IMG/VR virus record: IMGVR_UViG_3300005095_000122
Coordinates: 1-62,732 of that record
From: a virus
Taxonomy: Duplodnaviria; Caudoviricetes
Direction: 5' to 3' (one strand)
Length of the DNA: 62,732 nt
Shown: piece after piece, positions 1-62,732 of the stretch
How positions within the stretch are numbered: the first letter of the stretch is position 1
Layout: each line of letters starts with the position of its first letter
The notes under the pieces: model-generated
Told to the model about the DNA's origin: nothing
Databases searched by the model: none
Seen by the model: the letters and a program-made list of their open reading frames with translations, nothing else
Program-made: the position numbers and the translations under genes

Positions 1-91
1 TGTAAAACGAAATCTGGTTTGGGTATGGGTGATTTCGCTCCAGCCAGGAGTGCCGTCAGAGCCGGTGTTGCGTCTCTATCCCATGCCCGAC
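1..91. repeat. Terminal direct repeat (assembly overlap of a circular contig), copy 1
   Basis: nt 1-91 are identical to 62642-62732, and an ORF reads through the junction in frame. Confidence 0.97.
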
Positions 92-802
92 AAGCTCCTT
101 TCGGATCTTTTATCTAATCGCAAAGATCCGGTGACAGGTCGTTTGCGTGATTTTCTTTCCCTAGATCGAGGAATGCCGGTTATTTTTGAAAAATCAGGAT
201 CAGGTCTTTCTACTCGATATACTTTCAAGGGGTTTGCCGAGCCCATTCCGGTGCCGCAGGAAGTGGTGGCGCAGTTGCGGCGTTTTAGAGACGTGTTGGT
301 GATACCGACTCAGGAAGAGCTAGCTGATTTGTTGGAGCAGCGTTTGCCGCAGATACTGGCGCAGGCTCAGCCGCAGGTCCAGTCCGGTTCTCAGCAGGCG
401 GCGGTACCGCCTACGGGACCGGCGACAGTGCCGCCTCAGCCCCAGGTAACCGTTCCGCCGACGGGTTCGACGACGGCTCAGCCGCAGGCTCCAGGACCGG
501 TATCGCCGACACCGATACAGGCCTCCGGGCCTCAGCCTACGCCCCAGCAGCCGGCGCAGGATATTCCGATAACTCCACCGATACAGGCTCCAAACCAAAC
601 CCAGGCCTCCGGGCCTCAGCCTACGCCCCAGCAGCCCATTCCCAATCCGACGCCCACTCCGGGGCCAGGCGCTAATCCAGTTCCGGGAGTAGCCGATATT
701 TTGGCTAATTTGCGGCAGCAGGCACAACAAACCCAGGCCTCCGGGCCTCAGCCTACGCCCCAGCAGCCCATTCCCAATCCGAACGGACAAGAAAATCAGT
801 AA
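2..802 (+). CDS. T4 gp32-like single-stranded DNA-binding protein, 3' part (gene starts at 62325 across the circular junction; 372 aa total)
   Basis: In frame with the ATG at 62325. The joined protein has IRIIPP...THY...LCPRSLDNSQTCPVCD (His/Cys Zn site of gp32-like SSBs), then a long Pro/Gln-rich tail. It lies upstream of UvsY- and RecA-like genes. Confidence 0.75.
   Translation, partial: VKRNLVWVWVISLQPGVPSEPVLRLYPMPDKLLSDLLSNRKDPVTGRLRDFLSLDRGMPVIFEKSGSGLSTRYTFKGFAEPIPVPQEVVAQLRRFRDVLVIPTQEELADLLEQRLPQILAQAQPQVQSGSQQAAVPPTGPATVPPQPQVTVPPTGSTTAQPQAPGPVSPTPIQASGPQPTPQQPAQDIPITPPIQAPNQTQASGPQPTPQQPIPNPTPTPGPGANPVPGVADILANLRQQAQQTQASGPQPTPQQPIPNPNGQENQ
518..782 (+). repeat. Intragenic direct repeats encoding QASGPQPTPQQP (x3)
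   Basis: 35-bp core at 518-552, also inside two identical 55-bp copies at 596-650 and 728-782. Confidence 0.92.
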
Positions 803-830
803 AAGGTGGGGCAAATTGCCCCACCTTTTA
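800..830. terminator. Intrinsic terminator, possibly bidirectional
   Basis: Perfect inverted repeat TAAAAGGTGGGGCAA-A-TTGCCCCACCTTTTA overlapping the SSB stop, with A4/T4 ends. Confidence 0.75.
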
Positions 831-845
831 TGTGGAGGTGATATG

Positions 846-1265
846 ATGGAACAACACACGCCGCAGCGAGATATGCGAGTAGATCGCCACCGCCTTGACG
901 ATTTCTTTGAACAACACCCAGCCGAGGTGGATGCGGTAGTAACAGCCTTGGCGGAGGCAAATATCGCCTATACGCGAGTAAAGGCCCAACTCCAGGAGCT
1001 GGAGGCTGAGTTACGTTTGCATTATCATCAACAGTTATCCCTCCAGGGCACCCGTCCGACCGAGAAGCTAATCGAGGCGCATATTCTTAAAGACCAGCGC
1101 TATAAGCAGTTTCAAGAACAACTTTTCCAGGCCCTAGAAACACTTGAGCGTCTCAAGGCCCTTGATAGGGTTTTGCGTGAGCGAGGTCGTTCAGCAGAGG
1201 AGCTATCAAAGCTCTTTCAGACAGGTTATTGGACACTATCTCAAACACCGCGGAGGGCAGTATGA
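846..1265 (+). CDS. UvsY-like recombination mediator protein
   Basis: About 140-aa helical protein with ...TEKLIEAHILKDQRY...LKALDRVLRERG pattern, between SSB and RecA-like genes. RBS GGAGGTG at 834-840. Confidence 0.6.
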   Translation: MEQHTPQRDMRVDRHRLDDFFEQHPAEVDAVVTALAEANIAYTRVKAQLQELEAELRLHYHQQLSLQGTRPTEKLIEAHILKDQRYKQFQEQLFQALETLERLKALDRVLRERGRSAEELSKLFQTGYWTLSQTPRRAV

Positions 1266-2335
1266 ACCAAAAGGAGTTTTTGCATACTAGTTCAACAATG
1301 CTAAACCTCGCGCTAACAGGTAAGGCGATGCAGGGTTATCCTCTTGGTGGCATCGTCAATTTGGTGGGCGATTCCGCTACCGGGAAAACTCTTCTAGCAA
1401 TGTCCGCAGCCGCTTTGGCACAGCAGTTCCCACCAACCCCATCGTTTCAGATCGCTTTTGATGTAGTCGAGCGCGGTATGAATGAAGAGTTTGCGCAGGT
1501 AATTGGTTTGGACACCCGAGCCCTTTGGCGGCCTAAACAAGACGAACCGTTTTTGGCCTCCGCGACAATTGAGGACTTCTATAACCATTTGGAAAAGTTT
1601 TTGAAATCCATCCCTCCGGGCAACGGGGGCCTTTACATTCTCGATTCTCTAGATGCCCTCACGTGTGGTGCCGAACTGGCACGAGGGCTTGGTGACGCGA
1701 CTTACGGAACCGAAAAGGCCCGGCTCTTATCCGAGTTTTTTCGTCGGATAATCGGCACCTTGGTGGACCGTCGCGTAACCCTTCTCATAATTTCTCAAGT
1801 GCGCGAGAACATCTCTGCCCGGTTTGGGGCTAAGTACAAGCGCGCTGGGGGCAAAGCCCTAGATTTTTACGCTGACCAGGTGATTTGGTTGGCGGTAAAG
1901 GAGAAGTACACTCAAAATGATCTACCGGTCGGATACCTAGTCTCCGCAAAAGTAACCAAGAACCGATACGCTCCGCCCTTTCGCCAAGTAACGATACCGA
2001 TTTATTTCCACCTTGGAGTTGATGATGTATCGTCCATTTTGTTTTATCTAGCCCAACGTAATGTACTCCAGAACGCCGGTGGTTGGTGGAAGCTTGAGGG
2101 GTTTGAAAAGTCCAAGCGCTTTGAGGAGTGGGTTTCTTACGGCAACACCCCGGACGGTTACCGTTATTTGGTGTCGTTAGCGCAGCGGGAGTGGGAGCGC
2201 GAGGCCGAGGAGATTCGTCAAGCGTTTTCAAACCGCCTTCCGGTGATGTCTCTAATCCAATCCTTGCAGTCACAGGCTGACGTTGGAAATGAACAGCAAG
2301 AAGACCAGCCGGTGCAGGGGGAGCAGGATGCCTAA
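1262..2335 (+). CDS. RecA/UvsX-like recombinase
   Basis: Walker A GDSATGKT, Walker B YILDSL, IISQVRE, GGKALDFYA, KNRYAPP. Likely ATG at 1262 (ORF track starts at 1229). Confidence 0.92.
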   Translation: MNQKEFLHTSSTMLNLALTGKAMQGYPLGGIVNLVGDSATGKTLLAMSAAALAQQFPPTPSFQIAFDVVERGMNEEFAQVIGLDTRALWRPKQDEPFLASATIEDFYNHLEKFLKSIPPGNGGLYILDSLDALTCGAELARGLGDATYGTEKARLLSEFFRRIIGTLVDRRVTLLIISQVRENISARFGAKYKRAGGKALDFYADQVIWLAVKEKYTQNDLPVGYLVSAKVTKNRYAPPFRQVTIPIYFHLGVDDVSSILFYLAQRNVLQNAGGWWKLEGFEKSKRFEEWVSYGNTPDGYRYLVSLAQREWEREAEEIRQAFSNRLPVMSLIQSLQSQADVGNEQQEDQPVQGEQDA

Positions 2336-3245
2336 TCTAGTAATAACCGGAGATTGGCACGTAACCGACCGCCCCAACCTTTGGGCGTTTTTGGAGAAAT
2401 TTACCGAGCGGCACCAAAAAGACGTGGTGATAATTGCAGGAGACCTGTTTGATCTTCGGCATCGCACTCCGTTGCGGGTTGTAGATCGTTTAATAAGTTA
2501 CCTTTTGAGGTTGGAGTCGGTGTGTTTGATTCCCGGACAACATGATTTGGATAACAAGGGAGAGTTTATCATCCCGGAAATATTTTTCTTAGCAAATGTG
2601 TATTTGGTGACCAAGCCCTATTCCCTAACTTTTGCAGGAACCACGTTTGAACTGATACCCTATTCACGGGATGTGGAGAGGTTGCGCGGATGGTTGCAAC
2701 AAACTGCGGCCCCGGTAGTAGTTTCGCATTTTCCTTTAGCCGAGTGCCTTCCACAGGGAAAGGCTCCATTGTCAGTGCAGGATCTTCCACCAAAGGTGTA
2801 TTTTTTGGGAGATATCCATAACGGTTTGGATTATCAACACAGCGGCACTTTGGTGCGTTACACCGGGCAGCCGGCTCCCCGCGATTGGCGTGATCGCTAT
2901 GCGCGGCAGTCTTATTTAGTAATCACGCCGGAAGGTGACGTGTCCAGGGTAGATTCTCCAGTCAAAACCTTGTTTGTTAGGGAGTTACCACCAACAACCG
3001 AACCGAACACCTTTTATTTTGTGGAGTCGGCGGACCCAGAGCAAGTGCCGAAGGACGAGCACGTGTTGGGTGTCAGACTAATTCCTCCGAGTGCCGAAGA
3101 CGCCACCACGTCCATCGCGGTGAAAACGGTGGATCAAGTGGTGCAGGATTGGGTAAACACGCACCGAACCAATCCGTCTTTTGAACGTTGGCAAGAACAA
3201 ATTTTAGCGGGGTTGACAGATGTATTTGACCAAGTTGGATCTTAA
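2328..3245 (+). CDS. SbcD/Mre11/gp47-like metallophosphoesterase nuclease subunit
   Basis: Motifs GDWH, GDLFD, GQHD, SH, GDIH; adjacent to the SbcC-like gene. Confidence 0.85.
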   Translation: MPNLVITGDWHVTDRPNLWAFLEKFTERHQKDVVIIAGDLFDLRHRTPLRVVDRLISYLLRLESVCLIPGQHDLDNKGEFIIPEIFFLANVYLVTKPYSLTFAGTTFELIPYSRDVERLRGWLQQTAAPVVVSHFPLAECLPQGKAPLSVQDLPPKVYFLGDIHNGLDYQHSGTLVRYTGQPAPRDWRDRYARQSYLVITPEGDVSRVDSPVKTLFVRELPPTTEPNTFYFVESADPEQVPKDEHVLGVRLIPPSAEDATTSIAVKTVDQVVQDWVNTHRTNPSFERWQEQILAGLTDVFDQVGS

Positions 3246-4923
3246 AGATTTTATAATTTTTAAAAACCAGTCTTTAGATCTGCCAAACCAGTCCCAGGTG
3301 ATTTTGGTACGAGGTGCTAGGGAATCCGACCCCGAGAGCAATAACGGAGTTGGAAAATCACTCCTTTTGGAGTCGATTTGGTTCGTTTTGTTTGGGGACT
3401 TCCTCCGGGGCACCCAGCCTCGGACTTATGACCTAGGTGTTCAAATAGGTTCTTTGTATTTAGGGCGAGTAAAGCGGCGTCAGGAGTCGTTTGCTTTGTT
3501 AGGTGAGCAGCGATTAACACAACCAGATTTGACAGAGCAGGTAGTACAAAAGTTTTTTAAAACCCGGTCCCAGGCCCAAGCCAAGCTTTTGGCAGCGTCG
3601 ATGTTTTATTATGGACGACGTTTTGAGCTTTGGTTTGAGCAGCGACCTTCTAACCAGACCGAATTTTTGCAACAGGTTTTTGGTTATGAACGAATAGCGC
3701 ATTTGCAAAACAACTTGCAAACTACTTTGTTAACAATCCAAGCAAAGCAGCAGCAAGAGGAAGTCGAGAAAGCCCGTTTGGAGGGCCAAAAGCAGCAATT
3801 GGAATCACTAATTCAGAAGTTTAGGGGAGAGTATCAGCAGCGAAAAACAGAACTTTTGTCGCAGTTACAACAATGGCAGCAGGTGGCAGAGCTTTTGGTG
3901 AAGCAAAAACAGTCTTTGGCGGAACAGTTGTTGGCAAAAGAGACTAAAAAAGCCGAGCTAGAGGCCGAATTGGGGCGGTTTCAACAAGAGCTGGCAGTTA
4001 TGGCAGGGTATGAGACCCAGGTAAAGAGCCAGTTGCAGGAATTGGAGCAGTTGTTATCGCAGGGGATTTGTCCGATTTGTCGAAGGTCGATGGACCATTC
4101 GGCACACGACCCACGCCATGATTTGAAAACCAATTTGGTGCAGGTTCAAGAGGCTAGAAGTAGATTGGAAAAACAACAAGCAGCGGTCCACCAGGAGTGG
4201 AGCAGGGTGCAGGGAGAGTACCAATCTTTGCGACATAAATATTTATCAACCGAGAAGGAATATCTTGAAGCAGCATCGATGTTGAAATCGATACAAGAAC
4301 GTTTGCAGGAGTTAGAAAGTGCTCAGGTGGGAATTACAGAAAAAGAGCGTGAGTTGTCGGAAGTGGAAGAGTTGTTGACGAGGAAATACGCATATCTTAG
4401 CCAATTGAGTTTAGATTATCAGTTTATACAGGAAGCGAAGCGTGATTTGGAGCGACGTGCCAAAGAAGCTTTGGCCGCGTTCGTTTCGTCAATCGTGGAG
4501 CGGGCAAATGTAATTTTGGCTTTGTCGCCTTTAGGGATAAGGGTAGGTGTGAAAGTGAAGGCCACTAAGGCCCGGTCAGAGATCCAGCTCCAAATACTTC
4601 GAGGCAGTAAGTCGGTTTCCGCAAACGCTCTTTCTGACGGAGAGCGCCAAACATTCCGTTTAGCTCTTTGGTTTGCTACCGCAGACGTACTTGCTCACGT
4701 GTTGCAGATACCGTTTCGGTTTTCCGTGTTGGATGAGCCGCTAACTGGACTAGATGCGATTAATCGGGAGCTAGTTTTTCAATTACTCCAGTCGCGAGCT
4801 GCGCAAGGCTACCAGCTATTTGTGGTAGATCATGATGCGGTCTTCCAGGAGCGCTTTGATAGTGTGATAACGGTAGTCGAGAAACGAGACGGAACGCGGG
4901 AGGTAGAAGTAAATGTTGGCTAA
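3220..4923 (+). CDS. SbcC/Rad50/gp46-like ABC ATPase
   Basis: Walker A NGVGKS, long coiled coil with central zinc hook CPIC, signature LSDGE, Walker B VLDEP, H-loop VDHD. Confidence 0.9.
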   Translation: MYLTKLDLKDFIIFKNQSLDLPNQSQVILVRGARESDPESNNGVGKSLLLESIWFVLFGDFLRGTQPRTYDLGVQIGSLYLGRVKRRQESFALLGEQRLTQPDLTEQVVQKFFKTRSQAQAKLLAASMFYYGRRFELWFEQRPSNQTEFLQQVFGYERIAHLQNNLQTTLLTIQAKQQQEEVEKARLEGQKQQLESLIQKFRGEYQQRKTELLSQLQQWQQVAELLVKQKQSLAEQLLAKETKKAELEAELGRFQQELAVMAGYETQVKSQLQELEQLLSQGICPICRRSMDHSAHDPRHDLKTNLVQVQEARSRLEKQQAAVHQEWSRVQGEYQSLRHKYLSTEKEYLEAASMLKSIQERLQELESAQVGITEKERELSEVEELLTRKYAYLSQLSLDYQFIQEAKRDLERRAKEALAAFVSSIVERANVILALSPLGIRVGVKVKATKARSEIQLQILRGSKSVSANALSDGERQTFRLALWFATADVLAHVLQIPFRFSVLDEPLTGLDAINRELVFQLLQSRAAQGYQLFVVDHDAVFQERFDSVITVVEKRDGTREVEVNVG

Positions 4924-5830
4924 TGAGTTTCGACCCAAGACCCTTAAAGAATTGGTGGGACAGTCAAAGATCAAGTCGATAGTAGCCAAGTTATTGAAGA
5001 AACCCCCACACGCATGGCTTTTTGCGGGGCCTCCGGGTACAGGAAAAACAACCTTGGCTCGGATTGTGGCCAATTCCATAGGTGGGAAAATAATTGAAAT
5101 AAATGCGGCTCAGTCAAAGGAATATGACCAGGTAAAGAGTTTATTAGAAAGCATTAAGTATAAACCACCGGGTGTAAAGAAGTTGGTAGTGATTTTGGAC
5201 GAGGCGCATGAATTAAATGCTTCGGCGCGAAATGCTCTTTTGAAACCAGTCGAGGAGCCTCCATCTTGGCTTTATTGGATTTTTTGCACAACCGAGCCAC
5301 AGTTGTTGGCGACGCCTCTTCGCTCGCGTTGTATCGAACTAACTCTTCAGCTATTGTCTGCGACGGAGTTGGTGCAAGTGTTGAAACGCATTGTAAGGGT
5401 GAAGCGGATTCCGCACGTCCAGGAATCTCTAAACCATATAGCAGAGGCAGCCGGAGGGGTAGCGAGGCGAGCCATAACCCTTTTGGAGTCTCTGCAAGAA
5501 CTTTTGGGGGAGCCCGACGAGGTAAAGGCATATTTGGAAAATTACACCCCCACCACACAAGCCCTTTCGATCCTCCAAGACCACTTCACTCGGACTGAGG
5601 GGGCGGTGCCGTTTCTCAAACACCGTCCCGTGACCGATTGGAAGGCACTAGAGCAGGAGTTAAAGTCTCAGTTGGTGGATTATTTTGTAGATCCGACCAA
5701 CAAACGTTGGGAGAAAGTACAGTATTCGACTCGGGCGTTCTATTTATTGCATTATTTGGTTTCCTTACCGGAGCAAGATTCGCGAGCGAAAATAATCTAT
5801 GCACTAACAGCTTCTTTATCGGTTAGGTAG
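4913..5830 (+). CDS. Clamp-loader AAA+ subunit (DnaX gamma/tau or RFC-like)
   Basis: N-terminal FRPKTLKELVGQ, Walker A GPPGTGKT, Walker B LDEAH, ALLKPVEEPP, arginine finger LRSRC. Confidence 0.9.
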   Translation: MLANEFRPKTLKELVGQSKIKSIVAKLLKKPPHAWLFAGPPGTGKTTLARIVANSIGGKIIEINAAQSKEYDQVKSLLESIKYKPPGVKKLVVILDEAHELNASARNALLKPVEEPPSWLYWIFCTTEPQLLATPLRSRCIELTLQLLSATELVQVLKRIVRVKRIPHVQESLNHIAEAAGGVARRAITLLESLQELLGEPDEVKAYLENYTPTTQALSILQDHFTRTEGAVPFLKHRPVTDWKALEQELKSQLVDYFVDPTNKRWEKVQYSTRAFYLLHYLVSLPEQDSRAKIIYALTASLSVR

Positions 5831-5841
5831 GGGAGGGATTA

Positions 5842-6093
5842 ATGACTTTGGCGGAATTTTTTAAAAAGCGTAACTTACCAATAAAGGATTTAGAGATCTG
5901 GCCGGAAGCGACTAACGTAGTGGTGGGCTTTGATCCACAGAAAAAATCAGTAGTGTTTTTGTTTGACCCCCAAAGTGATGGTCATTGGAAGGTGTTGGAG
6001 TTAAACGAAAGGAAGTTTAAGAAGTTGGTGAATGGTTTAGAGCAGGTACGTGCTAGGCTAGGAGCGGGGGAATGGACAGAGCGTATGTGCTAA
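5842..6093 (+). CDS. Hypothetical protein
   Basis: 83-aa ORF with a strong RBS, packed in the operon. Confidence 0.6.
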   Translation: MTLAEFFKKRNLPIKDLEIWPEATNVVVGFDPQKKSVVFLFDPQSDGHWKVLELNERKFKKLVNGLEQVRARLGAGEWTERMC

Positions 6094-6965
6094 TTGACGG
6101 GAACTCGATTGGGTATCAAGCTTGGTTGGCCCTTCAAGGGAAACATACCTGTGAAACACCAGAACAGCTAGCCGGTCTTTGGCAAAAACTTTTTTGGAGT
6201 CGCTTGATAAGTGCCTTTGATTATTTGCCCAAGGTTTCTTGCTATGAACCGATAATTTGTTGGGACGGTCCCGCTTCGGTACGTAAGCGGAGCTCGCGTA
6301 CATATAAGGCCAACCGGAAGCGAAAAGAGGTAGAAGAGTTACTGACCTATGGGGAAGCAGTGCGCATCTTCCAACACATGGCTAAAGCATTAGGCTTAGT
6401 GCAGTTTGTGCAGCAGGTTCCGGGGTTGGAGGCCGATGATTTAATAGCGGCTTTTGCGTCATTACAAGAGAGTCCGGTGGTGATTGTATCGGCGGACAAG
6501 GATTTTTTTCAACTGCTTTCCGAAAGGGTGACCCAGGTGCGGCCGCTACGCCAGGGAATTTCTTTTTGGGATGCGGCTAGGGTAGTTTCTGAGTACGGAC
6601 TCCAACCCCAGCATTTTAGTTTGTTTTTAGCAATAGTAGGAGATTCGACAGATGGTGTTCCTGGGGTTCCGGGGATAGGCCCCAAACGGTTTTCCAAACT
6701 GTTGGCCGAGCTCGGACCAGAAAAGTTGAAAAAGCATTTTGAACAAGAGCCTTCCTTTCAAGAGTCTCTAAAGCAGGTACGCCTCCCGGCAGATTGGGTG
6801 TGGGAACAAATCGGCCGCGATCCCAAAGAGTGGGTAAAAACAGTTTTGCGGAGTCTTCGTAGCGATTGGGTAGATCAACTAGCTCAGTTGTTTAGAGGAT
6901 ACCAAATTCGGCAAGTTTCATTAGCTCCTTTTGAAGAGGTTTCTTGTCGTGACCGTACTGATTAA
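6072..6965 (+). CDS. 5'-3' exonuclease / flap endonuclease (PolI N-terminal, T4 RNase H-like)
   Basis: IDGNS, YKANR, LEADD, SADKDFFQL, GDSTDGVPGVPGIGPK (H3TH motif). Confidence 0.93.
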   Translation: MDRAYVLIDGNSIGYQAWLALQGKHTCETPEQLAGLWQKLFWSRLISAFDYLPKVSCYEPIICWDGPASVRKRSSRTYKANRKRKEVEELLTYGEAVRIFQHMAKALGLVQFVQQVPGLEADDLIAAFASLQESPVVIVSADKDFFQLLSERVTQVRPLRQGISFWDAARVVSEYGLQPQHFSLFLAIVGDSTDGVPGVPGIGPKRFSKLLAELGPEKLKKHFEQEPSFQESLKQVRLPADWVWEQIGRDPKEWVKTVLRSLRSDWVDQLAQLFRGYQIRQVSLAPFEEVSCRDRTD

Positions 6966-7764
6966 GCCTTATCCGGCAGAGGCGACAAGCAAAGCCGAGT
7001 TTGCTAAGTTAATAGCAACTTATTTTGATGGTTTAGATAGGCAGACCGTCAAAGATCGTCTTAGAACAACTATCCGTAATGTGGAGCGTTCGTCAATAAC
7101 CTTTACACAGGCTTTTGAACGTTTCCGCGTAGAAGATCCAGCTTATAGTTATTTGTCAGAGTATCCCCGGGAGGCGATAAAGCGGTTTACGTCTTGGGTG
7201 CGGGATTATCGAGCAATAGATCCCTATGACGTGAATCTTTATTATGTGCATCTTTGGTCATTTACCCAGGTTTTCGGGGACGAAGTACATCGGCGCATAA
7301 AACCCTCAGCTCATTACAAGTGGCGGGGTTTTGAGTGGTTTCACTTTTTTGGACATACGGTATTTGGTTTGTCATGGACCCAGGCTTTTTCAAAGTTTTT
7401 TGAGGCAATTTACCGAGCAATTGCGCAGACGACAGTTCGTTTTTTAGAGGAATATGAGAGAAATATAGGCGCAGGGATGTCCTATCTTTTGGGACCTGAT
7501 ATGTTGCACCATGATTTATTTAAGAGGGCGTTAGCAATAGAGATTCAAGAATATGGGTCCCCAGTCCAGTATTTGCGTTATTGTGCGGGGTTGTTGGATA
7601 GAGAGATGCAGTCTTTTTCGCAGCGCGCAGTGAGTGTGGCACGGCTTCGACAAATGCTTTTGGCACAAGGGCGTTTGGATCTGGCAGATAACGTTGGGAA
7701 ATTGGCGGCAAAGGGAGACTACGCGGCGATTGAGGAGCTACTGAAAGCGGAGGGATTATGTTAG
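6931..7764 (+). CDS. Hypothetical protein in the replication operon
   Basis: 277-aa ORF overlapping both neighbours; no recognisable motif. Confidence 0.6.
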   Translation: MKRFLVVTVLIKPYPAEATSKAEFAKLIATYFDGLDRQTVKDRLRTTIRNVERSSITFTQAFERFRVEDPAYSYLSEYPREAIKRFTSWVRDYRAIDPYDVNLYYVHLWSFTQVFGDEVHRRIKPSAHYKWRGFEWFHFFGHTVFGLSWTQAFSKFFEAIYRAIAQTTVRFLEEYERNIGAGMSYLLGPDMLHHDLFKRALAIEIQEYGSPVQYLRYCAGLLDREMQSFSQRAVSVARLRQMLLAQGRLDLADNVGKLAAKGDYAAIEELLKAEGLC

Positions 7765-9125
7765 ACCCAGCGCATTTGCAAGCGGCAGATTTGGAGTTGC
7801 ATCTTTTTAAGGCCCTTTTTACCTATCCAGACATAGGGCAGCAGGCTCCACGCATTCCCCAGGAAGTTTTTCATTCCCCGCAGGTACAGCAGCTTTTTAG
7901 GTTGTTTTGTCGGTACGTACAGGATTTTCAGGAAGTGCCGTCAATAACAGAGTTTAGAGCGTTTTTGGAAACGCAGTCGGAGTGGCGCAATATTCAGGAG
8001 ATTGCAACAAAAATCCTCCAAACTTTGTCGAATTTAAATCCGCCGGCCCATGACTGGATCATCACCGAGTTCGATCGCTTGATAAAGCAGCAGCTTTATA
8101 CAGGGTTAATAGCAGAGTACCATTCGTATATAGCTCGAGGCCGCCTACGCGATTTTGAGCAGCAGATGCTCAAAATCGCTTATGGAACGCCTTTTCAGCT
8201 CCAATCTTTTGACAATGTGTTCTCCGCCGAACAACCGTCTTTCTTACAGCAGGCGGATATAGAGTTTAATTTTCCAACTCGCATTTATGCGCTTGATGAC
8301 GACATCAAGGGGTTTTTCCGCAAGGAGCTGGTCGTCATTTTGGCATTTCTAAACGTGGGCAAGTCTTGGTTCTGCGTACACACAGCCCAGTCAGCTCTTT
8401 TGGAGCAAAAGAAAGTTCTTTGGTTAACGCTGGAGATGTCCCGGTCGAAAGTATTACGGCGGCTTTTTCAGGCTTTTACGGGTTTGGTTGATGATCCTAC
8501 GGGCGAGCAGTTGGTAGAAATGGAGTTTTCCACGCCAGATGGAAACTCTTATATAAATCTAATACCTACGCTAAGCCATGCTGAGCAGGTACAGCGAGAC
8601 TATGAAATAATCAAACAGTTGATTGGAAGCGCTGTATTGGTGGTACGAGAGTTCCCTTCTTTGTCAATAACAGCAGAAGCCATTCGCGGAGAGATTCTCC
8701 GGTTTCAGGGTCTTTATCAGACACCGCCGGATTTGTTGATCGTAGATGCGTTGACGGATGTAAAGGCCCCTCGCGATCGAGACCGAGCTAATTATGGTCA
8801 AGTAGCTCGAATTTTGCGGGCTTATGCACAAGAGTTTGATATGACGGTTTTAGCAACGCACCAAGCGAATAGGGCAGCGTTGCGCGCGGATTTGATTGAT
8901 GCGTCTCATACCGGGGAGGATATTCGCATAATGCAGGTTGCGGATACGGGGATCTCATTAAATCAATCGCGGCTAGAGCGGAGACAAAACCAAATGCGTT
9001 TGTATTTGATGAGGGCGCGGAACGCGAAGAAGGACGAGATTTATCGCATTTACCAAAACTTTGCGACAGGGCAGTTTTGTTTACATTCGGAAAAGTATGT
9101 AGAAGAGGGGACAGAAAATGGGTAA
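7758..9125 (+). CDS. Replicative DNA helicase (DnaB / T4 gp41-like)
   Basis: Walker A AFLNVGKS (gp41-like NVGKS), LTLEMS, LLIVD, ATHQANR, GEDIRIMQVAD. Confidence 0.88.
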   Translation: MLDPAHLQAADLELHLFKALFTYPDIGQQAPRIPQEVFHSPQVQQLFRLFCRYVQDFQEVPSITEFRAFLETQSEWRNIQEIATKILQTLSNLNPPAHDWIITEFDRLIKQQLYTGLIAEYHSYIARGRLRDFEQQMLKIAYGTPFQLQSFDNVFSAEQPSFLQQADIEFNFPTRIYALDDDIKGFFRKELVVILAFLNVGKSWFCVHTAQSALLEQKKVLWLTLEMSRSKVLRRLFQAFTGLVDDPTGEQLVEMEFSTPDGNSYINLIPTLSHAEQVQRDYEIIKQLIGSAVLVVREFPSLSITAEAIRGEILRFQGLYQTPPDLLIVDALTDVKAPRDRDRANYGQVARILRAYAQEFDMTVLATHQANRAALRADLIDASHTGEDIRIMQVADTGISLNQSRLERRQNQMRLYLMRARNAKKDEIYRIYQNFATGQFCLHSEKYVEEGTENG

Positions 9126-9459
9126 GAAGTCTTTAGTGAAGGGAAAGCGGATTGAGTACGAAGTACGGGATGTATTGCGTGAGATTTTGGCACCAACAAA
9201 AGCAAACGTTTTTCGCATAGCGGCATCGGGGGCCGCAGAGGGAGACACCGGTGATTTGAAGGTCGAGTTCTCTTCAAAGACGTTGTTTTTTGAGGTGAAG
9301 GGGCGCAAAAGCCCGTTCAAGCAGATACAGGAATGGTTATCCCAGACAGGGTGCTTGGCGTTTAGGGCAGACCGGCAAAAACCAATTTTCATTTTCACCC
9401 CGGAGGCCCTACGGGAGTTAGTCGAGGCAATTCTCCATGAAGGCAAAAGAGGCACTTGA
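9118..9459 (+). CDS. Hjc-type (PD-(D/E)xK) Holliday junction resolvase
   Basis: KG.R.E.EVR N-terminus, R..ASGA, GDL, FEVK. Confidence 0.75.
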   Translation: MGKKSLVKGKRIEYEVRDVLREILAPTKANVFRIAASGAAEGDTGDLKVEFSSKTLFFEVKGRKSPFKQIQEWLSQTGCLAFRADRQKPIFIFTPEALRELVEAILHEGKRGT

Positions 9460-10960
9460 TCTAAAGGCTCCGCCGGGTACCCCGGCTTGGCAAATTGCGC
9501 AGCTTCCGGTAGAGCAGTTACTCCAACCACCAAGACTGTTTCAGGAGCGGGGAATAGTTCTCCGAGATGACCAATTGCGTGTTTACAACCTAGCCTTAGC
9601 CCTCAAAACTCTTTTGATGGCTTTAGATATGGGTTTAGGCAAGACCTTGACCACTTTGGCCGTTTACGAGTTTCTGCGCGAGCAGGGTCAGGTAAAAACG
9701 GCATTAGTATTAATGCCTCATTCCGAAACCATCCTTCGCAATTGGGAAGTAGAAGTGCGTAAGTGGAACTTACCGTATAAAACGATAGTGTTGAACAAGC
9801 TGCCGACCGAAGAGCGCGACCTTTTCTTGTTACAAAATCGCTTAGGTGCGTTTAATTTAGTGATTATTTCAACCCAGGCTTTTTTAAATTTTTTGAAGCG
9901 GCATCAAGACTACTTTGGCCGGCAGGGACTAATAAACTGGGCGCGCAGGAATGTACAAATGTTAATTTGTGATGAGTCACATTTTCTTTGCAATCCAACA
10001 TCAAAGATTTTTCACGCAGTGGTCAAAGCATTTGTGTTTCAGAATGCAGTGCCGTATCGGTTTCTTTTGTCCGGGACACCTTTTGGAGACGACCTAAAGA
10101 ACGTGTGGGCACCTTACTACGTCTTGGATCGGGGACAGATGTTTGGACCAGATTATCAGGAGTTTTTGCAAACATATTGGGTGTGTTATACAAAACCATT
10201 TCCCCGGTACGTCTTTCGGCAGGAGATGTGGTCGGATTTTCAAATACGTCTTTGGTCACGCATGATTAGATATGCCAAAGAAGAAGTTTTAGAGCTGCCA
10301 GGGAAGCATTACAAGACCGTTTTAGCAGATCTCACGCCGCGGCAGCAATCAGCTTATTTGCGAGAGTTGGAGCGAGCGGCTCCGGAACGCCACGTTCTTC
10401 GGCGCATTGCGTCAGGGCTTTTTGGCCAGTTCTTAGATCCAGAGACCCCAAAGGCTCAGGATCTTTTAACACTAGTGCGAGAGGTGGTATCGCACGGAGG
10501 CCATGTTATAGTGTGGCATTGGTTGGAAGATGAGGGGCGGGCATTAAGCGATTTCCTTTCAGCACAACTGGGGCAATCAGTTGGGGAGTATCGGGCCGAA
10601 ATACCAGAGGCTAAACGCCGAGTCTATCTCAAAGATTGGCACCAGGGCCGGCTCAAAACCTTTGTAGCCAACCCAGCTTCTATGGGCCAAGCTCTAAACC
10701 TCACCGAGGCACGATTGGCGGTGTATTATTCAAACCCAGATTCGTACCGTTTGCGTAAACAGTCGGAGGATCGGATATATAGGCCGGGTCAGTCGGAACA
10801 GGTTTTGGTAGTTGATCTAGCTTCGCGCGGAACAATTGACCAGGTAATTTTAGAGGCATTGCGTCAAAAGAAGTCACTCCAGGAGTATCTTTTTAATGAT
10901 CATTTAATCACACAGCGGTTGCGCGAGGTGGCCCGTGCGGCGATATCGAACACCGGTTGA
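9437..10960 (+). CDS. SNF2-family (SF2) helicase/translocase
   Basis: DMGLGKT, CDESH, LSGTP, ALNLTEA, QSEDRIYRPGQ. Confidence 0.9.
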   Translation: MKAKEALDLKAPPGTPAWQIAQLPVEQLLQPPRLFQERGIVLRDDQLRVYNLALALKTLLMALDMGLGKTLTTLAVYEFLREQGQVKTALVLMPHSETILRNWEVEVRKWNLPYKTIVLNKLPTEERDLFLLQNRLGAFNLVIISTQAFLNFLKRHQDYFGRQGLINWARRNVQMLICDESHFLCNPTSKIFHAVVKAFVFQNAVPYRFLLSGTPFGDDLKNVWAPYYVLDRGQMFGPDYQEFLQTYWVCYTKPFPRYVFRQEMWSDFQIRLWSRMIRYAKEEVLELPGKHYKTVLADLTPRQQSAYLRELERAAPERHVLRRIASGLFGQFLDPETPKAQDLLTLVREVVSHGGHVIVWHWLEDEGRALSDFLSAQLGQSVGEYRAEIPEAKRRVYLKDWHQGRLKTFVANPASMGQALNLTEARLAVYYSNPDSYRLRKQSEDRIYRPGQSEQVLVVDLASRGTIDQVILEALRQKKSLQEYLFNDHLITQRLREVARAAISNTG

Positions 10961-11858
10961 CATTCAGGGATTACTACAAGCACTTCAACTGCCCACAAAA
11001 GATCGCGGACGTAATGTGGGACGGGATCATATAAATATAAACTGCCCCGTGTGTGGCGATACCCGTTTTCATTTGGGATTCCATCGCACGGAAGGATGGT
11101 TTAAATGCCTTCGCTGTGGAGAGGTAAAAGGTCCTTGGGGAGATAAGGCCATTCAAATTTTGTCCAGGGCATCGGGCCTTTCGTTTTTGGAGGTCTATGA
11201 CCTGGCTCAGCAGTACCAGGCAGCGTCGAGTGCTTCTACGTCAGTGCCACAAAACCAGAGTGCAGAAAGGAGTTCGTTTCAGGTAAGTGGTCCAACCCCA
11301 GAGGCCGCCAAAGTCCTTTCAGAATACGCCACAGCGCGTCACTTGCTTCCCGAGGACTTGCAACCTTTAGGGCATCCGCTACCAGAGCCAGTGATTTTTA
11401 AAAACAAGCCATCGTTCTTGTTTCGTCTTCCTGGTTTGGTGGCATTTCGGGGACCTAAGCAGCCGTGGAATTTGTATTTTCATCCACAGGCGGTGCGCAG
11501 TTATCCGCAGCCACCTTTTGAAGGAAAAACTCTTGTCTTGGTAGAGGGATTATTTGATGCTTTTAGGTTTCCGGTGTCTCAGGTGGTGGCAATGTTGACA
11601 AACAGGCCATCACGAACCCTTTTACCACATTTGTCGGGAAAGAAGATAATATTTTGGCCGGATCGCGACATTTATCAGAACAACCCCAAATCAATTTTGA
11701 TGACCATTTCCACACTAAAGGCACTTGGAGCAACTCCAGTATTGTTTCCTTGGGAAAGCATTCCCCCAACTTGGGGAAAAGACCCGGACGAGCTATATTT
11801 ACATTTAGGGAGAGAAGAGTTTAATCGTTTGAGAGATGGTTTGTTGGAGGTGTTATGA
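10935..11858 (+). CDS. DNA primase (Zn-binding domain plus TOPRIM)
   Basis: CPVC...H...CLRC Zn finger, LVEGLFDA, WPDRD, KDPDE. Confidence 0.82.
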   Translation: MRRYRTPVDIQGLLQALQLPTKDRGRNVGRDHININCPVCGDTRFHLGFHRTEGWFKCLRCGEVKGPWGDKAIQILSRASGLSFLEVYDLAQQYQAASSASTSVPQNQSAERSSFQVSGPTPEAAKVLSEYATARHLLPEDLQPLGHPLPEPVIFKNKPSFLFRLPGLVAFRGPKQPWNLYFHPQAVRSYPQPPFEGKTLVLVEGLFDAFRFPVSQVVAMLTNRPSRTLLPHLSGKKIIFWPDRDIYQNNPKSILMTISTLKALGATPVLFPWESIPPTWGKDPDELYLHLGREEFNRLRDGLLEVL

Positions 11859-12232
11859 TGTCGCGAGTACCAAGTCGTCAACAAACAACAGTCCCAACGC
11901 GGGTATATCCGTCAGAGGCCGAGATAATCGAGGCACTGCGCAATACACAGGGATTAATAACGCGTGCCGCATCGGTGTTGGGTGTGTCGGTGATGTGGTT
12001 GCGTGATATGATCGAAGCAACTCCAGCCTTGCAGGAAGTGGTGCAGGAAATCGAAGAGGTGTGGTTAGATGTGGCGGAGGACAAATTGCGGAAGCAATTG
12101 TTACAAGGAAACATCCGCGCACTAGAGTTTTATTTGTCGCGGAAGGGTAAGAGGCGTGGGTATGGAGAGGCCAAGATCGAGATAAATGGAACCGGAAACT
12201 TTCAACTAAATTGGGTAGAGTTGCATCGCTAA
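11855..12232 (+). CDS. Terminase small subunit (HTH)
   Basis: HTH-like ITRAASVLGVS, C-terminal FYLSRKGKRRGY; immediately upstream of TerL. Confidence 0.75.
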   Translation: MMSRVPSRQQTTVPTRVYPSEAEIIEALRNTQGLITRAASVLGVSVMWLRDMIEATPALQEVVQEIEEVWLDVAEDKLRKQLLQGNIRALEFYLSRKGKRRGYGEAKIEINGTGNFQLNWVELHR

Positions 12233-12255
12233 CAGACTGAAAAAGAAGGGAAGAC

Positions 12256-13842
12256 ATGGCCAGACGAGTTCGTTTTGTGTGGGAAGATCCAGGGGAGTTG
12301 GCGCGCCAGCTACGCCGCGGGGAAGTGACAAAAGAGCAGGTAATAAAAGCCGCGCGCAAAGACCCGGTTGGTTGGATTAAGAACGTTTTGGGAGTAAAAC
12401 TTTATGAAAAGCAGGAGCAGATAGTAAAAAGCCTATATCGTCACAAGCGTTTAGCGGTACAGGCAGCGTTTTCCGTGGGAAAAACATTCCTCGCAGCAGC
12501 CATTGCCCTGCATTTCCTTTACAATTACGCCCCTTCAAAAGTAATCACTATAGCTCCCACCTGGCGTCAAGTCATCGGCCTTTTATGGCGTGAGATTCGC
12601 AAACTTTATAAACGAGCACTAGACCGAGGATGGGGTCTCATAGGCAATCTCAAGAAGACAGAGCTTGAGATTGACGAAGACTGGTTCGCGATGGGCTTTT
12701 CAACCCAAACAAGTGATGAGCAGGCCATCGACCGCATAACCGGTTTTCACCAGGAGAATATGTTGGTGATAATGGACCAAGCAGGTGGTTTAGGCGATCT
12801 TTGGTGGCGAGCAGTCAAAACCATGCTCGCCGGGCGGCATAATTACTGGCTAGCTTTGGGTAACACAGCTATTTGGAACTGCCCTTTTCGGCGCATTTGT
12901 TTGGAAGGTGGGATGCCGGGCCTCGGTCGCTGGCACGTCGAGAAAATCACAGCTTACGATTCCCCAAACGTACGTGCCAGGCGTACGGTCATACCCGGGT
13001 TAGTTTCTTGGGAGTGGGTCAGGGATATGGAGTCCCTGGGTCGCGATGACCCTCTCTTTCGCATATATGTTTTGGCCGAATTTGTGGCCGAGTCCGATCT
13101 CTTGCTCATACCCACCGAGGCTCTTGAGGCAGCCCGGACCGCCGAAATAAACATTTCCCCGGAACCCCAAGTCGCATTCGGTCTTGACGTAGCTTTGGAC
13201 GGAGGGGATTATTCAGTTTTGATAGGACTGGATCGCCGGACAGGGCAGCTTTTAGTCCTTCGCCGTATCCGGGGCAATCGCACTCACGGAGTGGTTTCAT
13301 TTGTGGAGTCGGTGGTGAACCAGGTTAAGCAAGTATATGCCCAATCTCAGCCGACGTTGGTGGCCGTGGACGCGGTAGGTATCGGGGCAGGTGTTTATGA
13401 CCTTTTGACAGAGCGGCTATCGGTCCCGGTGATTCCGATAATAGGCTCAGAGTCGCCACAGAATCCCCGCGCATTTTTGAATAAACGGTCTGAATCAGCG
13501 TGGCAATTACGAGAAGCATTTTCAGGGCGACAGATTCGATTACAGGTGCCGCAAGATCGATTTTCGGATTTGGTGGATCGAGAGTCTTATGGGAAATTAC
13601 TGGACCAGTTGCAAAATATGCCGTACCAGTATGACCAGCACGGCCGAATAAAACTACCGCCCAAAACAATTCTCAAGGGCATTTTTGGACATTCACCAGA
13701 TGAGTTTGACGCTTTGGTCTATGCGCACCAGGCGCGACAGGTCGCCGAGGCGTCAGTGGTGCGAGTAGTGACTCCGCAAACACAGGAAGAGTTGAACCCA
13801 TTTGAAGATCCTACTTTATGGGAGGAAGTGGAATGGCATTAG
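12256..13842 (+). CDS. Terminase large subunit
   Basis: YEKQ, Walker A AAFSVGKT, APTWRQ, Walker B VIMDQAG, LGN, RNase H-like GLDVA..G.D, AVDAVGIGAGV, SPDEFDA. Confidence 0.93.
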   Translation: MARRVRFVWEDPGELARQLRRGEVTKEQVIKAARKDPVGWIKNVLGVKLYEKQEQIVKSLYRHKRLAVQAAFSVGKTFLAAAIALHFLYNYAPSKVITIAPTWRQVIGLLWREIRKLYKRALDRGWGLIGNLKKTELEIDEDWFAMGFSTQTSDEQAIDRITGFHQENMLVIMDQAGGLGDLWWRAVKTMLAGRHNYWLALGNTAIWNCPFRRICLEGGMPGLGRWHVEKITAYDSPNVRARRTVIPGLVSWEWVRDMESLGRDDPLFRIYVLAEFVAESDLLLIPTEALEAARTAEINISPEPQVAFGLDVALDGGDYSVLIGLDRRTGQLLVLRRIRGNRTHGVVSFVESVVNQVKQVYAQSQPTLVAVDAVGIGAGVYDLLTERLSVPVIPIIGSESPQNPRAFLNKRSESAWQLREAFSGRQIRLQVPQDRFSDLVDRESYGKLLDQLQNMPYQYDQHGRIKLPPKTILKGIFGHSPDEFDALVYAHQARQVAEASVVRVVTPQTQEELNPFEDPTLWEEVEWH

Positions 13843-14291
13843 AAAACCGTTGGTATTTGTGGAATCGACGAGGTGTGGAATCTCCGGTAGATTCGGTATC
13901 TTTTGTGACGGAAGAGGGACAGGTACGAATTTTTCCAGAGAAGCAAGGTTATTTAAAGATTTTGGTGGGAGAAAAGCCAATACGCTTGAATTTTTACGAG
14001 GGCAAGATACGCTTGGCGGACTTGACGATCGTGGGTGTAGGAGACCTAGGATGTTTGTATTTTGCATTTTGGCGGCGCGGAGACAGTCAGCCACACCCTT
14101 CGTGGTTCGCTGGGGCAATAAATCCCGGACCCAATTGGCGCGATTTTTTGTTGCCGCTACGGCAACAGCGCCGCAAGATAGTTTGGGCAAAGAGGCTTTG
14201 GGGATTTCTGGAGAGAGAAGAGCGCCAGTCGCGGACTGTTTATAAGAGTATATCTTTTGCGCAGCGTTACGGGGTAACCAAGCCGCGGTAA
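13833..14291 (+). CDS. Hypothetical protein (first gene of the terminase-portal insert)
   Basis: ATG 13833 with GGAGG upstream, overlapping the TerL stop; no recognisable motif. Confidence 0.6.
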   Translation: MALENRWYLWNRRGVESPVDSVSFVTEEGQVRIFPEKQGYLKILVGEKPIRLNFYEGKIRLADLTIVGVGDLGCLYFAFWRRGDSQPHPSWFAGAINPGPNWRDFLLPLRQQRRKIVWAKRLWGFLEREERQSRTVYKSISFAQRYGVTKPR

Positions 14292-14300
14292 GGAGACGGT

Positions 14301-15047
14301 ATGGCAGAATTACAACCCATGCCCATATTAACACGCCGTCCAGTTTATGTGCTGTTTTCAGGCGGTCGTGATTCGACCGTAGCTTTGCATTGGGCGAAGA
14401 CGCAGTTCCCATTAGTGAAAGCAATATACGTTTCTTTGAACGATGACTGGTCTTCGCTAATAGAACACGTTCGGCGAGTAGCAGAAACCTTTTCGATTGA
14501 CCTCGAGATCAAGCAAGGTCCAAATCTTTATGATATTTTCGCAGCCGTCGGCCCGAAGCTCACTCCGGCAGCGATGGTGTGCAAAAAAGCAATGCTGGAA
14601 ACGGCACTAAGTGACATCCCAAAAGGTTCAATTTTGGTTTGGGGAAGTACCAGAAAACAGGCAAGCGTGATGGCGCGGATGTCCCAACCCATCCGCCGGG
14701 AGGGGGATTATATCTATATACGTCCTTTGCTTTTTAAAGGGTTTCCCTCGACGCGTTACTATATACGCGCGAATCGCCTTCCCATTTGGGAGGGGTATCG
14801 CCAGGGCTTGAACCGGACCGCCTGCCGTCTATGTCCGGGACAACGTCCTTTTTATTATGCCTTTTTGAGGCGACACCATCCAGATCTTTGGGAGCGACTT
14901 TTACGGTTTGAGCAGCAGTATGGGATTCGTCCGTGGCAGGCCCCTAGAGGGACGGCCTCTTTTACGGATTTGGCCAATTTAGCGGAGGTGTACCGATGTA
15001 CGCAGGGTGAAGTTTCCCGGGATCTCCGGCCAAGCAGGCAATCTTAA
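14301..15047 (+). CDS. PAPS-reductase-family / PP-loop adenylating enzyme (DndC-like fold), possible Fe-S
   Basis: PP-loop FSGGRDS, ..CKK, RPLL, C-terminal RTACRLCP. Confidence 0.8.
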   Translation: MAELQPMPILTRRPVYVLFSGGRDSTVALHWAKTQFPLVKAIYVSLNDDWSSLIEHVRRVAETFSIDLEIKQGPNLYDIFAAVGPKLTPAAMVCKKAMLETALSDIPKGSILVWGSTRKQASVMARMSQPIRREGDYIYIRPLLFKGFPSTRYYIRANRLPIWEGYRQGLNRTACRLCPGQRPFYYAFLRRHHPDLWERLLRFEQQYGIRPWQAPRGTASFTDLANLAEVYRCTQGEVSRDLRPSRQS

Positions 15048-15098
15048 AGAGTTTGCGCGATTGAGCAGACGTTGGTAATCGGAAAAATGGAGGAAGTC

Positions 15099-15521
15099 AT
15101 GAAGCAACAAAAAGAACAAGCACAGCAAGAGCCGAACAAGGGTGAGAGCCTTTTTGAGCGGCTAGGGTTGGCGTCGAGACCTCATGAATCAGTAGTGTAT
15201 CTATACGAGTCTTGGAAACGGACTCGAGAACAAGAGACGTTGGCCAAGCTAGCGTACAGGATTGCAGAATTTGTGCAGGAAGATACGAAGAACCATCTTT
15301 CAACAGCAATGCTATGTGACATTTTGAGTTTTAAACCGGGGAAACAAGAGTTCTTTTATATGTTAGTAAAGACTTTTATGCAGTGGTTTTCGGCCGTGGA
15401 CGAGAACGTGCAGGCAATTATGATTTACACGGTGGATCGTGAGTGGGATAATATGAAGCAGTTGCAGCGTTTTTATACGCAGCAAGCGTCAGAAACGCCC
15501 ACAAATAAAACTTCACATTAG
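15099..15521 (+). CDS. Hypothetical helical protein
   Basis: ATG 15099 with GGAGG at 15089-15093; directly precedes the Ubl-like gene. Confidence 0.6.
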   Translation: MKQQKEQAQQEPNKGESLFERLGLASRPHESVVYLYESWKRTREQETLAKLAYRIAEFVQEDTKNHLSTAMLCDILSFKPGKQEFFYMLVKTFMQWFSAVDENVQAIMIYTVDREWDNMKQLQRFYTQQASETPTNKTSH

Positions 15522-15532
15522 GGAGGTAGAAG

Positions 15533-15970
15533 ATGAGTCAAGAGAATCGTCAGCAGCAGTTACCCATCGTTTTTCCTGACGGGCAGGAGACACAATTGGA
15601 AGAAGTGACTCCTGAGCGTATAACCGAGATCGTACGCTCGCGTCTGGGATCGGCCAGGTTTATGGTGTACGATCAAGAAGGCAATCCCTTAGCTCCAGAG
15701 GATTTGGGAAGTCCGACGGTACGCCGCCTTTATGTAGAGGAGTATAATGAAGCCAAAGCTCCGATTCGCGAAATCCGGGACGAGAAGCGAAATGAGGTTT
15801 GGTACATAGACACCAAGACCGGTGAAGAAGTAAACCCATTTGAGGATGAGGAGACTTTTGTGTGTCCGTCATGTGGTGAGGAATATTCTGAAAACAGCCT
15901 GCCAGATAGGTGTGCTGTTTGTGGAGAGCCGTTGGCGGAATTGGACGACCATGATGATTTGATTTGGTAG
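15533..15970 (+). CDS. Putative ubiquitin-like (beta-grasp) protein with C-terminal Zn-ribbon extension
   Basis: aa 10-76 read as beta-beta-alpha-beta-beta-beta (PIVF-PDG-ETQL / TPERITEIVRSRLG / RFMVYD-QEG / RRLYVEEYNEAKA), followed by CPSC...CAVC. Directly upstream of E1, E2 and JAB genes. The fold is inferred by eye. Confidence 0.6.
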   Translation: MSQENRQQQLPIVFPDGQETQLEEVTPERITEIVRSRLGSARFMVYDQEGNPLAPEDLGSPTVRRLYVEEYNEAKAPIREIRDEKRNEVWYIDTKTGEEVNPFEDEETFVCPSCGEEYSENSLPDRCAVCGEPLAELDDHDDLIW

Positions 15971-15981
15971 GGAGTGAGCAG

Positions 15982-16617
15982 ATGAGCGATCTCTATTTGC
16001 GACAAAAGGAACTAAATCTAAAGGTCCCCGAAGGCGTGATGGTGGTGGGGTGTGGTGGTGTTGGTTCATGGGTAGGATTGTTCTCCGCATTGGCAGGGGT
16101 CGAGAATATTTTGTTGGTAGATCCAGACGTGATTGAGGAACATAATCTAAATCGTACCCCTTTTACTCAGACCCAGGTCGGTCAAAACAAGGCCGAAGCC
16201 TTGGGATTCTTAATAAAAGAGCGGCGGCCGGGGGTACAGCTGGGCGTGGTGCCGCTACGTGTGGAGGATTTGGTTTTGATCGCTCCAGCCGAAGCTTGGG
16301 CGCAGATCCCAGTTGTTTTTGATTGTCGTGACACCAGCGAGCCGCTGCCTGATTTTCTCAAGGGGAAAACGCCAATTGTGGGGGGATATAACGGCAATTC
16401 GATAACACTCCACACATGGCCGGACCTTCGACCAACACCTTTGTGGGGTGCGGTAGGGCAAGGTTACAATACCCCGTCTTGGGTAGCCCCACCGACCCTT
16501 TTGGCTTCTCTATTGATTTTTGCAACGTTCTCTTATGATTTGCCGCGACAGACTCGCATTTCGACGTTGACGATGCAGGATGTTTTTGATCGGGTGATGG
16601 CAAAGCGTTGGCAATAG
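15982..16617 (+). CDS. ThiF/MoeB/E1-family adenylating enzyme
   Basis: YLRQ arginine motif, VVGCGGVGS, DPDVIEEHNLNR, VGQNKAEAL, VFDCRD. Confidence 0.92.
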   Translation: MSDLYLRQKELNLKVPEGVMVVGCGGVGSWVGLFSALAGVENILLVDPDVIEEHNLNRTPFTQTQVGQNKAEALGFLIKERRPGVQLGVVPLRVEDLVLIAPAEAWAQIPVVFDCRDTSEPLPDFLKGKTPIVGGYNGNSITLHTWPDLRPTPLWGAVGQGYNTPSWVAPPTLLASLLIFATFSYDLPRQTRISTLTMQDVFDRVMAKRWQ

Positions 16618-16643
16618 TATTAAAACAGGAGTAGGAGTCGAGA

Positions 16644-17711
16644 ATGTCTTACGAGAATTTGTGTGCGGTGTTGGAGCCTTATGGGTATCAGGTTTTTGCG
16701 ACGGCAGAGACTCGAGTGGCGGCTCCTACTCCACGCATAGCAGCGCGAACAAGTCGCGTAACGTATCACGTCGATATTCCCACGGGTATTCAACCCATAT
16801 CGGTATCGCTAGATGAGATTTTTCCGGCAACAATGCTGCCGACTCAATCCAACTTGTCAAATATACAACTGCCCACTCAAGCAGTGGCAGTGGTTTATAC
16901 GATCGGTGGTAAGCAAGTATTTTTGTTTGATAGGTTTGGGAACTTTTTTATATCAGCTTCGATCCCGTGGGCTTTCATAGGCGGAACCCACTTTCCCCAG
17001 TTAATCTCTTGGATACACGGCAACCACTCCAGGTGGATACAAGACCAAGTAATTGATTTTTTGTCGGCGGTTCAACATTATTATCCAGTAAGAATTGTTG
17101 AAGTGAAAATAGAATTGGATCGTGACGCATTGGCACAACAGTTATCCGATGAGCTGAATCGCCGAGTGGAGGCGATTCGGCGCATGATAGAAGCGGAGGC
17201 CAATGTAAAAGTAAGATTTGCGCAGGAGCAATATAAACAGCTTCAAAAGAAAATTGCAAAGTTGTCGCAAGAATTGGAGCGACAATCTCTTACTAGCATA
17301 AAACCATTTTTGGAGGCGTTGTCTCCGTACAGTTACCAGTTAGAGGGAGATTATTTGATAATAACAAGCCGTTTTGATGTAAGATTTTTGAAAAACAACG
17401 GGGAGATAAAGCCACTTCCTCCGAACAAAGTGGGTCATTTTTACATAGAAAAGTTTCGGTTCAAGATAGGAGAAACGGTAAACCGAGCTCAGGCCCAGGG
17501 ATACCATCCGAATCTCCAGGGCAATTCTCGCGATACGTGGGCAACCTTTTGTTTGGGTGATTTGTCAAATTCGTCTCCAATAAACTTGTTACGGGGCCTA
17601 AAGTCTTTGTTGGAAGTAGGGAATCTTGATTCAAGTTATGGAAACAAAGCAGCAAAAGAGGCGCTAGAGTTATGGCCTCAGTTGACTTCACAAGACGTGT
17701 TATGGAGGTAG
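16644..17711 (+). CDS. Prokaryotic E2/UBC-like conjugating-domain protein with central coiled coil
   Basis: C-terminal YHPN(288-290)...FC(303)LGDL...LLEVGNLDSSY resembles the UBC HPN..C and LxxPNxxS elements; lies between E1 and JAB genes. Confidence 0.7.
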   Translation: MSYENLCAVLEPYGYQVFATAETRVAAPTPRIAARTSRVTYHVDIPTGIQPISVSLDEIFPATMLPTQSNLSNIQLPTQAVAVVYTIGGKQVFLFDRFGNFFISASIPWAFIGGTHFPQLISWIHGNHSRWIQDQVIDFLSAVQHYYPVRIVEVKIELDRDALAQQLSDELNRRVEAIRRMIEAEANVKVRFAQEQYKQLQKKIAKLSQELERQSLTSIKPFLEALSPYSYQLEGDYLIITSRFDVRFLKNNGEIKPLPPNKVGHFYIEKFRFKIGETVNRAQAQGYHPNLQGNSRDTWATFCLGDLSNSSPINLLRGLKSLLEVGNLDSSYGNKAAKEALELWPQLTSQDVLWR

Positions 17712-17714
17712 AAG

Positions 17715-18203
17715 ATGATTTGGCAGTCTGTGTCACTAGTACGAATCCCGATAATTAAGGTGTCTTTAGACGTAAAGTTAATTTTTTCAGGCTTACAGAA
17801 CTACGTGCCAGGAAAAGAACTCTCTGTTCTGTTTAAAGCCGTTCCCACAAAGCGAGGTTTTGAGGTGTTGCCGGAGTGGGTACTGCCCGCTCAAGAGGTC
17901 ACCACCACGTCGGTTGATTATAGGGAAGATCTATCCGCGTTTCGTAAGCAAGGGTTTCTTTGTGTGACCCATTCTCATCCTTTTACTTCGGACAAGGCAT
18001 CGTTTTCAGCAAATGATTGGGACAACATAAATGCAAACTTTCCAGTTTCTTTGTTATTTAATGGAAAGGGAGAGATAACCGATTGGACGCTGACAATAAC
18101 GCCGAAAGAAAATGACCAGATGCGTTTGCAACTGGGAAGGGACGAAGTAGAGTTGCGGGTACGTCCTAGTTTAGACATAAAGTCACGAGTAATTGTGCGT
18201 TAA
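17715..18203 (+). CDS. JAB/MPN+/JAMM metalloprotease
   Basis: Upstream Glu (KELSVLF), PAQEV, and HSHPFTSDKASFSAND (HxH...SxxD). Confidence 0.85.
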   Translation: MIWQSVSLVRIPIIKVSLDVKLIFSGLQNYVPGKELSVLFKAVPTKRGFEVLPEWVLPAQEVTTTSVDYREDLSAFRKQGFLCVTHSHPFTSDKASFSANDWDNINANFPVSLLFNGKGEITDWTLTITPKENDQMRLQLGRDEVELRVRPSLDIKSRVIVR

Positions 18204-18256
18204 CCTGCTTGAATTTTAAGTGGCGCTGCGTATATTCCAAGGTAACGGAGGGAAAT

Positions 18257-21238
18257 ATGCGCAGCGTCACAGATTGGTTTTTGTCGCAAACGAAATTACG
18301 CAAATTTGTGTTGGACCATTCTTACGAGTCCGTTTCTTGGGTCTTTGCGTGCGTTCAGCGCATTTCAACTGCCGCGTCTTCCGTTCCTTATATATTCACT
18401 CCGGAGAAACATGAATTGGTCTCTTTATTGCGGCGGCCAGAGTTTCCCCGCATTCCTTCATTTTCCAAACTAATAGAAATAACTTTTATGTATATGGAGC
18501 TTGATGGGGGGTGTATTTGGTATTGGGAAGATGAGGATTCTTTGCGTATTCTTTCGATAAAAGATGTCTCGCCGATGATGGATCAAAAGGACCCAACAAA
18601 GCTAATCGGTTGGGTCAGATATCGTCCCGACTCCCGTGTGCCGGATAAGGTAATCTCGCCTTCCGAAGTCGTTCCTTTTATCTATTTTAATCCGAGAAAT
18701 CCGTTACACGGACTTTCTCCTCTCAAGCCCGCGCGATTGGGGCTAGAACAGTGGTTTAACATGTCTGCTTGGAATGCGGCATTCTTTGAGTCAGGAATAA
18801 GAGCTCCTTTGGTTTTGGTGTCGAAGCACAAATTGACAGCCGAGCAAGAAAAACAAATACAAAAACGATTGAGAGAGTTTTATGCAGGGCTTTCTGGCGG
18901 ACATTCTGCGCTAATAGTAGATGGTGAGGCGGATGTAAAGCCATTAAATACCTCAGCGAAAGAGTTGGATTTTATCGAGGGCTTGCAGTTATCAAGAGAA
19001 GAGATTTGCGCGATTTTTGGAGTTCCTCCGGCTTTGGTAGGCATTTATAGGTATGCCAACTATGCCAATACCAAAGAACAACGCAAAATTTTTTGGGAGC
19101 AAACGATGCTCCCAAAACTTCGTTTTGTGGAGGAAATGCTAAATGCCTTTTTTGAGGTGAATGGGCGGGAGGTGGCTTTTGAATGGGATTATTCCAAGAT
19201 CGAGGCCCTCCGGCCCGACCCAATTGATGCAGCGCGAGCGGCAGAGATTTATGCCAATTTGGGCTATAGCAGAGACCAGATCGCAAGCATTTTGAATATT
19301 CCCCAGCTGGCCCCGGCTGAGGAAACACAGCAAGGACCGGAGGATTCTGAGGACAAAACAACGTATGTGGTCGGCCCGCGTACGGTAAAATTATCAGATG
19401 AGGATTATGCGCACGAGCTAGTTTCAACGTTTCGCATTTATGAGTCAAAGTGGGAAAGATTTTTTCGTGTTTTGGCGAAACAGTCGGCCGATGAGCTTTT
19501 GCTCCAGCTACGCCGTCGAGGGGAGATAGACGAAGGGCTTTATAGAAATAATGCACAACTTTGGCATGAAGATGCGGAACAGCGTACTTTTGAAGAGTTT
19601 TTTGTGTCTTATGCAGTAGCTTCTCGCGAAGTGTCCACGTCCAGGATTAAATTGGAGTCGGGAATCGAAGCCCATTTGAAAACCTTTGATTTGGATGCGT
19701 TTTTAAACACTTTGGATTTGAAAGAACGTGATTTTGCAGTGTCGGTGGCGCGCGAAATAGCGTATAAGACGCGGTGGGTGACGGATATGGTGCGCGAAAC
19801 CATTTTACAGGTAGTTTTGGCCCGTCTTTCTACTGGCGGGGCCTATGCGACCATTTCTGAAATTAAATCAGAGCTATATGCTTTTATTGAAGAACGTTAT
19901 TTAGGCCGCTCGCTGACCATAGCCCGAACAGTATCGGGAGCAGCATTAAATGCAGGAAGGTATGCAGTTTGGCAATCGAGGGGAGTGACTCATCACCGGT
20001 GGATAACGGCCCGCGACGCGGAGGTGCGGGATACCCATGCCTTGCAGCATGGGCAGGTAGTGCGTATAGGGGAAGCGTTCCAAAACGGTTTGTTGTATCC
20101 ACACGATCCAAATGGACCGGCCCGGGAGGTAATCAACTGCCGTTGTACAACCACACCAGTTGCTAAGCTGGAGGGCACGCGTCCTCGACCGGTAAAGCCT
20201 CGCAAAACCGATCTCCGCACCGCCTATGAAGAGTTCATTCTTGGTTTAGAAGAGCTGGTCGAGGTTTTCAAAGACAAGAATTATTGGAAAGAGCGCAAAC
20301 TTTGGGCTTTTGAGGGTTATGCAGAGAACCAACCTATTCATGAAGCGGATAAAGCAGTAACTAGTTTAGCAAAAGTGGTGAAGGATAATGATTTCCAGAA
20401 CATAGGTAAGTTTATCGAGGAAAATCGCAAGAACCAGCGGGTTTCCTTGCAGATGTCGGCGTCGTTTAAAGTGTCGGAGAAGGCACAAGATACCTTTGAG
20501 AGATATCTTGGACGGTTGTTGCCGAAAGAGACTACCGAGTTGCTGCACCATTCCGGTTTGAAGATGGAATTTAAGAATATTAACATAGGCGGATTGTATC
20601 GCATACGTGAGAATAAAATAGTGTTGAAGTTGACGAAAACAGATGTCGAACAGTTAGCGGATTTGATGCGGGTAAGTATGGGGGAATTGACTGCGGAGGA
20701 ATTAGAAAAGAGTTTGGTAAAATGGGCCGAGCGAAAGGTGGCGAAAAAGGAAATTGATCCAGATACACGAGACTTTATAGTAAAGAAGTTGGTGGCGGAT
20801 CGCAAAGGTTGGTTGATGCGGAAGCTGGAAACAGTGGTTCATGAATATGGTCATGCGGTACACAAACACGATCCAATAGTACAGGGGATGGTAAAAGACA
20901 TTTATGAGGCACGCGTAACAGAGAAAACATATCGGCGTTACGATCCGGGGAAGTGGCCTTCGTACTATGCGGGAAGAGTATATCCACGGCCCCCAGTTGG
21001 TGTGACGAGAGGGGCAGAGGTCCCTTCGGTAGCTTTTGAGGCTTTGGCAGTAGTGCCTCAGTCTGCGCAAGGGGCAAAGGAGTTGGCAGAGGTGATAAAA
21101 ACGATGTTGCCGGGCCATGCAGAGATTTCTAATTACCGTTCTACCTATTCGTTTATCCCAGATTTTGTGGATTATTGGTTTGAGGATATTCATTTTGAAG
21201 CGGAGAAAATTAAAGCAAAACGAACGGGGGGACAGTGA
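18257..21238 (+). CDS. HK97-family portal fused to a MuF (Mu gpF / SPP1 gp7-like) domain and a C-terminal zincin-like metallopeptidase domain
   Basis: Portal motifs WVFACV, GLSPL, EICAIFGVPP..VG, YANTKEQ; MuF motifs IART, WITARDAEVRDTH, YPHDP, INCRC; C-terminal HEYGH with a downstream Glu. ATG 18257 with GGAGG. Confidence 0.88.
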   Translation: MRSVTDWFLSQTKLRKFVLDHSYESVSWVFACVQRISTAASSVPYIFTPEKHELVSLLRRPEFPRIPSFSKLIEITFMYMELDGGCIWYWEDEDSLRILSIKDVSPMMDQKDPTKLIGWVRYRPDSRVPDKVISPSEVVPFIYFNPRNPLHGLSPLKPARLGLEQWFNMSAWNAAFFESGIRAPLVLVSKHKLTAEQEKQIQKRLREFYAGLSGGHSALIVDGEADVKPLNTSAKELDFIEGLQLSREEICAIFGVPPALVGIYRYANYANTKEQRKIFWEQTMLPKLRFVEEMLNAFFEVNGREVAFEWDYSKIEALRPDPIDAARAAEIYANLGYSRDQIASILNIPQLAPAEETQQGPEDSEDKTTYVVGPRTVKLSDEDYAHELVSTFRIYESKWERFFRVLAKQSADELLLQLRRRGEIDEGLYRNNAQLWHEDAEQRTFEEFFVSYAVASREVSTSRIKLESGIEAHLKTFDLDAFLNTLDLKERDFAVSVAREIAYKTRWVTDMVRETILQVVLARLSTGGAYATISEIKSELYAFIEERYLGRSLTIARTVSGAALNAGRYAVWQSRGVTHHRWITARDAEVRDTHALQHGQVVRIGEAFQNGLLYPHDPNGPAREVINCRCTTTPVAKLEGTRPRPVKPRKTDLRTAYEEFILGLEELVEVFKDKNYWKERKLWAFEGYAENQPIHEADKAVTSLAKVVKDNDFQNIGKFIEENRKNQRVSLQMSASFKVSEKAQDTFERYLGRLLPKETTELLHHSGLKMEFKNINIGGLYRIRENKIVLKLTKTDVEQLADLMRVSMGELTAEELEKSLVKWAERKVAKKEIDPDTRDFIVKKLVADRKGWLMRKLETVVHEYGHAVHKHDPIVQGMVKDIYEARVTEKTYRRYDPGKWPSYYAGRVYPRPPVGVTRGAEVPSVAFEALAVVPQSAQGAKELAEVIKTMLPGHAEISNYRSTYSFIPDFVDYWFEDIHFEAEKIKAKRTGGQ

Positions 21239-21555
21239 TGGAGTTGCTTGAGATAAAGCGTGAGGATAAGTTGGTGTGTACCTATGACCCAGAGACTTGG
21301 AAGTTTGAACCGGCACCCAAGAAGAAAACAGAAACCGAGTTCTTAAAGCGTTTGCATAAGCGCGTCGGAACACAAGAGCCGTCGGTAGGATATTATTATG
21401 ATTTGACGGATTTTCCCGAGTTGAAAGACCCATTTGATGTTGCTCATTTGTTAGGTTTTGTGTTGATACTAGAATCTGAGGGCTATGAAGCTTATTACAA
21501 AGGGAAGCGTTTAGAGTTAAAATTAGTTGACGAAGGCGATATATTTTTCGATTGA
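21235..21555 (+). CDS. Small acidic protein, candidate immunity protein for the MuF-linked domain
   Basis: 106 aa, start overlaps the stop of the portal-MuF fusion. Function inferred from position only. Confidence 0.45.
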   Translation: MMELLEIKREDKLVCTYDPETWKFEPAPKKKTETEFLKRLHKRVGTQEPSVGYYYDLTDFPELKDPFDVAHLLGFVLILESEGYEAYYKGKRLELKLVDEGDIFFD

Positions 21556-21605
21556 GTCATTCGTCAACTGAGCTATAAACAAGATTGAAGACTGGAGGTG
21601 AAAGC

Positions 21606-22958
21606 ATGGACAAGGTGCATTTGAAAACAACCGAATTTTTAATTAAACAAAAGTCTCCAGAAGTGTTTACGTTTACAGCGTCCACCGCGGCAGTGGATCG
21701 GGACAGGGAAGTGTTGCTGCCCGAGGGATGTGATCCCTCACGTTTTTTGAAAAATCCGGTGTTTCTTTGGGGACATAATTACCGCCAGTTTCCGATTGGT
21801 AAGGTGGTTCGGGTACACATAGGACGCAGTGTCGATATCGACGTAGTATTTGCGGAGACTGAGGAAGGTCAAAAAGCTAAGTATTTGTACGAAGAGGGCT
21901 TTTTGAATGCGGTTTCGGTGGGTTTCGTTCCACATAAGTGGTATGATGTGCCTTCGGATCAAGGAGTGACCACGATTGAAATTGAAGTGCGCGGAAAGAA
22001 GCGTCGGATTGATTTGACAAAGTATGAAGTTCGTCCGCGGATGATAATTGCTGAGTGGGAGCTTCTTGAGGTTTCGGCGGTAACCGTGCCGGCGAATCCC
22101 GAAGCACTGATTCGCCGTTCTATTGAGTCTTTGGCCGCGACCCACGGGATATCGAAGGACGTAGTTTCTCAGATGGCGGCTCCAGTAACAGAGCAGTTCC
22201 AAAAGATATTTAAGGAATTAAAGGAACAAATTGAAGATTTTGTGAAGGGGGCCGTTCCGCCACATACCACTCCAATTGATTTTAATTCGTCTTGGGATAA
22301 GAACCGGGCGCGTGCCCATCTTGCGCAGTGGGCCTCTTCCGACGGTTCGGGGGACAAGGACAAGATAGATTTTGCAAAATTCGCTCGCGGGTTTGCTTGG
22401 TATGATTCCGAAAAGAAAACCAATCTCACTGCGTACAAACTGCCACATCACGATGTAATTGAAGGCAAGTTTGTGGCAGTGTGGCGTGGGGTAGTTGCTG
22501 CGATGGCAGCACTGCTAGGAGCCAGGGGCGGCGTAAATATTCCCGAAGCGGACCGGAAAAAGGTTTGGAATCACCTCGCGCGACATTATCGCGATGCCGA
22601 CCGCGAGCCGCCTCCGTTGGAGAGGGACTACACCCAGGAAGAACTAAAGGCGATAGAAGAAGGTCGCTGGCCACTACAAGATGAAGGTAAAAAGCAGGAA
22701 GGGCAACAGACTCCAGCAGCGCCGGAAAAACAGTTGGTAGAGTTGGCAGAGCTAAAAGATTTGCTGTTAGAAATGCAGACGGTGCTGGAAACGCGGTTGA
22801 AGATTGTGGAAATGTTAATTGAGGAAAAGTTTGATCAATTGGTGAACGCCAAAGACAGCTCCAAAAGCGATACGCAAGGAATACAGGATCAACACGACCT
22901 TGATCCTGACGAAATCATAAAGCGTGCTTGGGAAATAACCAAGAAAATTACAGTTTAG
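21606..22958 (+). CDS. HK97-family prohead protease with an additional C-terminal domain
   Basis: ASTAAVDRDRE, NPVFLWGH, AVSVGF, LLEVSAVTVPANPEA; extra domain YKLPHH...VWRGVVAAMAALLGARGG. Confidence 0.88.
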   Translation: MDKVHLKTTEFLIKQKSPEVFTFTASTAAVDRDREVLLPEGCDPSRFLKNPVFLWGHNYRQFPIGKVVRVHIGRSVDIDVVFAETEEGQKAKYLYEEGFLNAVSVGFVPHKWYDVPSDQGVTTIEIEVRGKKRRIDLTKYEVRPRMIIAEWELLEVSAVTVPANPEALIRRSIESLAATHGISKDVVSQMAAPVTEQFQKIFKELKEQIEDFVKGAVPPHTTPIDFNSSWDKNRARAHLAQWASSDGSGDKDKIDFAKFARGFAWYDSEKKTNLTAYKLPHHDVIEGKFVAVWRGVVAAMAALLGARGGVNIPEADRKKVWNHLARHYRDADREPPPLERDYTQEELKAIEEGRWPLQDEGKKQEGQQTPAAPEKQLVELAELKDLLLEMQTVLETRLKIVEMLIEEKFDQLVNAKDSSKSDTQGIQDQHDLDPDEIIKRAWEITKKITV

Positions 22959-22970
22959 GGGGTAAGGAAA

Positions 22971-24104
22971 ATGGATAAGTTTTTGGAAGTATTGGAAGCT
23001 TTGGAAAAGAAATTGTCGAAGTTTGTAGAGCAAAAGGACAAGGATATTGATGCTCTAAAGAAGGAAGTAAAGTCTTTGGAGAAGCAGGTTTTAGAGCTTC
23101 TTGCTTCTCAGCGACAGGTGGTGAAGGACCGTGATCCGTATGTGGCCTTTACCGACGCAGAGGCTGATTTGGCAAAGGGTTTTGTGGAGTTAGCCCAGGC
23201 TATTTTCAGTCAGGACTTGAACAAGATCAAGGCCATGACGGAACAAACCGATTCTGAGGGCGGCTATCTGGTACCCGAAGAGTTCCGCGCCACTTTGGTT
23301 CGTTTGATTGAGACCTACGGCGAAGCGCGAAAGATGGCTACGGTTATCCCCATGACCCGGGACGAATTGCGTATTCCGTCTCTTGTTTCTGGAGTGACGG
23401 TTTACTGGGTCGGTGAGGGACAGAACATCACCCAGTCTCAGCCCACGTTTGATCGCGTCAACATGGTGGCTAAGAAGATGGCTGCGTTGGTGCCCGTAAC
23501 TGCCGAACTTCTTGAGGATGCTTCCATTTCGATCGCCAACCTCTTGGCCAACCTCTTTGCCGAGGCGATGGCTGCAGAGGAAGATCGAGTGGCCTTTACC
23601 GGAAACCCGGGCGCGGGAGATCCCTTTTCCGGGGTCATGTACACGTCTGGAGTAAATATCGTGGAGATCGGAGGGGCCAATTTTTCCGATCTTACCGCCG
23701 ATGATCTGCTGACGTTGACTTCGGCCGTCCCCAGTCCGGCAGCCAAGCGGGGTGTGTTTGTGTTAAACCGCACAGTGTTCGATCAAATCAGGAAACTTAA
23801 AGATAATAACGGGAATTACATTTGGCAGTCTCCCAGTGCCGCAGCTCCAGGGACGATTTGGGGTTATCCGTACGTTCTCTCGGATGTGATGCCGTCTATG
23901 TCCGACAGCGCCGCTAATACGCCTTTTGTGATCTTTGGCGATTTTCGTCAGTTGTATTTTGGTGATCGGAGGCGGATGAGTATGTCCCAGTCCAGTCATG
24001 TGGGGTTTATTCAGGACTTGACTTATATTAAGGCGACACAGAGATTGGCCATTGCGGTGGCTATTCCGAGGGCGTTTGCTGTGGCTAAGACGGCGGCAAG
24101 CTAA
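22971..24104 (+). CDS. HK97-fold major capsid protein
   Basis: N-terminal coiled delta domain, GGYLVPEE, WVGEG, ELLEDA, LKDNNGNYIWQ, FGDF. Confidence 0.95.
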   Translation: MDKFLEVLEALEKKLSKFVEQKDKDIDALKKEVKSLEKQVLELLASQRQVVKDRDPYVAFTDAEADLAKGFVELAQAIFSQDLNKIKAMTEQTDSEGGYLVPEEFRATLVRLIETYGEARKMATVIPMTRDELRIPSLVSGVTVYWVGEGQNITQSQPTFDRVNMVAKKMAALVPVTAELLEDASISIANLLANLFAEAMAAEEDRVAFTGNPGAGDPFSGVMYTSGVNIVEIGGANFSDLTADDLLTLTSAVPSPAAKRGVFVLNRTVFDQIRKLKDNNGNYIWQSPSAAAPGTIWGYPYVLSDVMPSMSDSAANTPFVIFGDFRQLYFGDRRRMSMSQSSHVGFIQDLTYIKATQRLAIAVAIPRAFAVAKTAAS

Positions 24105-24112
24105 AATAACTA

Positions 24113-24134
24113 GAAGGGGCCTTGTGGCCCCTTC
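24113..24134 (+). terminator. Stem-loop after the capsid gene (weak terminator or mRNA stabiliser)
   Basis: GAAGGGGCC-TTGT-GGCCCCTTC; no clear U-tract. Confidence 0.5.
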
Positions 24135-24154
24135 GCATAATTAGGGGGTAGAAA

Positions 24155-24370
24155 ATGCCGAAAGTGTGGAAAGCAAAAAGTGATATTTATGTACAAGGAG
24201 TGAAATTAATTGAGTCGGGTAAGTATTATAAGTTTAACCCTCCGTTAGATACTTTGTTTTCAAAAGGTTATTACAAAGCCTTTTTTGAGGTGGTGGAAAC
24301 AAATGACAAGAAGATTTTGGCACAGGCAACGGAGTTGCCTGTAAAGACGGCAGGAAAGACTAAGAAATGA
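24155..24370 (+). CDS. Hypothetical protein (head-tail region)
   Basis: 71-aa ORF with RBS, directly after the capsid gene. Confidence 0.55.
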   Translation: MPKVWKAKSDIYVQGVKLIESGKYYKFNPPLDTLFSKGYYKAFFEVVETNDKKILAQATELPVKTAGKTKK

Positions 24371-24999
24371 TAAGCATTCAGGAATTGGCAACATTCTTAG
24401 CACCGGTGGTTCAAGAGGCGTGTGTCTTATTGGATCTCCGGGATGGAGATTCACTAAGGGCCTATGATCCCGCGGTAGCGGCGTGTGCTCGCTCAGCATT
24501 TGCAGCGGTAACGTCTTTTACGCAGCGCGATTGGATATTGAAACAATACCGCGAGCTTTATTTGGGTCGTCCAGGAGAGTCAATTCCTTTGCGAAACGTC
24601 CCGGTGCAGGAAGTGGAGGCAGTAGTTTTTTATAATGACACACAGGGGCCAGAGTGGACGCAAGAGGGTGAGGGCGTTACTTTGGCCCCTTTCACCTCAG
24701 TGCCGGAAGACGAGGATGCCGACGTTTATTCAGACGTGAGATGGGAATTGGTTGTGACTTATACGGGGGGATTACAAACAGCATCGGAGAGTGTGGAGTT
24801 ATTTTCGGCTTTAGTGAACCAGACCGTGGCAAATTATAACAAACGTCGTTTGTTAGGTACGCGAGCAATGTCAGGGACAGCTCTTGTGACAGCACAATCA
24901 GGGTCAATTCAACTAGACCCTGATTCCCGCGGTCTTTTGCCGGAGGTCAAGACGATTTTGGCTCCTTTGGTTTTTCATGAGTATTGGAGGCCAGTCTAA
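24367..24999 (+). CDS. Head-tail connector/adaptor
   Basis: Position, plus motifs LRNVPVQEV, VTYTGG and PEVKTIL typical of gp6/gp15-like adaptors. Confidence 0.65.
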   Translation: MISIQELATFLAPVVQEACVLLDLRDGDSLRAYDPAVAACARSAFAAVTSFTQRDWILKQYRELYLGRPGESIPLRNVPVQEVEAVVFYNDTQGPEWTQEGEGVTLAPFTSVPEDEDADVYSDVRWELVVTYTGGLQTASESVELFSALVNQTVANYNKRRLLGTRAMSGTALVTAQSGSIQLDPDSRGLLPEVKTILAPLVFHEYWRPV

Positions 25000-25583
25000 T
25001 GGGAGAGATAAAAATACAGGCCCGGGGAGGTAGGGAATTTTATAACTTTCTAACAGAACTGCGAAAGATCCGTGGCGCAGCAGGTGTGCGAGAAGCTTTG
25101 TGGGATTGGGCCACACATGAGTTGGACCCGGCTATTCAAGAAGTGTTGGCGGGGGAAGTGCTCCATCGGCGAACGGGAACGTTGGCGCGCGAGACGTATG
25201 TGAAAGATGTGACAGCAAGTGGCAGTACAGCGACGGTGGCAGTGAACACAACCATTTATGGCCCGGTGCATGAGTTTGGAGCGGTGATAAAGCCGCGGCG
25301 GCGCAAGTGGTTGACAGTACCACTTGCGGATGCCCTGACACCAGCAGGAGCTTTGCGATACTCAGCGCCGGAATGGAAAGACTATTTAGGGAAAACTTTT
25401 TTGGTGAAGAAGGATGGCAAGTTATTTATAGTTGGTCGGCGTAACAAAAAACTTTTGTGGCTTTTTGTGCTCAAAAAGGAAGTAAGGATCCCAGCGCGTC
25501 GATGGTTTTCCAAGGCGGTGGACCGGGCATCTGAGAAATTAGCAGATTATGCACACAGGCACTTGCAGAGGTTAGGGAAGTGA
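24999..25583 (+). CDS. Neck / tail-completion protein (HK97 gp10 or Mu gpG-like)
   Basis: RTGTL, YGPVHEFGA.I.P, IPARRWF. Confidence 0.7.
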   Translation: MGEIKIQARGGREFYNFLTELRKIRGAAGVREALWDWATHELDPAIQEVLAGEVLHRRTGTLARETYVKDVTASGSTATVAVNTTIYGPVHEFGAVIKPRRRKWLTVPLADALTPAGALRYSAPEWKDYLGKTFLVKKDGKLFIVGRRNKKLLWLFVLKKEVRIPARRWFSKAVDRASEKLADYAHRHLQRLGK

Positions 25584-26008
25584 TTCGCCAAGAAATAATA
25601 CAGCAGTTGAAACAAAATTTGGGCGAACGCTTTACAGTGCCAATATACCGGGGGTTTCCCGGGATGTCGGTACATCAACTACCTTCTCTTTGGTTGGTAG
25701 AGCATGGAGAGGAATCAAAACTAGATACATCAGGGACGTATAAACGTTCTTTGGAGATTTCCATAGAATATTTTGATGGAATGCGATCTTCTATTGAAGA
25801 AACTTTTGATTTTTTGATAGAAATTTTGGACGCAGTGCGCGAAGCAGTGGAAGTGGTAAGATATTATCGTTTTCCGATAACGGAAATGTACGAACTGGAA
25901 AATTTATATTCGGCGTTGCCTGATTCTCGGTTTAATTTGTCGGTGGCATACAAGTTTGTTTATGTAGAGCCTTTTAAGGGCTCTTGGAGACCAAGGAATA
26001 ATATTTAA
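25580..26008 (+). CDS. Probable tail terminator
   Basis: 142 aa, directly before the tail tube gene; LPSLWLVE..E pattern. Confidence 0.5.
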   Translation: MIRQEIIQQLKQNLGERFTVPIYRGFPGMSVHQLPSLWLVEHGEESKLDTSGTYKRSLEISIEYFDGMRSSIEETFDFLIEILDAVREAVEVVRYYRFPITEMYELENLYSALPDSRFNLSVAYKFVYVEPFKGSWRPRNNI

Positions 26009-26020
26009 GGGGGTAATAAA

Positions 26021-26758
26021 ATGAGTGGATTTCTGGGTGCAGGAGATCTTTTGATAGATCGTGATTTGCAAGGCGGTTTTATTTATGTGGGGAATGCGAC
26101 CCAGTTTGCGGTGAATGAAACCGATGCGGATGTGAAAGAACGTATCTCGAAAATGCGGGAAACATATGGCCAGGCTTTGGATACGGTAACCTTGCCGAAA
26201 CCTCCGAAGATAGCCATAACGATTGACGAGTTTAACGTCGATAACTTGGCAATTGCTTTGCGAGGCTTGATTGAGGTGATTGAGGTGGCGGCAGGAAGTG
26301 TGTCGGATGTATCCTATACGGCCCGCAAGGGGAAGTGGATTCCTCTTGAGCATCGGAACATTCAGGAGTCCGGGTTTACCGTGACTAATGAGGATGGGTC
26401 CACGACCTATACTTTGGGGACGGACTATCAAGTGAATTATCGTCTAGGAATGCTGTTTATTACCGAAGAGGGAGCGATAACTGATGGACAGACGATCAAA
26501 GTGGCTTATAATTATGGAGAGACTGCTGGTAAGCGTATTAAGGCATCTCGCAATTCGGAAATTGAGGCCGCACTAATCTTAGATGGGTTGAACAAAGTAA
26601 ACGGAAAGGATTGTACGGTTCGCGTGTTTAAGGCGAAGCTTCGTCCGGCTTCCGAAGTAGATTTCTTGGCCGATGATTTCCAGTCGTTGGCTCTCGAAGG
26701 AACCCTGGTGACTCCAGAGGGCTACACCGAACCTTATGTGGTGGAGTATTTTGCCTAA
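26021..26758 (+). CDS. Major tail (tube) protein
   Basis: GAGDL..., YVGNAT, DEFNVDNLAIAL, an inserted Ig-like segment (GTDYQVNYRLG), C-terminal LEGTL. Confidence 0.75.
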   Translation: MSGFLGAGDLLIDRDLQGGFIYVGNATQFAVNETDADVKERISKMRETYGQALDTVTLPKPPKIAITIDEFNVDNLAIALRGLIEVIEVAAGSVSDVSYTARKGKWIPLEHRNIQESGFTVTNEDGSTTYTLGTDYQVNYRLGMLFITEEGAITDGQTIKVAYNYGETAGKRIKASRNSEIEAALILDGLNKVNGKDCTVRVFKAKLRPASEVDFLADDFQSLALEGTLVTPEGYTEPYVVEYFA

Positions 26759-26772
26759 GGCTGAGGGGAAAA

Positions 26773-27129
26773 GTGAAAAAGATATTAGTAGTTGATGATA
26801 ACGAGGAATTGCTCGAATCGCTTGTGATAGTTCTGACGCATTTGGGATACTATGTTTGTGGATGCGTATCTTTTTGCGAAGCCAAGCAGAAGTTAGCGTC
26901 AGAGCACTTTGACATTTGTATAATTGACGTTGTTTACAAGGGGGAGGGGGTAGCAGATGTCTATTCTCTCCCCCAGCGCTATCCAGAGACAAAGTTTATT
27001 GTAATAACGGCTTACTCCCGGATCTTAAACAAAGAAGCCTTACATGGACAAGGAGTTCCCGTACTATCCAAACCATTTTCTTTGGAAGAGTTGATGGGGG
27101 TGGTGACTACCAGTGAACGATATAATTAA
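26773..27129 (+). CDS. Stand-alone response-regulator receiver (CheY-like) protein
   Basis: KILVVDD, phosphoacceptor IIDV, ITAY, SKPF; no output domain. Confidence 0.88.
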   Translation: MKKILVVDDNEELLESLVIVLTHLGYYVCGCVSFCEAKQKLASEHFDICIIDVVYKGEGVADVYSLPQRYPETKFIVITAYSRILNKEALHGQGVPVLSKPFSLEELMGVVTTSERYN

Positions 27130-27391
27130 ATCTTTAGTAGAGGCGTTAGCGAAGTCCGAGAACGCTTTGGTGGGTCTAGTATGGATAATCCCTTCGGTCG
27201 CAGGGACGTGGTTTTTCTTTAAATTCGTGGTCTCACCCGCAGTCATGTTGTTTAAAGAAATAATCTTGGAACATCGGAATTTAGTGAGGGAGGTAACGGC
27301 GTTGCGAGAGACGATAAAGCGTTTAGATGACGCTATTCGCAATTTGCAAGCTTTTTGCAGTCGGAGGACGGGAGATGACCGAGAGGGTTAA
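27113..27391 (+). CDS. Holin-like membrane protein
   Basis: Hydrophobic segment (ALVGLVWII...WFFFKFVV) followed by a coiled-coil tail. Confidence 0.45.
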   Translation: MNDIIKSLVEALAKSENALVGLVWIIPSVAGTWFFFKFVVSPAVMLFKEIILEHRNLVREVTALRETIKRLDDAIRNLQAFCSRRTGDDREG

Positions 27392-27617
27392 GGCCTTATT
27401 GCGTTGGCCGCAGAAAAAAGTTTTTGCATGGCTAGTAAAAGAAACGGGTTCTTTGGACCGTGTGCGATTATATGGATTTGAGAATCCAGAGGAATTATAT
27501 GAGGAATTGGTACGACGTGGTTTGCCCCTTTGTGGTTCGGGCATTTCTTCTCTTTTAGAAGAATTGAAAGGCGAGTCGGAACAAACGGAAGCACAAATTT
27601 TAAATGGACGTTCATAA
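27375..27617 (+). CDS. Hypothetical protein
   Basis: ATG 27375 after GGAGG; abuts the next gene. Confidence 0.5.
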   Translation: MTERVKALLRWPQKKVFAWLVKETGSLDRVRLYGFENPEELYEELVRRGLPLCGSGISSLLEELKGESEQTEAQILNGRS

Positions 27618-29996
27618 ATGGAAGATATAAAGTCGGTCCAATCCGGTTTATGGAGCGATCCAAACACTTGGGATCTGGGCCGCGTGCCCGATTTCGGAGA
27701 CCGTGTTTGGATAATGGAGGGACATGAAGTAGTAATTGACACGGACGCGCGGTGTGGAGAAGAGGCAGGTTACTACGTTTCGACGGCTTATCCTTATCGC
27801 GAAAGTTATGGTTCTTTAATACTTAGAGGAGTGTTGAAGGCGTCTCGAGAGGTCAACGCTTCGCTTGATTGTCGCGGAACCATTAGTTGTGATGCAGTTT
27901 ATCCAGATCGTGCAGGTGTTTTTGATCTAGGCAACCCAGATGATCCTCTTCCTGCAGATATAACTTTCACTTGGTATCGTAATAATACAGGTTTTGCTAC
28001 TAGGGGTTCTTACTATGCGATAGGTTTTAGAGGATATGCAGCAGACAAGGAACCAAAGTTTTATGCAGTGTCGGCACATTATCGAAGGCGGACAACCTAC
28101 CTTTTGCAGCGGGCCAATCCAGGAGACACAAAAATTTATGTAAAAGATGTAACAGGATGGATGCCAGGCGATAAGTTATTACTGGCTCCAATTTGGGAAG
28201 AGGTAACTAATCGCTATCCTTATCTTCAAGTGACTCCAGATGACTGGGAATGGGTGTTCGTTGATACCGTAAATGGAAATGAGGTCACGTTGCAATCTCC
28301 TTTGAATAAGCCTCACGGTTATGATGATTTAGATTTATTACCGGCTGGATTGGTGAACAACTTCACCAGTAATTTAGTTTTTGAAGGTGGCGGACCGGAT
28401 ACGATGTTGCCAGCAGGTTATTTTTTAATGTCTCGTGTCCACGCTGAGAATGTAGTTGTAACTTATGCAAACAATCCTTGGAGTGGAAGTGGAGCTTGTT
28501 TTTATTGTTTTAAGTGTTCAAGTGCGGTAAACGAACCAGCGAGGATTAAGCATAGTGCTTTCCATGTAGATGCTTCGGAATACCCACAACTTTTGAATCA
28601 TGTTTTGTATTTTTATTATGACATAACGCACTCTGAAATAGAGGACGTGGCCATAGTAGCATCATTGGCTGATGGAAAATATGTCCAATATGGACTGATT
28701 GGTGCAACATCCGGCGGGTTTGATATTTATTTTAAAGATGTCGATATATCAATAATGAAGGAATTTTCGACTTATTCGTTTGGTCTAGGTTCTCAGGTAC
28801 ACCATCTAGAAAATTGCCGTTGTATTGGTAGCCGGATGCCGTATTACCCGCAGGGAACAACAGGTTTCTATGCAAAAAATTGCTGGTCGATTGGGTGTGG
28901 TGATGGTTGGTCTAGTAGGAATGCAACTCCGGTGTTTGAAGACTTACACTTGCACGCGGTGGGCTACTTTTCAAATATGGTCAGAGATTGGCAGAGTCTT
29001 GGCGAGGTTAGGCGTCTTTGGTATAAGCCGGGGATGGTATTAAATGAGAATGTATATCGCAGCGCGCCAGACCAAACGCCCACTTCTCTTCATTATTATG
29101 AAGAAATAAACGGCGCTGCAAATAAGTTAATTTGGTTTTGGGCAGATGGCAAAGTTTGGACTGAAACAGATACGAGGTCGGGCCAAGGTTTGTCAGTCCA
29201 TATTTGGACTTTTGAGACAGATATACCAATAACTTATAAACGCACTTTTTCTATTTTGGAAGGCGAGCCGGTGATGGTTGGTGTTTACGTGAAACGAGTG
29301 TCTGGCTCTGGCGGTGTGTTGAAGATGCGTACAAAGCAGGGAACGGTTCTTCTTGCTGAGGTCGAAGTTAATTTAGAAGATTATCCGTTAGGGGAGTGGT
29401 TTTTTATTTCTTCCGGTGCCTCAGCACATCACACAGGAACGGTTGAGTGGGAGTTTGAGTTAACAGGGACGGTGCCGGATGGAGACCCTGAGATCGTCTT
29501 ATCGGATTTCCAAGAACCCTTTACCCAGGACGAGAACCGCATAGCCCGTGCAGTTTGGGCACAGTTGTTGTCCGACAACAACGTCTCAGGAAGTTTTGGT
29601 GAGTATGTGGGCCAGTTGTTGAAATCAGAGACAGCCTTTGAAGTTTGGAGAGAATTATTAGCAACCTATACCGAACCCGGTTCGGCAGCGGTACTGTTGA
29701 AAGAAATTTTTGCAAAGGTGCAAGGCTTGCCAGAACATCCGGCGTCGGTGGAGGACTTAGCAACTTTAGCGAGCAAGTCCGACATGGACGCTTTGCAAGC
29801 GGCGGTGGTTGTAGTAAAAGCGGCATTGCTTGGTAAACTAGAGATGAGAGATGATGGGAGTGGTAATACCGAACTAGTAATTTATAACGAAGCTGGTTCG
29901 GAGGTAGTAGCCAGGTTTGCATTATATGATAAGACGGGACAGAATAAATTTACGACGTTACCCGAGACAGCGATAGTGAAGCGGGAGCCGAAATGA
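27618..29996 (+). CDS. G8-domain virion protein, possible tailspike/depolymerase
   Basis: N-terminal SVQSGLWSDPNTW..GRVP..GD.V.I..GHEVVID (G8-like), beta-rich middle, C-terminal AVW/EVW repeats. Confidence 0.6.
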   Translation: MEDIKSVQSGLWSDPNTWDLGRVPDFGDRVWIMEGHEVVIDTDARCGEEAGYYVSTAYPYRESYGSLILRGVLKASREVNASLDCRGTISCDAVYPDRAGVFDLGNPDDPLPADITFTWYRNNTGFATRGSYYAIGFRGYAADKEPKFYAVSAHYRRRTTYLLQRANPGDTKIYVKDVTGWMPGDKLLLAPIWEEVTNRYPYLQVTPDDWEWVFVDTVNGNEVTLQSPLNKPHGYDDLDLLPAGLVNNFTSNLVFEGGGPDTMLPAGYFLMSRVHAENVVVTYANNPWSGSGACFYCFKCSSAVNEPARIKHSAFHVDASEYPQLLNHVLYFYYDITHSEIEDVAIVASLADGKYVQYGLIGATSGGFDIYFKDVDISIMKEFSTYSFGLGSQVHHLENCRCIGSRMPYYPQGTTGFYAKNCWSIGCGDGWSSRNATPVFEDLHLHAVGYFSNMVRDWQSLGEVRRLWYKPGMVLNENVYRSAPDQTPTSLHYYEEINGAANKLIWFWADGKVWTETDTRSGQGLSVHIWTFETDIPITYKRTFSILEGEPVMVGVYVKRVSGSGGVLKMRTKQGTVLLAEVEVNLEDYPLGEWFFISSGASAHHTGTVEWEFELTGTVPDGDPEIVLSDFQEPFTQDENRIARAVWAQLLSDNNVSGSFGEYVGQLLKSETAFEVWRELLATYTEPGSAAVLLKEIFAKVQGLPEHPASVEDLATLASKSDMDALQAAVVVVKAALLGKLEMRDDGSGNTELVIYNEAGSEVVARFALYDKTGQNKFTTLPETAIVKREPK

Positions 29997-30160
29997 ACCT
30001 GTTAACGCAGGGATATGGGGACCAACAACACGGGTTTTTGATAACTTTTGGTTTTGGTGCGGTGCGTGTAGTGGTAGATCGTCACTTTGTGAAGGTGCTA
30101 AATTTTGTTGGAAGCCTAAAACAAGTGATATTGGTGGAGGGACGCACTTGTTGGAAGTAG
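29993..30160 (+). CDS. Small hypothetical protein (55 aa; not in ORF track)
   Basis: ATG overlaps the upstream stop; MNLLTQGYGDQQHGFLITFGFG... Confidence 0.5.
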   Translation: MNLLTQGYGDQQHGFLITFGFGAVRVVVDRHFVKVLNFVGSLKQVILVEGRTCWK

Positions 30161-30309
30161 TAGGAACTTTAGAGCAGATTGATGTAGTAGGCACGTTGTC
30201 AGTGGAATTGTCGGCGGAATCGGCGATACAGTTTTTAGTGGAGGTGGAGACCAACCCATTTGGGAAACTAGAGTTTGATTCACCAGAGTCTTTTGTGGAG
30301 GTGGATTAA
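30148..30309 (+). CDS. Small acidic hypothetical protein (53 aa; not in ORF track)
   Basis: TTG start 7 nt after GGAGG; the stop overlaps the next ATG (TAATG). Confidence 0.45.
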   Translation: MLEVVGTLEQIDVVGTLSVELSAESAIQFLVEVETNPFGKLEFDSPESFVEVD

Positions 30310-30596
30310 TGCCTTTTGTGGGTGATAAAAATACGTTGGTAAGATACAAGTTCCCGTGTGAAGCAGTGATCGAACAAGCAACATTTGAGATAAAGAAACC
30401 GGATGGTACTACACTCACGTTAGATGGGACGGTGGTACCAAGTACGGAAACAAGGTATAAGTTTTATATTGATTGTGTGGTACCAGAGTTTGACCAGCAG
30501 GGTATTTGGTGCATAGTATTAAAAGTGAGAACTGATTCTTGGGAGGGAACCGTTTCTCCTGTGCAGCAAATTTTAGTGCAGGGAATCTGTGAATGA
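30309..30596 (+). CDS. Ig-like / BppU-like virion protein
   Basis: FEIKKPDGT...FDQQGIW pattern of small beta-sandwich virion proteins. Confidence 0.45.
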   Translation: MPFVGDKNTLVRYKFPCEAVIEQATFEIKKPDGTTLTLDGTVVPSTETRYKFYIDCVVPEFDQQGIWCIVLKVRTDSWEGTVSPVQQILVQGICE

Positions 30597-30612
30597 CTTT
30601 AGGGGGTGTATA

Positions 30613-30783
30613 ATGGCGGTAAAAATCAAAGTCGATCGAGACGAGTTAAGGTTTGGTGACAAGGTATATAAGCGTGGTGATGAGTTAGAGGTGCCCGAGT
30701 TTTGGGCGAAGGTAATTGTGAAGGATCTAAAGGCGGGTGTTCCGGTAAGGACCCGTCGTAAAGAGGAAAAGCGAGAAGAATAA
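30613..30783 (+). CDS. Small hypothetical virion-associated protein
   Basis: YKRGDELEV..A pattern; RBS AGGGGG. Confidence 0.45.
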   Translation: MAVKIKVDRDELRFGDKVYKRGDELEVPEFWAKVIVKDLKAGVPVRTRRKEEKREE

Positions 30784-30799
30784 CAAAAGGGGGTAAAAC

Positions 30800-31234
30800 A
30801 TGGGCAGATTTTTTAAGGGGTTTCGTAAGGCGGTAAAATCCAATGAAGAAATGGCGATTTTGATTGCCACAGATGCTTTGGCAATTTATCTCTATGGCCG
30901 AGAAGAAGATGCCAAGGTGATTAAAGAAGGTCTCCAAGATGCTTTGGAAGTTTTGGATGATCCCGAGGTGACTACGGAGGACAAAATCCATGAACTAGTG
31001 TCTGACGCAATCAATAAGGTTCTAACAGACGCCCCGCTTTATGTGAAGGTGGCCGCACGTAACACCATGCGAACTATTGTTAGCCTGGTAAGTGAAAAAC
31101 TCGGAGGGATAGACGAAGATAAAATCCTTGACCCAGATGAACGTAAAGCCTGGAAACACGTCCTTGAAGAGATGATAGAAATTTGTGATATGGCTATTGA
31201 AGAGCGGGAACGTCGGAAGAAAAAGACGAAATGA
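30800..31234 (+). CDS. Hypothetical helical protein
   Basis: 144-aa ORF with RBS. Confidence 0.6.
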   Translation: MGRFFKGFRKAVKSNEEMAILIATDALAIYLYGREEDAKVIKEGLQDALEVLDDPEVTTEDKIHELVSDAINKVLTDAPLYVKVAARNTMRTIVSLVSEKLGGIDEDKILDPDERKAWKHVLEEMIEICDMAIEERERRKKKTK

Positions 31235-31395
31235 GGGATTCTTTTTGGTGGGTAGTGACATTGGTGGTACTTTTAATGTTGTTACTACTGACCACATTTG
31301 CGACGGAAATAATTGCCCAGGCGGTACTTGAGGCTTTGGACCAGGTATCGCTTGGGCTTTTGTGTATAAAGAAAGTGTTTAAAAACTTATTGTAG
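31231..31395 (+). CDS. Small membrane protein (54 aa; not in ORF track)
   Basis: ATGA overlap with the upstream stop; MRDSFWWVVTLVVLLMLLLLTTFA hydrophobic segment. Confidence 0.5.
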   Translation: MRDSFWWVVTLVVLLMLLLLTTFATEIIAQAVLEALDQVSLGLLCIKKVFKNLL

Positions 31396-31405
31396 GGGAG
31401 AGAAA

Positions 31406-31825
31406 ATGCGTTTGGAGCGAAGAATAGAGTTGGATGGGATAGGACAAGTGGTTGTGCGGGAACTGACTCCGCGCATAGTGCGGAATCTTTTGTCTCAGAT
31501 ACCGGATGAGGAAGAGTTAAAGAATATGACACTTCTTGAGTATGCAAAGAAATTTATGTTGGACTTTTTCGAGTTTTTGGGGGATTGTATCGAACTGCCG
31601 AACGGGTACACTTATCAAGACCTTTCCTATTCAGCGATTGAAAAGATAATGCAGGCTTTTTCGGAGGTGAACGAGGCTTTTTTCAGGGTGCAGGAGCGGC
31701 TTCTGCCCGTTCCGGTAATGCAATTTTTGAATTGGAATGTGCCGTCTTCGCTCTTAGCGAACGAGGACATTCCCAGCCCTGGGAGTGGGGATGGGGATTC
31801 TTCGCAAAAAGCACAGAGTACTTAA
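31406..31825 (+). CDS. Tail assembly chaperone (gpG-like); a -1 frameshift product would end at 31857
   Basis: Directly upstream of the tape measure gene; VVRELT..., VNEAFF; slippery T TTT TTC at 31678-31684. Confidence 0.75.
   Translation: MRLERRIELDGIGQVVVRELTPRIVRNLLSQIPDEEELKNMTLLEYAKKFMLDFFEFLGDCIELPNGYTYQDLSYSAIEKIMQAFSEVNEAFFRVQERLLPVPVMQFLNWNVPSSLLANEDIPSPGSGDGDSSQKAQST
31678..31684 (+). other. Programmed -1 ribosomal frameshift site (tail chaperone gpG/gpGT)
   Basis: In-frame X XXY YYZ heptamer. The -1 frame is open to TAA 31855-31857, encodes LECAVFALSERGHSQPWEWGWGFF, and overlaps the tape measure start. Confidence 0.7.
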
Positions 31826-31849
31826 AGCACCTAGAGAAGGGGGCTAAGA

Positions 31850-34800
31850 GTGGCTAAACAAGCTCGGTTGGATTTACTCATCAACGTGGCCCTGAGCGGT
31901 CTTCGCGAGGCCGAGAAGCTTCGTCAGGCCCTCGACAATCTAGGAAAGGTTCGTTCTTTTCAACAACTTTCTCAGCAGCTCACTAAGACCGAGCAGGAGC
32001 TACAACGGGCGAAACAGCGCTTTACCGAGCTAAGACAACAAATCAGAGCCACTCAAGCCCCGAGCACACAGCTAAAGGCCGAGTTTGAAAAGGCTTCTCA
32101 AACCGTCCAGCAGCTCTCCCAGCGCTACAACCGGCTCAAGTCTCAGTTAGGTGAGCTTCGGTCTTCTCTCCAGCAGGCAGGAATCAGTACCAGAAGTCTG
32201 GCCGATGCCGAACGGCTCTTAACTCAGGAAACCCAGCGTTTGGAGCAGACTCTCCGTCGCACCTCTGCTTTGGATGCCTACAAGAGGATGTTGAATGTGA
32301 AGCCCTTTCGACAGGTGCAGGCGGAGATTCAGCGATTGAACCAAGCTTATAAGGAACTGGAGCGCGGTTTTCGACGCGGAGAAGTAACCTCATTTGAACT
32401 AGCGAAGGCAAAGGTGAATTTGCGTAAGCGAGTGTCCGAACTCTCCCGAGAGTACCGTGTTTTGCATAAAGAGCAAACACAGGTACTTGATTCGTTCAAA
32501 GGACTTATTGCTGCTTATGCTTCTTACCAGGGCCTAGTGCAGCTCAAGCAGCACGTACAAGAGGCCGTTCAAGCGTATGTACGGTTTGACGACGCCATTC
32601 GTAGTGTGGCGGCCGTAGCTCGGGCCTCCGAGGAAGATTTTCAGCGTCTAGCTCAAACGGCCAGGGAGATGGGCCGCAACACCCGTTACTCGGCCACGGA
32701 GGCCGCTGAGGGCATGCGGTACCTCGCGATGGCCGGTTTTGATGTGAACCAAACCATTTCCGCTATTCCAACGGTGCTCAATCTCGCGGCGGCGGGCATG
32801 ATGGATCTCGGACAGGCGTCGGACATAGTGACCAACATAATGACCCAATTTAATATGTCTATTTCTGAGCTTCCTCATGCGGCCGATTTACTTACCGCGG
32901 CATTCACTCAGTCGAACACGTCTCTAACCGAGTTGGGGTATGCGTTTTCCTACGTCGGTCCCGTAGCCAAATCAGCAGGGCAAACTCTTGAGGAAACCAC
33001 CGCCGTTTTGATGGCCCTTGCCAACGCCGGTTATCGCGGGGAGCGGGCAGGTACGACGCTAAGGCAAGCACTAGTTCGTTTGATAAAGCCCACAGCCGAG
33101 GGCGCGGCCGTACTAGAAAAGTACGGAGTGGCAGTGCGTGATACAGCCGGACGAATGCGGCCTTTGATAGATATTTTGTTAGATCTCCGTCGAGCCGGAA
33201 TTTCGGCTGAGGATACGGTACGGCTTTTTGGAATGATCGCCGGTCCGGGGATGTCAGCAGTTCTCCAACAGGGTGAAGATGCTTTAGTTAGCTATCGCGA
33301 AAAGCTCCAGGATGTGGAGGGAACCGCCCAGAAGGTGGCCCAGTTCCAGGAAGCCGGTCTCGGGGGCGCACTGCGACGGCTAAAGGCCCAATTTGAAGAG
33401 TATCAGATAGCCATTGGTGAGGCCATTAAGCACGATGGTGTGTTGATTGATTCCCTATCCGATTTAGTGGGATGGTTGGAACGCAATCGGGAACAGATAG
33501 CACAGTTAATCGTCCAGCTTTCCCACTATGCGGCCACTCTTTTGCGTTTGGCGCAGTCCGCAGGAGATTTTGTGATAAAGCACAAAGAGTTAGTTTTAAC
33601 TTTGGTCGAAGTGGCAGCCAAGTTGTATATTTTGAACAAGGCTTGGGCATTGTTTAAGACCACTTCGATGACCTTTAGTGCGGCCAAGGCCGTGGCTGAG
33701 TTGCGTGGTATGCACACAGCCTTGGCATTGGTAGAAGGATCTTTGAAGGCGGTGCGCGCAGCCTCTTTGCCCTTGTTGGCTTTGTGGATGGGTTGGGAGT
33801 TGGGGAAGGCCATCAAGGAAATATACGATCTTTCGCAGGCAAATAAACAGTTGAAACAGGCCGAGCAAGATGGGTATTTAGCCGCTATCAAGCTAAAGAC
33901 AGCACTTGAGACTTTTGGCGAGTCCGTAGGTGTACAGATAACCACGATAAAAGAATTGGACCAGTTAATAACCAACGGCACTTTGGTTTGGTCACAGTCG
34001 ATGGGATCGTGGGTTGCTTCGGTGCAGGATGCCCAGGGAGCCGTGCTTTCTTTAACAGATCTTCATAAGCGATTAGACCAGGTTTTGTTGGACCATAAAA
34101 CGACTTTGGAAAGCCAGCGCAATGCCGTTTTTGAAAATTATAAACAAGAAGAGCAGATATTTAATAAGAAGTTAGAGCTTTATGCACAGGATGCAAACAC
34201 TTTTAGCCAGTTGATGTCTTTGCGGCAGCAGCTTTTAGAGATGACGAATAGCCGAGCCCTTGAGCAGTTGTCAACTTATACGGTCCGATCAAAGCAAGCA
34301 GAGGCCGAAATCTTATCTGCGAAGCAACAAATTTGGCAGCAGTCGATAAACGAGTACCGAGCTTTTATCGACTTTTTGGTGCAGGAAGAGCAGCGTCGCC
34401 GCCAGGCCGTAGAGCTTATTGAACAAGAGATTCAACGCGCTCGAATGACGACGGAGCAGTTTATCCGTGAGCTCCGTCGTCAAACCATGACCGAGGAAGA
34501 GGCATATCGTGATCGTTCTTTGGAGGCGGAAGAGAAGATTTCGGCGATGCGCAAGGCTCTTGCGGAGGGCGATTTAAAGTCGGCAAGGCGGTATTATAAC
34601 GAAGCTTTGTCTGCAATAAGGCGGATTTCTCAAGGAATTCAAGACGAAGCACTTAAGCAAGAGGCGCGTAATCAGCAAATCGAACTGGCCACGCGGTTGC
34701 AGCAAACGTATATTTCGGCTTTGGAAAAAGAAAAGAAGAAGCATTCGGAAATCGCCGATGCAGCGGCGCAGGCTAAGCAGACCGTCGAAGAGCGTATTCG

Positions 34801-37240
34801 CGAGATCCAGCAGCAGCTTGAAGAGATAACGGCAAGAAAGCAGGAGCTGAAAATAGCGGTGCAGTTGGAACAGGAGGCGACAAAAGAGCAGGCCCAACAA
34901 TTGCGCAATTATTTGGACTCACTATTCCAAGAGATAAAAGTAAATATCAAGTTATATGATGAGGCAGTGCGTGAGCAAGCCCAGATTTTGCATCGTGATC
35001 TGGAGACAGAGCTTGCCGAAAACCCAATCCGGGCGGCACTGGCTTTGGGTAGTGAAGACCTTCCGAGTCAGGTCGGAGAGGTAAGGGCTTCTTTGTCACG
35101 GTTTTTCGAGGAAGCGCCGATCGCGGTAGCAACTTCTTTGGATACGCAATCGATTTATCAGAGCATGGAGCAGGTACAGCAAGAACTTGGAGAGAAATTT
35201 AACGTGACGGGGACCGCTTCTTTGGATACGTCCCCAATTTTGCAGGCTGCTCAGGCCGCGCGGCAACAGGTAGAAGGGACCCTCACAGGTATTACAACAC
35301 ACTCACAGCACCGCGTTTTTGACAATGCCTCGCAAGTGTTGCAAGCACTGGATAGCTTGCAGGGCCGGGATACATCTTCGACACATACCATTTATGTGCG
35401 TCGAGTGGAGGCCCGTGCTCTTGGTGGACAGATAGACCCGGCAGCTTTTTCTCGCAAGCGGGGATATTTGCCCGGGTACGGTTCGGCCGACTCGGTACCG
35501 GCCCTTTTGATGCCGGGCGAGTTTGTTATCCGGAAAGAAGCCGTTCGGAAGTATGGCCTTCGCTTGTTTCAACTACTAAATTTTGGTCAGTTTCCAAGAG
35601 AGGCTTTGCCAAAATTTGCAACCGGGGGTCTAGTAGATTATTTCCGTCATAACTTGCGAAAGTATCCGTTTAACCCGGCACAGGTACAAGAACAAGTCAT
35701 CTTGGAGAAGGATTACTTTTCGGAAAATTTGTGGAAGCGTCTTTTTAGCGAGGCATTGCGGGAGTTCCGAACGACCGATTCTTTTAAGCCTTTAGTAGAA
35801 GAAGTGAAAAAGGCGCAGTCTCTCCCGGAAGACGAACGCCGACAGTATTTGCAGGATTTGGTAGCACATAAGGATCTTAAGCAGCTTTTGGGTACGGAGG
35901 GCCAGAAATTATTACGGCGTTATACTAGTTTGTTAGCAGCGAAGGCGAGTAGAATCAAAGCACCGGAAGTGTTGCCGCAGACGCTGGTAAGTGCAGGGGT
36001 AATCGAATCACAAGAGTTAGATCGGTTTTCTCGCAGCCTGGTGGCGGCAGTGGCGGCAACAAATGCGCTTCGAGCGGAGCTGGAGACTTACAAATTAAAA
36101 ATACGAACAACAGTGCCCTACCAGCCGCGGGAATTATCAATTCCGTATTCATTTAAAGCAGTCCTTCCTCCGTTTGTATTAACGAAACCGTTTCAGGTAT
36201 TTGGACAGAATCCACGACGGGCGTTTGATGTCGGGAACGTAGCGAATTTTTTGACGGTGATCGACGCGTGGACAAACTTGTTTAAGCCGGAGACGGTTTC
36301 TAGTGGAGGCGGCCGCTTGTGGACTTGGACGGATGCAGGTTTGGGTCGTGAGTACGGACCGCTTTTTAAAGAGGCGTCCAAGCATTTGGTGACTTTTCCG
36401 TTGACGTATGCCGTGAATCATACCGAGCAAGTATTAGCAGCCATAAAGAGACGGCAGGCTGAATTGGAGCAAACTTCGCGAGAACTATCAAAGAAAACAG
36501 AGGAGTATTTTGATCGTGCGGGAGAGCTATGGAATCGCGTTCCCCAGTCCTTTGAGCGCGATCAAGTGAATCGCACAGCGGAGGCCATGTCGGCTTATTT
36601 TCGCAAGGCTTATGACTATTTGAAACAGGAAAAGCGAGTCGAGGCAGAGTTGCGCAGCCTCCGCTCTTTGACGGAACCTATTGCAGCGATTCAGCGCCAG
36701 CGTGAGGTGCAGCAGATAGTGGTGCGGCCTCCGGGTTGGGATGCGTGGGACCCTTCGACGGAAGGACAGTTGCGGCAGCTATATGGGCGGTTTTTTCCGT
36801 ATAAATCACCTTGGTTGTCGGCAGAGCCATTCCTCGCGCGTCAGGACCGCGCACAATCGGCCCTAGCGAAGTCTGTGGCCGGGGCACGTTTCGATCTCGA
36901 CTTCCCGGCTATATTCAGGGGCGTTCCAATACAAAAGTTTCACACGGGCGGATTTGTGGCTTCATTTAGCGGGCTTTCACAGGTGCCTTCGCTGTTACAG
37001 TCGGGAGAATTTGTAATTCGCAAGGAAGCGGTGGATCGATACGGGTTGGGGTTGTTGTCACGGTTGAATTCTTTACAGATTCCCCGTTTTGCGACAGGAG
37101 GTGAGGTGAAGTCGCTTGAGTTTCCAAATCTTGGTCGTGTGGTGATACAAATAAATGGAAAGCAGATGCCAGTTTATGCTGAGTCGGATGTAGCGAAGGA
37201 ATTGGTGAAGCAGTTGCAAAGCTTGGCGGAGGTGAGTTGA
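31850..37240 (+). CDS. Tail tape measure protein (TP901-family core)
   Basis: 1796 aa; TRYSATEAAEGMRYLAMAGF, LANAGYRGERAGTTLR; long coiled regions; C-terminal GEFVIRKEAV motif present twice. Confidence 0.93.
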   Translation: MAKQARLDLLINVALSGLREAEKLRQALDNLGKVRSFQQLSQQLTKTEQELQRAKQRFTELRQQIRATQAPSTQLKAEFEKASQTVQQLSQRYNRLKSQLGELRSSLQQAGISTRSLADAERLLTQETQRLEQTLRRTSALDAYKRMLNVKPFRQVQAEIQRLNQAYKELERGFRRGEVTSFELAKAKVNLRKRVSELSREYRVLHKEQTQVLDSFKGLIAAYASYQGLVQLKQHVQEAVQAYVRFDDAIRSVAAVARASEEDFQRLAQTAREMGRNTRYSATEAAEGMRYLAMAGFDVNQTISAIPTVLNLAAAGMMDLGQASDIVTNIMTQFNMSISELPHAADLLTAAFTQSNTSLTELGYAFSYVGPVAKSAGQTLEETTAVLMALANAGYRGERAGTTLRQALVRLIKPTAEGAAVLEKYGVAVRDTAGRMRPLIDILLDLRRAGISAEDTVRLFGMIAGPGMSAVLQQGEDALVSYREKLQDVEGTAQKVAQFQEAGLGGALRRLKAQFEEYQIAIGEAIKHDGVLIDSLSDLVGWLERNREQIAQLIVQLSHYAATLLRLAQSAGDFVIKHKELVLTLVEVAAKLYILNKAWALFKTTSMTFSAAKAVAELRGMHTALALVEGSLKAVRAASLPLLALWMGWELGKAIKEIYDLSQANKQLKQAEQDGYLAAIKLKTALETFGESVGVQITTIKELDQLITNGTLVWSQSMGSWVASVQDAQGAVLSLTDLHKRLDQVLLDHKTTLESQRNAVFENYKQEEQIFNKKLELYAQDANTFSQLMSLRQQLLEMTNSRALEQLSTYTVRSKQAEAEILSAKQQIWQQSINEYRAFIDFLVQEEQRRRQAVELIEQEIQRARMTTEQFIRELRRQTMTEEEAYRDRSLEAEEKISAMRKALAEGDLKSARRYYNEALSAIRRISQGIQDEALKQEARNQQIELATRLQQTYISALEKEKKKHSEIADAAAQAKQTVEERIREIQQQLEEITARKQELKIAVQLEQEATKEQAQQLRNYLDSLFQEIKVNIKLYDEAVREQAQILHRDLETELAENPIRAALALGSEDLPSQVGEVRASLSRFFEEAPIAVATSLDTQSIYQSMEQVQQELGEKFNVTGTASLDTSPILQAAQAARQQVEGTLTGITTHSQHRVFDNASQVLQALDSLQGRDTSSTHTIYVRRVEARALGGQIDPAAFSRKRGYLPGYGSADSVPALLMPGEFVIRKEAVRKYGLRLFQLLNFGQFPREALPKFATGGLVDYFRHNLRKYPFNPAQVQEQVILEKDYFSENLWKRLFSEALREFRTTDSFKPLVEEVKKAQSLPEDERRQYLQDLVAHKDLKQLLGTEGQKLLRRYTSLLAAKASRIKAPEVLPQTLVSAGVIESQELDRFSRSLVAAVAATNALRAELETYKLKIRTTVPYQPRELSIPYSFKAVLPPFVLTKPFQVFGQNPRRAFDVGNVANFLTVIDAWTNLFKPETVSSGGGRLWTWTDAGLGREYGPLFKEASKHLVTFPLTYAVNHTEQVLAAIKRRQAELEQTSRELSKKTEEYFDRAGELWNRVPQSFERDQVNRTAEAMSAYFRKAYDYLKQEKRVEAELRSLRSLTEPIAAIQRQREVQQIVVRPPGWDAWDPSTEGQLRQLYGRFFPYKSPWLSAEPFLARQDRAQSALAKSVAGARFDLDFPAIFRGVPIQKFHTGGFVASFSGLSQVPSLLQSGEFVIRKEAVDRYGLGLLSRLNSLQIPRFATGGEVKSLEFPNLGRVVIQINGKQMPVYAESDVAKELVKQLQSLAEVS

Positions 37241-37614
37241 TGAGTTGGGTTTTGACCGGCACAACAATCACGGTGTCATTACCCGCCGATTTGGTGTGGA
37301 TAGACAAGTCTTGGCAAGAAGTAGTGGCACAAGTTGATCGTTCTTTAGCAGGAACCTTAATAACACAGACAAGTAGGAAGGTCGGGGGGAGGCCGATAAC
37401 TTTGGTGGGGGATGAGGAAATTTGGGTAAGCAAAGAGCTTCTCGATTCTTTGTTTGAATTATTAAACATTAATGAACAAATGACTTTGACCACACCGACA
37501 GGAGACACATTTGAAGTTGTGTTTCGATACGATGAGCAGGCAATAGAGTTTGAAGAGCTTGCACACAACGTCGAGACGTATAACAATTTAAAAATAAAGC
37601 TGAGGGAAGTGTAA
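37237..37614 (+). CDS. Distal tail-like protein
   Basis: Follows the tape measure gene; LPADLVWID...RSLAGTL...GRPITL. Confidence 0.6.
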   Translation: MMSWVLTGTTITVSLPADLVWIDKSWQEVVAQVDRSLAGTLITQTSRKVGGRPITLVGDEEIWVSKELLDSLFELLNINEQMTLTTPTGDTFEVVFRYDEQAIEFEELAHNVETYNNLKIKLREV

Positions 37615-37844
37615 TGGCGGAATATCCTTTTAAAACCAAAAAGTTAGAAAATGGAGAAGTAGTCGTTAACTTTTCAAAGGAAGACGTAAAAGCTTACCTT
37701 TGTTTTGCAGTCGAGAAATGGCGTGAGAAAAAGAAACAAGCAAAAACAGAGGAAGAAAAATTAATAGCTTCTTGTTACATCGACGCATTTTTATCTGTTC
37801 TTTACTCTCTTTTTGGTTCGCAAGAGAAGTGTAATGGAGGCTAG
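37614..37844 (+). CDS. Hypothetical protein
   Basis: 76-aa ORF translationally coupled to the upstream gene. Confidence 0.5.
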   Translation: MAEYPFKTKKLENGEVVVNFSKEDVKAYLCFAVEKWREKKKQAKTEEEKLIASCYIDAFLSVLYSLFGSQEKCNGG

Positions 37845-37846
37845 AT

Positions 37847-40800
37847 ATGGCCATCTTTTATGAAGACATAAAATTGATGAAATCGGAACGGCTTGATGAT
37901 ACGCCAGAAGGCGGTGGTCGCATGACGGGGGAAGAAGTGATTGACGGTGAAATGAACAATCTCTTCCCCGACGTTTCTCGCCTTGATCGTGTTTATGGCA
38001 GGGTAAATTTGCGAAAAGCTTTTCCCGCAGTCATGTCTTTGAATGCAGATCCGTACTATGGTTCGCATCTGGTAATAACCCGTCCTCCGGTAGATAGAAA
38101 GATAAAATGCACAATGTTCACCCGTCACGATAGCCTTGACCGTCGAGCAGAGGCAGTAAATTTTCTTCAATCCTACCAAACGCCAGCGTATCGGAGAGGC
38201 GGGTATCTGGTAGGTTTCCACCCTGCAGGGTTAGGCGTTTTGACAGTATTTTGCCCACCTGGAAGCGATATTTTCAGAGTTAATCAGGTTGTTTATCTTG
38301 TTGATTATTCTGGAGGTTCGTTAGTTGACGGTGATGGCCACGCAGAATTCGTCCGAATAAGTGAAGCGGATTTTCAGGAAAAAGAGGTGATGATGGAAGT
38401 TGACGGCAAGATTCAAGCCGTCAAGGTAGTCGAATGGCGTTTGACTCTAGAGCGTCCTCTTCAATTTGACCACTCAGGCTCACCGTTAAGCCCAGTCTTT
38501 TATCCAGCAGACGGCACGTATCTTTATGATACAGTTGTGGGTGCGTCTGCAAGGTTCTATGGAATCGCGCCATTGATCGAACCTGCTTCGGTCGGTGATT
38601 TTACGGTTAAAGTAGAAAGTATCTTCTCAAATGTTGTTCCAACGGCCCGAAGTGAGATAGCTTTGGCCGATCGTTATGTTTCAGGCCAGCAAGTCGGTTT
38701 GTTTCCTATTTCCTATACAGAACAGACGGAAACAATAACCGTTTCGTCAGGTGATGTAATAAGATTGCCTTTTGCGGTAGTCCCAAGGACGGTAGGCGGA
38801 GATTTTACCGATTCTCCGAAAAATGAACGATATGGCGATTTGCTATCAGGAACAACGGTTGTCGGACAGATAGATTATTATGAAGGAACTATTGAGTTTG
38901 CGTCTTCTTTTACAGGTGCTTCTTTGGCCTATATTCCAGCTCTTGACTTGAACGTGTTTACTTATACAGCTTTTGAATCAATTACTCAGGAAACGCAAAG
39001 AAACACGTTCGTTAAGACTTTGCTTCCGTTTCCTTCGGCTTTCACAGTCGAATTCCATTACAGGAGCCAAGGTAACTGGTATGTGTTAAGAGATGATGGG
39101 ACGGGGACTTTGCGTGGTTCTGACCCTGCTATTGGTTCGGGAACTTTTAATTATGATACGGGGACGTTAACCGTTTCAACAGGAGCATTGCCCGATGTTG
39201 ATTCGGCGATTATGTATCGCTGGGCGACTGTTCCTCATATAACGCTAGCAGCACCAGAACAAAGCTTGAGCAAGTTGTTTTATAGATTTAAGCTAGATAC
39301 GTTTGTTCCGGTTTCAGGTTTGCAAATAGATTACATTGCAAATGGTGCTTCTAAGTCTGTATCCGATGACGGTAGTGGAAACTTGCAAGGGGATGGCCAA
39401 GGATCGGTTCTTTATCAGAACGGTGAAATTATTTTCTATCCAACTGAGATTCCCGACGCAGCAACTCAAATAACGGTGACTGTTTCGGCAAAAGAGACTG
39501 TTAGAGAATCAGGAGCCAAGCTTGAAGATGATTGGAACGATGCGGAACCGTATTGGGCTTTTGAGACGGGCAATGCTATTGAACCAGGTTCGGTAGTGAT
39601 TCGTTACAACGTTAATATAGTTAGACCGATAACGGAACTGCGTTTTATAGCGAGAATTGACCCACCTGTTTACGCACGAGACGACGGAAGCGGAAATCTG
39701 ATAAATATGTTTGGAGACCAAGTTGGAACTGTTGACTATACAAACGGTTCAATTTTGTTGGCGAAAATACAACCGTATCATGAATATTTGCCAGGTGAGC
39801 TTGAGACGAATGTTTTTTCTAGTGAGTCATTTTTGACTTCTTACAGAACGGACCCGACCCAGATATATAAACCAGAATTCACTAATAGGTTAGCGGCTTC
39901 TCTAGTCGCTTCTTACAGGACGAGACCACCTTTGACTAGGGAAGAAGTTGTAATAGGAACAAACAGGTTTCGGCGTGTTTATCGTGCAGGTTATATCGAA
40001 GTTAACCCGAAAATGGCTTATGCTTTATCTTATGTGATAGATGGAACGTCTGAGAACAGTCAGACGTGGACTTATGACGCGAGACCTATTTTACTAAAAG
40101 TTGATTATGAGGATTTTAAACCGTTGCCTCGCACCTTCTCCTTTGAGTGGAACGGAAATAAATATTATGAAAGCAACGGTGATCTTCTTAAAGGTTTTGA
40201 TGTGACAACAGGTGAGTATGGAGATAAGGTTGGAGAGTATGATGAGGCTGAGTATGCTTTTAAGTTAACATCTGTTCAAGATGGAGTGACTAATACAGAA
40301 CCGACCGGAGTAATAGGCGCTTTTGCCGGACTTTTACCGTCAACGTCACTTTCTTTCCTTGTTGATGTGACTCCGGTTGCACCAGGGACATTTCAACTAG
40401 TTTTCCCTGATTTAGACGGTAATCTCCGAACGGTAACAGCAGATTTAGCCGGAGTGATAAATGATGATTTTTGTATCGGAGAGATAGATGTTTTAAGTGG
40501 GCTAGTAAAAGTTCGATTTGGGAAATGGATTCCACACCAAACAGAATACGAGACGGAGGATTGGTTTAAGCCTGAGCTTTTGAATGAAGATGGAACTCAG
40601 GTCTTTGTTCCTTATATGCCGGACGTTAGCAGGATTCGTTATAATGCGGTTGGTTATAAGTCTATCCCGCTAGATCCGTCAATTCTTGGTCTCGATCCTA
40701 TAAGACTTCCACCTGACGGCAGGGTTCCCGTTTTTCATATCGGCGATGTTGTAGTGATACATAACATTCAGCAAACAACCCTACCTAATCCAGTCGAGGC

Positions 40801-41542
40801 TGGACAGACTTATGACTTAGGACGGACAAACCTTTCTTACGTGGACATCTTCGACCAAGAAGGTCGTTATGTAAACCGCAATTTATTTTCGGTTGATTTA
40901 GACAATGGAACAGTAACTTTTGCGGACCCATTGGATTTGTCAGGATATACACAACCTTTGATTGCGTATCATAGAAGAGAAGATATGCGTCTAGTTTCTG
41001 ACGTGCAAGTGAGCGGTCATTTAACGTTTACTGAGGCGATAGACCACGATTACCTTTTAGACGGGAATTCTTTTGTTTCCTCAGCTCTTTTGATGGGAGA
41101 TCTTCAAGCAAAAGTCTTAAATGTTTTTGACCAAAAGAACTGGTATGGGACTTTCTCGGATGAGCTTGAAGGTGATCCAGCGGAAGCGACTTTTAACATA
41201 ATTGATTATCCGATTGAAGTGACGAATAAAGGCTCGATTCAAGAACGTTGGGCGATTGTTTTCACTAGCTCGACAAATTTCAAGGTGATCGGAGAAAACG
41301 TTGGAGTAATAGCAACTGGTGATATTTATAATGATCTAGCACCGATAAACCCAGCTACGAATGAACCTTATTTCTATATTAGAAAAGAGGGCTGGGGCAC
41401 CGGTTGGCAAACAAACAACGTTTTGCGTTTTAATACAACAGCAGCCCACTTTCCGGTTTGGTTTGTCAGAACGGTTCTTCAAGGTGACCCGGAGGGTGAG
41501 GGAGATTCGTTTAAGGTCCAAATACGAGGTGACGTGGATTAA
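37847..41542 (+). CDS. Large tail-tip/baseplate structural protein
   Basis: 1231 aa; DIKL..SERL.D..EGGGR..G..V.DG..NNLFPD N-terminus; recurring DDG.G.L / G.VDY..G beta motifs. Confidence 0.75.
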   Translation: MAIFYEDIKLMKSERLDDTPEGGGRMTGEEVIDGEMNNLFPDVSRLDRVYGRVNLRKAFPAVMSLNADPYYGSHLVITRPPVDRKIKCTMFTRHDSLDRRAEAVNFLQSYQTPAYRRGGYLVGFHPAGLGVLTVFCPPGSDIFRVNQVVYLVDYSGGSLVDGDGHAEFVRISEADFQEKEVMMEVDGKIQAVKVVEWRLTLERPLQFDHSGSPLSPVFYPADGTYLYDTVVGASARFYGIAPLIEPASVGDFTVKVESIFSNVVPTARSEIALADRYVSGQQVGLFPISYTEQTETITVSSGDVIRLPFAVVPRTVGGDFTDSPKNERYGDLLSGTTVVGQIDYYEGTIEFASSFTGASLAYIPALDLNVFTYTAFESITQETQRNTFVKTLLPFPSAFTVEFHYRSQGNWYVLRDDGTGTLRGSDPAIGSGTFNYDTGTLTVSTGALPDVDSAIMYRWATVPHITLAAPEQSLSKLFYRFKLDTFVPVSGLQIDYIANGASKSVSDDGSGNLQGDGQGSVLYQNGEIIFYPTEIPDAATQITVTVSAKETVRESGAKLEDDWNDAEPYWAFETGNAIEPGSVVIRYNVNIVRPITELRFIARIDPPVYARDDGSGNLINMFGDQVGTVDYTNGSILLAKIQPYHEYLPGELETNVFSSESFLTSYRTDPTQIYKPEFTNRLAASLVASYRTRPPLTREEVVIGTNRFRRVYRAGYIEVNPKMAYALSYVIDGTSENSQTWTYDARPILLKVDYEDFKPLPRTFSFEWNGNKYYESNGDLLKGFDVTTGEYGDKVGEYDEAEYAFKLTSVQDGVTNTEPTGVIGAFAGLLPSTSLSFLVDVTPVAPGTFQLVFPDLDGNLRTVTADLAGVINDDFCIGEIDVLSGLVKVRFGKWIPHQTEYETEDWFKPELLNEDGTQVFVPYMPDVSRIRYNAVGYKSIPLDPSILGLDPIRLPPDGRVPVFHIGDVVVIHNIQQTTLPNPVEAGQTYDLGRTNLSYVDIFDQEGRYVNRNLFSVDLDNGTVTFADPLDLSGYTQPLIAYHRREDMRLVSDVQVSGHLTFTEAIDHDYLLDGNSFVSSALLMGDLQAKVLNVFDQKNWYGTFSDELEGDPAEATFNIIDYPIEVTNKGSIQERWAIVFTSSTNFKVIGENVGVIATGDIYNDLAPINPATNEPYFYIRKEGWGTGWQTNNVLRFNTTAAHFPVWFVRTVLQGDPEGEGDSFKVQIRGDVD

Positions 41543-41557
41543 ACGGAGGATTCGATT

Positions 41558-42607
41558 ATGAGTGATGTGATAGTATATAAATCAGATGACACCGATGCGC
41601 CGCAGTTTGTTGGGACTACTGCGACGGATTTAATGAACTCTATTGCGAACGTGTTTAAGAAGTGTTTAGTTGAAGGTTATGGAACTAAGCCAGCAGCCGG
41701 TTGGACTATAGTTGATGAGGGCAATGATCCAGTTGGAAATCCGATGTTGATTTTGAAAACAGATGAGGTTGAAGGGAATGGGACACATTTAGCAATAGGT
41801 TTATATCAGGATGATTATATACAGTTTCAAGTGGCAGAGCAATATACTTTAGATGAGTCAGTAATTACGTATCCGGTTAGAGGGCAAACGGGCCGGATTA
41901 GCCAGGAGAGTTATTCAGGATTGGGGATTAGTAATTTCAACAGCGGTTCTAACCATCATTGGATTTTGGTAGCAACAAATAGGTTTTTTTATTTATTTAC
42001 TCAGAGCGCTGACGGTGGTTTTGATGATGATTTTAGATATGCTTTGTGCGCAGGTGATTATACGAAGGCTCCTTTTGCATATACTTGTTTTAGGAATAAC
42101 TCAGTGACTGATTTTGTGGTTAGATCTTATTGGTGTGAAGCGGTTAAAGTAGTGCAGTTCCCTACTGCATTCTATACGTCAGATAAAGCGGTTTATTACG
42201 GTAAGGCGTTAGGTTTTCCCTATTCTCCACAAACTCAGGTCGCTATACAATTAAAGCCTGGCTTTTATAACCCGTTTGGGACTTTATTCGCATCACGCTT
42301 TATCGGATCTCCCGTTTATGCAATATGTGATTTTTTAGGCGGGGATACAGCTTTCTTTAAAATGCCAGGTTTGGTTAAGCCGACAGATACAGCTTCACTT
42401 TTGTATAGTCTTTTTCAAGCGGATTATTCGTTAGTTCCAGACGCGCATTCTTACCCTGGTTTTTCTCCGTCGGTTTCCGTAGATACAACATCGGCATCCT
42501 CTATGATGCGCCAGATTGATGTTGGCGGTAAGTCTTATGTTGCTTTGTGGTGGGAGTGGGGCTTAATCTCCTTAGATTCGGAGGATTGGGACGGTGGCTT
42601 ATACTAA
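41558..42607 (+). CDS. Tail fibre / tail-tip protein
   Basis: YKSDDTDAPQ...KCLVEGYGTKPAAGWT N-terminal anchor pattern with an aromatic-rich C-terminus. Confidence 0.6.
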   Translation: MSDVIVYKSDDTDAPQFVGTTATDLMNSIANVFKKCLVEGYGTKPAAGWTIVDEGNDPVGNPMLILKTDEVEGNGTHLAIGLYQDDYIQFQVAEQYTLDESVITYPVRGQTGRISQESYSGLGISNFNSGSNHHWILVATNRFFYLFTQSADGGFDDDFRYALCAGDYTKAPFAYTCFRNNSVTDFVVRSYWCEAVKVVQFPTAFYTSDKAVYYGKALGFPYSPQTQVAIQLKPGFYNPFGTLFASRFIGSPVYAICDFLGGDTAFFKMPGLVKPTDTASLLYSLFQADYSLVPDAHSYPGFSPSVSVDTTSASSMMRQIDVGGKSYVALWWEWGLISLDSEDWDGGLY

Positions 42608-43724
42608 TCAAATTGATTTAACGATAACGGGCAATTCTGAGGCCAGTGATGGGATTCTTTTCCTTCGCCTTTGTAAAAGCGATGCTGTTTTAGACGGAAT
42701 AGTTAGCTTGGCTCTTGATGGTTGTGAGAATTGGCCGATAGATGTAGCTTTTTCATTTGATGGTGGTTCTACATTTGTTCCGTTCATTCGCTTTGAAGTG
42801 GTGCCAGGACATTTGGTTTTTATAATTCCAGGTGACTATTCAAGCGATAAGACTTTGACAGTTTTTTGGGGAGATGCAAGTGCACCGGATTATAACGATG
42901 ATTCTTTAGCTGATTTTGTAGCTCGTGATAATATGTTTCACCAGTTTTCACCGATATCAGCACCTTTGACAGCGGTAGTTCCGTATGCAACAAGAAACAA
43001 TTATGGATTTTATAGTTCGACTGGCATGGCCTGTTTCTTTGAAGAGGGAACGGGAGATTATGTGTCGGTAGTTCCTTATGGAGCCTATTTTCGAGTTTAT
43101 GTGAATAGTAGTTATGCGAGTTATTACCACGATGATACAAATGATGTTCAGACTGTGAGAGCCTTCTTTCTCAAGTTAGACGGCTCAAATGCGATTTTGG
43201 AATGGACTCCGCAATTAGGCGTAGATTTAACGTCAATATCCAAAGCTTGTGATTACGCTTCAATAGATCGGGTAGAATTCCCGATGACCTATCGTTTACA
43301 AGCAATTTGCGGTGGCGTGGCGATATTTTCAGGTCTAAAGAAGCAAGTTTACGTAAACGAAGCGGAGTATTATAAACCACCGAAATTTCCTCCGCCAGGA
43401 GAGTTTCAGCACTTACCGATTAGTGAGGCAGGAACCCAACGTTGGGTTTTTTCCGGTTATGTAACGGAAGGCGGTGAACCAGCAACGAACGATGTAATTC
43501 TTTACCACCATCAAACTGGGTTTGTAACAAAAACAAAATCTAGACCGTCGGACGGTTATTGGAGGATAGCTCTGCCTCGACTTGTTTTTACGGATCCGTT
43601 TCAGCAATTAAAGCCATTTATTTATGTTGACAGAGCTTTTGCAGTATTTTGTCACGATAAAGAGCAAGTTTATAATGCGAAAATTTATGACCACATAACA
43701 CCAGCTCTAGAGATAGGAGAATAA
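42594..43724 (+). CDS. Putative tail/receptor-binding protein
   Basis: Position; C-terminal SGYVTEGGEP...DGYW...YNAKIYDHITP Ig-like segment. Confidence 0.5.
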   Translation: MAYTNQIDLTITGNSEASDGILFLRLCKSDAVLDGIVSLALDGCENWPIDVAFSFDGGSTFVPFIRFEVVPGHLVFIIPGDYSSDKTLTVFWGDASAPDYNDDSLADFVARDNMFHQFSPISAPLTAVVPYATRNNYGFYSSTGMACFFEEGTGDYVSVVPYGAYFRVYVNSSYASYYHDDTNDVQTVRAFFLKLDGSNAILEWTPQLGVDLTSISKACDYASIDRVEFPMTYRLQAICGGVAIFSGLKKQVYVNEAEYYKPPKFPPPGEFQHLPISEAGTQRWVFSGYVTEGGEPATNDVILYHHQTGFVTKTKSRPSDGYWRIALPRLVFTDPFQQLKPFIYVDRAFAVFCHDKEQVYNAKIYDHITPALEIGE

Positions 43725-43725
43725 A

Positions 43726-44472
43726 ATGCTAAATCCAGACATTTGGCAACCTAATATGTCCGTTCCAGCAGGCGAATTTATACGTCCGACAACAGATAAT
43801 GGGTTTGTTTATTATGCACTAACGGGAGGTTTAACAGGTTCGACAGAACCTTCTTGGCCGACGGCAAACGGTCAGTCTGTCATTGATAATGAAGTGACTT
43901 GGATAGCGATGAGAAACAGAGCATCTTATACGATGCTCCAGCCAGCTTTGGATTATCTAAAGAACAACGGCAACCTAGTGACAGTTTGCTTTAAAAACCC
44001 GACTAATTATTATCAAGCTTGTAATCCAGATGAATGGCAAGCTTCAACAACCTACAACGTAGGCGATGTAGTTAGACCGACAACTAGAAATGGATTTGTA
44101 TATGTTTGCACAGTAGCAGGAACCACGGGTTCGTCAGAGCCTTCTTGGCCCACTAACGCAGGTGATACGATTACGGATAATGAGATTACCTGGGAAGCGG
44201 TCGAGAATTTTTCCTTGTGTGCAGTTGAAATGACTTCGGCAGACTATGCTATTGAGGTATCAGAAGACGGTGGTTTGAAAATTAAAACAGCGACTAAGAC
44301 GGATATTCTAGTTTACCGAGAAGGTGAAGGCAATTTCGGAGTCATTCTTGACACGATAAACAAAAATATCCTTTTTGTGACTTTACCAAACACGCCTCAG
44401 AATTTTATTGAAGGGGCCTTGGCACGTATAACAGAGATTATTTACGAGATAAACTTGCCAGGAGTTTGTTAG
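43726..44472 (+). CDS. Tail protein with two carbohydrate-binding-like repeats
   Basis: Two copies of WQ......G...RPT..NGFVY....G.TGS.EPSWPT..G....DNE.TW. Confidence 0.6.
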   Translation: MLNPDIWQPNMSVPAGEFIRPTTDNGFVYYALTGGLTGSTEPSWPTANGQSVIDNEVTWIAMRNRASYTMLQPALDYLKNNGNLVTVCFKNPTNYYQACNPDEWQASTTYNVGDVVRPTTRNGFVYVCTVAGTTGSSEPSWPTNAGDTITDNEITWEAVENFSLCAVEMTSADYAIEVSEDGGLKIKTATKTDILVYREGEGNFGVILDTINKNILFVTLPNTPQNFIEGALARITEIIYEINLPGVC

Positions 44473-44476
44473 GCTG

Positions 44477-45625
44477 GTGGCATACTCCCCTCCATCCTCC
44501 GAAGCCCTGGGATTTGATTTAAGCGGTCCCTTGCCAGAGGGACCGCTCTTTTTTGATTTAGCAAACCCAGGACAAGAACTAAACTTTGATCTTTCTACGA
44601 TAGTTGCGGTTGATGGTGACAATATTCTTTTCGATTGCAGAGAAGAACTGACAGGAACAGTTTTTCTTTCTTTGTTTAATTCAGTAGCTACGGAAGCCGA
44701 GAGTGATTTTGGTTTACAGTCTTATTTTGAGTTTGTAGTTAGTGAGGCTTCGACCGAGAGTGAGGTAATATTAACTCAAATTCAGCAGATAGAATTAATA
44801 CCCTCACAGACAACACCTTTCGCTTCTTTTGATGTAAGAAGACTAATTGCGCAAGGATTCATTTCTCTTGATGTAGCTGGCGAAACTCCGATAACGAAGT
44901 TCTACTCCGATCCGGTTTTGATTTACCCGCGACCGCAAGAACAAGAGCCGGAAGCTGAGTCTGAGCTAGAACAGCTTCCGCTTTGGCGGAAACCGTATCG
45001 AACTCAAGGTGGAGTCGGTCTTGTTTGGGATAAACCGGAACAAGACGACGTAAAACGAGCGATTAACTTTGAAGAGTCGGAGAAGTTAGACAAAAAAGAA
45101 GATTTAACGTTCGATAAAGCGGAAGTCGAAGATAAGCAACTAGACTTTGTTTTAGATCGACCGGACAGGTTAGATGTAAAGATTAAAGGTGCATGCGGGC
45201 AGGCTACTAGGCAAGACAAGTCAAAGTTGGTGAATTTTGACGATTTGCAGCGTTTCGAAAAACAACAGTTGCGAATAGTTTTTTCAGATTTTGATTCTGT
45301 GTTAGATACGTTTCTTTCGTTAGAAAATAAAATACCGGTTCCAGTGGACGTAGCCGATTTTGATTTACCCTGGGACAGGTTACTAGAACAAGATAAGGGT
45401 TTACTAATTCCTGCGATTGACTTGATTAGATCTGAGTCATCAAAACTAATTCCGTGGGGCAAAGTGAGCTATCCTAGACCTTGTTATTGGCTACCAAAAC
45501 TACCTGAGAATGCAACGGTAATAGACTTTCATTTTGAAGAAGCCGATAGATATGAACCACCGAAACCCAGGCTAGTAAGGAGAGGAAGTGGATTTCGCAC
45601 CATTGCCGGCACGTGTCCAGGCTAA
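44477..45625 (+). CDS. Acidic tail protein with 14-residue repeats
   Basis: Periodic WDKPEQDDVKRAIN/FEESEKLDKKEDLT/FDKAEVEDKQLDFV/LDRPDRLDVKIKGA. Confidence 0.55.
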   Translation: MAYSPPSSEALGFDLSGPLPEGPLFFDLANPGQELNFDLSTIVAVDGDNILFDCREELTGTVFLSLFNSVATEAESDFGLQSYFEFVVSEASTESEVILTQIQQIELIPSQTTPFASFDVRRLIAQGFISLDVAGETPITKFYSDPVLIYPRPQEQEPEAESELEQLPLWRKPYRTQGGVGLVWDKPEQDDVKRAINFEESEKLDKKEDLTFDKAEVEDKQLDFVLDRPDRLDVKIKGACGQATRQDKSKLVNFDDLQRFEKQQLRIVFSDFDSVLDTFLSLENKIPVPVDVADFDLPWDRLLEQDKGLLIPAIDLIRSESSKLIPWGKVSYPRPCYWLPKLPENATVIDFHFEEADRYEPPKPRLVRRGSGFRTIAGTCPG

Positions 45626-46805
45626 ACAGAATTGCCCGTTAGCCTTAACATGGCTTGGTTTCAGCTTTGTTATATCTGAGGAGACACACGTTTGGACGTG
45701 TGAGCCTTGGCCCTATGGGACCGGACCGGTTCACGGACAAATTTATGATAGGCGGACGGTCCCAGGATCACAAGAGTTGGGCGACGTTTATTATTCGGAG
45801 GTTTCAGCAATGCTTTTCCGAGTGAGTGATAATTTAACAATTCCCGTCAAAAGTATAAGTTTCTCGATCGATTGTGACTCATGGACTTGGGCTTTTAGTG
45901 CAGAAGTGCTAGGGAAAGAAGCACTTGAAGCGGTTAAACCTCTAACCGATCCTGTGGAAGTGGAAGCAGTAATAAACGGACATCGTTTCCGCGCAATAGT
46001 GGAGAAATGGAATGATCAATATTCGTTTAATCAGAAGACCTATACCATCAAGGGACGCTCTCCTTGTGCGTTGTTAGACAAGCCGTATGTAGAACCGACA
46101 TTGTTAAACCTAACAAGTGATTCTTCGGCTAAGCAGGTGGTGGAAAACATTTTGAATCCTCAGGGTTATTCGTTAGATTGGAATACTTCTTTGGTGCCTG
46201 ATTGGATTATTAAGGCGGAGGCCCTTTCAGTAAGAGAGACACCCATAAGGCAGGTGTTACACATCCTTTCCGCTTTAGATGTGATACTAAACGTTGACAA
46301 AGCAGATTTGGTTTTTCACGTACGGCCTCGGCACAAACACAAGTCTTGGACTTGGGCAGGACAAACTCCCGACTCAGTTCTCCAGGAGAGTTTTTGTTAT
46401 TCTCTTTCTGGTGAGTTCATTCCGGGGAGGGACATAGATTGTGTTTATGTACAGGGCGATTCGGCCGGGGCAGTGGGTGCAAAAGTAATTATCTCGGGCG
46501 AGGCCGGAAACAAACCTTTGCCGGAGATCACCCATCCTTTGTTGACCGACACCCAGGCATGTCTTTTTCGGGGAACTCAAGCATTATCTTATGCAAAGAT
46601 TCCCATGAGAAAGAATACACTTGTTACAGTTCTAAACCCGCCAGACACAAATCCGAATTTGTTTCTACCCGGGGACTTTATCGAGTTTTTTATAGAAGGG
46701 GTGTCCCACAAAGGTGCGGTCGCGTCCACGTCAATAACCGCAGCTTGGGACGACCGTGGGTTAAAAGTAATCCAAACTTTGGAAGTCTTTTCGATTGTGA
46801 GGTAG
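45588..46805 (+). CDS. Tail hub-like structural protein
   Basis: SIDCDSWTWAFS, IKGRS..ALL..PY, VYVQG, ITHPLLTD, PGDFIE; position. Confidence 0.6.
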   Translation: MDFAPLPARVQAKQNCPLALTWLGFSFVISEETHVWTCEPWPYGTGPVHGQIYDRRTVPGSQELGDVYYSEVSAMLFRVSDNLTIPVKSISFSIDCDSWTWAFSAEVLGKEALEAVKPLTDPVEVEAVINGHRFRAIVEKWNDQYSFNQKTYTIKGRSPCALLDKPYVEPTLLNLTSDSSAKQVVENILNPQGYSLDWNTSLVPDWIIKAEALSVRETPIRQVLHILSALDVILNVDKADLVFHVRPRHKHKSWTWAGQTPDSVLQESFCYSLSGEFIPGRDIDCVYVQGDSAGAVGAKVIISGEAGNKPLPEITHPLLTDTQACLFRGTQALSYAKIPMRKNTLVTVLNPPDTNPNLFLPGDFIEFFIEGVSHKGAVASTSITAAWDDRGLKVIQTLEVFSIVR

Positions 46806-46809
46806 GACC

Positions 46810-47046
46810 ATGATCGTTTCGTCTTTGAAACAATTACGAGAAGCTTTGGTTGGACAGCCGGAGTATGTGGGCAATGTACTTTCGTTTGATTCGGCGACCT
46901 ACACGGCCACGGTGGAGTTGGTGGCCGGAGGTGTATTGAAGGCAAAAAGCAAGATCCAGGTATCTCCGGGACAACGGGTAAAAGTGCGGGGAAAAGAGAT
47001 CGAAACAGTGGTTTCTATTGTAGATTATGTGGAGGTACAAGTATGA
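46810..47046 (+). CDS. Small tail-tip protein (OB-fold-like)
   Basis: G.V......ATVEL..GG.......V..G.RV.V pattern after the hub-like gene. Confidence 0.45.
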   Translation: MIVSSLKQLREALVGQPEYVGNVLSFDSATYTATVELVAGGVLKAKSKIQVSPGQRVKVRGKEIETVVSIVDYVEVQV

Positions 47047-47243
47047 TGGGATGCAGGATGACCGATTTGGTAAAGAGCAAGGCGGAGGGGACGCTCACCT
47101 CATTTTTGTTGCGTCGTGATTTTCGGCCGGCGTGTGTGCGCTACGCAGAACAGGCGCTAAAACTGGCCCGTCTGTACCAAATACGCTCTTTGGAAGAGCT
47201 TGCGTTACAGTATTTATCCCGGGCACGTGGAGACGTTGGATAA
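47043..47243 (+). CDS. Hypothetical protein
   Basis: 66-aa ORF overlapping the upstream stop. Confidence 0.4.
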   Translation: MMGCRMTDLVKSKAEGTLTSFLLRRDFRPACVRYAEQALKLARLYQIRSLEELALQYLSRARGDVG

Positions 47244-47270
47244 AGTAAAGTATTCCGCAAGGGGGACGAA

Positions 47271-47696
47271 ATGCGCAAGGTTCTAAATTTTTTGGTGCCG
47301 TTAGTTTTGTTAGTGTGGTTTGCATTATTGGTGTTTTTGACGGTGGAAGTCTTTTCCTTTGATTCAGAGTTGGTGTCCCTAGCGGGGGAGTGGTACGCGT
47401 GGGACGGGGAGCAGGGGGTGCGAGTGGAGATCGAGCCCGTACCGCAAGAAATAATCTTTTTCTTTAAAAAGTATCAGTGCGTTCCGGTGTTGGTGGCGGG
47501 AGCCGACGTAGGAGCCTTTTTGTGTCGCGAGGCCCCGGATCGGTACCAGATTCGTGTTCAAAACAAGGTGGTTGATGTGTGTGTTTTGGGACCTGAAACA
47601 AGGTTCACGATCGAGAACGATCGCATTGGAGAGTTGGAGGTCGATCTAGGGCCGGCAACGGTGGAATGTACACGGTGGCGGCTTTTTCGGCGGTAA
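47271..47696 (+). CDS. Membrane-anchored or secreted hypothetical protein
   Basis: N-terminal MRK plus a long hydrophobic helix; four Cys in the soluble part. Confidence 0.6.
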   Translation: MRKVLNFLVPLVLLVWFALLVFLTVEVFSFDSELVSLAGEWYAWDGEQGVRVEIEPVPQEIIFFFKKYQCVPVLVAGADVGAFLCREAPDRYQIRVQNKVVDVCVLGPETRFTIENDRIGELEVDLGPATVECTRWRLFRR

Positions 47697-47702
47697 AATT
47701 TC

Positions 47703-47738
47703 AACTTGACACCGACCTAAGCCGATGATAGGATTAGA
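47703..47738 (+). promoter_or_regulatory. Sigma-70-type early promoter, copy 1 of an identical 36-bp element
   Basis: AACTTGACACCGACCTAAGCCGATGATAGGATTAGA = TTGACA-N17-TAGGAT with an extended TG; AT-rich upstream. Confidence 0.88.
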
Positions 47739-47765
47739 CAAGAAAATTAAAATGAGGTAGTCGAG

Positions 47766-48122
47766 ATGGTCATTCTGTTAGAGAAGACGGCTATATTTCC
47801 CACTAGGCCCTTTGATGTGTCAGTGGTGGGGCCGTATAGCATGGGGAAGAGGCAAGAGGCCAGGATCGAGTTGGTAGAGAATGAAGGGACGGTCACACTG
47901 GTCGAAGTAAGGTGGTCGCAGTGTGTGGATAAAGAAAAGGCCCTTCGATTTCTTCAAGCTTTATTTGTGAGGCTAGTGGCGCGGGTGAAGCAGGCGGAAG
48001 AAAGCCGGCAAGCCATAATAATGAAAGTATTTGTACAGCAAGCCGTGGAACGGTATTTTGAAAGCGGTTTAGAAGAGGTGGTCATAACCTTAGACGAATG
48101 TCCAGTGGTGGAGGTTCTTTAG
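47766..48122 (+). CDS. Hypothetical (probably early) protein
   Basis: First ORF after promoter copy 1; RBS GAGGT. Confidence 0.6.
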   Translation: MVILLEKTAIFPTRPFDVSVVGPYSMGKRQEARIELVENEGTVTLVEVRWSQCVDKEKALRFLQALFVRLVARVKQAEESRQAIIMKVFVQQAVERYFESGLEEVVITLDECPVVEVL

Positions 48123-48202
48123 GTGTTTCCGTTACCGGCAACAGTTTTATTGGTGATTTCGGCAATAATAGCACTAATTTTACTCATAGGGAGGACGAGA
48201 AA

Positions 48203-48883
48203 ATGAGGGCAGCGACATTTGGAGGATTTGTAAAGTTTTCGGTGATTTGGGCAGTTTTTATGTTGTTGATATTTGGTGCGTTTGTTTCTTTGGCGCGAGC
48301 CGACGTAATTGATTTTGAAGGATTGGGTGTTGAGGGAGACACGTTGCACTCCGTTAGTGGAGTAAGTTTTGAGAACGCCATCTTGGCGACCGAACTAAGT
48401 GGCAGAATCTATGCATTTTTTTATGGTATTTCTACCAGAGGATGGGATGATGCGGTGGTGGATGGGACCGTACCAGTTGGAGGGACCATGCTAACGGATA
48501 AATGGGGGGATCACACTCCCTATCCTTTCTTAATAGGCAAACAAGTAAGCTGGACTTATGAGAAGCCGGTTACAAGCACATCGTTCTATTTAATTGATGT
48601 GGACGCACATGAGCGGTATGTGGTCGAGGCGATAACCGTGTCAGGTGAGGTGCTCGAAAAGGTAATAGCAGATGGAGACCCAGGAACCGGAGATGGTAAG
48701 GCGGTAAAGATGGAGTTTATCTCTTCGATGGACCCAATTAAGTCGGTCAAAATAACACCGCCTTCTTGGAGTGGCTGGGCGGTAGATCACATAGAGTTTG
48801 AGCCCGTACCGGCTCCAGCCACGGTGGTTTTGATGTTGGCGGGAGTGGTGGCCGTGACGGCTTACCGAAAGGTGTCGCGATAG
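48203..48883 (+). CDS. PEP-CTERM-type sorting-signal surface protein
   Basis: Signal peptide (...FVSLARA/DVIDFEG) and C-terminal VPAPATVVLMLAGVVAVTAYRKVSR (VPxP, TM helix, basic tail). ATG 48203 with GGAGG. Confidence 0.8.
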   Translation: MRAATFGGFVKFSVIWAVFMLLIFGAFVSLARADVIDFEGLGVEGDTLHSVSGVSFENAILATELSGRIYAFFYGISTRGWDDAVVDGTVPVGGTMLTDKWGDHTPYPFLIGKQVSWTYEKPVTSTSFYLIDVDAHERYVVEAITVSGEVLEKVIADGDPGTGDGKAVKMEFISSMDPIKSVKITPPSWSGWAVDHIEFEPVPAPATVVLMLAGVVAVTAYRKVSR

Positions 48884-48889
48884 GCACAG

Positions 48890-48918
48890 GCAGGTGGGGA
48901 AATCCCCACCTGCTTTTT
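48890..48918 (+). terminator. Intrinsic terminator
   Basis: GCAGGTGGGG-AAAT-CCCCACCTGC-TTTTT. Confidence 0.88.
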
Positions 48919-48937
48919 GTTTAAAAGTGGAGGAATT

Positions 48938-50011
48938 ATGGTCGAAGAACTAACACCGTTAGTGGTTCAAGGCTTGGAAGGTAATCGTTTTTTATTAAAG
49001 GAACCTTTTCGTCTTTTAACCAGTTTCCACCAACACCAAGTGATAACAATAAAGCCAGGATTGGTGACAGATTTTGCTTCGGTGCCCAGGATATTTTGGA
49101 ACCTATTCCCACCACATACTTATGAAGTTCGAGGTCCGGCTTTAGTTCACGATGCCCTTTATCAGTTTAATGTTGTCCCGCGCAAAACAGCAGACAAGTT
49201 GTTTTATAAACACCTGCGGTCACGAGGTACATCTAAGCTAAAAGCTTGGGCAATGTACCAAGCAGTTAGACTTGGCGGAAAGAAAGCATATGAAACTTAT
49301 ACGCGCCGGCTTCGGGCAGGACTTCCGCCTTTACCTTATTATAAAGACAAGACGCCGTTAGTGAAGTTGGAATTGCTGCAGTTTATGTCTTTAGATGATT
49401 TGGTTTCTGGAGGACGTATGGAAGGCTCAAAAGAGCAGTTTTTACAGTTTCTAGTGCAAACAGAGGGCGCTTATGCGGAGGATGTAGGCGGTCGCACGGT
49501 GATAGGAATTGCCGAACGGCATCATCCCGAGGTGGTGGCCAAGATCGAAACACTAGCACAAGAGGCAGGTAAGAAATTAGCGGATTTTGCGGTGGACATT
49601 TGGTATTACCTTCAAGGACGGTATAAGCGAGAAGTAAGTGCGCAGCTACGAGAAGCAGCGAAAATAATACGGAAATTTTATTTCGATCTTTTTCAGGAGC
49701 TCCCGCTCCCCGAGCAGGTGCTTTTCGTGTACTGGGACGCGATAGTAAATCAGGGCCTTAAAACCGCAAACCGACTGCTTCAAAGATCTCTCCAGCAGCT
49801 TGGCGAGCCAATCATTGCCGATGGAATAGTCGGCCCAAAAACACTCGCAGCAATCAACTCAAGTGGAAATCATCCCCACTTATTTGAAATTTATCTCTTA
49901 CAACGTGCTTACCAGTATGCACAAACCCGTTTGCAAGAGCTCTATCTAAGAGGCTGGATCAAACGTTTGATAGATTTACAACGTTATATAATAAACACTT
50001 TGGAGGTTTAG
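48938..50011 (+). CDS. Endolysin: DUF1353-like domain fused to GH108 lysozyme with a peptidoglycan-binding C-terminus
   Basis: TDFASVP..HDALY...AD..F...MYQAVRLGG (DUF1353-like); EG.Y..D.GG.T..GI, D..VNQG, DGIVGPKT, GWIKR (GH108). Confidence 0.82.
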   Translation: MVEELTPLVVQGLEGNRFLLKEPFRLLTSFHQHQVITIKPGLVTDFASVPRIFWNLFPPHTYEVRGPALVHDALYQFNVVPRKTADKLFYKHLRSRGTSKLKAWAMYQAVRLGGKKAYETYTRRLRAGLPPLPYYKDKTPLVKLELLQFMSLDDLVSGGRMEGSKEQFLQFLVQTEGAYAEDVGGRTVIGIAERHHPEVVAKIETLAQEAGKKLADFAVDIWYYLQGRYKREVSAQLREAAKIIRKFYFDLFQELPLPEQVLFVYWDAIVNQGLKTANRLLQRSLQQLGEPIIADGIVGPKTLAAINSSGNHPHLFEIYLLQRAYQYAQTRLQELYLRGWIKRLIDLQRYIINTLEV

Positions 50012-50013
50012 TC

Positions 50014-50331
50014 GTGAAGCATTTTGTAGTTTATACCATTCGAGGTACCTTTTTTGGCAAGGTGAAGACAACTTCTCCACTAACGTTGGAGGAACCGCTG
50101 TTACTGGTAGCAGAACCCACTGGGCGCTCGGTAGGTGGTGTAGGAATCATGCCCCTGCCCGTGACCGAGATTACGTTCCAGGGAGATTGTGCGTATGGTC
50201 CGGCCACCGAAGCGTTGGTGGAGTTGGTACGCAAGGCTAAGGTCGAACAGGTGGGGATCAAGCCGGCGAGTGTGCAGGACCTTTCCCGGGCAGGGAAAGT
50301 ATTTGAATTTGATCGGAGGTTGAAGGGATGA
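50014..50331 (+). CDS. Hypothetical protein (possible Sm-like fold)
   Basis: VVYT..G.FFGKV.....LEEP pattern. Confidence 0.5.
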   Translation: MKHFVVYTIRGTFFGKVKTTSPLTLEEPLLLVAEPTGRSVGGVGIMPLPVTEITFQGDCAYGPATEALVELVRKAKVEQVGIKPASVQDLSRAGKVFEFDRRLKG

Positions 50332-51251
50332 TAACTTTGGGGAGTTATCGGTACGAGTTGGTAAGGAAAGTGACCCCAGTTTGCCATAAGTTGTTGCGAG
50401 AGGGAGCTTTTTATTTACCAGATAACTTTTTATTTTCAGCATTGGGAGCACGTGTGTGCTACGCGTCGGAGCCCATAACTCAGCTTTTGTCAGAGGATTT
50501 GCGCATAAAGGACCCGGAAAAACGTGTGGAGTTTTTGACAAGGCTGGCAAAGGTGAAGCACTATTCGGTTTTTAGCCATTCCCCAATCATTTTGGAAGAG
50601 GGAGTGTCAGAGGACGAAAAGCAGGTGCTAAGTCAGTTATTTAAAACCTTTGTTTATAACCCAAAAGGTTGGAATTATTTATGTTTGAATTTGCGGCATT
50701 TGACAGAGTTAGTTTCTCTTGAAACTTTGCATAAGTATTTGACGTTGAACCATTCTTCTTTTTTGCATCTAACAAAAGAGTTATCGGGCGATCGTCAAGT
50801 GCATTTGTTGACTTTTGAAGATCCGCTTCGGCCGTATGGTTGGTTAGTGGTCGTGGCGGAGGGCTTTTCTAGGGTATTTTCCCACCAGTTCGTGCGTCAC
50901 ACCTGGTTAAATTTTAATCAGAGATCGCATCGTTATACCGAAGTAGATGGGTATTATCTGCCCCAGTCCGTGCAATGGAGTATCACGTTTGAGCTGTTAG
51001 ACCACGTGGACGGCGTATATAACCAGCTTATTTCGGACGGAGTGCATCGGGAGGACGCGCGTTATATCACACCCCAGGCGTCCAGGACCACGGTTTTAGC
51101 GTCGGGACCTCTTCTTGCATGGCAGGATTTCTTAGAGAAGAGAAAGCATCCGAAAGCCCAGTCTGAAATAAGGGAATTTGCCCAGGTCGTTGACGAATTG
51201 ATTTTGGAATCTCCATATAAGTACAGCTATGCAGAAATGCCCGCAGTGTAA
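50328..51251 (+). CDS. thyX: Flavin-dependent thymidylate synthase
   Basis: ARVCY, HYSVFSH, SRVFSHQFVRH...FNQRSHRY (ThyX motif), EDARY, AQSEIR. Confidence 0.92.
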   Translation: MITLGSYRYELVRKVTPVCHKLLREGAFYLPDNFLFSALGARVCYASEPITQLLSEDLRIKDPEKRVEFLTRLAKVKHYSVFSHSPIILEEGVSEDEKQVLSQLFKTFVYNPKGWNYLCLNLRHLTELVSLETLHKYLTLNHSSFLHLTKELSGDRQVHLLTFEDPLRPYGWLVVVAEGFSRVFSHQFVRHTWLNFNQRSHRYTEVDGYYLPQSVQWSITFELLDHVDGVYNQLISDGVHREDARYITPQASRTTVLASGPLLAWQDFLEKRKHPKAQSEIREFAQVVDELILESPYKYSYAEMPAV

Positions 51252-51660
51252 CAAAATTGATTTTGTGTCGGAAAAAGGCCTTTGTTTAGATTGCGAGGCA
51301 CGGTTGGAAGTAGAGTCCAAGTACCATACCGAGTCTTGGGAGGGATTTATGCGAGCAGTGGATCAATTTTTGGAGGAAGAGGCACAGGTCGAGCAGGAGT
51401 CGGCCGGGGGCAAAAGCTCTCGCGTCCAGAGGTGTCGCCGATGTGGTCGAGAAAAGTACATAAAGGCTCGGGGTTTGTGTACGGCGTGTTGGATTGCAGA
51501 GCGCCGCAAGGAGCCTTCTTTACGACTTTATTTGGATTTTAGCAATTATCCCGAGCTTTATGAGAAGCTAGAGAAGCAAGCCAGGAAGGATTTTCGTCCA
51601 GTGGAGCTGGAAATCTTATACTTACTCAAAACCGTTTTGGAGGAAACAAATGAAAAGTGA
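51229..51660 (+). CDS. Double zinc-finger protein
   Basis: CPQC..GLCLDC and CRRC..GLCTAC; possible ribbon-helix-helix-like C-terminus. Confidence 0.6.
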   Translation: MQKCPQCNKIDFVSEKGLCLDCEARLEVESKYHTESWEGFMRAVDQFLEEEAQVEQESAGGKSSRVQRCRRCGREKYIKARGLCTACWIAERRKEPSLRLYLDFSNYPELYEKLEKQARKDFRPVELEILYLLKTVLEETNEK

Positions 51661-51928
51661 AGTGCCCAGTTTTGAGCCGGTAGTGCGTCGGTACGCAGAT
51701 GTTTATTTGCGTCGTCTATCCATCGAACATCATTTGCAAGAGTTGGCAGAGAAGCTGCGCAAGCATTTATCGGAAGACCGGAATCCGTTCGAGCAACCGG
51801 ATTTTGTTAAAGAATTGGCGGATTTAGGCATTCTTTTGGAGATGCACGCGTACCATGATCCAGATTTTCGCGAAAGTATTCGGTTAAGACGTTATCGGTT
51901 TCTGGAGAAGGTCGAGCGGGGGAGGTAG
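51650..51928 (+). CDS. Hypothetical protein, weakly MazG-like
   Basis: QELAE...KELADLGIL; located in the nucleotide-metabolism cluster. Confidence 0.35.
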   Translation: MKSEVPSFEPVVRRYADVYLRRLSIEHHLQELAEKLRKHLSEDRNPFEQPDFVKELADLGILLEMHAYHDPDFRESIRLRRYRFLEKVERGR

Positions 51929-51930
51929 GA

Positions 51931-52146
51931 ATGTACAGATGCCCAGAGTGTGCTGGCGCAGCACGGCAACTGGATACTATGTGGCACAAATATTTAAACG
52001 TTTTGTATAGGTATCGAGAATGCCAGGAGTGTGGGCACCGGTTTTTGACGTGGGAGCTACCGATAAGAATAAACAAGCGTCATCGCAAGGAGTTTAAGCA
52101 GGAACTGGAAAAGTTTTTACGAGAAATGGGAGACAAATATGGCTAG
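51931..52146 (+). CDS. NrdR-N-like zinc-ribbon protein
   Basis: CPEC...YRECQECGHRFLTWE. Confidence 0.65.
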   Translation: MYRCPECAGAARQLDTMWHKYLNVLYRYRECQECGHRFLTWELPIRINKRHRKEFKQELEKFLREMGDKYG

Positions 52147-52681
52147 GATTTCTTGGTTGGATTACTTCTTCGAGTTGGTACAGGTCAACGCAGCACGTTC
52201 TTCTTGTTTACGGAGACAGGTGGGTGCAGTGGCGGTAGATCCGACATCAAAACGAGTGTTGGCCCAGGGTTACAACGGCGCGCCAGCCAAAATAGAGGAG
52301 TGTTTGCAGAGGGGATGTTATCGAGAGTCTCGGGGCATTCCCTCTGGGCACAGGGAAGAACTGTGTTTTGCAGTTCATGCGGAACAGAATCTTTTGGCTT
52401 ACGCGGCACGTTTTGGAGTGTCGCTAGACAAGTCTTGGGTATTTGTGTCGTGTAAACCATGCTTGACTTGTCTCAAACTACTTTATTCAGCGGGTATTAA
52501 ACTAATAGTTTATCAAGACGATTACCCCACCGAAGAGTTTATCTATCAGCAAATTGCTCACAGATTACCTTTGATTTCTCGAGCCCAAGCCGAGGCAATT
52601 TCTCTATTTGAAAATTATGGAAGGGAGGAATTATGCGAATTGCTATTTTCGGGCCGAAACGTAGTGGAAAAGACACGGTAG
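52139..52681 (+). CDS. dCMP deaminase
   Basis: RSSCLRRQVGA, GYNG, HAEQN, PCLTC. Confidence 0.92.
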   Translation: MARISWLDYFFELVQVNAARSSCLRRQVGAVAVDPTSKRVLAQGYNGAPAKIEECLQRGCYRESRGIPSGHREELCFAVHAEQNLLAYAARFGVSLDKSWVFVSCKPCLTCLKLLYSAGIKLIVYQDDYPTEEFIYQQIAHRLPLISRAQAEAISLFENYGREELCELLFSGRNVVEKTR

Positions 52682-53286
52682 CCAAGTTAATTGCGGGAAG
52701 GTTGTCGGGAACCAAGGCGTTTTTTCAGTTTTCACAACCTTTGAAAATGTTGGTAAAACGAATGATGGGCAAAGTAGGTCATTCAGATGAGTCACTAAAG
52801 TCGAATGTTGAACTTTTTCGTTTACGAGCGGAGGCGATTCGTATTTTGGAGGAATTTCTCGCAACACATGGCTTGGACCCACTAACCGAAAGCGAGTTTC
52901 AAATGATCGTGGAAGTGTCCGAGCGATCCGTCACAGAGGCGTATCGGTATCTTTTGCAGCGGGTAGGTACCGAGATAGTGCGAAAGCGAGATAAGAAATT
53001 TTGGACGCGCCTTCTTTTGGAGCAGTTAGAACGGTCTCCGGCCGACCACCAGTTGGTGACGGATGGACGTTTTTTGGACGAATTGGAGGCGGTCAAGCCC
53101 CGAGCACTAACAGTGGGACTGCGGCGATTGTCACAACCCGTGGAAGACGAACACGTTTCGGAGAAAGAGGCCCTAGCCGCGGCAAAAGAGTGCGACATTT
53201 ATTTTGAGCTAGAAGAGGGACAAGAGTCTTTGCAGCAAGCGGCAGAGGTGGTGGTGCTTGCGATAGAGACATATTTTAAAGATTAA
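52633..53286 (+). CDS. Deoxynucleoside monophosphate kinase
   Basis: GPKRSGKDT, LLQRVGTE..R, VTDGRF.DE, HVSE. Confidence 0.88.
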   Translation: MRIAIFGPKRSGKDTVAKLIAGRLSGTKAFFQFSQPLKMLVKRMMGKVGHSDESLKSNVELFRLRAEAIRILEEFLATHGLDPLTESEFQMIVEVSERSVTEAYRYLLQRVGTEIVRKRDKKFWTRLLLEQLERSPADHQLVTDGRFLDELEAVKPRALTVGLRRLSQPVEDEHVSEKEALAAAKECDIYFELEEGQESLQQAAEVVVLAIETYFKD

Positions 53287-53291
53287 GACCC

Positions 53292-54173
53292 ATGTCAGAT
53301 TTTTTTACCTTAGAGCGTCGGTTAGCAGAGGGGGTTTGGTACGACGCCCCGGATTTGGTGCGTCAGGAGATCCGCCGATTTGAGTATCAATACATTTTTA
53401 GAGGAAAAAGGCTTCGTCTAATAGAGCGTCAGTTACGGAATGGGGCATTGGCAACAGTTGATCTAGCTCCATATTTAAGCGGTCCGACGGCCCCGGGATT
53501 GGACGGCTTGATCGTACGACGCCTTTTGCGAGCACGAGGTGATGGTCTTCCAAAGGAGTATTTGGAGCTTTTCCGAGAGCTGTATCAGCAGATAGTGCGT
53601 TATGCGGCAGCAGTGGCCGATCGACACGGACTTCATGGAGCAATACGGGAAGAGTTTGAGGCTTCTGTGCCGTCTCTAGCCATAAGATTGATAGATCGGT
53701 ACGATCCAACGGGCACCGTGTCGTTTTTTCAGTATGTAGGCGCTTCTTTAACATATCTGCGGGGACGCTCAGGCTATGCAATCAACAACGGTCTTTCTGG
53801 AGGACGGCGCCGTTTCTACCGCCAACTTTCAGAGTTTTTGTCAGGACAACAGTTGGATCAAACGGCCCAGGCATTGTATCAAGCACCGTTAAGTTTGGAA
53901 AAAGAACTAGATAATGGTTTATCGGTGAAGGATTTGGTGGCAGAGGAAAGTTCAAATCACGAGGAAAAAGTTTTAAATAAGCGAACGGTAAGCAAGTTAC
54001 TAAAAGGTCTCTCACATGAGGAAGCATTATTGCTTTTGCGAAGGTTTGGTTTGCCACCGTTTCGTGAGCACACGTTGCGCCAAATAGGTGTGTTGGAGGG
54101 CATATCGGAAGAAGCAGTTCGTTTGCGAGTAAATAAGCTTTTGCAGAAGTTGCGTAGGAAGGCGTCAGATTGA
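53292..54173 (+). CDS. Sigma-70-family RNA polymerase sigma factor
   Basis: Region 2-like IDRYDPT...SFFQYV, region 3-like PLSLE..L, region 4-like RRFGL...HTLRQIG...GISEEAVR....LLQKLR. Confidence 0.8.
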   Translation: MSDFFTLERRLAEGVWYDAPDLVRQEIRRFEYQYIFRGKRLRLIERQLRNGALATVDLAPYLSGPTAPGLDGLIVRRLLRARGDGLPKEYLELFRELYQQIVRYAAAVADRHGLHGAIREEFEASVPSLAIRLIDRYDPTGTVSFFQYVGASLTYLRGRSGYAINNGLSGGRRRFYRQLSEFLSGQQLDQTAQALYQAPLSLEKELDNGLSVKDLVAEESSNHEEKVLNKRTVSKLLKGLSHEEALLLLRRFGLPPFREHTLRQIGVLEGISEEAVRLRVNKLLQKLRRKASD

Positions 54174-54230
54174 TGGAAACGGAGTCGCGAAAAACGTTGG
54201 AGTATTACAACCACTCCCATCTAACCAACC

Positions 54231-54310
54231 ACCCATTTACCACAGCCCTCAGTGCATTTAGCACTCTAGGCATTGGTAAATGGGTACCTGGTAAATGGGT
54301 ACCAATGCCT
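54231..54310. repeat. Iteron-like direct and inverted repeat cluster (candidate replication origin)
   Basis: TGGTAAATGGGTACC x2 (54274-54303), inverted 12-bp copy ACCCATTTACCA (54231-54242), 11-bp inverted repeat at 54268-54278/54300-54310. Confidence 0.6.
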
Positions 54311-54587
54311 GGAAAACAAAACTTGGACAAAACTAATTGGGTAGAGGTTTAAAATGTTTGGCAGTATAACTTGGTCGGAAGTATTTTTGGTTTACAAAGT
54401 GTTTGGTAGTTGGGTATTTGGTTCGGTCTCGGAGGTACGTGAACACAGCCCCGCCCACACCCCCAACCCCACCGCTCAGCGTCTCGCGCACGGCTCCCTC
54501 AGAGCGTTTCGCCACGCGCAAGGGGTCAGGGTAGGATCGGCGGAGAAAACGTCTCAAAACGAAAATATTCGCGGAGGTTAGTAACCC

Positions 54588-55616
54588 ATGAAGGCATTGT
54601 TAAAAGTACTATCCCAACAAGATCCGATCAGCCCACCTTTACTGCATTGCGACGGCCAACAATTAATCGCAACCAATCATCGCGTTTGGGCCTACCAAGA
54701 CACTTCTTACTTCCCTTTTCCCATCCCAGCCTTTACTACTCCCACTGGCCTCAAGCTCCTTAAAGTTTTGGAAACCTTCCGCCACGTCTCCCCCACCGTC
54801 TCCGTCACCGGCGACACGATCGCAATTGACTTTGACGGCACGCATCTGACTTTTCCCACCATCGCCGAGTTCCCACACTTCCCCGACAACCCCAGTTTTG
54901 ACATCCCCCAATTCGGTCTCTTTTTGTCAACTCTTACTTATCTACCCAAGGCCAAATCCATCCTTTGGCCCGAACACGTCTCCGGCCTTCGATACGAGCA
55001 GGGCCATCTCTATTACCTGGACTTGGCCCTGCTCTATACGATCACCGATCACGATTTCACCTTGCCGGATTTCGATTTCACCATCCCCAACTCCTACCGA
55101 CCCTTTTTATTTCCTCACTTCCATTCTGCGCGCGTATCGCCGCAAGCCGTCGAGCTTTACGGCGATGACTCGAAGCTCCAGTTCTACCACTATCAGGACG
55201 AAACCAGCTTCTTTGCAGAAGAAGAGCGTCAGGTCCTTTCCCAACTGGCCGAAGGCGAGGTAAAAAGATTAAACTTTCAACCCCAAAGGGGTTTTGCTCA
55301 GCGATTCCGAATTTTGGCGCAAAACCCCACGCCGATACGAATAGAAAACGGTCGGTTTACCATAGATCAATCGAATTGGCGGGAAGTGGTCGGCACGGTA
55401 CCGCAGGACTTTCCTTCATTGACAACTTATGCACCGGCCAAGCTTTTAGATTACTATTTCCACCAGTGCTCAAATCACCATTTGACTCCGACAGCTCTTT
55501 TGGCCGATCACGTACAAACCAAGGCAGCCGGTCAGATGATAATTGCTTTTCTATCCGGGGCGTTGGAAACGCAATTGGAAGAACCCGAAGACGAGGCCGA
55601 AACGGAGGAAAACTAA
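54588..55616 (+). CDS. Putative divergent DNA sliding clamp (DnaN beta-like)
   Basis: 342 aa; LIATN.R and FPTIAEFPHFP resemble beta-clamp domain I. Directly upstream of the polymerase, in a genome that encodes a clamp loader. Confidence 0.45.
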   Translation: MKALLKVLSQQDPISPPLLHCDGQQLIATNHRVWAYQDTSYFPFPIPAFTTPTGLKLLKVLETFRHVSPTVSVTGDTIAIDFDGTHLTFPTIAEFPHFPDNPSFDIPQFGLFLSTLTYLPKAKSILWPEHVSGLRYEQGHLYYLDLALLYTITDHDFTLPDFDFTIPNSYRPFLFPHFHSARVSPQAVELYGDDSKLQFYHYQDETSFFAEEERQVLSQLAEGEVKRLNFQPQRGFAQRFRILAQNPTPIRIENGRFTIDQSNWREVVGTVPQDFPSLTTYAPAKLLDYYFHQCSNHHLTPTALLADHVQTKAAGQMIIAFLSGALETQLEEPEDEAETEEN

Positions 55617-58376
55617 ATGTACGACTCGGCTTTGCAACACTCACCGAATCTGCTCTTCAAAGACCCCACCGAGAACTGCGTCCAGTGCCGACTCTCACAG
55701 CGCGACAACTCTCACCCGGTACCGTTTGAACTTCCTCCGGACCCCACAGCCCCTTATCTGCTGGCCGTGGGCCTCGGCCCGGGGCGGGAGGAAGTGCAAC
55801 GAGGACGACCTTTTATCGGGCCGTCAGGACAACTGCTTCGTACTACCTTGACAACAACTTGGGCACGTGTGGCGCGCATTCCTCTTCTTACGGCGACAAA
55901 CCAGGTAACCCATTTGGTGGGGTATGCAAATTCCATTCGGTGCCAGCCTCCGAAACACCAGCCAACTCCGCAGGATCTCCGCGCGTGCACTCCAGTTTTG
56001 CAGGAACTTCTTCGACAGTATCCTCCACGCGCCATCTTGGCGCTAGGAGAGTATGCGATCAAAGGACTTTTTCCAAAGGCTCCACAAAAGTTTTGGTCGG
56101 CAAAGATTTCTTCACTCCGGTCGCGCATCATTCCACTTCACATCGGCGACCGAACCATTCCCGTGGTGCCCACCTACCATCCGAGCTACATTCTCCGCTC
56201 GGGCGAAAACAAATCGTTCTTTGCACAAGATCTCGAATTAGCTTTTCAAGTCTTTTTGCAACCACCGGAACTGCCGAAGCCGCCAAAGGCCCGGGTCGAG
56301 CACGTTACACTAACCCGTTTGTTAGAGTTATTGCAACAACACAAGCCCAGAGCCGTTGCCTTTGACTTTGAAACCGTCGGCCTAGATCCGCACAGTCCGC
56401 AATCACAGCTTTATACCGTGGCAATTGCGTATTATCACCAGGGACAATTGCTATCTTTTGCTGCACCAATTGCAAATCAACCGGACGCAGCTTGTTTTAC
56501 TCAAATCTTTACCTATTTGATAGACAACCAAACCACTTTAATAGCTCACAACCTGGCTTTTGAATTAAGATGGTTGCTTTATACAATAGCCAATCAAGTA
56601 AATCCGGGCCGACGCGACCAGCTAGCGAGACGCATTTTGGACAAAATTAGCCAACAATCTCATATCTTTGAAGATACACAGCTTTTGGAGTACATCCGTT
56701 GCGAGTTCGCACCCCTCTCTCTAAAAGCATTAGGTACGGTATATTTTGGATTGGAAGATTGGTCCGTAGATGTTGCGAATGTAGCACGACTACCTCTTAA
56801 CAAAGTTTTAACGTATAACGCTTTAGACTCAGCCTATACGCTAGCCCTTTACCAAGCCCAATTGGCATTTTTGCAAAATGATTCCAGATTAAACAAGTCT
56901 CTAGACAGGGTTTATCGCCAGATACTCATTCCGGCTACGTTGCGTTTCCAAGCATTGGTTTTCCCGGGGGTCCCGTTTAACCCGCAAACTTCGGCAGAAT
57001 TGGAGGACAAGTTCTCAGCCGAATTGCAAGCGTCCATGCGCAAGATACGTCTTCATTTGCCGGAAGATCTCAAATCCATGAATCTAAACTCAGTCCACCA
57101 ACTTAGAAATTATTTTTATGTGTTGAAGCGCTATCCTCCGATAGTGCAGCGCGGAAGGCATTTTGAAGTAGATCCCAAGGCTTCACCTTTTGAGGCGTCC
57201 ACGGCAGTTGAAGCGTTGAAGATCCTGGCCGAGAAGCATAAAGATCCGGTAGCAAAACACCTTTTGGCGTATCGCAAGGCCCAAAAGATCGTCTCGACGT
57301 ACATCCGCGGCCTGGCGAAGCACGTGACAAAGACAACCGTTCCGCAGATCCCATTTGCTCTTCGTCCCTTTGGGAATCTTTCGACAACCGTAACCGGTCG
57401 CACTTCGTTCAACTCGCCAAACATTCAAAACTTTCCCAAACGCGAGCTTCCCGAGATCCGAAACGTGATCGAGGCCCCACCGGGTCATCTCATCGCAGCA
57501 TTTGACCAAGGCCAAATCGAGGCCCGCTTTTTCGCAATCGTTTCAGGAGACCCCAATTACCTCAAAGCCCTACATGAGGGCTACGACATCCACGCCTTTT
57601 TCGCAAAAATGGCTTATGGTGTAACTTATGAGGGGGCAGATCCCCAAGAGGATGCGTATGTGTGTCGCTTGATTCGCGTACGTTCCTTGGAAGTTCTCGA
57701 CAAGAAGACCTTTAAAAAATACCGATCAACGGCCAAAAACGGTTTCACTTTTCCATGTTTGTACGGAGCAGGCGTTGAAACCATCGCCACAGGTCTTTCA
57801 AAGATAGGTCGCCAGGTGTCCCCCGATCGTGTGCGGCTAATGCAGCAAGAGCTTTGGTCGAGGTTTCCCCTTCTCCAGCAGTTTGTCCACTACGTACATT
57901 CGTTTTATGAGGAAAACCATTACCTAGTTTCGTTATATCACCGCTACCGCCGCCCGCCTATTTCCTACACGCAGCGGGTCAACTTTATCATTCAGTCCTC
58001 CGCTTCGGATACCGTATTGGTGACCGGTCTTCTTTTGTCACTTTTCTATTTCTGGCTCTTTTTCATTCACGATGACAATTCGTTTATCCTTCCCGAGGAT
58101 GATTTGTTAGAGCGGCGGTTAAACAACATAGCAGCGCTTATGATCGCCTATCCCTGGACCTACTTGGCCCAGGCCCCCTCCGAGCTGTTTAAAGCCTATA
58201 TTCCTTTTGAGATAGAGATTTCCTTGGGAAGGCGTTGGGGAGAGTTGGAGGAAGTAAAAACAATTTCCGCAGATGATTTGGGCTTAAACACTTTGGAAGA
58301 AGCGTTGAACGCGTTGCCGGAGATGATCGCAGAGGCCCAGGAACTATCTCCCAACTACGACTTTTTGCAGATTTGA
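55617..58376 (+). CDS. Family A DNA polymerase with N-terminal family-4 UDG-like domain and 3'-5' exonuclease
   Basis: UDG-like: CxxC, GLGPG.EE...G.PFIGPSG, N..RC.PP, TYHPSY. Exonuclease: DFET, AHNLAFE, YNALD. PolA: TGRTS, NIQN, DQGQIEAR, R..AK....F...YG, HDD. Confidence 0.93.
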   Translation: MYDSALQHSPNLLFKDPTENCVQCRLSQRDNSHPVPFELPPDPTAPYLLAVGLGPGREEVQRGRPFIGPSGQLLRTTLTTTWARVARIPLLTATNQVTHLVGYANSIRCQPPKHQPTPQDLRACTPVLQELLRQYPPRAILALGEYAIKGLFPKAPQKFWSAKISSLRSRIIPLHIGDRTIPVVPTYHPSYILRSGENKSFFAQDLELAFQVFLQPPELPKPPKARVEHVTLTRLLELLQQHKPRAVAFDFETVGLDPHSPQSQLYTVAIAYYHQGQLLSFAAPIANQPDAACFTQIFTYLIDNQTTLIAHNLAFELRWLLYTIANQVNPGRRDQLARRILDKISQQSHIFEDTQLLEYIRCEFAPLSLKALGTVYFGLEDWSVDVANVARLPLNKVLTYNALDSAYTLALYQAQLAFLQNDSRLNKSLDRVYRQILIPATLRFQALVFPGVPFNPQTSAELEDKFSAELQASMRKIRLHLPEDLKSMNLNSVHQLRNYFYVLKRYPPIVQRGRHFEVDPKASPFEASTAVEALKILAEKHKDPVAKHLLAYRKAQKIVSTYIRGLAKHVTKTTVPQIPFALRPFGNLSTTVTGRTSFNSPNIQNFPKRELPEIRNVIEAPPGHLIAAFDQGQIEARFFAIVSGDPNYLKALHEGYDIHAFFAKMAYGVTYEGADPQEDAYVCRLIRVRSLEVLDKKTFKKYRSTAKNGFTFPCLYGAGVETIATGLSKIGRQVSPDRVRLMQQELWSRFPLLQQFVHYVHSFYEENHYLVSLYHRYRRPPISYTQRVNFIIQSSASDTVLVTGLLLSLFYFWLFFIHDDNSFILPEDDLLERRLNNIAALMIAYPWTYLAQAPSELFKAYIPFEIEISLGRRWGELEEVKTISADDLGLNTLEEALNALPEMIAEAQELSPNYDFLQI

Positions 58377-58385
58377 GAAGCAAGA

Positions 58386-58802
58386 ATGCAGATAACGGAT
58401 TTGATAGACCAGACCCGGCGAGCATCTAAGTGTCAGGAGAGATTCGGTTCGCCACAGATTAAAAAAGACAGAGGCGGTGTAGGGATGATTTTTGGAGTGG
58501 TGTGTGGTTTTATACAATTGATGCTAACAGGTTTCTTTATCGAATACGACCTGGCAGCGGTGCGTGATCTAGTGATATTTTCGTTAGTATCTGCTTTTTT
58601 AGCTTTTTTGTTGTTACTAATTTGGGTGGAGCACCGAACCCATTCGTTTGAGTCTTGGGTGCGAAGGGCAGGTGTTTATGGGTTTTTGATGACAGTTGTA
58701 GTTGGCTTGGTAGTGATAAACAAGCAGCCACATCATTTGTCTTTATTTTTGGGACTGTTGGTGTTAATCAGTTTTTTCCTAGATTTAAGGCGAGTGTTTT
58801 AG
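58386..58802 (+). CDS. Multi-pass membrane protein
   Basis: About four hydrophobic segments; the true start may be the ATG at 58485. Confidence 0.6.
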   Translation: MQITDLIDQTRRASKCQERFGSPQIKKDRGGVGMIFGVVCGFIQLMLTGFFIEYDLAAVRDLVIFSLVSAFLAFLLLLIWVEHRTHSFESWVRRAGVYGFLMTVVVGLVVINKQPHHLSLFLGLLVLISFFLDLRRVF

Positions 58803-58806
58803 GTGG

Positions 58807-59097
58807 TTGGAAATGTTGCGACCGAAGTTTAAATACTTTATAACGTATCGCGTAGGGGATTTAGACGCGCGGGGCATAGGACGGCACTATTTGGCGGTTA
58901 ATCTTCCGGCCAAATTGATAATGGTAAACAAACCTTTGGCTCATAGCCCAATAATGAAAGACCCAAATTTTTGGTTAGATGAAGATGAGTGCCGACTGTT
59001 TGATCAATTGGGACTTTGCTTGGACGGGTTTGTGTTGCGGTCCGTTTATCGAGACCGATCATTTAAAATCGAGTGCAAGGACCGGGAAAGGCCTTAA
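58807..59097 (+). CDS. Hypothetical protein
   Basis: 96-aa ORF in series. Confidence 0.5.
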   Translation: MEMLRPKFKYFITYRVGDLDARGIGRHYLAVNLPAKLIMVNKPLAHSPIMKDPNFWLDEDECRLFDQLGLCLDGFVLRSVYRDRSFKIECKDRERP

Positions 59098-59129
59098 ACG
59101 TTAGTAAACCAAAAATTAGGGGGTAAAAG

Positions 59130-59594
59130 ATGTCGCGAGAAACAGAACTTGTTTTGGTGTCGGAGTTTATAGGGGCGATTATGTTTGATTTGGGTTCGGT
59201 AGAGGTGACACCCACAGCGGCGAATTACATAGCCAAGGCTTTGTCAGGCAAGAAAGGCGGGAAGGTTGTGTCGTTGATAGCTCGCCACGCGGAGTATTCA
59301 ACAACGCAGCCCATTTTTTATGTGATTGCACGCAGAAAGGCCGGAGATTTCAGCGTGGAATCGTGGCTTCTTCCTTTGTTAAACGAGCAGCTTCTTCCAG
59401 ATTTAAAGGACTTGTTGAAACGGTCTGGATTGGAAGAGCCGCACGACATAACCGCTTCGTATGTGGTGGTAATTCCTACGACCAAGTTCTTGCATACGTC
59501 AGAATTGGAAGAGAAGCCCAAGTTTGACGTGTACGAGCCTACTTTTCAGGAAGTGCGTTTTAAGGTGCGCAAGGCATTGGGGGAATTGGGGTAG
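59130..59594 (+). CDS. Hypothetical protein
   Basis: 154-aa ORF with RBS AGGGGG. Confidence 0.6.
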   Translation: MSRETELVLVSEFIGAIMFDLGSVEVTPTAANYIAKALSGKKGGKVVSLIARHAEYSTTQPIFYVIARRKAGDFSVESWLLPLLNEQLLPDLKDLLKRSGLEEPHDITASYVVVIPTTKFLHTSELEEKPKFDVYEPTFQEVRFKVRKALGELG

Positions 59595-59639
59595 TCGAGA
59601 AGGCCCTCTGAGCCGCCAGGGTGAGTGTCGGGAATTTTA

Positions 59640-59675
59640 AACTTGACACCGACCTAAGCCGATGATAGGATTAGA
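59640..59675 (+). promoter_or_regulatory. Sigma-70-type early promoter, copy 2
   Basis: 36 bp identical to 47703-47738. Confidence 0.88.
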
Positions 59676-59701
59676 GACAAGAAACAGTTAGGGGGCATCA
59701 G

Positions 59702-59812
59702 ATGAGATGGATAGTTTATTTACCGGCAGCTTTAGTGGTGTATATGATAGGAGATTTTGTGTGGAGTTTCATAAAGTATTTAGAAGTTTTCCAGGCGTTG
59801 GTGAAACACTAA
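59702..59812 (+). CDS. 36-aa hydrophobic peptide (not in ORF track)
   Basis: MRWIVYLPAALVVYMIGDFVWSFIKYLEVFQALVKH; RBS AGGGGG; the only ORF between promoter 2 and a terminator. Confidence 0.65.
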   Translation: MRWIVYLPAALVVYMIGDFVWSFIKYLEVFQALVKH

Positions 59813-59871
59813 GATCGTGGTAGATTTCAAGTACTTCCTCACCATCCGGACCTCCAAGGCACCTCCCTTGT

Positions 59872-59898
59872 CCCCGGCCCCAAAGGCCGGGGTTTTTT
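59872..59898 (+). terminator. Intrinsic terminator
   Basis: CCCCGGCC-CCAAA-GGCCGGGG-TTTTTT. Confidence 0.9.
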
Positions 59899-59912
59899 AT
59901 TTAAATTTTTTC

Positions 59913-59948
59913 AACTTGACACCGACCTAAGCCGATGATAGGATTAGA
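59913..59948 (+). promoter_or_regulatory. Sigma-70-type early promoter, copy 3
   Basis: 36 bp identical to copies 1 and 2. Confidence 0.88.
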
Positions 59949-59971
59949 ACAAAACAAGGGAGGTAGTCGAG

Positions 59972-60481
59972 ATGAAAGAGCTCATGAGTGTTTACCAAGT
60001 CCTAGAAAGACAGGTCGAAGAGGGTAAGTGGACTCCCGCTGAGCTCGAAGAGTTCGCTCAGCGGGTTTTGACGTTGGCAAAAAAGGCGCGGCAGCAGAAC
60101 GGCAGCTTCGCCTTTTTTGTTTCTGTGGGGCCGGTTGACCCACGTAAAGGCAAGCCCTACGTAGCCCGCCTTTATCTCGACACATCGGGAAAACTTTGTC
60201 GGGAGTTCTTTGAACTAGACTATACATGGGGCAAGAAGTCAGTACACATGAAGGGTAGTTTCGAGGCTCGCTCAGGTGACATTATCGAGATCCGTTGGGG
60301 CGGGTCGTGGCGGAACGACTATCGCTATTGGTATTGGGTGTCGTCAGATGGAGACCTCATTGAAGTTGCAGATATAGGACACGCAGAGGAAAAGGCAGCG
60401 GTCCTCGATTATCTCAAGACTGGGGATGAGACAGTTTTGACTATGAAGAACGTTGAAGAACGCGTGCGGCGGATTGACTAA
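59972..60481 (+). CDS. Hypothetical (probably early) protein
   Basis: Strong RBS AAGGGAGGT; KPYVARL...REF...GDIIE...GSWRNDYRYWY. Confidence 0.7.
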   Translation: MKELMSVYQVLERQVEEGKWTPAELEEFAQRVLTLAKKARQQNGSFAFFVSVGPVDPRKGKPYVARLYLDTSGKLCREFFELDYTWGKKSVHMKGSFEARSGDIIEIRWGGSWRNDYRYWYWVSSDGDLIEVADIGHAEEKAAVLDYLKTGDETVLTMKNVEERVRRID

Positions 60482-60487
60482 GCTGCC

Positions 60488-60518
60488 AGGGGCCTTCGGC
60501 TGGAGGCCCCTAATTTTT
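60488..60518 (+). terminator. Probable intrinsic terminator
   Basis: AGGGGCCTTC-GGCT-GGAGGCCCCT followed by AATTTTT. Confidence 0.6.
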
Positions 60519-60532
60519 CTAGGGGGTGTTGA

Positions 60533-62314
60533 ATGCTAGGAGATCCGTTACAACTACAAGCGGTCGTGGATAAGCATCTGCGACCACTGGTGCGCAAACT
60601 GGCACCGAATATCCCGCCACATGTAGTGGAGGACTGGCAAGACGAGATCGTAGTTCGGGTATATGAAAAAGCAGCACGGATGCCCTACATTGGCACACAA
60701 CGGCAGCAGGACCGCTGGTTGCAACTCACCGTTCGTTCTCAATTCTTCGACCTACTTCGATCTTACTTGGCAGAAGTAACGCTAATTCGCGTCAACCGCG
60801 ACCAACTCTTTCCTCAAACCGCTTTTGAAGACCAAGACGAAGACCAGCCCACTCAAACGTTTGTGTCCCAACTAACACCCGACCTACTACTCCAGCTATA
60901 CGAGCTTGGCTACGAGCAACTTGACGATCTTTTTGGTCAATCGCTCCCCGCCACGTCGAAGCGCAAGCGCATTACTCTCTTTGAAGCCTTTTTAACAGGG
61001 TTTCCCGGCTCTTATCCCACGACCTTTTCCGAGTTTCTTACCATGCTCTATTCCCAGGGCTGGTATGGTTCTCCCAAAACCGTTTGGACAAAGTTTTCCG
61101 ATTTTGAATTTACCCCGGGAGGCATAATCATGCGCATGACAGAAAAGACCCTTAACAAGATTTCACAAGCCTTTCAAACCGATCTCACCAAACTAACCCC
61201 TCACCAGCAGGTCGTTTTGTTGATTTATATTTTAGAAGGGACAACACCATTCCAGCTTTTGGGCATCAACCCCACTTTTGAGCCTTTTTACCGACAACTA
61301 ACAGACCGCCTAACCCCAGTTGATCCTTTTGCATTGCCTCCAGAAATTGTGCAACAAATACGGAAGATGTATCTTTTACTGCTTGATGGTCATTCCCTTG
61401 ACTTTGCGCTACCGCGCAAGAAGCGACAACGTGTGCGTCGTGAGGATATTTTTGTAAAGCAGGGAAGCATTTCGGGACCATTTGTGCGGGTAAGCGAAGA
61501 CGGCCAGGTGCAATCGAATTGTCCTCGAGACGTTAGCAATACTAAAACAAATGATTTGGGAGGTTTGATTATGAAGTTGCAAGATTTGATTGAGCAGACG
61601 AAGGTGGCTCAGGAAACACAGCACGCACAAGCGGAGGCTCAGCTCCAATCCCCGGCCGAGGACGTGCAGCCCACGGCCCAGCCGGAGGCCCAGGAGCCGA
61701 AGAAGGCCAAGACTTCTAAGGCTAAGAAGGCCAAGACTTCTAAAGCTAAGAAGGGCAAGACTTCTAAGGCCAAGAAGGACACAAAGTCGAAGAAGGACGA
61801 ACAGTCTCAAGAGGCCCAGGCTCCTACCGAGGACGTGCAGCCCACGGCCCAGCCGGAGTCCCAGGAGCCGGTCCAGCCGGAGGCTCAGCCTGCGGAGACG
61901 CCCAAAAAGAGAGGGCGGAAACCGAAGGCGGAGGGAAAGGGAACGAGTCGGACAAAAACCCCTCCAGAGGTAAAGGAAAAAGTTACAGCTTTTGTGGAGC
62001 AACAGTTCAACTCTGGTATTCAGACATTTGCAGAGATTTGGCCGCTAATCCAACAGAACCCCGAGTTTGAGGGTGTGACCGAGCAGTTTGTGAAGCAGCA
62101 GATTGGTCGTCTTCGCAAGCAGGCAGGCCAGATACAAAAGGTTCGCATCACGGCCCCTTGGGTACGCATTGTTTGTGAATTGGTCAAGCAGGGAGTCACC
62201 AGTTTGGAGGAAGTACAGAAGCACTTGCGCCAGCAAGGTTTTAATGTGAAGGACCGTTTTGTTTATCAACGGATTGAAGAGGCCAAAATGGTGTTTGGCC
62301 AAAACCAGGGCTAG
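60533..62314 (+). CDS. Multidomain DNA-binding/transcription protein: sigma-region-2-like N-terminus, histone-H1-like Lys-rich repeats, AT-hook-like motif, C-terminal HTH-like helices
   Basis: VEDWQDEIVVRVY...RWLQLTVRSQFFDLLR; KKAKTSKA x3; KKRGRKPK; internal GGAGG+ATG at 61130 and 61571. Confidence 0.55.
   Translation: MLGDPLQLQAVVDKHLRPLVRKLAPNIPPHVVEDWQDEIVVRVYEKAARMPYIGTQRQQDRWLQLTVRSQFFDLLRSYLAEVTLIRVNRDQLFPQTAFEDQDEDQPTQTFVSQLTPDLLLQLYELGYEQLDDLFGQSLPATSKRKRITLFEAFLTGFPGSYPTTFSEFLTMLYSQGWYGSPKTVWTKFSDFEFTPGGIIMRMTEKTLNKISQAFQTDLTKLTPHQQVVLLIYILEGTTPFQLLGINPTFEPFYRQLTDRLTPVDPFALPPEIVQQIRKMYLLLLDGHSLDFALPRKKRQRVRREDIFVKQGSISGPFVRVSEDGQVQSNCPRDVSNTKTNDLGGLIMKLQDLIEQTKVAQETQHAQAEAQLQSPAEDVQPTAQPEAQEPKKAKTSKAKKAKTSKAKKGKTSKAKKDTKSKKDEQSQEAQAPTEDVQPTAQPESQEPVQPEAQPAETPKKRGRKPKAEGKGTSRTKTPPEVKEKVTAFVEQQFNSGIQTFAEIWPLIQQNPEFEGVTEQFVKQQIGRLRKQAGQIQKVRITAPWVRIVCELVKQGVTSLEEVQKHLRQQGFNVKDRFVYQRIEEAKMVFGQNQG
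61656..61870 (+). repeat. Intragenic repeats: a 44-bp pair flanking a 24-bp x3 tandem
   Basis: 61656-61699 vs 61827-61870 differ by one base; AAGAAGGCCAAGACTTCTAAGGCT-like units at 61700-61771. Confidence 0.88.
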
Positions 62315-62324
62315 GGGGTATTAA

Positions 62325-62732
62325 ATGATTCAGGTAAAAACCTATTCGGAAGAGGACTTAGACCGTATTGAGCGACAATTAAATAGGCGGAATGCGTATT
62401 TAGTGCCCGAAGTAGAGGTATTTGAGCCGGCGCAAGGCGACCATGCCATTAGAATTATTCCGCCGCGGGCAGATGATGATTTGGCAAGTGCGTTTTATTT
62501 GACGATACGTACTCACTACCTAGGACAAAACTATCTTTGTCCTAGGTCGTTGGATAATTCCCAAACTTGTCCGGTTTGTGACAAGTTTTTTGAGCTGCGG
62601 GGACAGGGGCAGCCCCAGGAAGTTTTGCGTCAGATCTCCGGTGTAAAACGAAATCTGGTTTGGGTATGGGTGATTTCGCTCCAGCCAGGAGTGCCGTCAG
62701 AGCCGGTGTTGCGTCTCTATCCCATGCCCGAC
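62325..62732 (+). CDS. gp32-like SSB, 5' part (continues across the junction to 802)
   Basis: RBS AGGGGG and ATG 62325; MIQVKTYSEEDL...IRIIPP...THYLGQNYLCPRSLDNSQTCPVCD; no stop before the window end. Confidence 0.75.
   Translation, partial: MIQVKTYSEEDLDRIERQLNRRNAYLVPEVEVFEPAQGDHAIRIIPPRADDDLASAFYLTIRTHYLGQNYLCPRSLDNSQTCPVCDKFFELRGQGQPQEVLRQISGVKRNLVWVWVISLQPGVPSEPVLRLYPMPD
62642..62732. repeat. Terminal direct repeat, copy 2
   Basis: Identical to nt 1-91. Confidence 0.97.

What the first reader, a model, noticed from the sequence alone, without database searches (positions are those of the whole stretch)
15533..15970. The putative Ubl has no C-terminal Gly and is made as a fusion to an acidic Zn-ribbon
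Seen: the predicted last strand ends ...YVEEYNEAK75-A76-P with no Gly nearby, followed by about 70 aa containing CPSC/CAVC and an acidic end (DDHDDLIW). Established: Ub, ThiS, MoaD and SAMPs are activated at a terminal Gly; eukaryotic ubiquitin is made as fusions to Zn-finger ribosomal proteins; CBASS Cap2 can accept Ala-terminated substrates. Inference: the JAB cleaves near K75/A76, giving non-Gly conjugation chemistry and releasing a Zn-ribbon peptide with its own role.
Basis: partly seen in the sequence, partly recalled or inferred. Interest (0 to 1): 0.75.

Follow-up and report, generated by a model that had tools for sequence, protein, structure and literature searches.

The report
Phage ubiquitin-like tag ending in lysine
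A complete phage genome encodes its own ubiquitin-style tagging kit whose tag is made as a precursor fused to an acidic zinc-ribbon and, unlike every characterised ubiquitin-like tag, appears to end in lysine instead of glycine once trimmed.

Summary
ORF 15533-15970 (145 aa) has a ubiquitin-fold domain (residues ~7-75) ending ...YVEEYNEAK75, then A76-P77 and a 70-aa acidic tail with CPSC/CAVC, ending DDHDDLIW. The nearest glycines are G59 and G97.

It is the first gene of a tight Ubl / E1 / E2-like / JAB cassette between terminase and portal of a complete 62.7-kb tailed-phage genome.

I assembled a family of 42 distinct relatives of the Ubl domain that no Pfam model covers. K75 falls in the column where 17 of the 42 proteins simply end. 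That column holds G in 29 rows, K in 10 and A in 3. One Lys-type relative (P0029) ends exactly at ...EYNEAK; the others carry 1-20 extra residues.

The Zn-ribbon extension is unique to this phage among the relatives I could examine. A similar acidic Zn ribbon sits on the JAB C-terminus in one related locus.

JAB cleavage, activation of a Lys carboxylate and the tail's role remain inferences. The E1 family lacks a conserved Cys but has a near-invariant loop Tyr. The E2-like protein has an invariant Cys.

Verdict: a new variant of a known kind; interest 0.72.

The parts
15533..15970 (+). Ubl-Zn-ribbon precursor gene (145 aa)
   Evidence: ORF and translation; ribosome-binding site; homologues
15533..15757 (+). 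Ubiquitin-fold (beta-grasp) domain, residues 1-75
   Evidence: AF2 model, pLDDT 81-90 over residues 11-70; Foldseek and VIA-align matches to ubiquitin/SUMO/ISG15; BFVD matches to viral ubiquitins
15740..15757 (+). Conserved C-terminal tail E70-Y-N-E-A-K75. The predicted processing site is after K75 (between nt 15757 and 15758).
   Evidence: Invariant in the first 3-sequence alignment. The K75 column is the last residue of 17 of 42 family rows.
15758..15967 (+). 70-aa acidic extension: linker A76-P77, predicted beta-hairpin 78-93, Zn ribbon, acidic end DDHDDLIW
   Evidence: None of the other family members found has it.
15863..15922 (+). Two CxxC knuckles (C111, C114, C127, C130)
   Evidence: sub-threshold zinc-ribbon Pfam/NCBIfam matches; BLASTP E 1e-4 to the C-terminal Zn ribbon of the L008 JAB protein
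15964..16617 (+). Minimal E1-like adenylating enzyme (217 aa from TTG 15964; an ATG with a GGGAG site lies at 15982)
   Evidence: Pfam ThiF 5.8e-20. Profile matches to MoeB, MccB, Uba1, ThiF, UBA5, Cap2 and BubCD. No conserved Cys outside the DCRD motif; Tyr168 is conserved in 12 of 13 family E1s.
16644..17711 (+). E2-like protein (355 aa): poorly modelled N-terminal part, long helix 160-226, UBC-like C-terminal domain 219-347 with the YHPN motif and invariant Cys303 (nt 17550-17552)
   Evidence: Alignment A5, invariant C303/G305/S330; AF2; Foldseek rows almost all E2 enzymes; VIA Z 4.8-5.5
17715..18203 (+). JAB/JAMM metallopeptidase (162 aa)
   Evidence: E35, H86, H88, S98 and D101 invariant in 10 of 10 family JABs. 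Pfam Prok-JAB only E 0.012, below its cut-off.
12256..13842 (+). Terminase large subunit (upstream flank; context only)
   Evidence: PHROG phrog_2, 5.7e-33
18209..21238 (+). Portal + Mu-F-like fusion protein (downstream flank; context only)
   Evidence: Pfam Phage_portal 1.6e-47, Phage_Mu_F 1.4e-10

Best explanation
The 145-aa protein is the precursor of a phage-encoded ubiquitin-like modifier.

Shown: it has a ubiquitin fold. It heads a tightly packed Ubl / E1 / E2-like / JAB operon in the head-morphogenesis region of a complete tailed-phage genome. Its K75 occupies the family's C-terminal position.

Inferred:
(1) The JAB metallopeptidase cuts after K75. This frees a 75-residue Ubl ending ...EYNEAK and a 70-residue acidic Zn-ribbon peptide.
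(2) The cysteine-less minimal E1 adenylates the alpha-carboxylate of Lys75, possibly through the conserved loop Tyr168 as in Bub E1s.
(3) The Ubl passes to Cys303 of the E2-like protein. The large N-terminal part and coiled coil of that protein would choose the target, since no E3 is present.
(4) The Ubl is ligated to a target that is still unknown (phage virion or host protein), and the JAB can reverse this.

The Zn-ribbon tail is most likely a pro-domain or docking module of the machinery and not part of the tag. Relatives lack it on the Ubl, and one relative carries a similar module on its JAB.
For: Fold.

Cassette: E1 Pfam ThiF 5.8e-20; JAMM residues invariant in 10 of 10; E2-like invariant Cys in 9 of 9. 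The UBC-like fold has 42 of the 43 listed Foldseek rows as E2 entries (best E 1.8e-2) and VIA Z 4.8-5.5 over 93-109 residues.

The same four genes recur in L001, L004/L005, L006, L008, L013 and L086.

Processing site: MAFFT alignments place K75 in one column with the terminal residue of relatives. Of 42 distinct rows the column is G 29, K 10, A 3, and 17 rows end exactly there, including the Lys-type P0029.

Lys-type members: the window, P0004 (+DV), L006 (+TV), L086/P0009 (+VS), L001 (+13 residues overlapping the E1 start), P0002 (three tandem domains, each ending EYNEAK) and P0029 (+0).

The Lys-type Ubls whose DNA I hold (window, L001, L006, L086) all sit beside their own E1, E2-like and JAB genes with the catalytic residues kept.

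Precedents in print: JAB trimming of Ubl precursors and fusions in Bil (PMC10557695 passages) and Bub (PMC11601596 Results parts 1-2); a cysteine-less E1 that uses a crossover-loop Tyr.

Tail module: BLASTP E 1e-4, 11 of 29 identical with the same knuckle spacing, to the acidic Zn ribbon at the C-terminus of the L008 JAB.
Against: No experiment and no structure of a complex supports any step.

In CBASS, changing the conjugated C-terminal Gly to Arg, Ser, Val or Trp abolished conjugation (Jenson 2023 passages). A Lys carboxylate therefore needs an E1 pocket that no characterised E1 is known to have.

I found no acidic residue specific to the E1s of Lys-type systems. Only three discriminating columns turned up, all confounded by relatedness.

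The AF2 model puts a confident beta-hairpin (78-93) only two residues after K75. This might limit protease access, although pLDDT dips to 65 over residues 71-80.

The three-domain P0002 could be an uncleaved multi-beta-grasp Ubl like those of Bub/Bil (PMC11601603 passages), so it does not prove polyubiquitin-like processing.

The E2 fold match is weak (no Foldseek E <= 0.001; Z about 5). The exact HPN tripeptide is present in only 4 of 9 family members.

The Zn-ribbon similarity rests largely on the cysteines.
Confidence: 0.55

Rival explanations
1. The protein is never cleaved. It acts as a two-domain adaptor: a non-conjugatable ubiquitin-like domain (as in UBX or parkin-type Ubl domains) tethers a Zn ribbon to the E1/E2/JAB proteins or to another partner.
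For: There is no Gly at the junction. A structured hairpin starts two residues after K75. A similar Zn ribbon is permanently fused to the JAB in L008.
Against: 17 of 42 relatives end exactly at the K75 column and most others carry only 1-2 extra residues, the pattern of conjugatable Ubls and their precursors. The neighbouring enzymes keep all catalytic residues. No other family member found has the Zn-ribbon domain on the Ubl.
Confidence: 0.14
2. The Ubl is a ThiS/MoaD-type sulfur carrier. The E1 adenylates it, it is thiocarboxylated, and the sulfur is used by the PP-loop (PAPS-reductase/QueC-like) enzyme two genes upstream to modify nucleic acid, as in TtuA/TtuB-type pathways. The JAB only matures the carrier.
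For: The E1 lacks a catalytic Cys and its best NCBIfam matches are ThiF/MoeB (also MoeB at the top). A PAPS_reduct/QueC-like gene lies at 14301-15047. Iyer et al. 2006 list ThiS/MoaD + JAB + E1 neighbourhoods with PAPS reductase (passages). One relative is labelled ThiS by a source (P0011).
Against: An E2-like protein with an invariant Cys is a constant member of the cassette. phmmer found no PP-loop gene within about 5 kb of the cassette in any of the other loci. No rhodanese or cysteine desulfurase was seen in the seven neighbouring proteins scanned. Pfam ThiS matches only 1 of 11 members, at E 0.059.
Confidence: 0.1
3. The precursor is cut, but not after K75. The cut could fall after G97 (...DTKTG), giving a classical Gly terminus, or after A74, or a host protease could make it.
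For: G97 is the first glycine downstream and follows a basic/polar stretch loosely like the ...AKDARG tails of the Gly-type relatives. JAMM enzymes characterised so far cut after Gly.
Against: Residues 76-97 have no counterpart in any relative. The anchor [Y/H/K]-[N/D] + 3 residues places the terminus at K75 in every aligned row. P0029 ends at the Lys itself.
Confidence: 0.07
4. Lys-type Ubls are non-conjugatable decoys. The phage uses them, or the whole cassette, to jam or reverse a host Ubl-based defence such as Bil, and not to tag proteins itself.
For: Hosts conjugate Ubls to phage tail proteins (abstract of the Hor et al. preprint in the listing; Bil summary). The whole family occurs on phage-like contigs.
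Against: Lys-type Ubls keep their own E1, E2-like and JAB genes with intact active sites. A decoy would not need them.
Confidence: 0.08

Closest known systems
Bil (BilABCD) bacterial ISG15-like anti-phage systems (Chambers et al., PMC10557695; summary in Ye et al., PMC11601596)
   Same: Separate Ubl, E2, JAB and E1 genes. The JAB pre-processes a Ubl precursor and even cuts a Ubl-GFP fusion. There is no E3, and the E2 is thought to pick the target.
   Different: [quoted passage not shown] Here the E1 is a single 217-aa adenylation domain without a conserved Cys. The Bil Ubl ends in Gly; here it ends in Lys. Bil is a host defence system; this cassette is in a phage genome. The E2-like protein here is 355 aa with a long N-terminal part and a coiled coil.
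Bub (6E / DUF6527) pathways (Ye et al. 2024, PMC11601596)
   Same: The Ubl is synthesised as a fusion and released by a JAB. The homodimer-type minimal E1 lacks a catalytic Cys and has a conserved Tyr near the end of the crossover loop; Tyr168 here is kept in 12 of 13 family E1s.
   Different: BubA is fused to its E2 and cut after a conserved Gly. The Bub E2 uses Ser, whereas here Cys is invariant. BubE/DUF6527 is absent from the whole phage genome. By profile the E1 is no closer to BubCD (8.7e-7) than to MoeB or MccB (about 2e-14).
Eukaryotic ubiquitin-ribosomal protein fusions (Ub-RPS27A, Ub-RPL40) and polyubiquitin (recalled; no paper read here)
   Same: A ubiquitin-fold modifier is translated as an N-terminal fusion to a small Zn-binding domain. 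Precursors carry one or a few extra C-terminal residues. Tandem head-to-tail Ubl repeats exist in the family (P0002).
   Different: The tail here is strongly acidic and is not a ribosomal protein (NCBIfam S27e only E 0.016, 14.7 bits against a cut-off of 70). The junction is Lys-Ala, not Gly-Gly-X. The resemblance is an analogy, not homology.
Phage lambda/T1 tail-assembly protein I (TAPI) with the TAPK JAB domain (Iyer, Burroughs and Aravind 2006, PMC1779556, passages)
   Same: A phage-encoded Ub-like domain carries a C-terminal extra domain next to a JAB peptidase predicted to release it.
   Different: TAPI has a conserved C-terminal Gly and a Gly-rich linker, has no E1 or E2, and sits in the tail module. 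Here there is a full E1/E2 set in the head module.
MccB / microcin C7 (E1-like enzyme acting on a non-Gly C-terminus; function recalled)
   Same: MccB is a ThiF-family adenylating enzyme and ranks among the best profile matches of this E1 (1.8e-14). It is a precedent that E1-like enzymes can activate a non-Gly C-terminal residue.
   Different: The MccB substrate is a heptapeptide, not a beta-grasp protein, and the product is a nucleotide-peptide, not a protein conjugate.

Membership tests
Ubiquitin-like beta-grasp fold | beta-beta-alpha-beta-beta-(beta) grasp fold superposable on ubiquitin | tested here: met
   AF2 secondary structure E10-13, E19-22, H27-38, E43-46, E66-70. VIA Z 7.3-8.0 with model residues 8..74 on ubiquitin 1..75/76. 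Foldseek prob 1.00. The model is a prediction from a single sequence.
Conjugatable Ubl modifiers (Ub, SUMO, SAMP, BilA, BubA) | C-terminal Gly (usually Gly-Gly), exposed directly or after trimming | tested here: not met
   The aligned terminal position is Lys75, and no Gly lies within 15 residues. 29 of 42 relatives do have Gly there.
Conjugatable Ubl modifiers | Encoded with a cognate E1, E2 and deconjugating peptidase | tested here: met
   The same gene set recurs in L001, L005, L006, L008, L013 and L086.
ThiS/MoaD sulfur carriers (Pfam PF02597) | Profile match to ThiS/MoaD; partner sulfur-transfer enzymes | tested here: not met
   No match for the window protein. 1 of 11 family members matches, at E 0.059. 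No sulfurtransferase among the seven neighbours scanned.
E1-like (ThiF/MoeB/Uba) adenylating enzymes | Rossmann GxGxxG nucleotide loop and ThiF-family profile match | tested here: met
   Pfam ThiF 5.8e-20, 71.9 bits against a cut-off of 28.1. VVGCGGVGSW and DPD..E.HNLNR motifs are conserved.
Canonical E1 (Uba1, UBA5, BilD, Cap2) | Catalytic Cys in or inserted into the crossover loop | tested here: not met
   The only Cys residues of the window E1 are in the GCGG and DCRD motifs. No Cys column is conserved in the loop region across 13 family E1s.
Bub pathways | BubE (DUF6527, PF20137) present | tested here: not met
   No match at E <= 0.1 in the complete phage genome; the control genomes did ring.
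Bub pathways | E2 with catalytic Ser; E1 with catalytic crossover-loop Tyr | tested here: inconclusive
   The E2-like protein has an invariant Cys, not Ser. The E1 has Tyr168 in 12 of 13 sequences, but equivalence to BubCD Y370 was judged from sequence position only.
Bil (BilABCD) | E1 with IAD-AAD-CYS architecture | tested here: not met
   217-aa single-domain E1. The architecture definition is taken from Ye et al..
E2 / UBC fold | UBC fold with the catalytic Cys downstream of an HPN motif | tested here: inconclusive
   YHPN(x12)C303 in the window; Cys invariant in 9 of 9, exact HPN in 4 of 9. 42 of 43 listed Foldseek rows are E2 entries but the best E is 1.8e-2. VIA Z 4.8-5.5. No Pfam, NCBIfam or PADLOC E2 model matches.
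JAB/JAMM (MPN+) metallopeptidases | E ... HxH ... SxxD zinc site | tested here: met
   E35, H86, H88, S98 and D101 invariant in 10 of 10. Pfam Prok-JAB only 16 bits against a cut-off of 25.
Zinc ribbon | Two CxxC knuckles on beta-hairpins binding one Zn | tested here: inconclusive
   C111/C114/C127/C130. 19 Pfam zinc-ribbon-type families match at E <= 0.1 but none reaches its cut-off. pLDDT is 62-78 in this part.

The most novel reading that the evidence does not exclude
A lineage of phage-borne ubiquitination-like systems activates and conjugates its Ubl through the alpha-carboxylate of a C-terminal lysine instead of glycine. It uses a cysteine-less E1 (possibly a Tyr oxyester, as in Bub) that hands over to a Cys E2. 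In this phage the tag is additionally made as a pro-protein whose acidic Zn-ribbon tail docks or regulates the machinery. The phage would use the system late in infection, from its head-morphogenesis operon, to tag virion or host proteins.
Probability: 0.4. Interest if true: 0.85.

Novelty: new variant of a known kind. Interest (0 to 1): 0.72.

Why it matters
Every characterised E1-dependent protein modifier ends in Gly. The only tolerated exception documented in what I read is Ala, in CBASS cGAS, where bulkier residues including Arg abolished conjugation.

A conserved Lys at that position, in a sub-family that keeps intact E1, E2-like and JAB partners, would show that the Gly rule is not a chemical necessity. 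It would also give a natural system for asking how an E1 pocket handles a long basic side chain, including how it avoids self-cyclisation of a lysyl-adenylate.

These cassettes are also phage-encoded, whereas the bacterial systems studied so far (CBASS Cap2/Cap3, Bil, Bub) are host systems, shown (CBASS, Bil) or suspected (Bub) to act in defence. A virus of prokaryotes bringing its own complete ubiquitin-like tagging kit, partly wired into the head-assembly operon, would open the question of what phages tag.

The Ubl, E2-like and JAB proteins are invisible to Pfam, NCBIfam, PADLOC and PHROGs at curated thresholds, so the family is currently unannotated.

Tried and rejected
- Word-indexed protein search with the single 145-aa protein found only itself.
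- tblastn of the Ubl and of the E1 against 50,697 phage records gave no usable match.
- The exhaustive HMMER search gave 7 hits at E <= 0.001. P0003 (a 3381-aa repeat protein), P0005 (a Zn-knuckle repeat protein) and P0007 (a YD-repeat protein) were read and set aside as summed weak repeat matches. P0006 (1957 aa, 8 stretches on the Zn-ribbon part) was set aside on the same pattern without being read.
- The search for longer or fused relatives (187-2000 aa) found none. This is weak evidence, because the known 222-aa P0002 was not recovered either.
- The search for related loci with the E2-like alignment returned only the L001 contig again.
- VIA-align against all PDB representatives with the E2-like model was filled by coiled-coil matches to helix 158-229 and said nothing about the C-terminal domain.
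- Complex prediction of the JAB with Ubl residues 1-100: no verdict (score 0.05, the mark is 0.32).
- The look-up of sequencing runs: none was listed, and no RNA holder was listed.
- The upstream 149-aa protein shows no similarity to the 114-aa protein at the same place in L001.
- The PAPS-reductase-like gene, the 149-aa and 157-aa proteins and the Zn-ribbon tail have no phmmer match in any other fetched locus.
- A search for an E1 residue specific to Lys-type systems gave three columns (E vs D; Gly140/141-region G vs A/I/L/C/P; P vs A/T/C), all confounded by relatedness.
- The search of earlier findings held nothing for this genome. The other-genome Ubl cassettes listed are different families and did not change my reading.
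- Paper searches turned up no description of a phage Ubl/E1/E2/JAB cassette or of a Lys-terminal Ubl. Supplementary tables of the Bil/Bub papers could not be seen and might list related operons.
Full report
**1. The observation**

The ORF is there as described: 15533..15970 (+), ATG start, 145 codons, TAG stop. An AGGGAGG ribosome-binding site lies 6 nt upstream.

- The protein reads ...RRLYVEEYNEAK75-A76-P77-IREIRDEKRNEVWYIDTKTG97-EEVNPFEDEETFV-C111PSC114-GEEYSENSLPDR-C127AVC130-GEPLAELDDHDDLIW145.
- The glycines nearest to K75 are G59 and G97.
- The 70-residue tail has 21 acidic and 6 basic residues (pI 4.05) and holds all four cysteines.

**2. What the N-terminal domain is**

- A single-sequence AlphaFold2 model (mean pLDDT 75.8; 81-90 over residues 11-70) gives a beta-beta-alpha-beta-beta beta-grasp. 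It is followed by a hairpin (78-93) and short Zn-ribbon strands.
- Foldseek against the PDB returns ubiquitin, SUMO, ISG15 and UBX domains (best E 1.4e-3, prob 1.00).
- VIA-align gives Z 7.3-8.0 (rmsd 2.1-3.6 A, 65-73 residues aligned). Model residues 8..73-75 lie on ubiquitin residues 1..74-76. In three dimensions, therefore, K75 falls where ubiquitin's G75/G76 fall.
- BFVD returns the ubiquitin inserts of pestivirus polyproteins and giant-virus ubiquitins.
- The Z values are in the range the tool calls middling. However, the hit list is homogeneous and covers the whole domain.

**3. The setting**

The window is a complete IMG/VR virus record with direct terminal repeats, and all long ORFs lie on one strand. 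The genes in order:

| Coordinates | Gene | Evidence |
|---|---|---|
| 12256-13842 | terminase large subunit | PHROG 5.7e-33, |
| 13818-14291 | 157-aa unknown | |
| 14301-15047 | PAPS-reductase/QueC-like PP-loop protein | |
| 15072-15521 | 149-aa unknown | |
| 15533-15970 | the Ubl precursor | |
| 15964-16617 | 217-aa E1 | Pfam ThiF 5.8e-20 |
| 16644-17711 | 355-aa protein | see below |
| 17715-18203 | 162-aa JAB | see below |
| 18209-21238 | portal + Mu-F fusion | |

A prohead protease and an HK97-type capsid protein follow the portal. The gaps between the Ubl, E1, 355-aa, JAB and portal genes are -7, 26, 3 and 5 nt, so they form one operon.

The capsid protein is at most 33% identical to that of any phage in the collection. 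The host is unknown.

**4.

- Nine family members share only C303, G305 and S330 as invariant residues. These sit in a motif reading YHPN-x12-C-L-G in the window and YHPN-x8-C-L-G in L001, which resembles the HPN...Cys active site of UBC enzymes.
- With that alignment AlphaFold2 models residues 225-350 at pLDDT 80-92. The N-terminal 160 residues are poorly modelled, and 160-226 is one long helix.
- 42 of the 43 Foldseek rows listed are E2 enzymes or their complexes (best E 1.8e-2, prob 0.96).
- VIA-align places model residues 219-347 on E2 residues about 10-146 at Z 4.8-5.5.
- I call it E2-like with moderate confidence. No Pfam, NCBIfam, PADLOC or PHROG model recognises it.
- The protein atlas points to unnamed clusters of 51-287 members, partly viral. 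That is a lead only.

**5. JAB and E1**

- Across ten family JABs, E35, P58, Q60, H86, H88, S98 and D101 are invariant. This is a complete JAMM zinc site.
- The E1 is a bare adenylation domain. Its profile matches MoeB and MccB (about 2e-14), then Uba1, TcdA, PaaA, ThiF, UBA5 and Cap2, and more weakly BubCD (8.7e-7).
- The E1 has no cysteine outside the GCGG and DCRD motifs.
- In 12 of 13 family E1s a Tyr (Y168, in ...GQGY-x-TPSW) sits four residues before the conserved PS[FW] that ends the crossover-loop region.
- Ye et al. (PMC11601596, Results parts 1-2 read) showed that Bub E1s lack a Cys and use an invariant Tyr near the end of that loop. The parallel is suggestive but rests on sequence position alone.

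**6. Where relatives end**

Sources of relatives:
- The exhaustive HMMER search gave two true relatives. P0004 (77 aa) ends ...EEYNEAK-DV. P0002 (222 aa) has three tandem domains, each ending EYNEAK, followed by S, G or the final Q.
- Searching collections with the Ubl and then with the E1 gave loci with the same cassette. In each, a small ORF upstream matched a Ubl profile.
- A profile search of the large protein collection added 28 proteins.

Results from one MAFFT alignment:
- There are 44 rows, 42 of them distinct.
- K75 shares a column with the terminal residue of the family. The column is G in 29 rows, K in 10 and A in 3.
- Seventeen rows end exactly there (13 G, 3 A, 1 K).
- Five rows have 1 extra residue, twelve have 2 (one of these is the window's own row, which I had cut at residue 77; its true extension is 70 residues), and eight have 7-20.
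- An anchor [Y/H/K]-[N/D] three residues upstream keeps the register constant: ...EYNEAK, ...RHNKAG-Q, ...KHNKAA, ...PYDEAG-R, ...AKDARG, ...THDVAA.

The Lys-type rows:

| Member | After the Lys |
|---|---|
| window | +70 residues |
| P0004 | +DV |
| L001 | +13 residues, which overlap the E1 start |
| L006 | +TV |
| L086 and its near-twin P0009 | +VS |
| P0002 | three domains |
| P0029 | ORF stops right after ...EYNEAK |

For window, L001, L006 and L086 I hold the DNA. Each has its own E1, E2-like and JAB genes with the catalytic residues intact.

This is the core result.

**7. The tail**

- No other family member found has a Zn-ribbon on the Ubl. The search for longer relatives found none, which is weak evidence.
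- In locus L008 the JAB protein ends in an acidic Zn ribbon with the same knuckle spacing (BLASTP E 1e-4, 11 of 29 identical).
- Acidic C-terminal tails also occur on the L005 JAB and the L013 E1.
- I therefore read the tail as an accessory module of the machinery that happens to be attached to the Ubl here. It would have to be removed before activation.
- Six Gly-type relatives carry a different 9-20-residue extension with a basic-aromatic motif. C-terminal pro-peptides are thus common in the family.

**8. Mechanism**

Shown:
- the fold, the gene set and the conserved catalytic residues;
- the family terminus at K75.

Inferred:
- the JAB cuts K75|A76;
- the E1 adenylates the Lys75 carboxylate, perhaps passing it through Tyr168;
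- Cys303 of the E2-like protein takes the Ubl over, and its large N-terminal part selects a target;
- the JAB reverses the conjugation.

The target is unknown. Only the window and L001 have the cassette beside the portal. In L005, L006, L008 and L086 the neighbours differ and the gene order is Ubl-E2-E1-JAB.

Against the model:
- CBASS data show that Arg, Ser, Val and Trp are not tolerated at the conjugated terminus.
- I found no convincing pocket-forming change in the E1.
- Nothing here is experimental.

**9. Rivals**

- An uncleaved adaptor (0.14).
- A sulfur-carrier pathway using the upstream PP-loop enzyme (0.10). It is weakened by the constant E2-like Cys protein and by the absence of the PP-loop gene near the cassette elsewhere.
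- A cut elsewhere, such as after G97 (0.07).
- A decoy or anti-defence role (0.08).

**10. Comparison with known systems and novelty**

- The cassette works like Bil and Bub but is a member of neither. Its E1 lacks the Bil IAD-AAD-CYS architecture. DUF6527 is absent from the genome. The E2 nucleophile is Cys, not Ser.
- It parallels the eukaryotic Ub-RPS27A fusion only by analogy.
- Six full-text searches found no description of it. The supplementary tables of the Bil/Bub papers were not visible.
- I rate it a new variant of a known kind.

Noticed in passing
window 18209-21238: The portal protein is fused to a Mu-F-like domain (Pfam). It also carries a C-terminal region with an HExxH-type motif (HEYGH in the window, HELGH in the L001 homologue, read). 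This could be a virion-borne metalloprotease-like domain.
   Followed up: partly
window 14301-15047: A PAPS-reductase/QueC-like PP-loop protein (Pfam 2.5e-9; PHROG phrog_424, 3.5e-19) lies between terminase and the Ubl cassette. It is not found near the cassette in any other fetched locus.
   Followed up: partly
L008 5692-6678 (JAB ORF): The JAB protein of this related locus ends in an acidic Zn ribbon with the same CxxC spacing as the window's Ubl tail. The L005 JAB and the L013 E1 have long acidic C-terminal tails.
   Followed up: partly
L005 2729-3298 and L008 2491-3117: In these loci the Ubl domain is preceded by an N-terminal extension of about 110 residues that looks like a winged-helix DNA-binding domain. 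This is by reading only and was not tested.
   Followed up: no
P0012, P0013, P0014, P0015, P0024, P0028: Six Gly-type family Ubls carry a 9-20-residue extension after the terminal Gly with a recurring basic-aromatic motif (R-x-[RK]-[FY]-[IT]-[WF]). This is a second kind of pro-peptide in the family.
   Followed up: no
L005 6754-9750 (= L004 4885-7881): Directly after the JAB gene lies a 998-aa ORF that begins like a glutamine amidotransferase, contains a PP-loop (SGGxDS) and holds a long insertion that may be an intein. This is by reading only and was not tested.
   Followed up: no
window 15964-16617 and family E1s: E1s of the four Lys-type systems share GGY[N/D]G, where the other systems have A/I/L/C/P in place of the first Gly, and share a Pro in ...APP.... 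This could make room for the Lys side chain, but the signal is confounded by relatedness.
   Followed up: partly
family Ubls (alignment): Many family members start with a conserved M-[ST]-[DE]-V-[WF] N-terminus. The inner repeats of P0002 begin with DVW right after the residue that follows EYNEAK.
   Followed up: no
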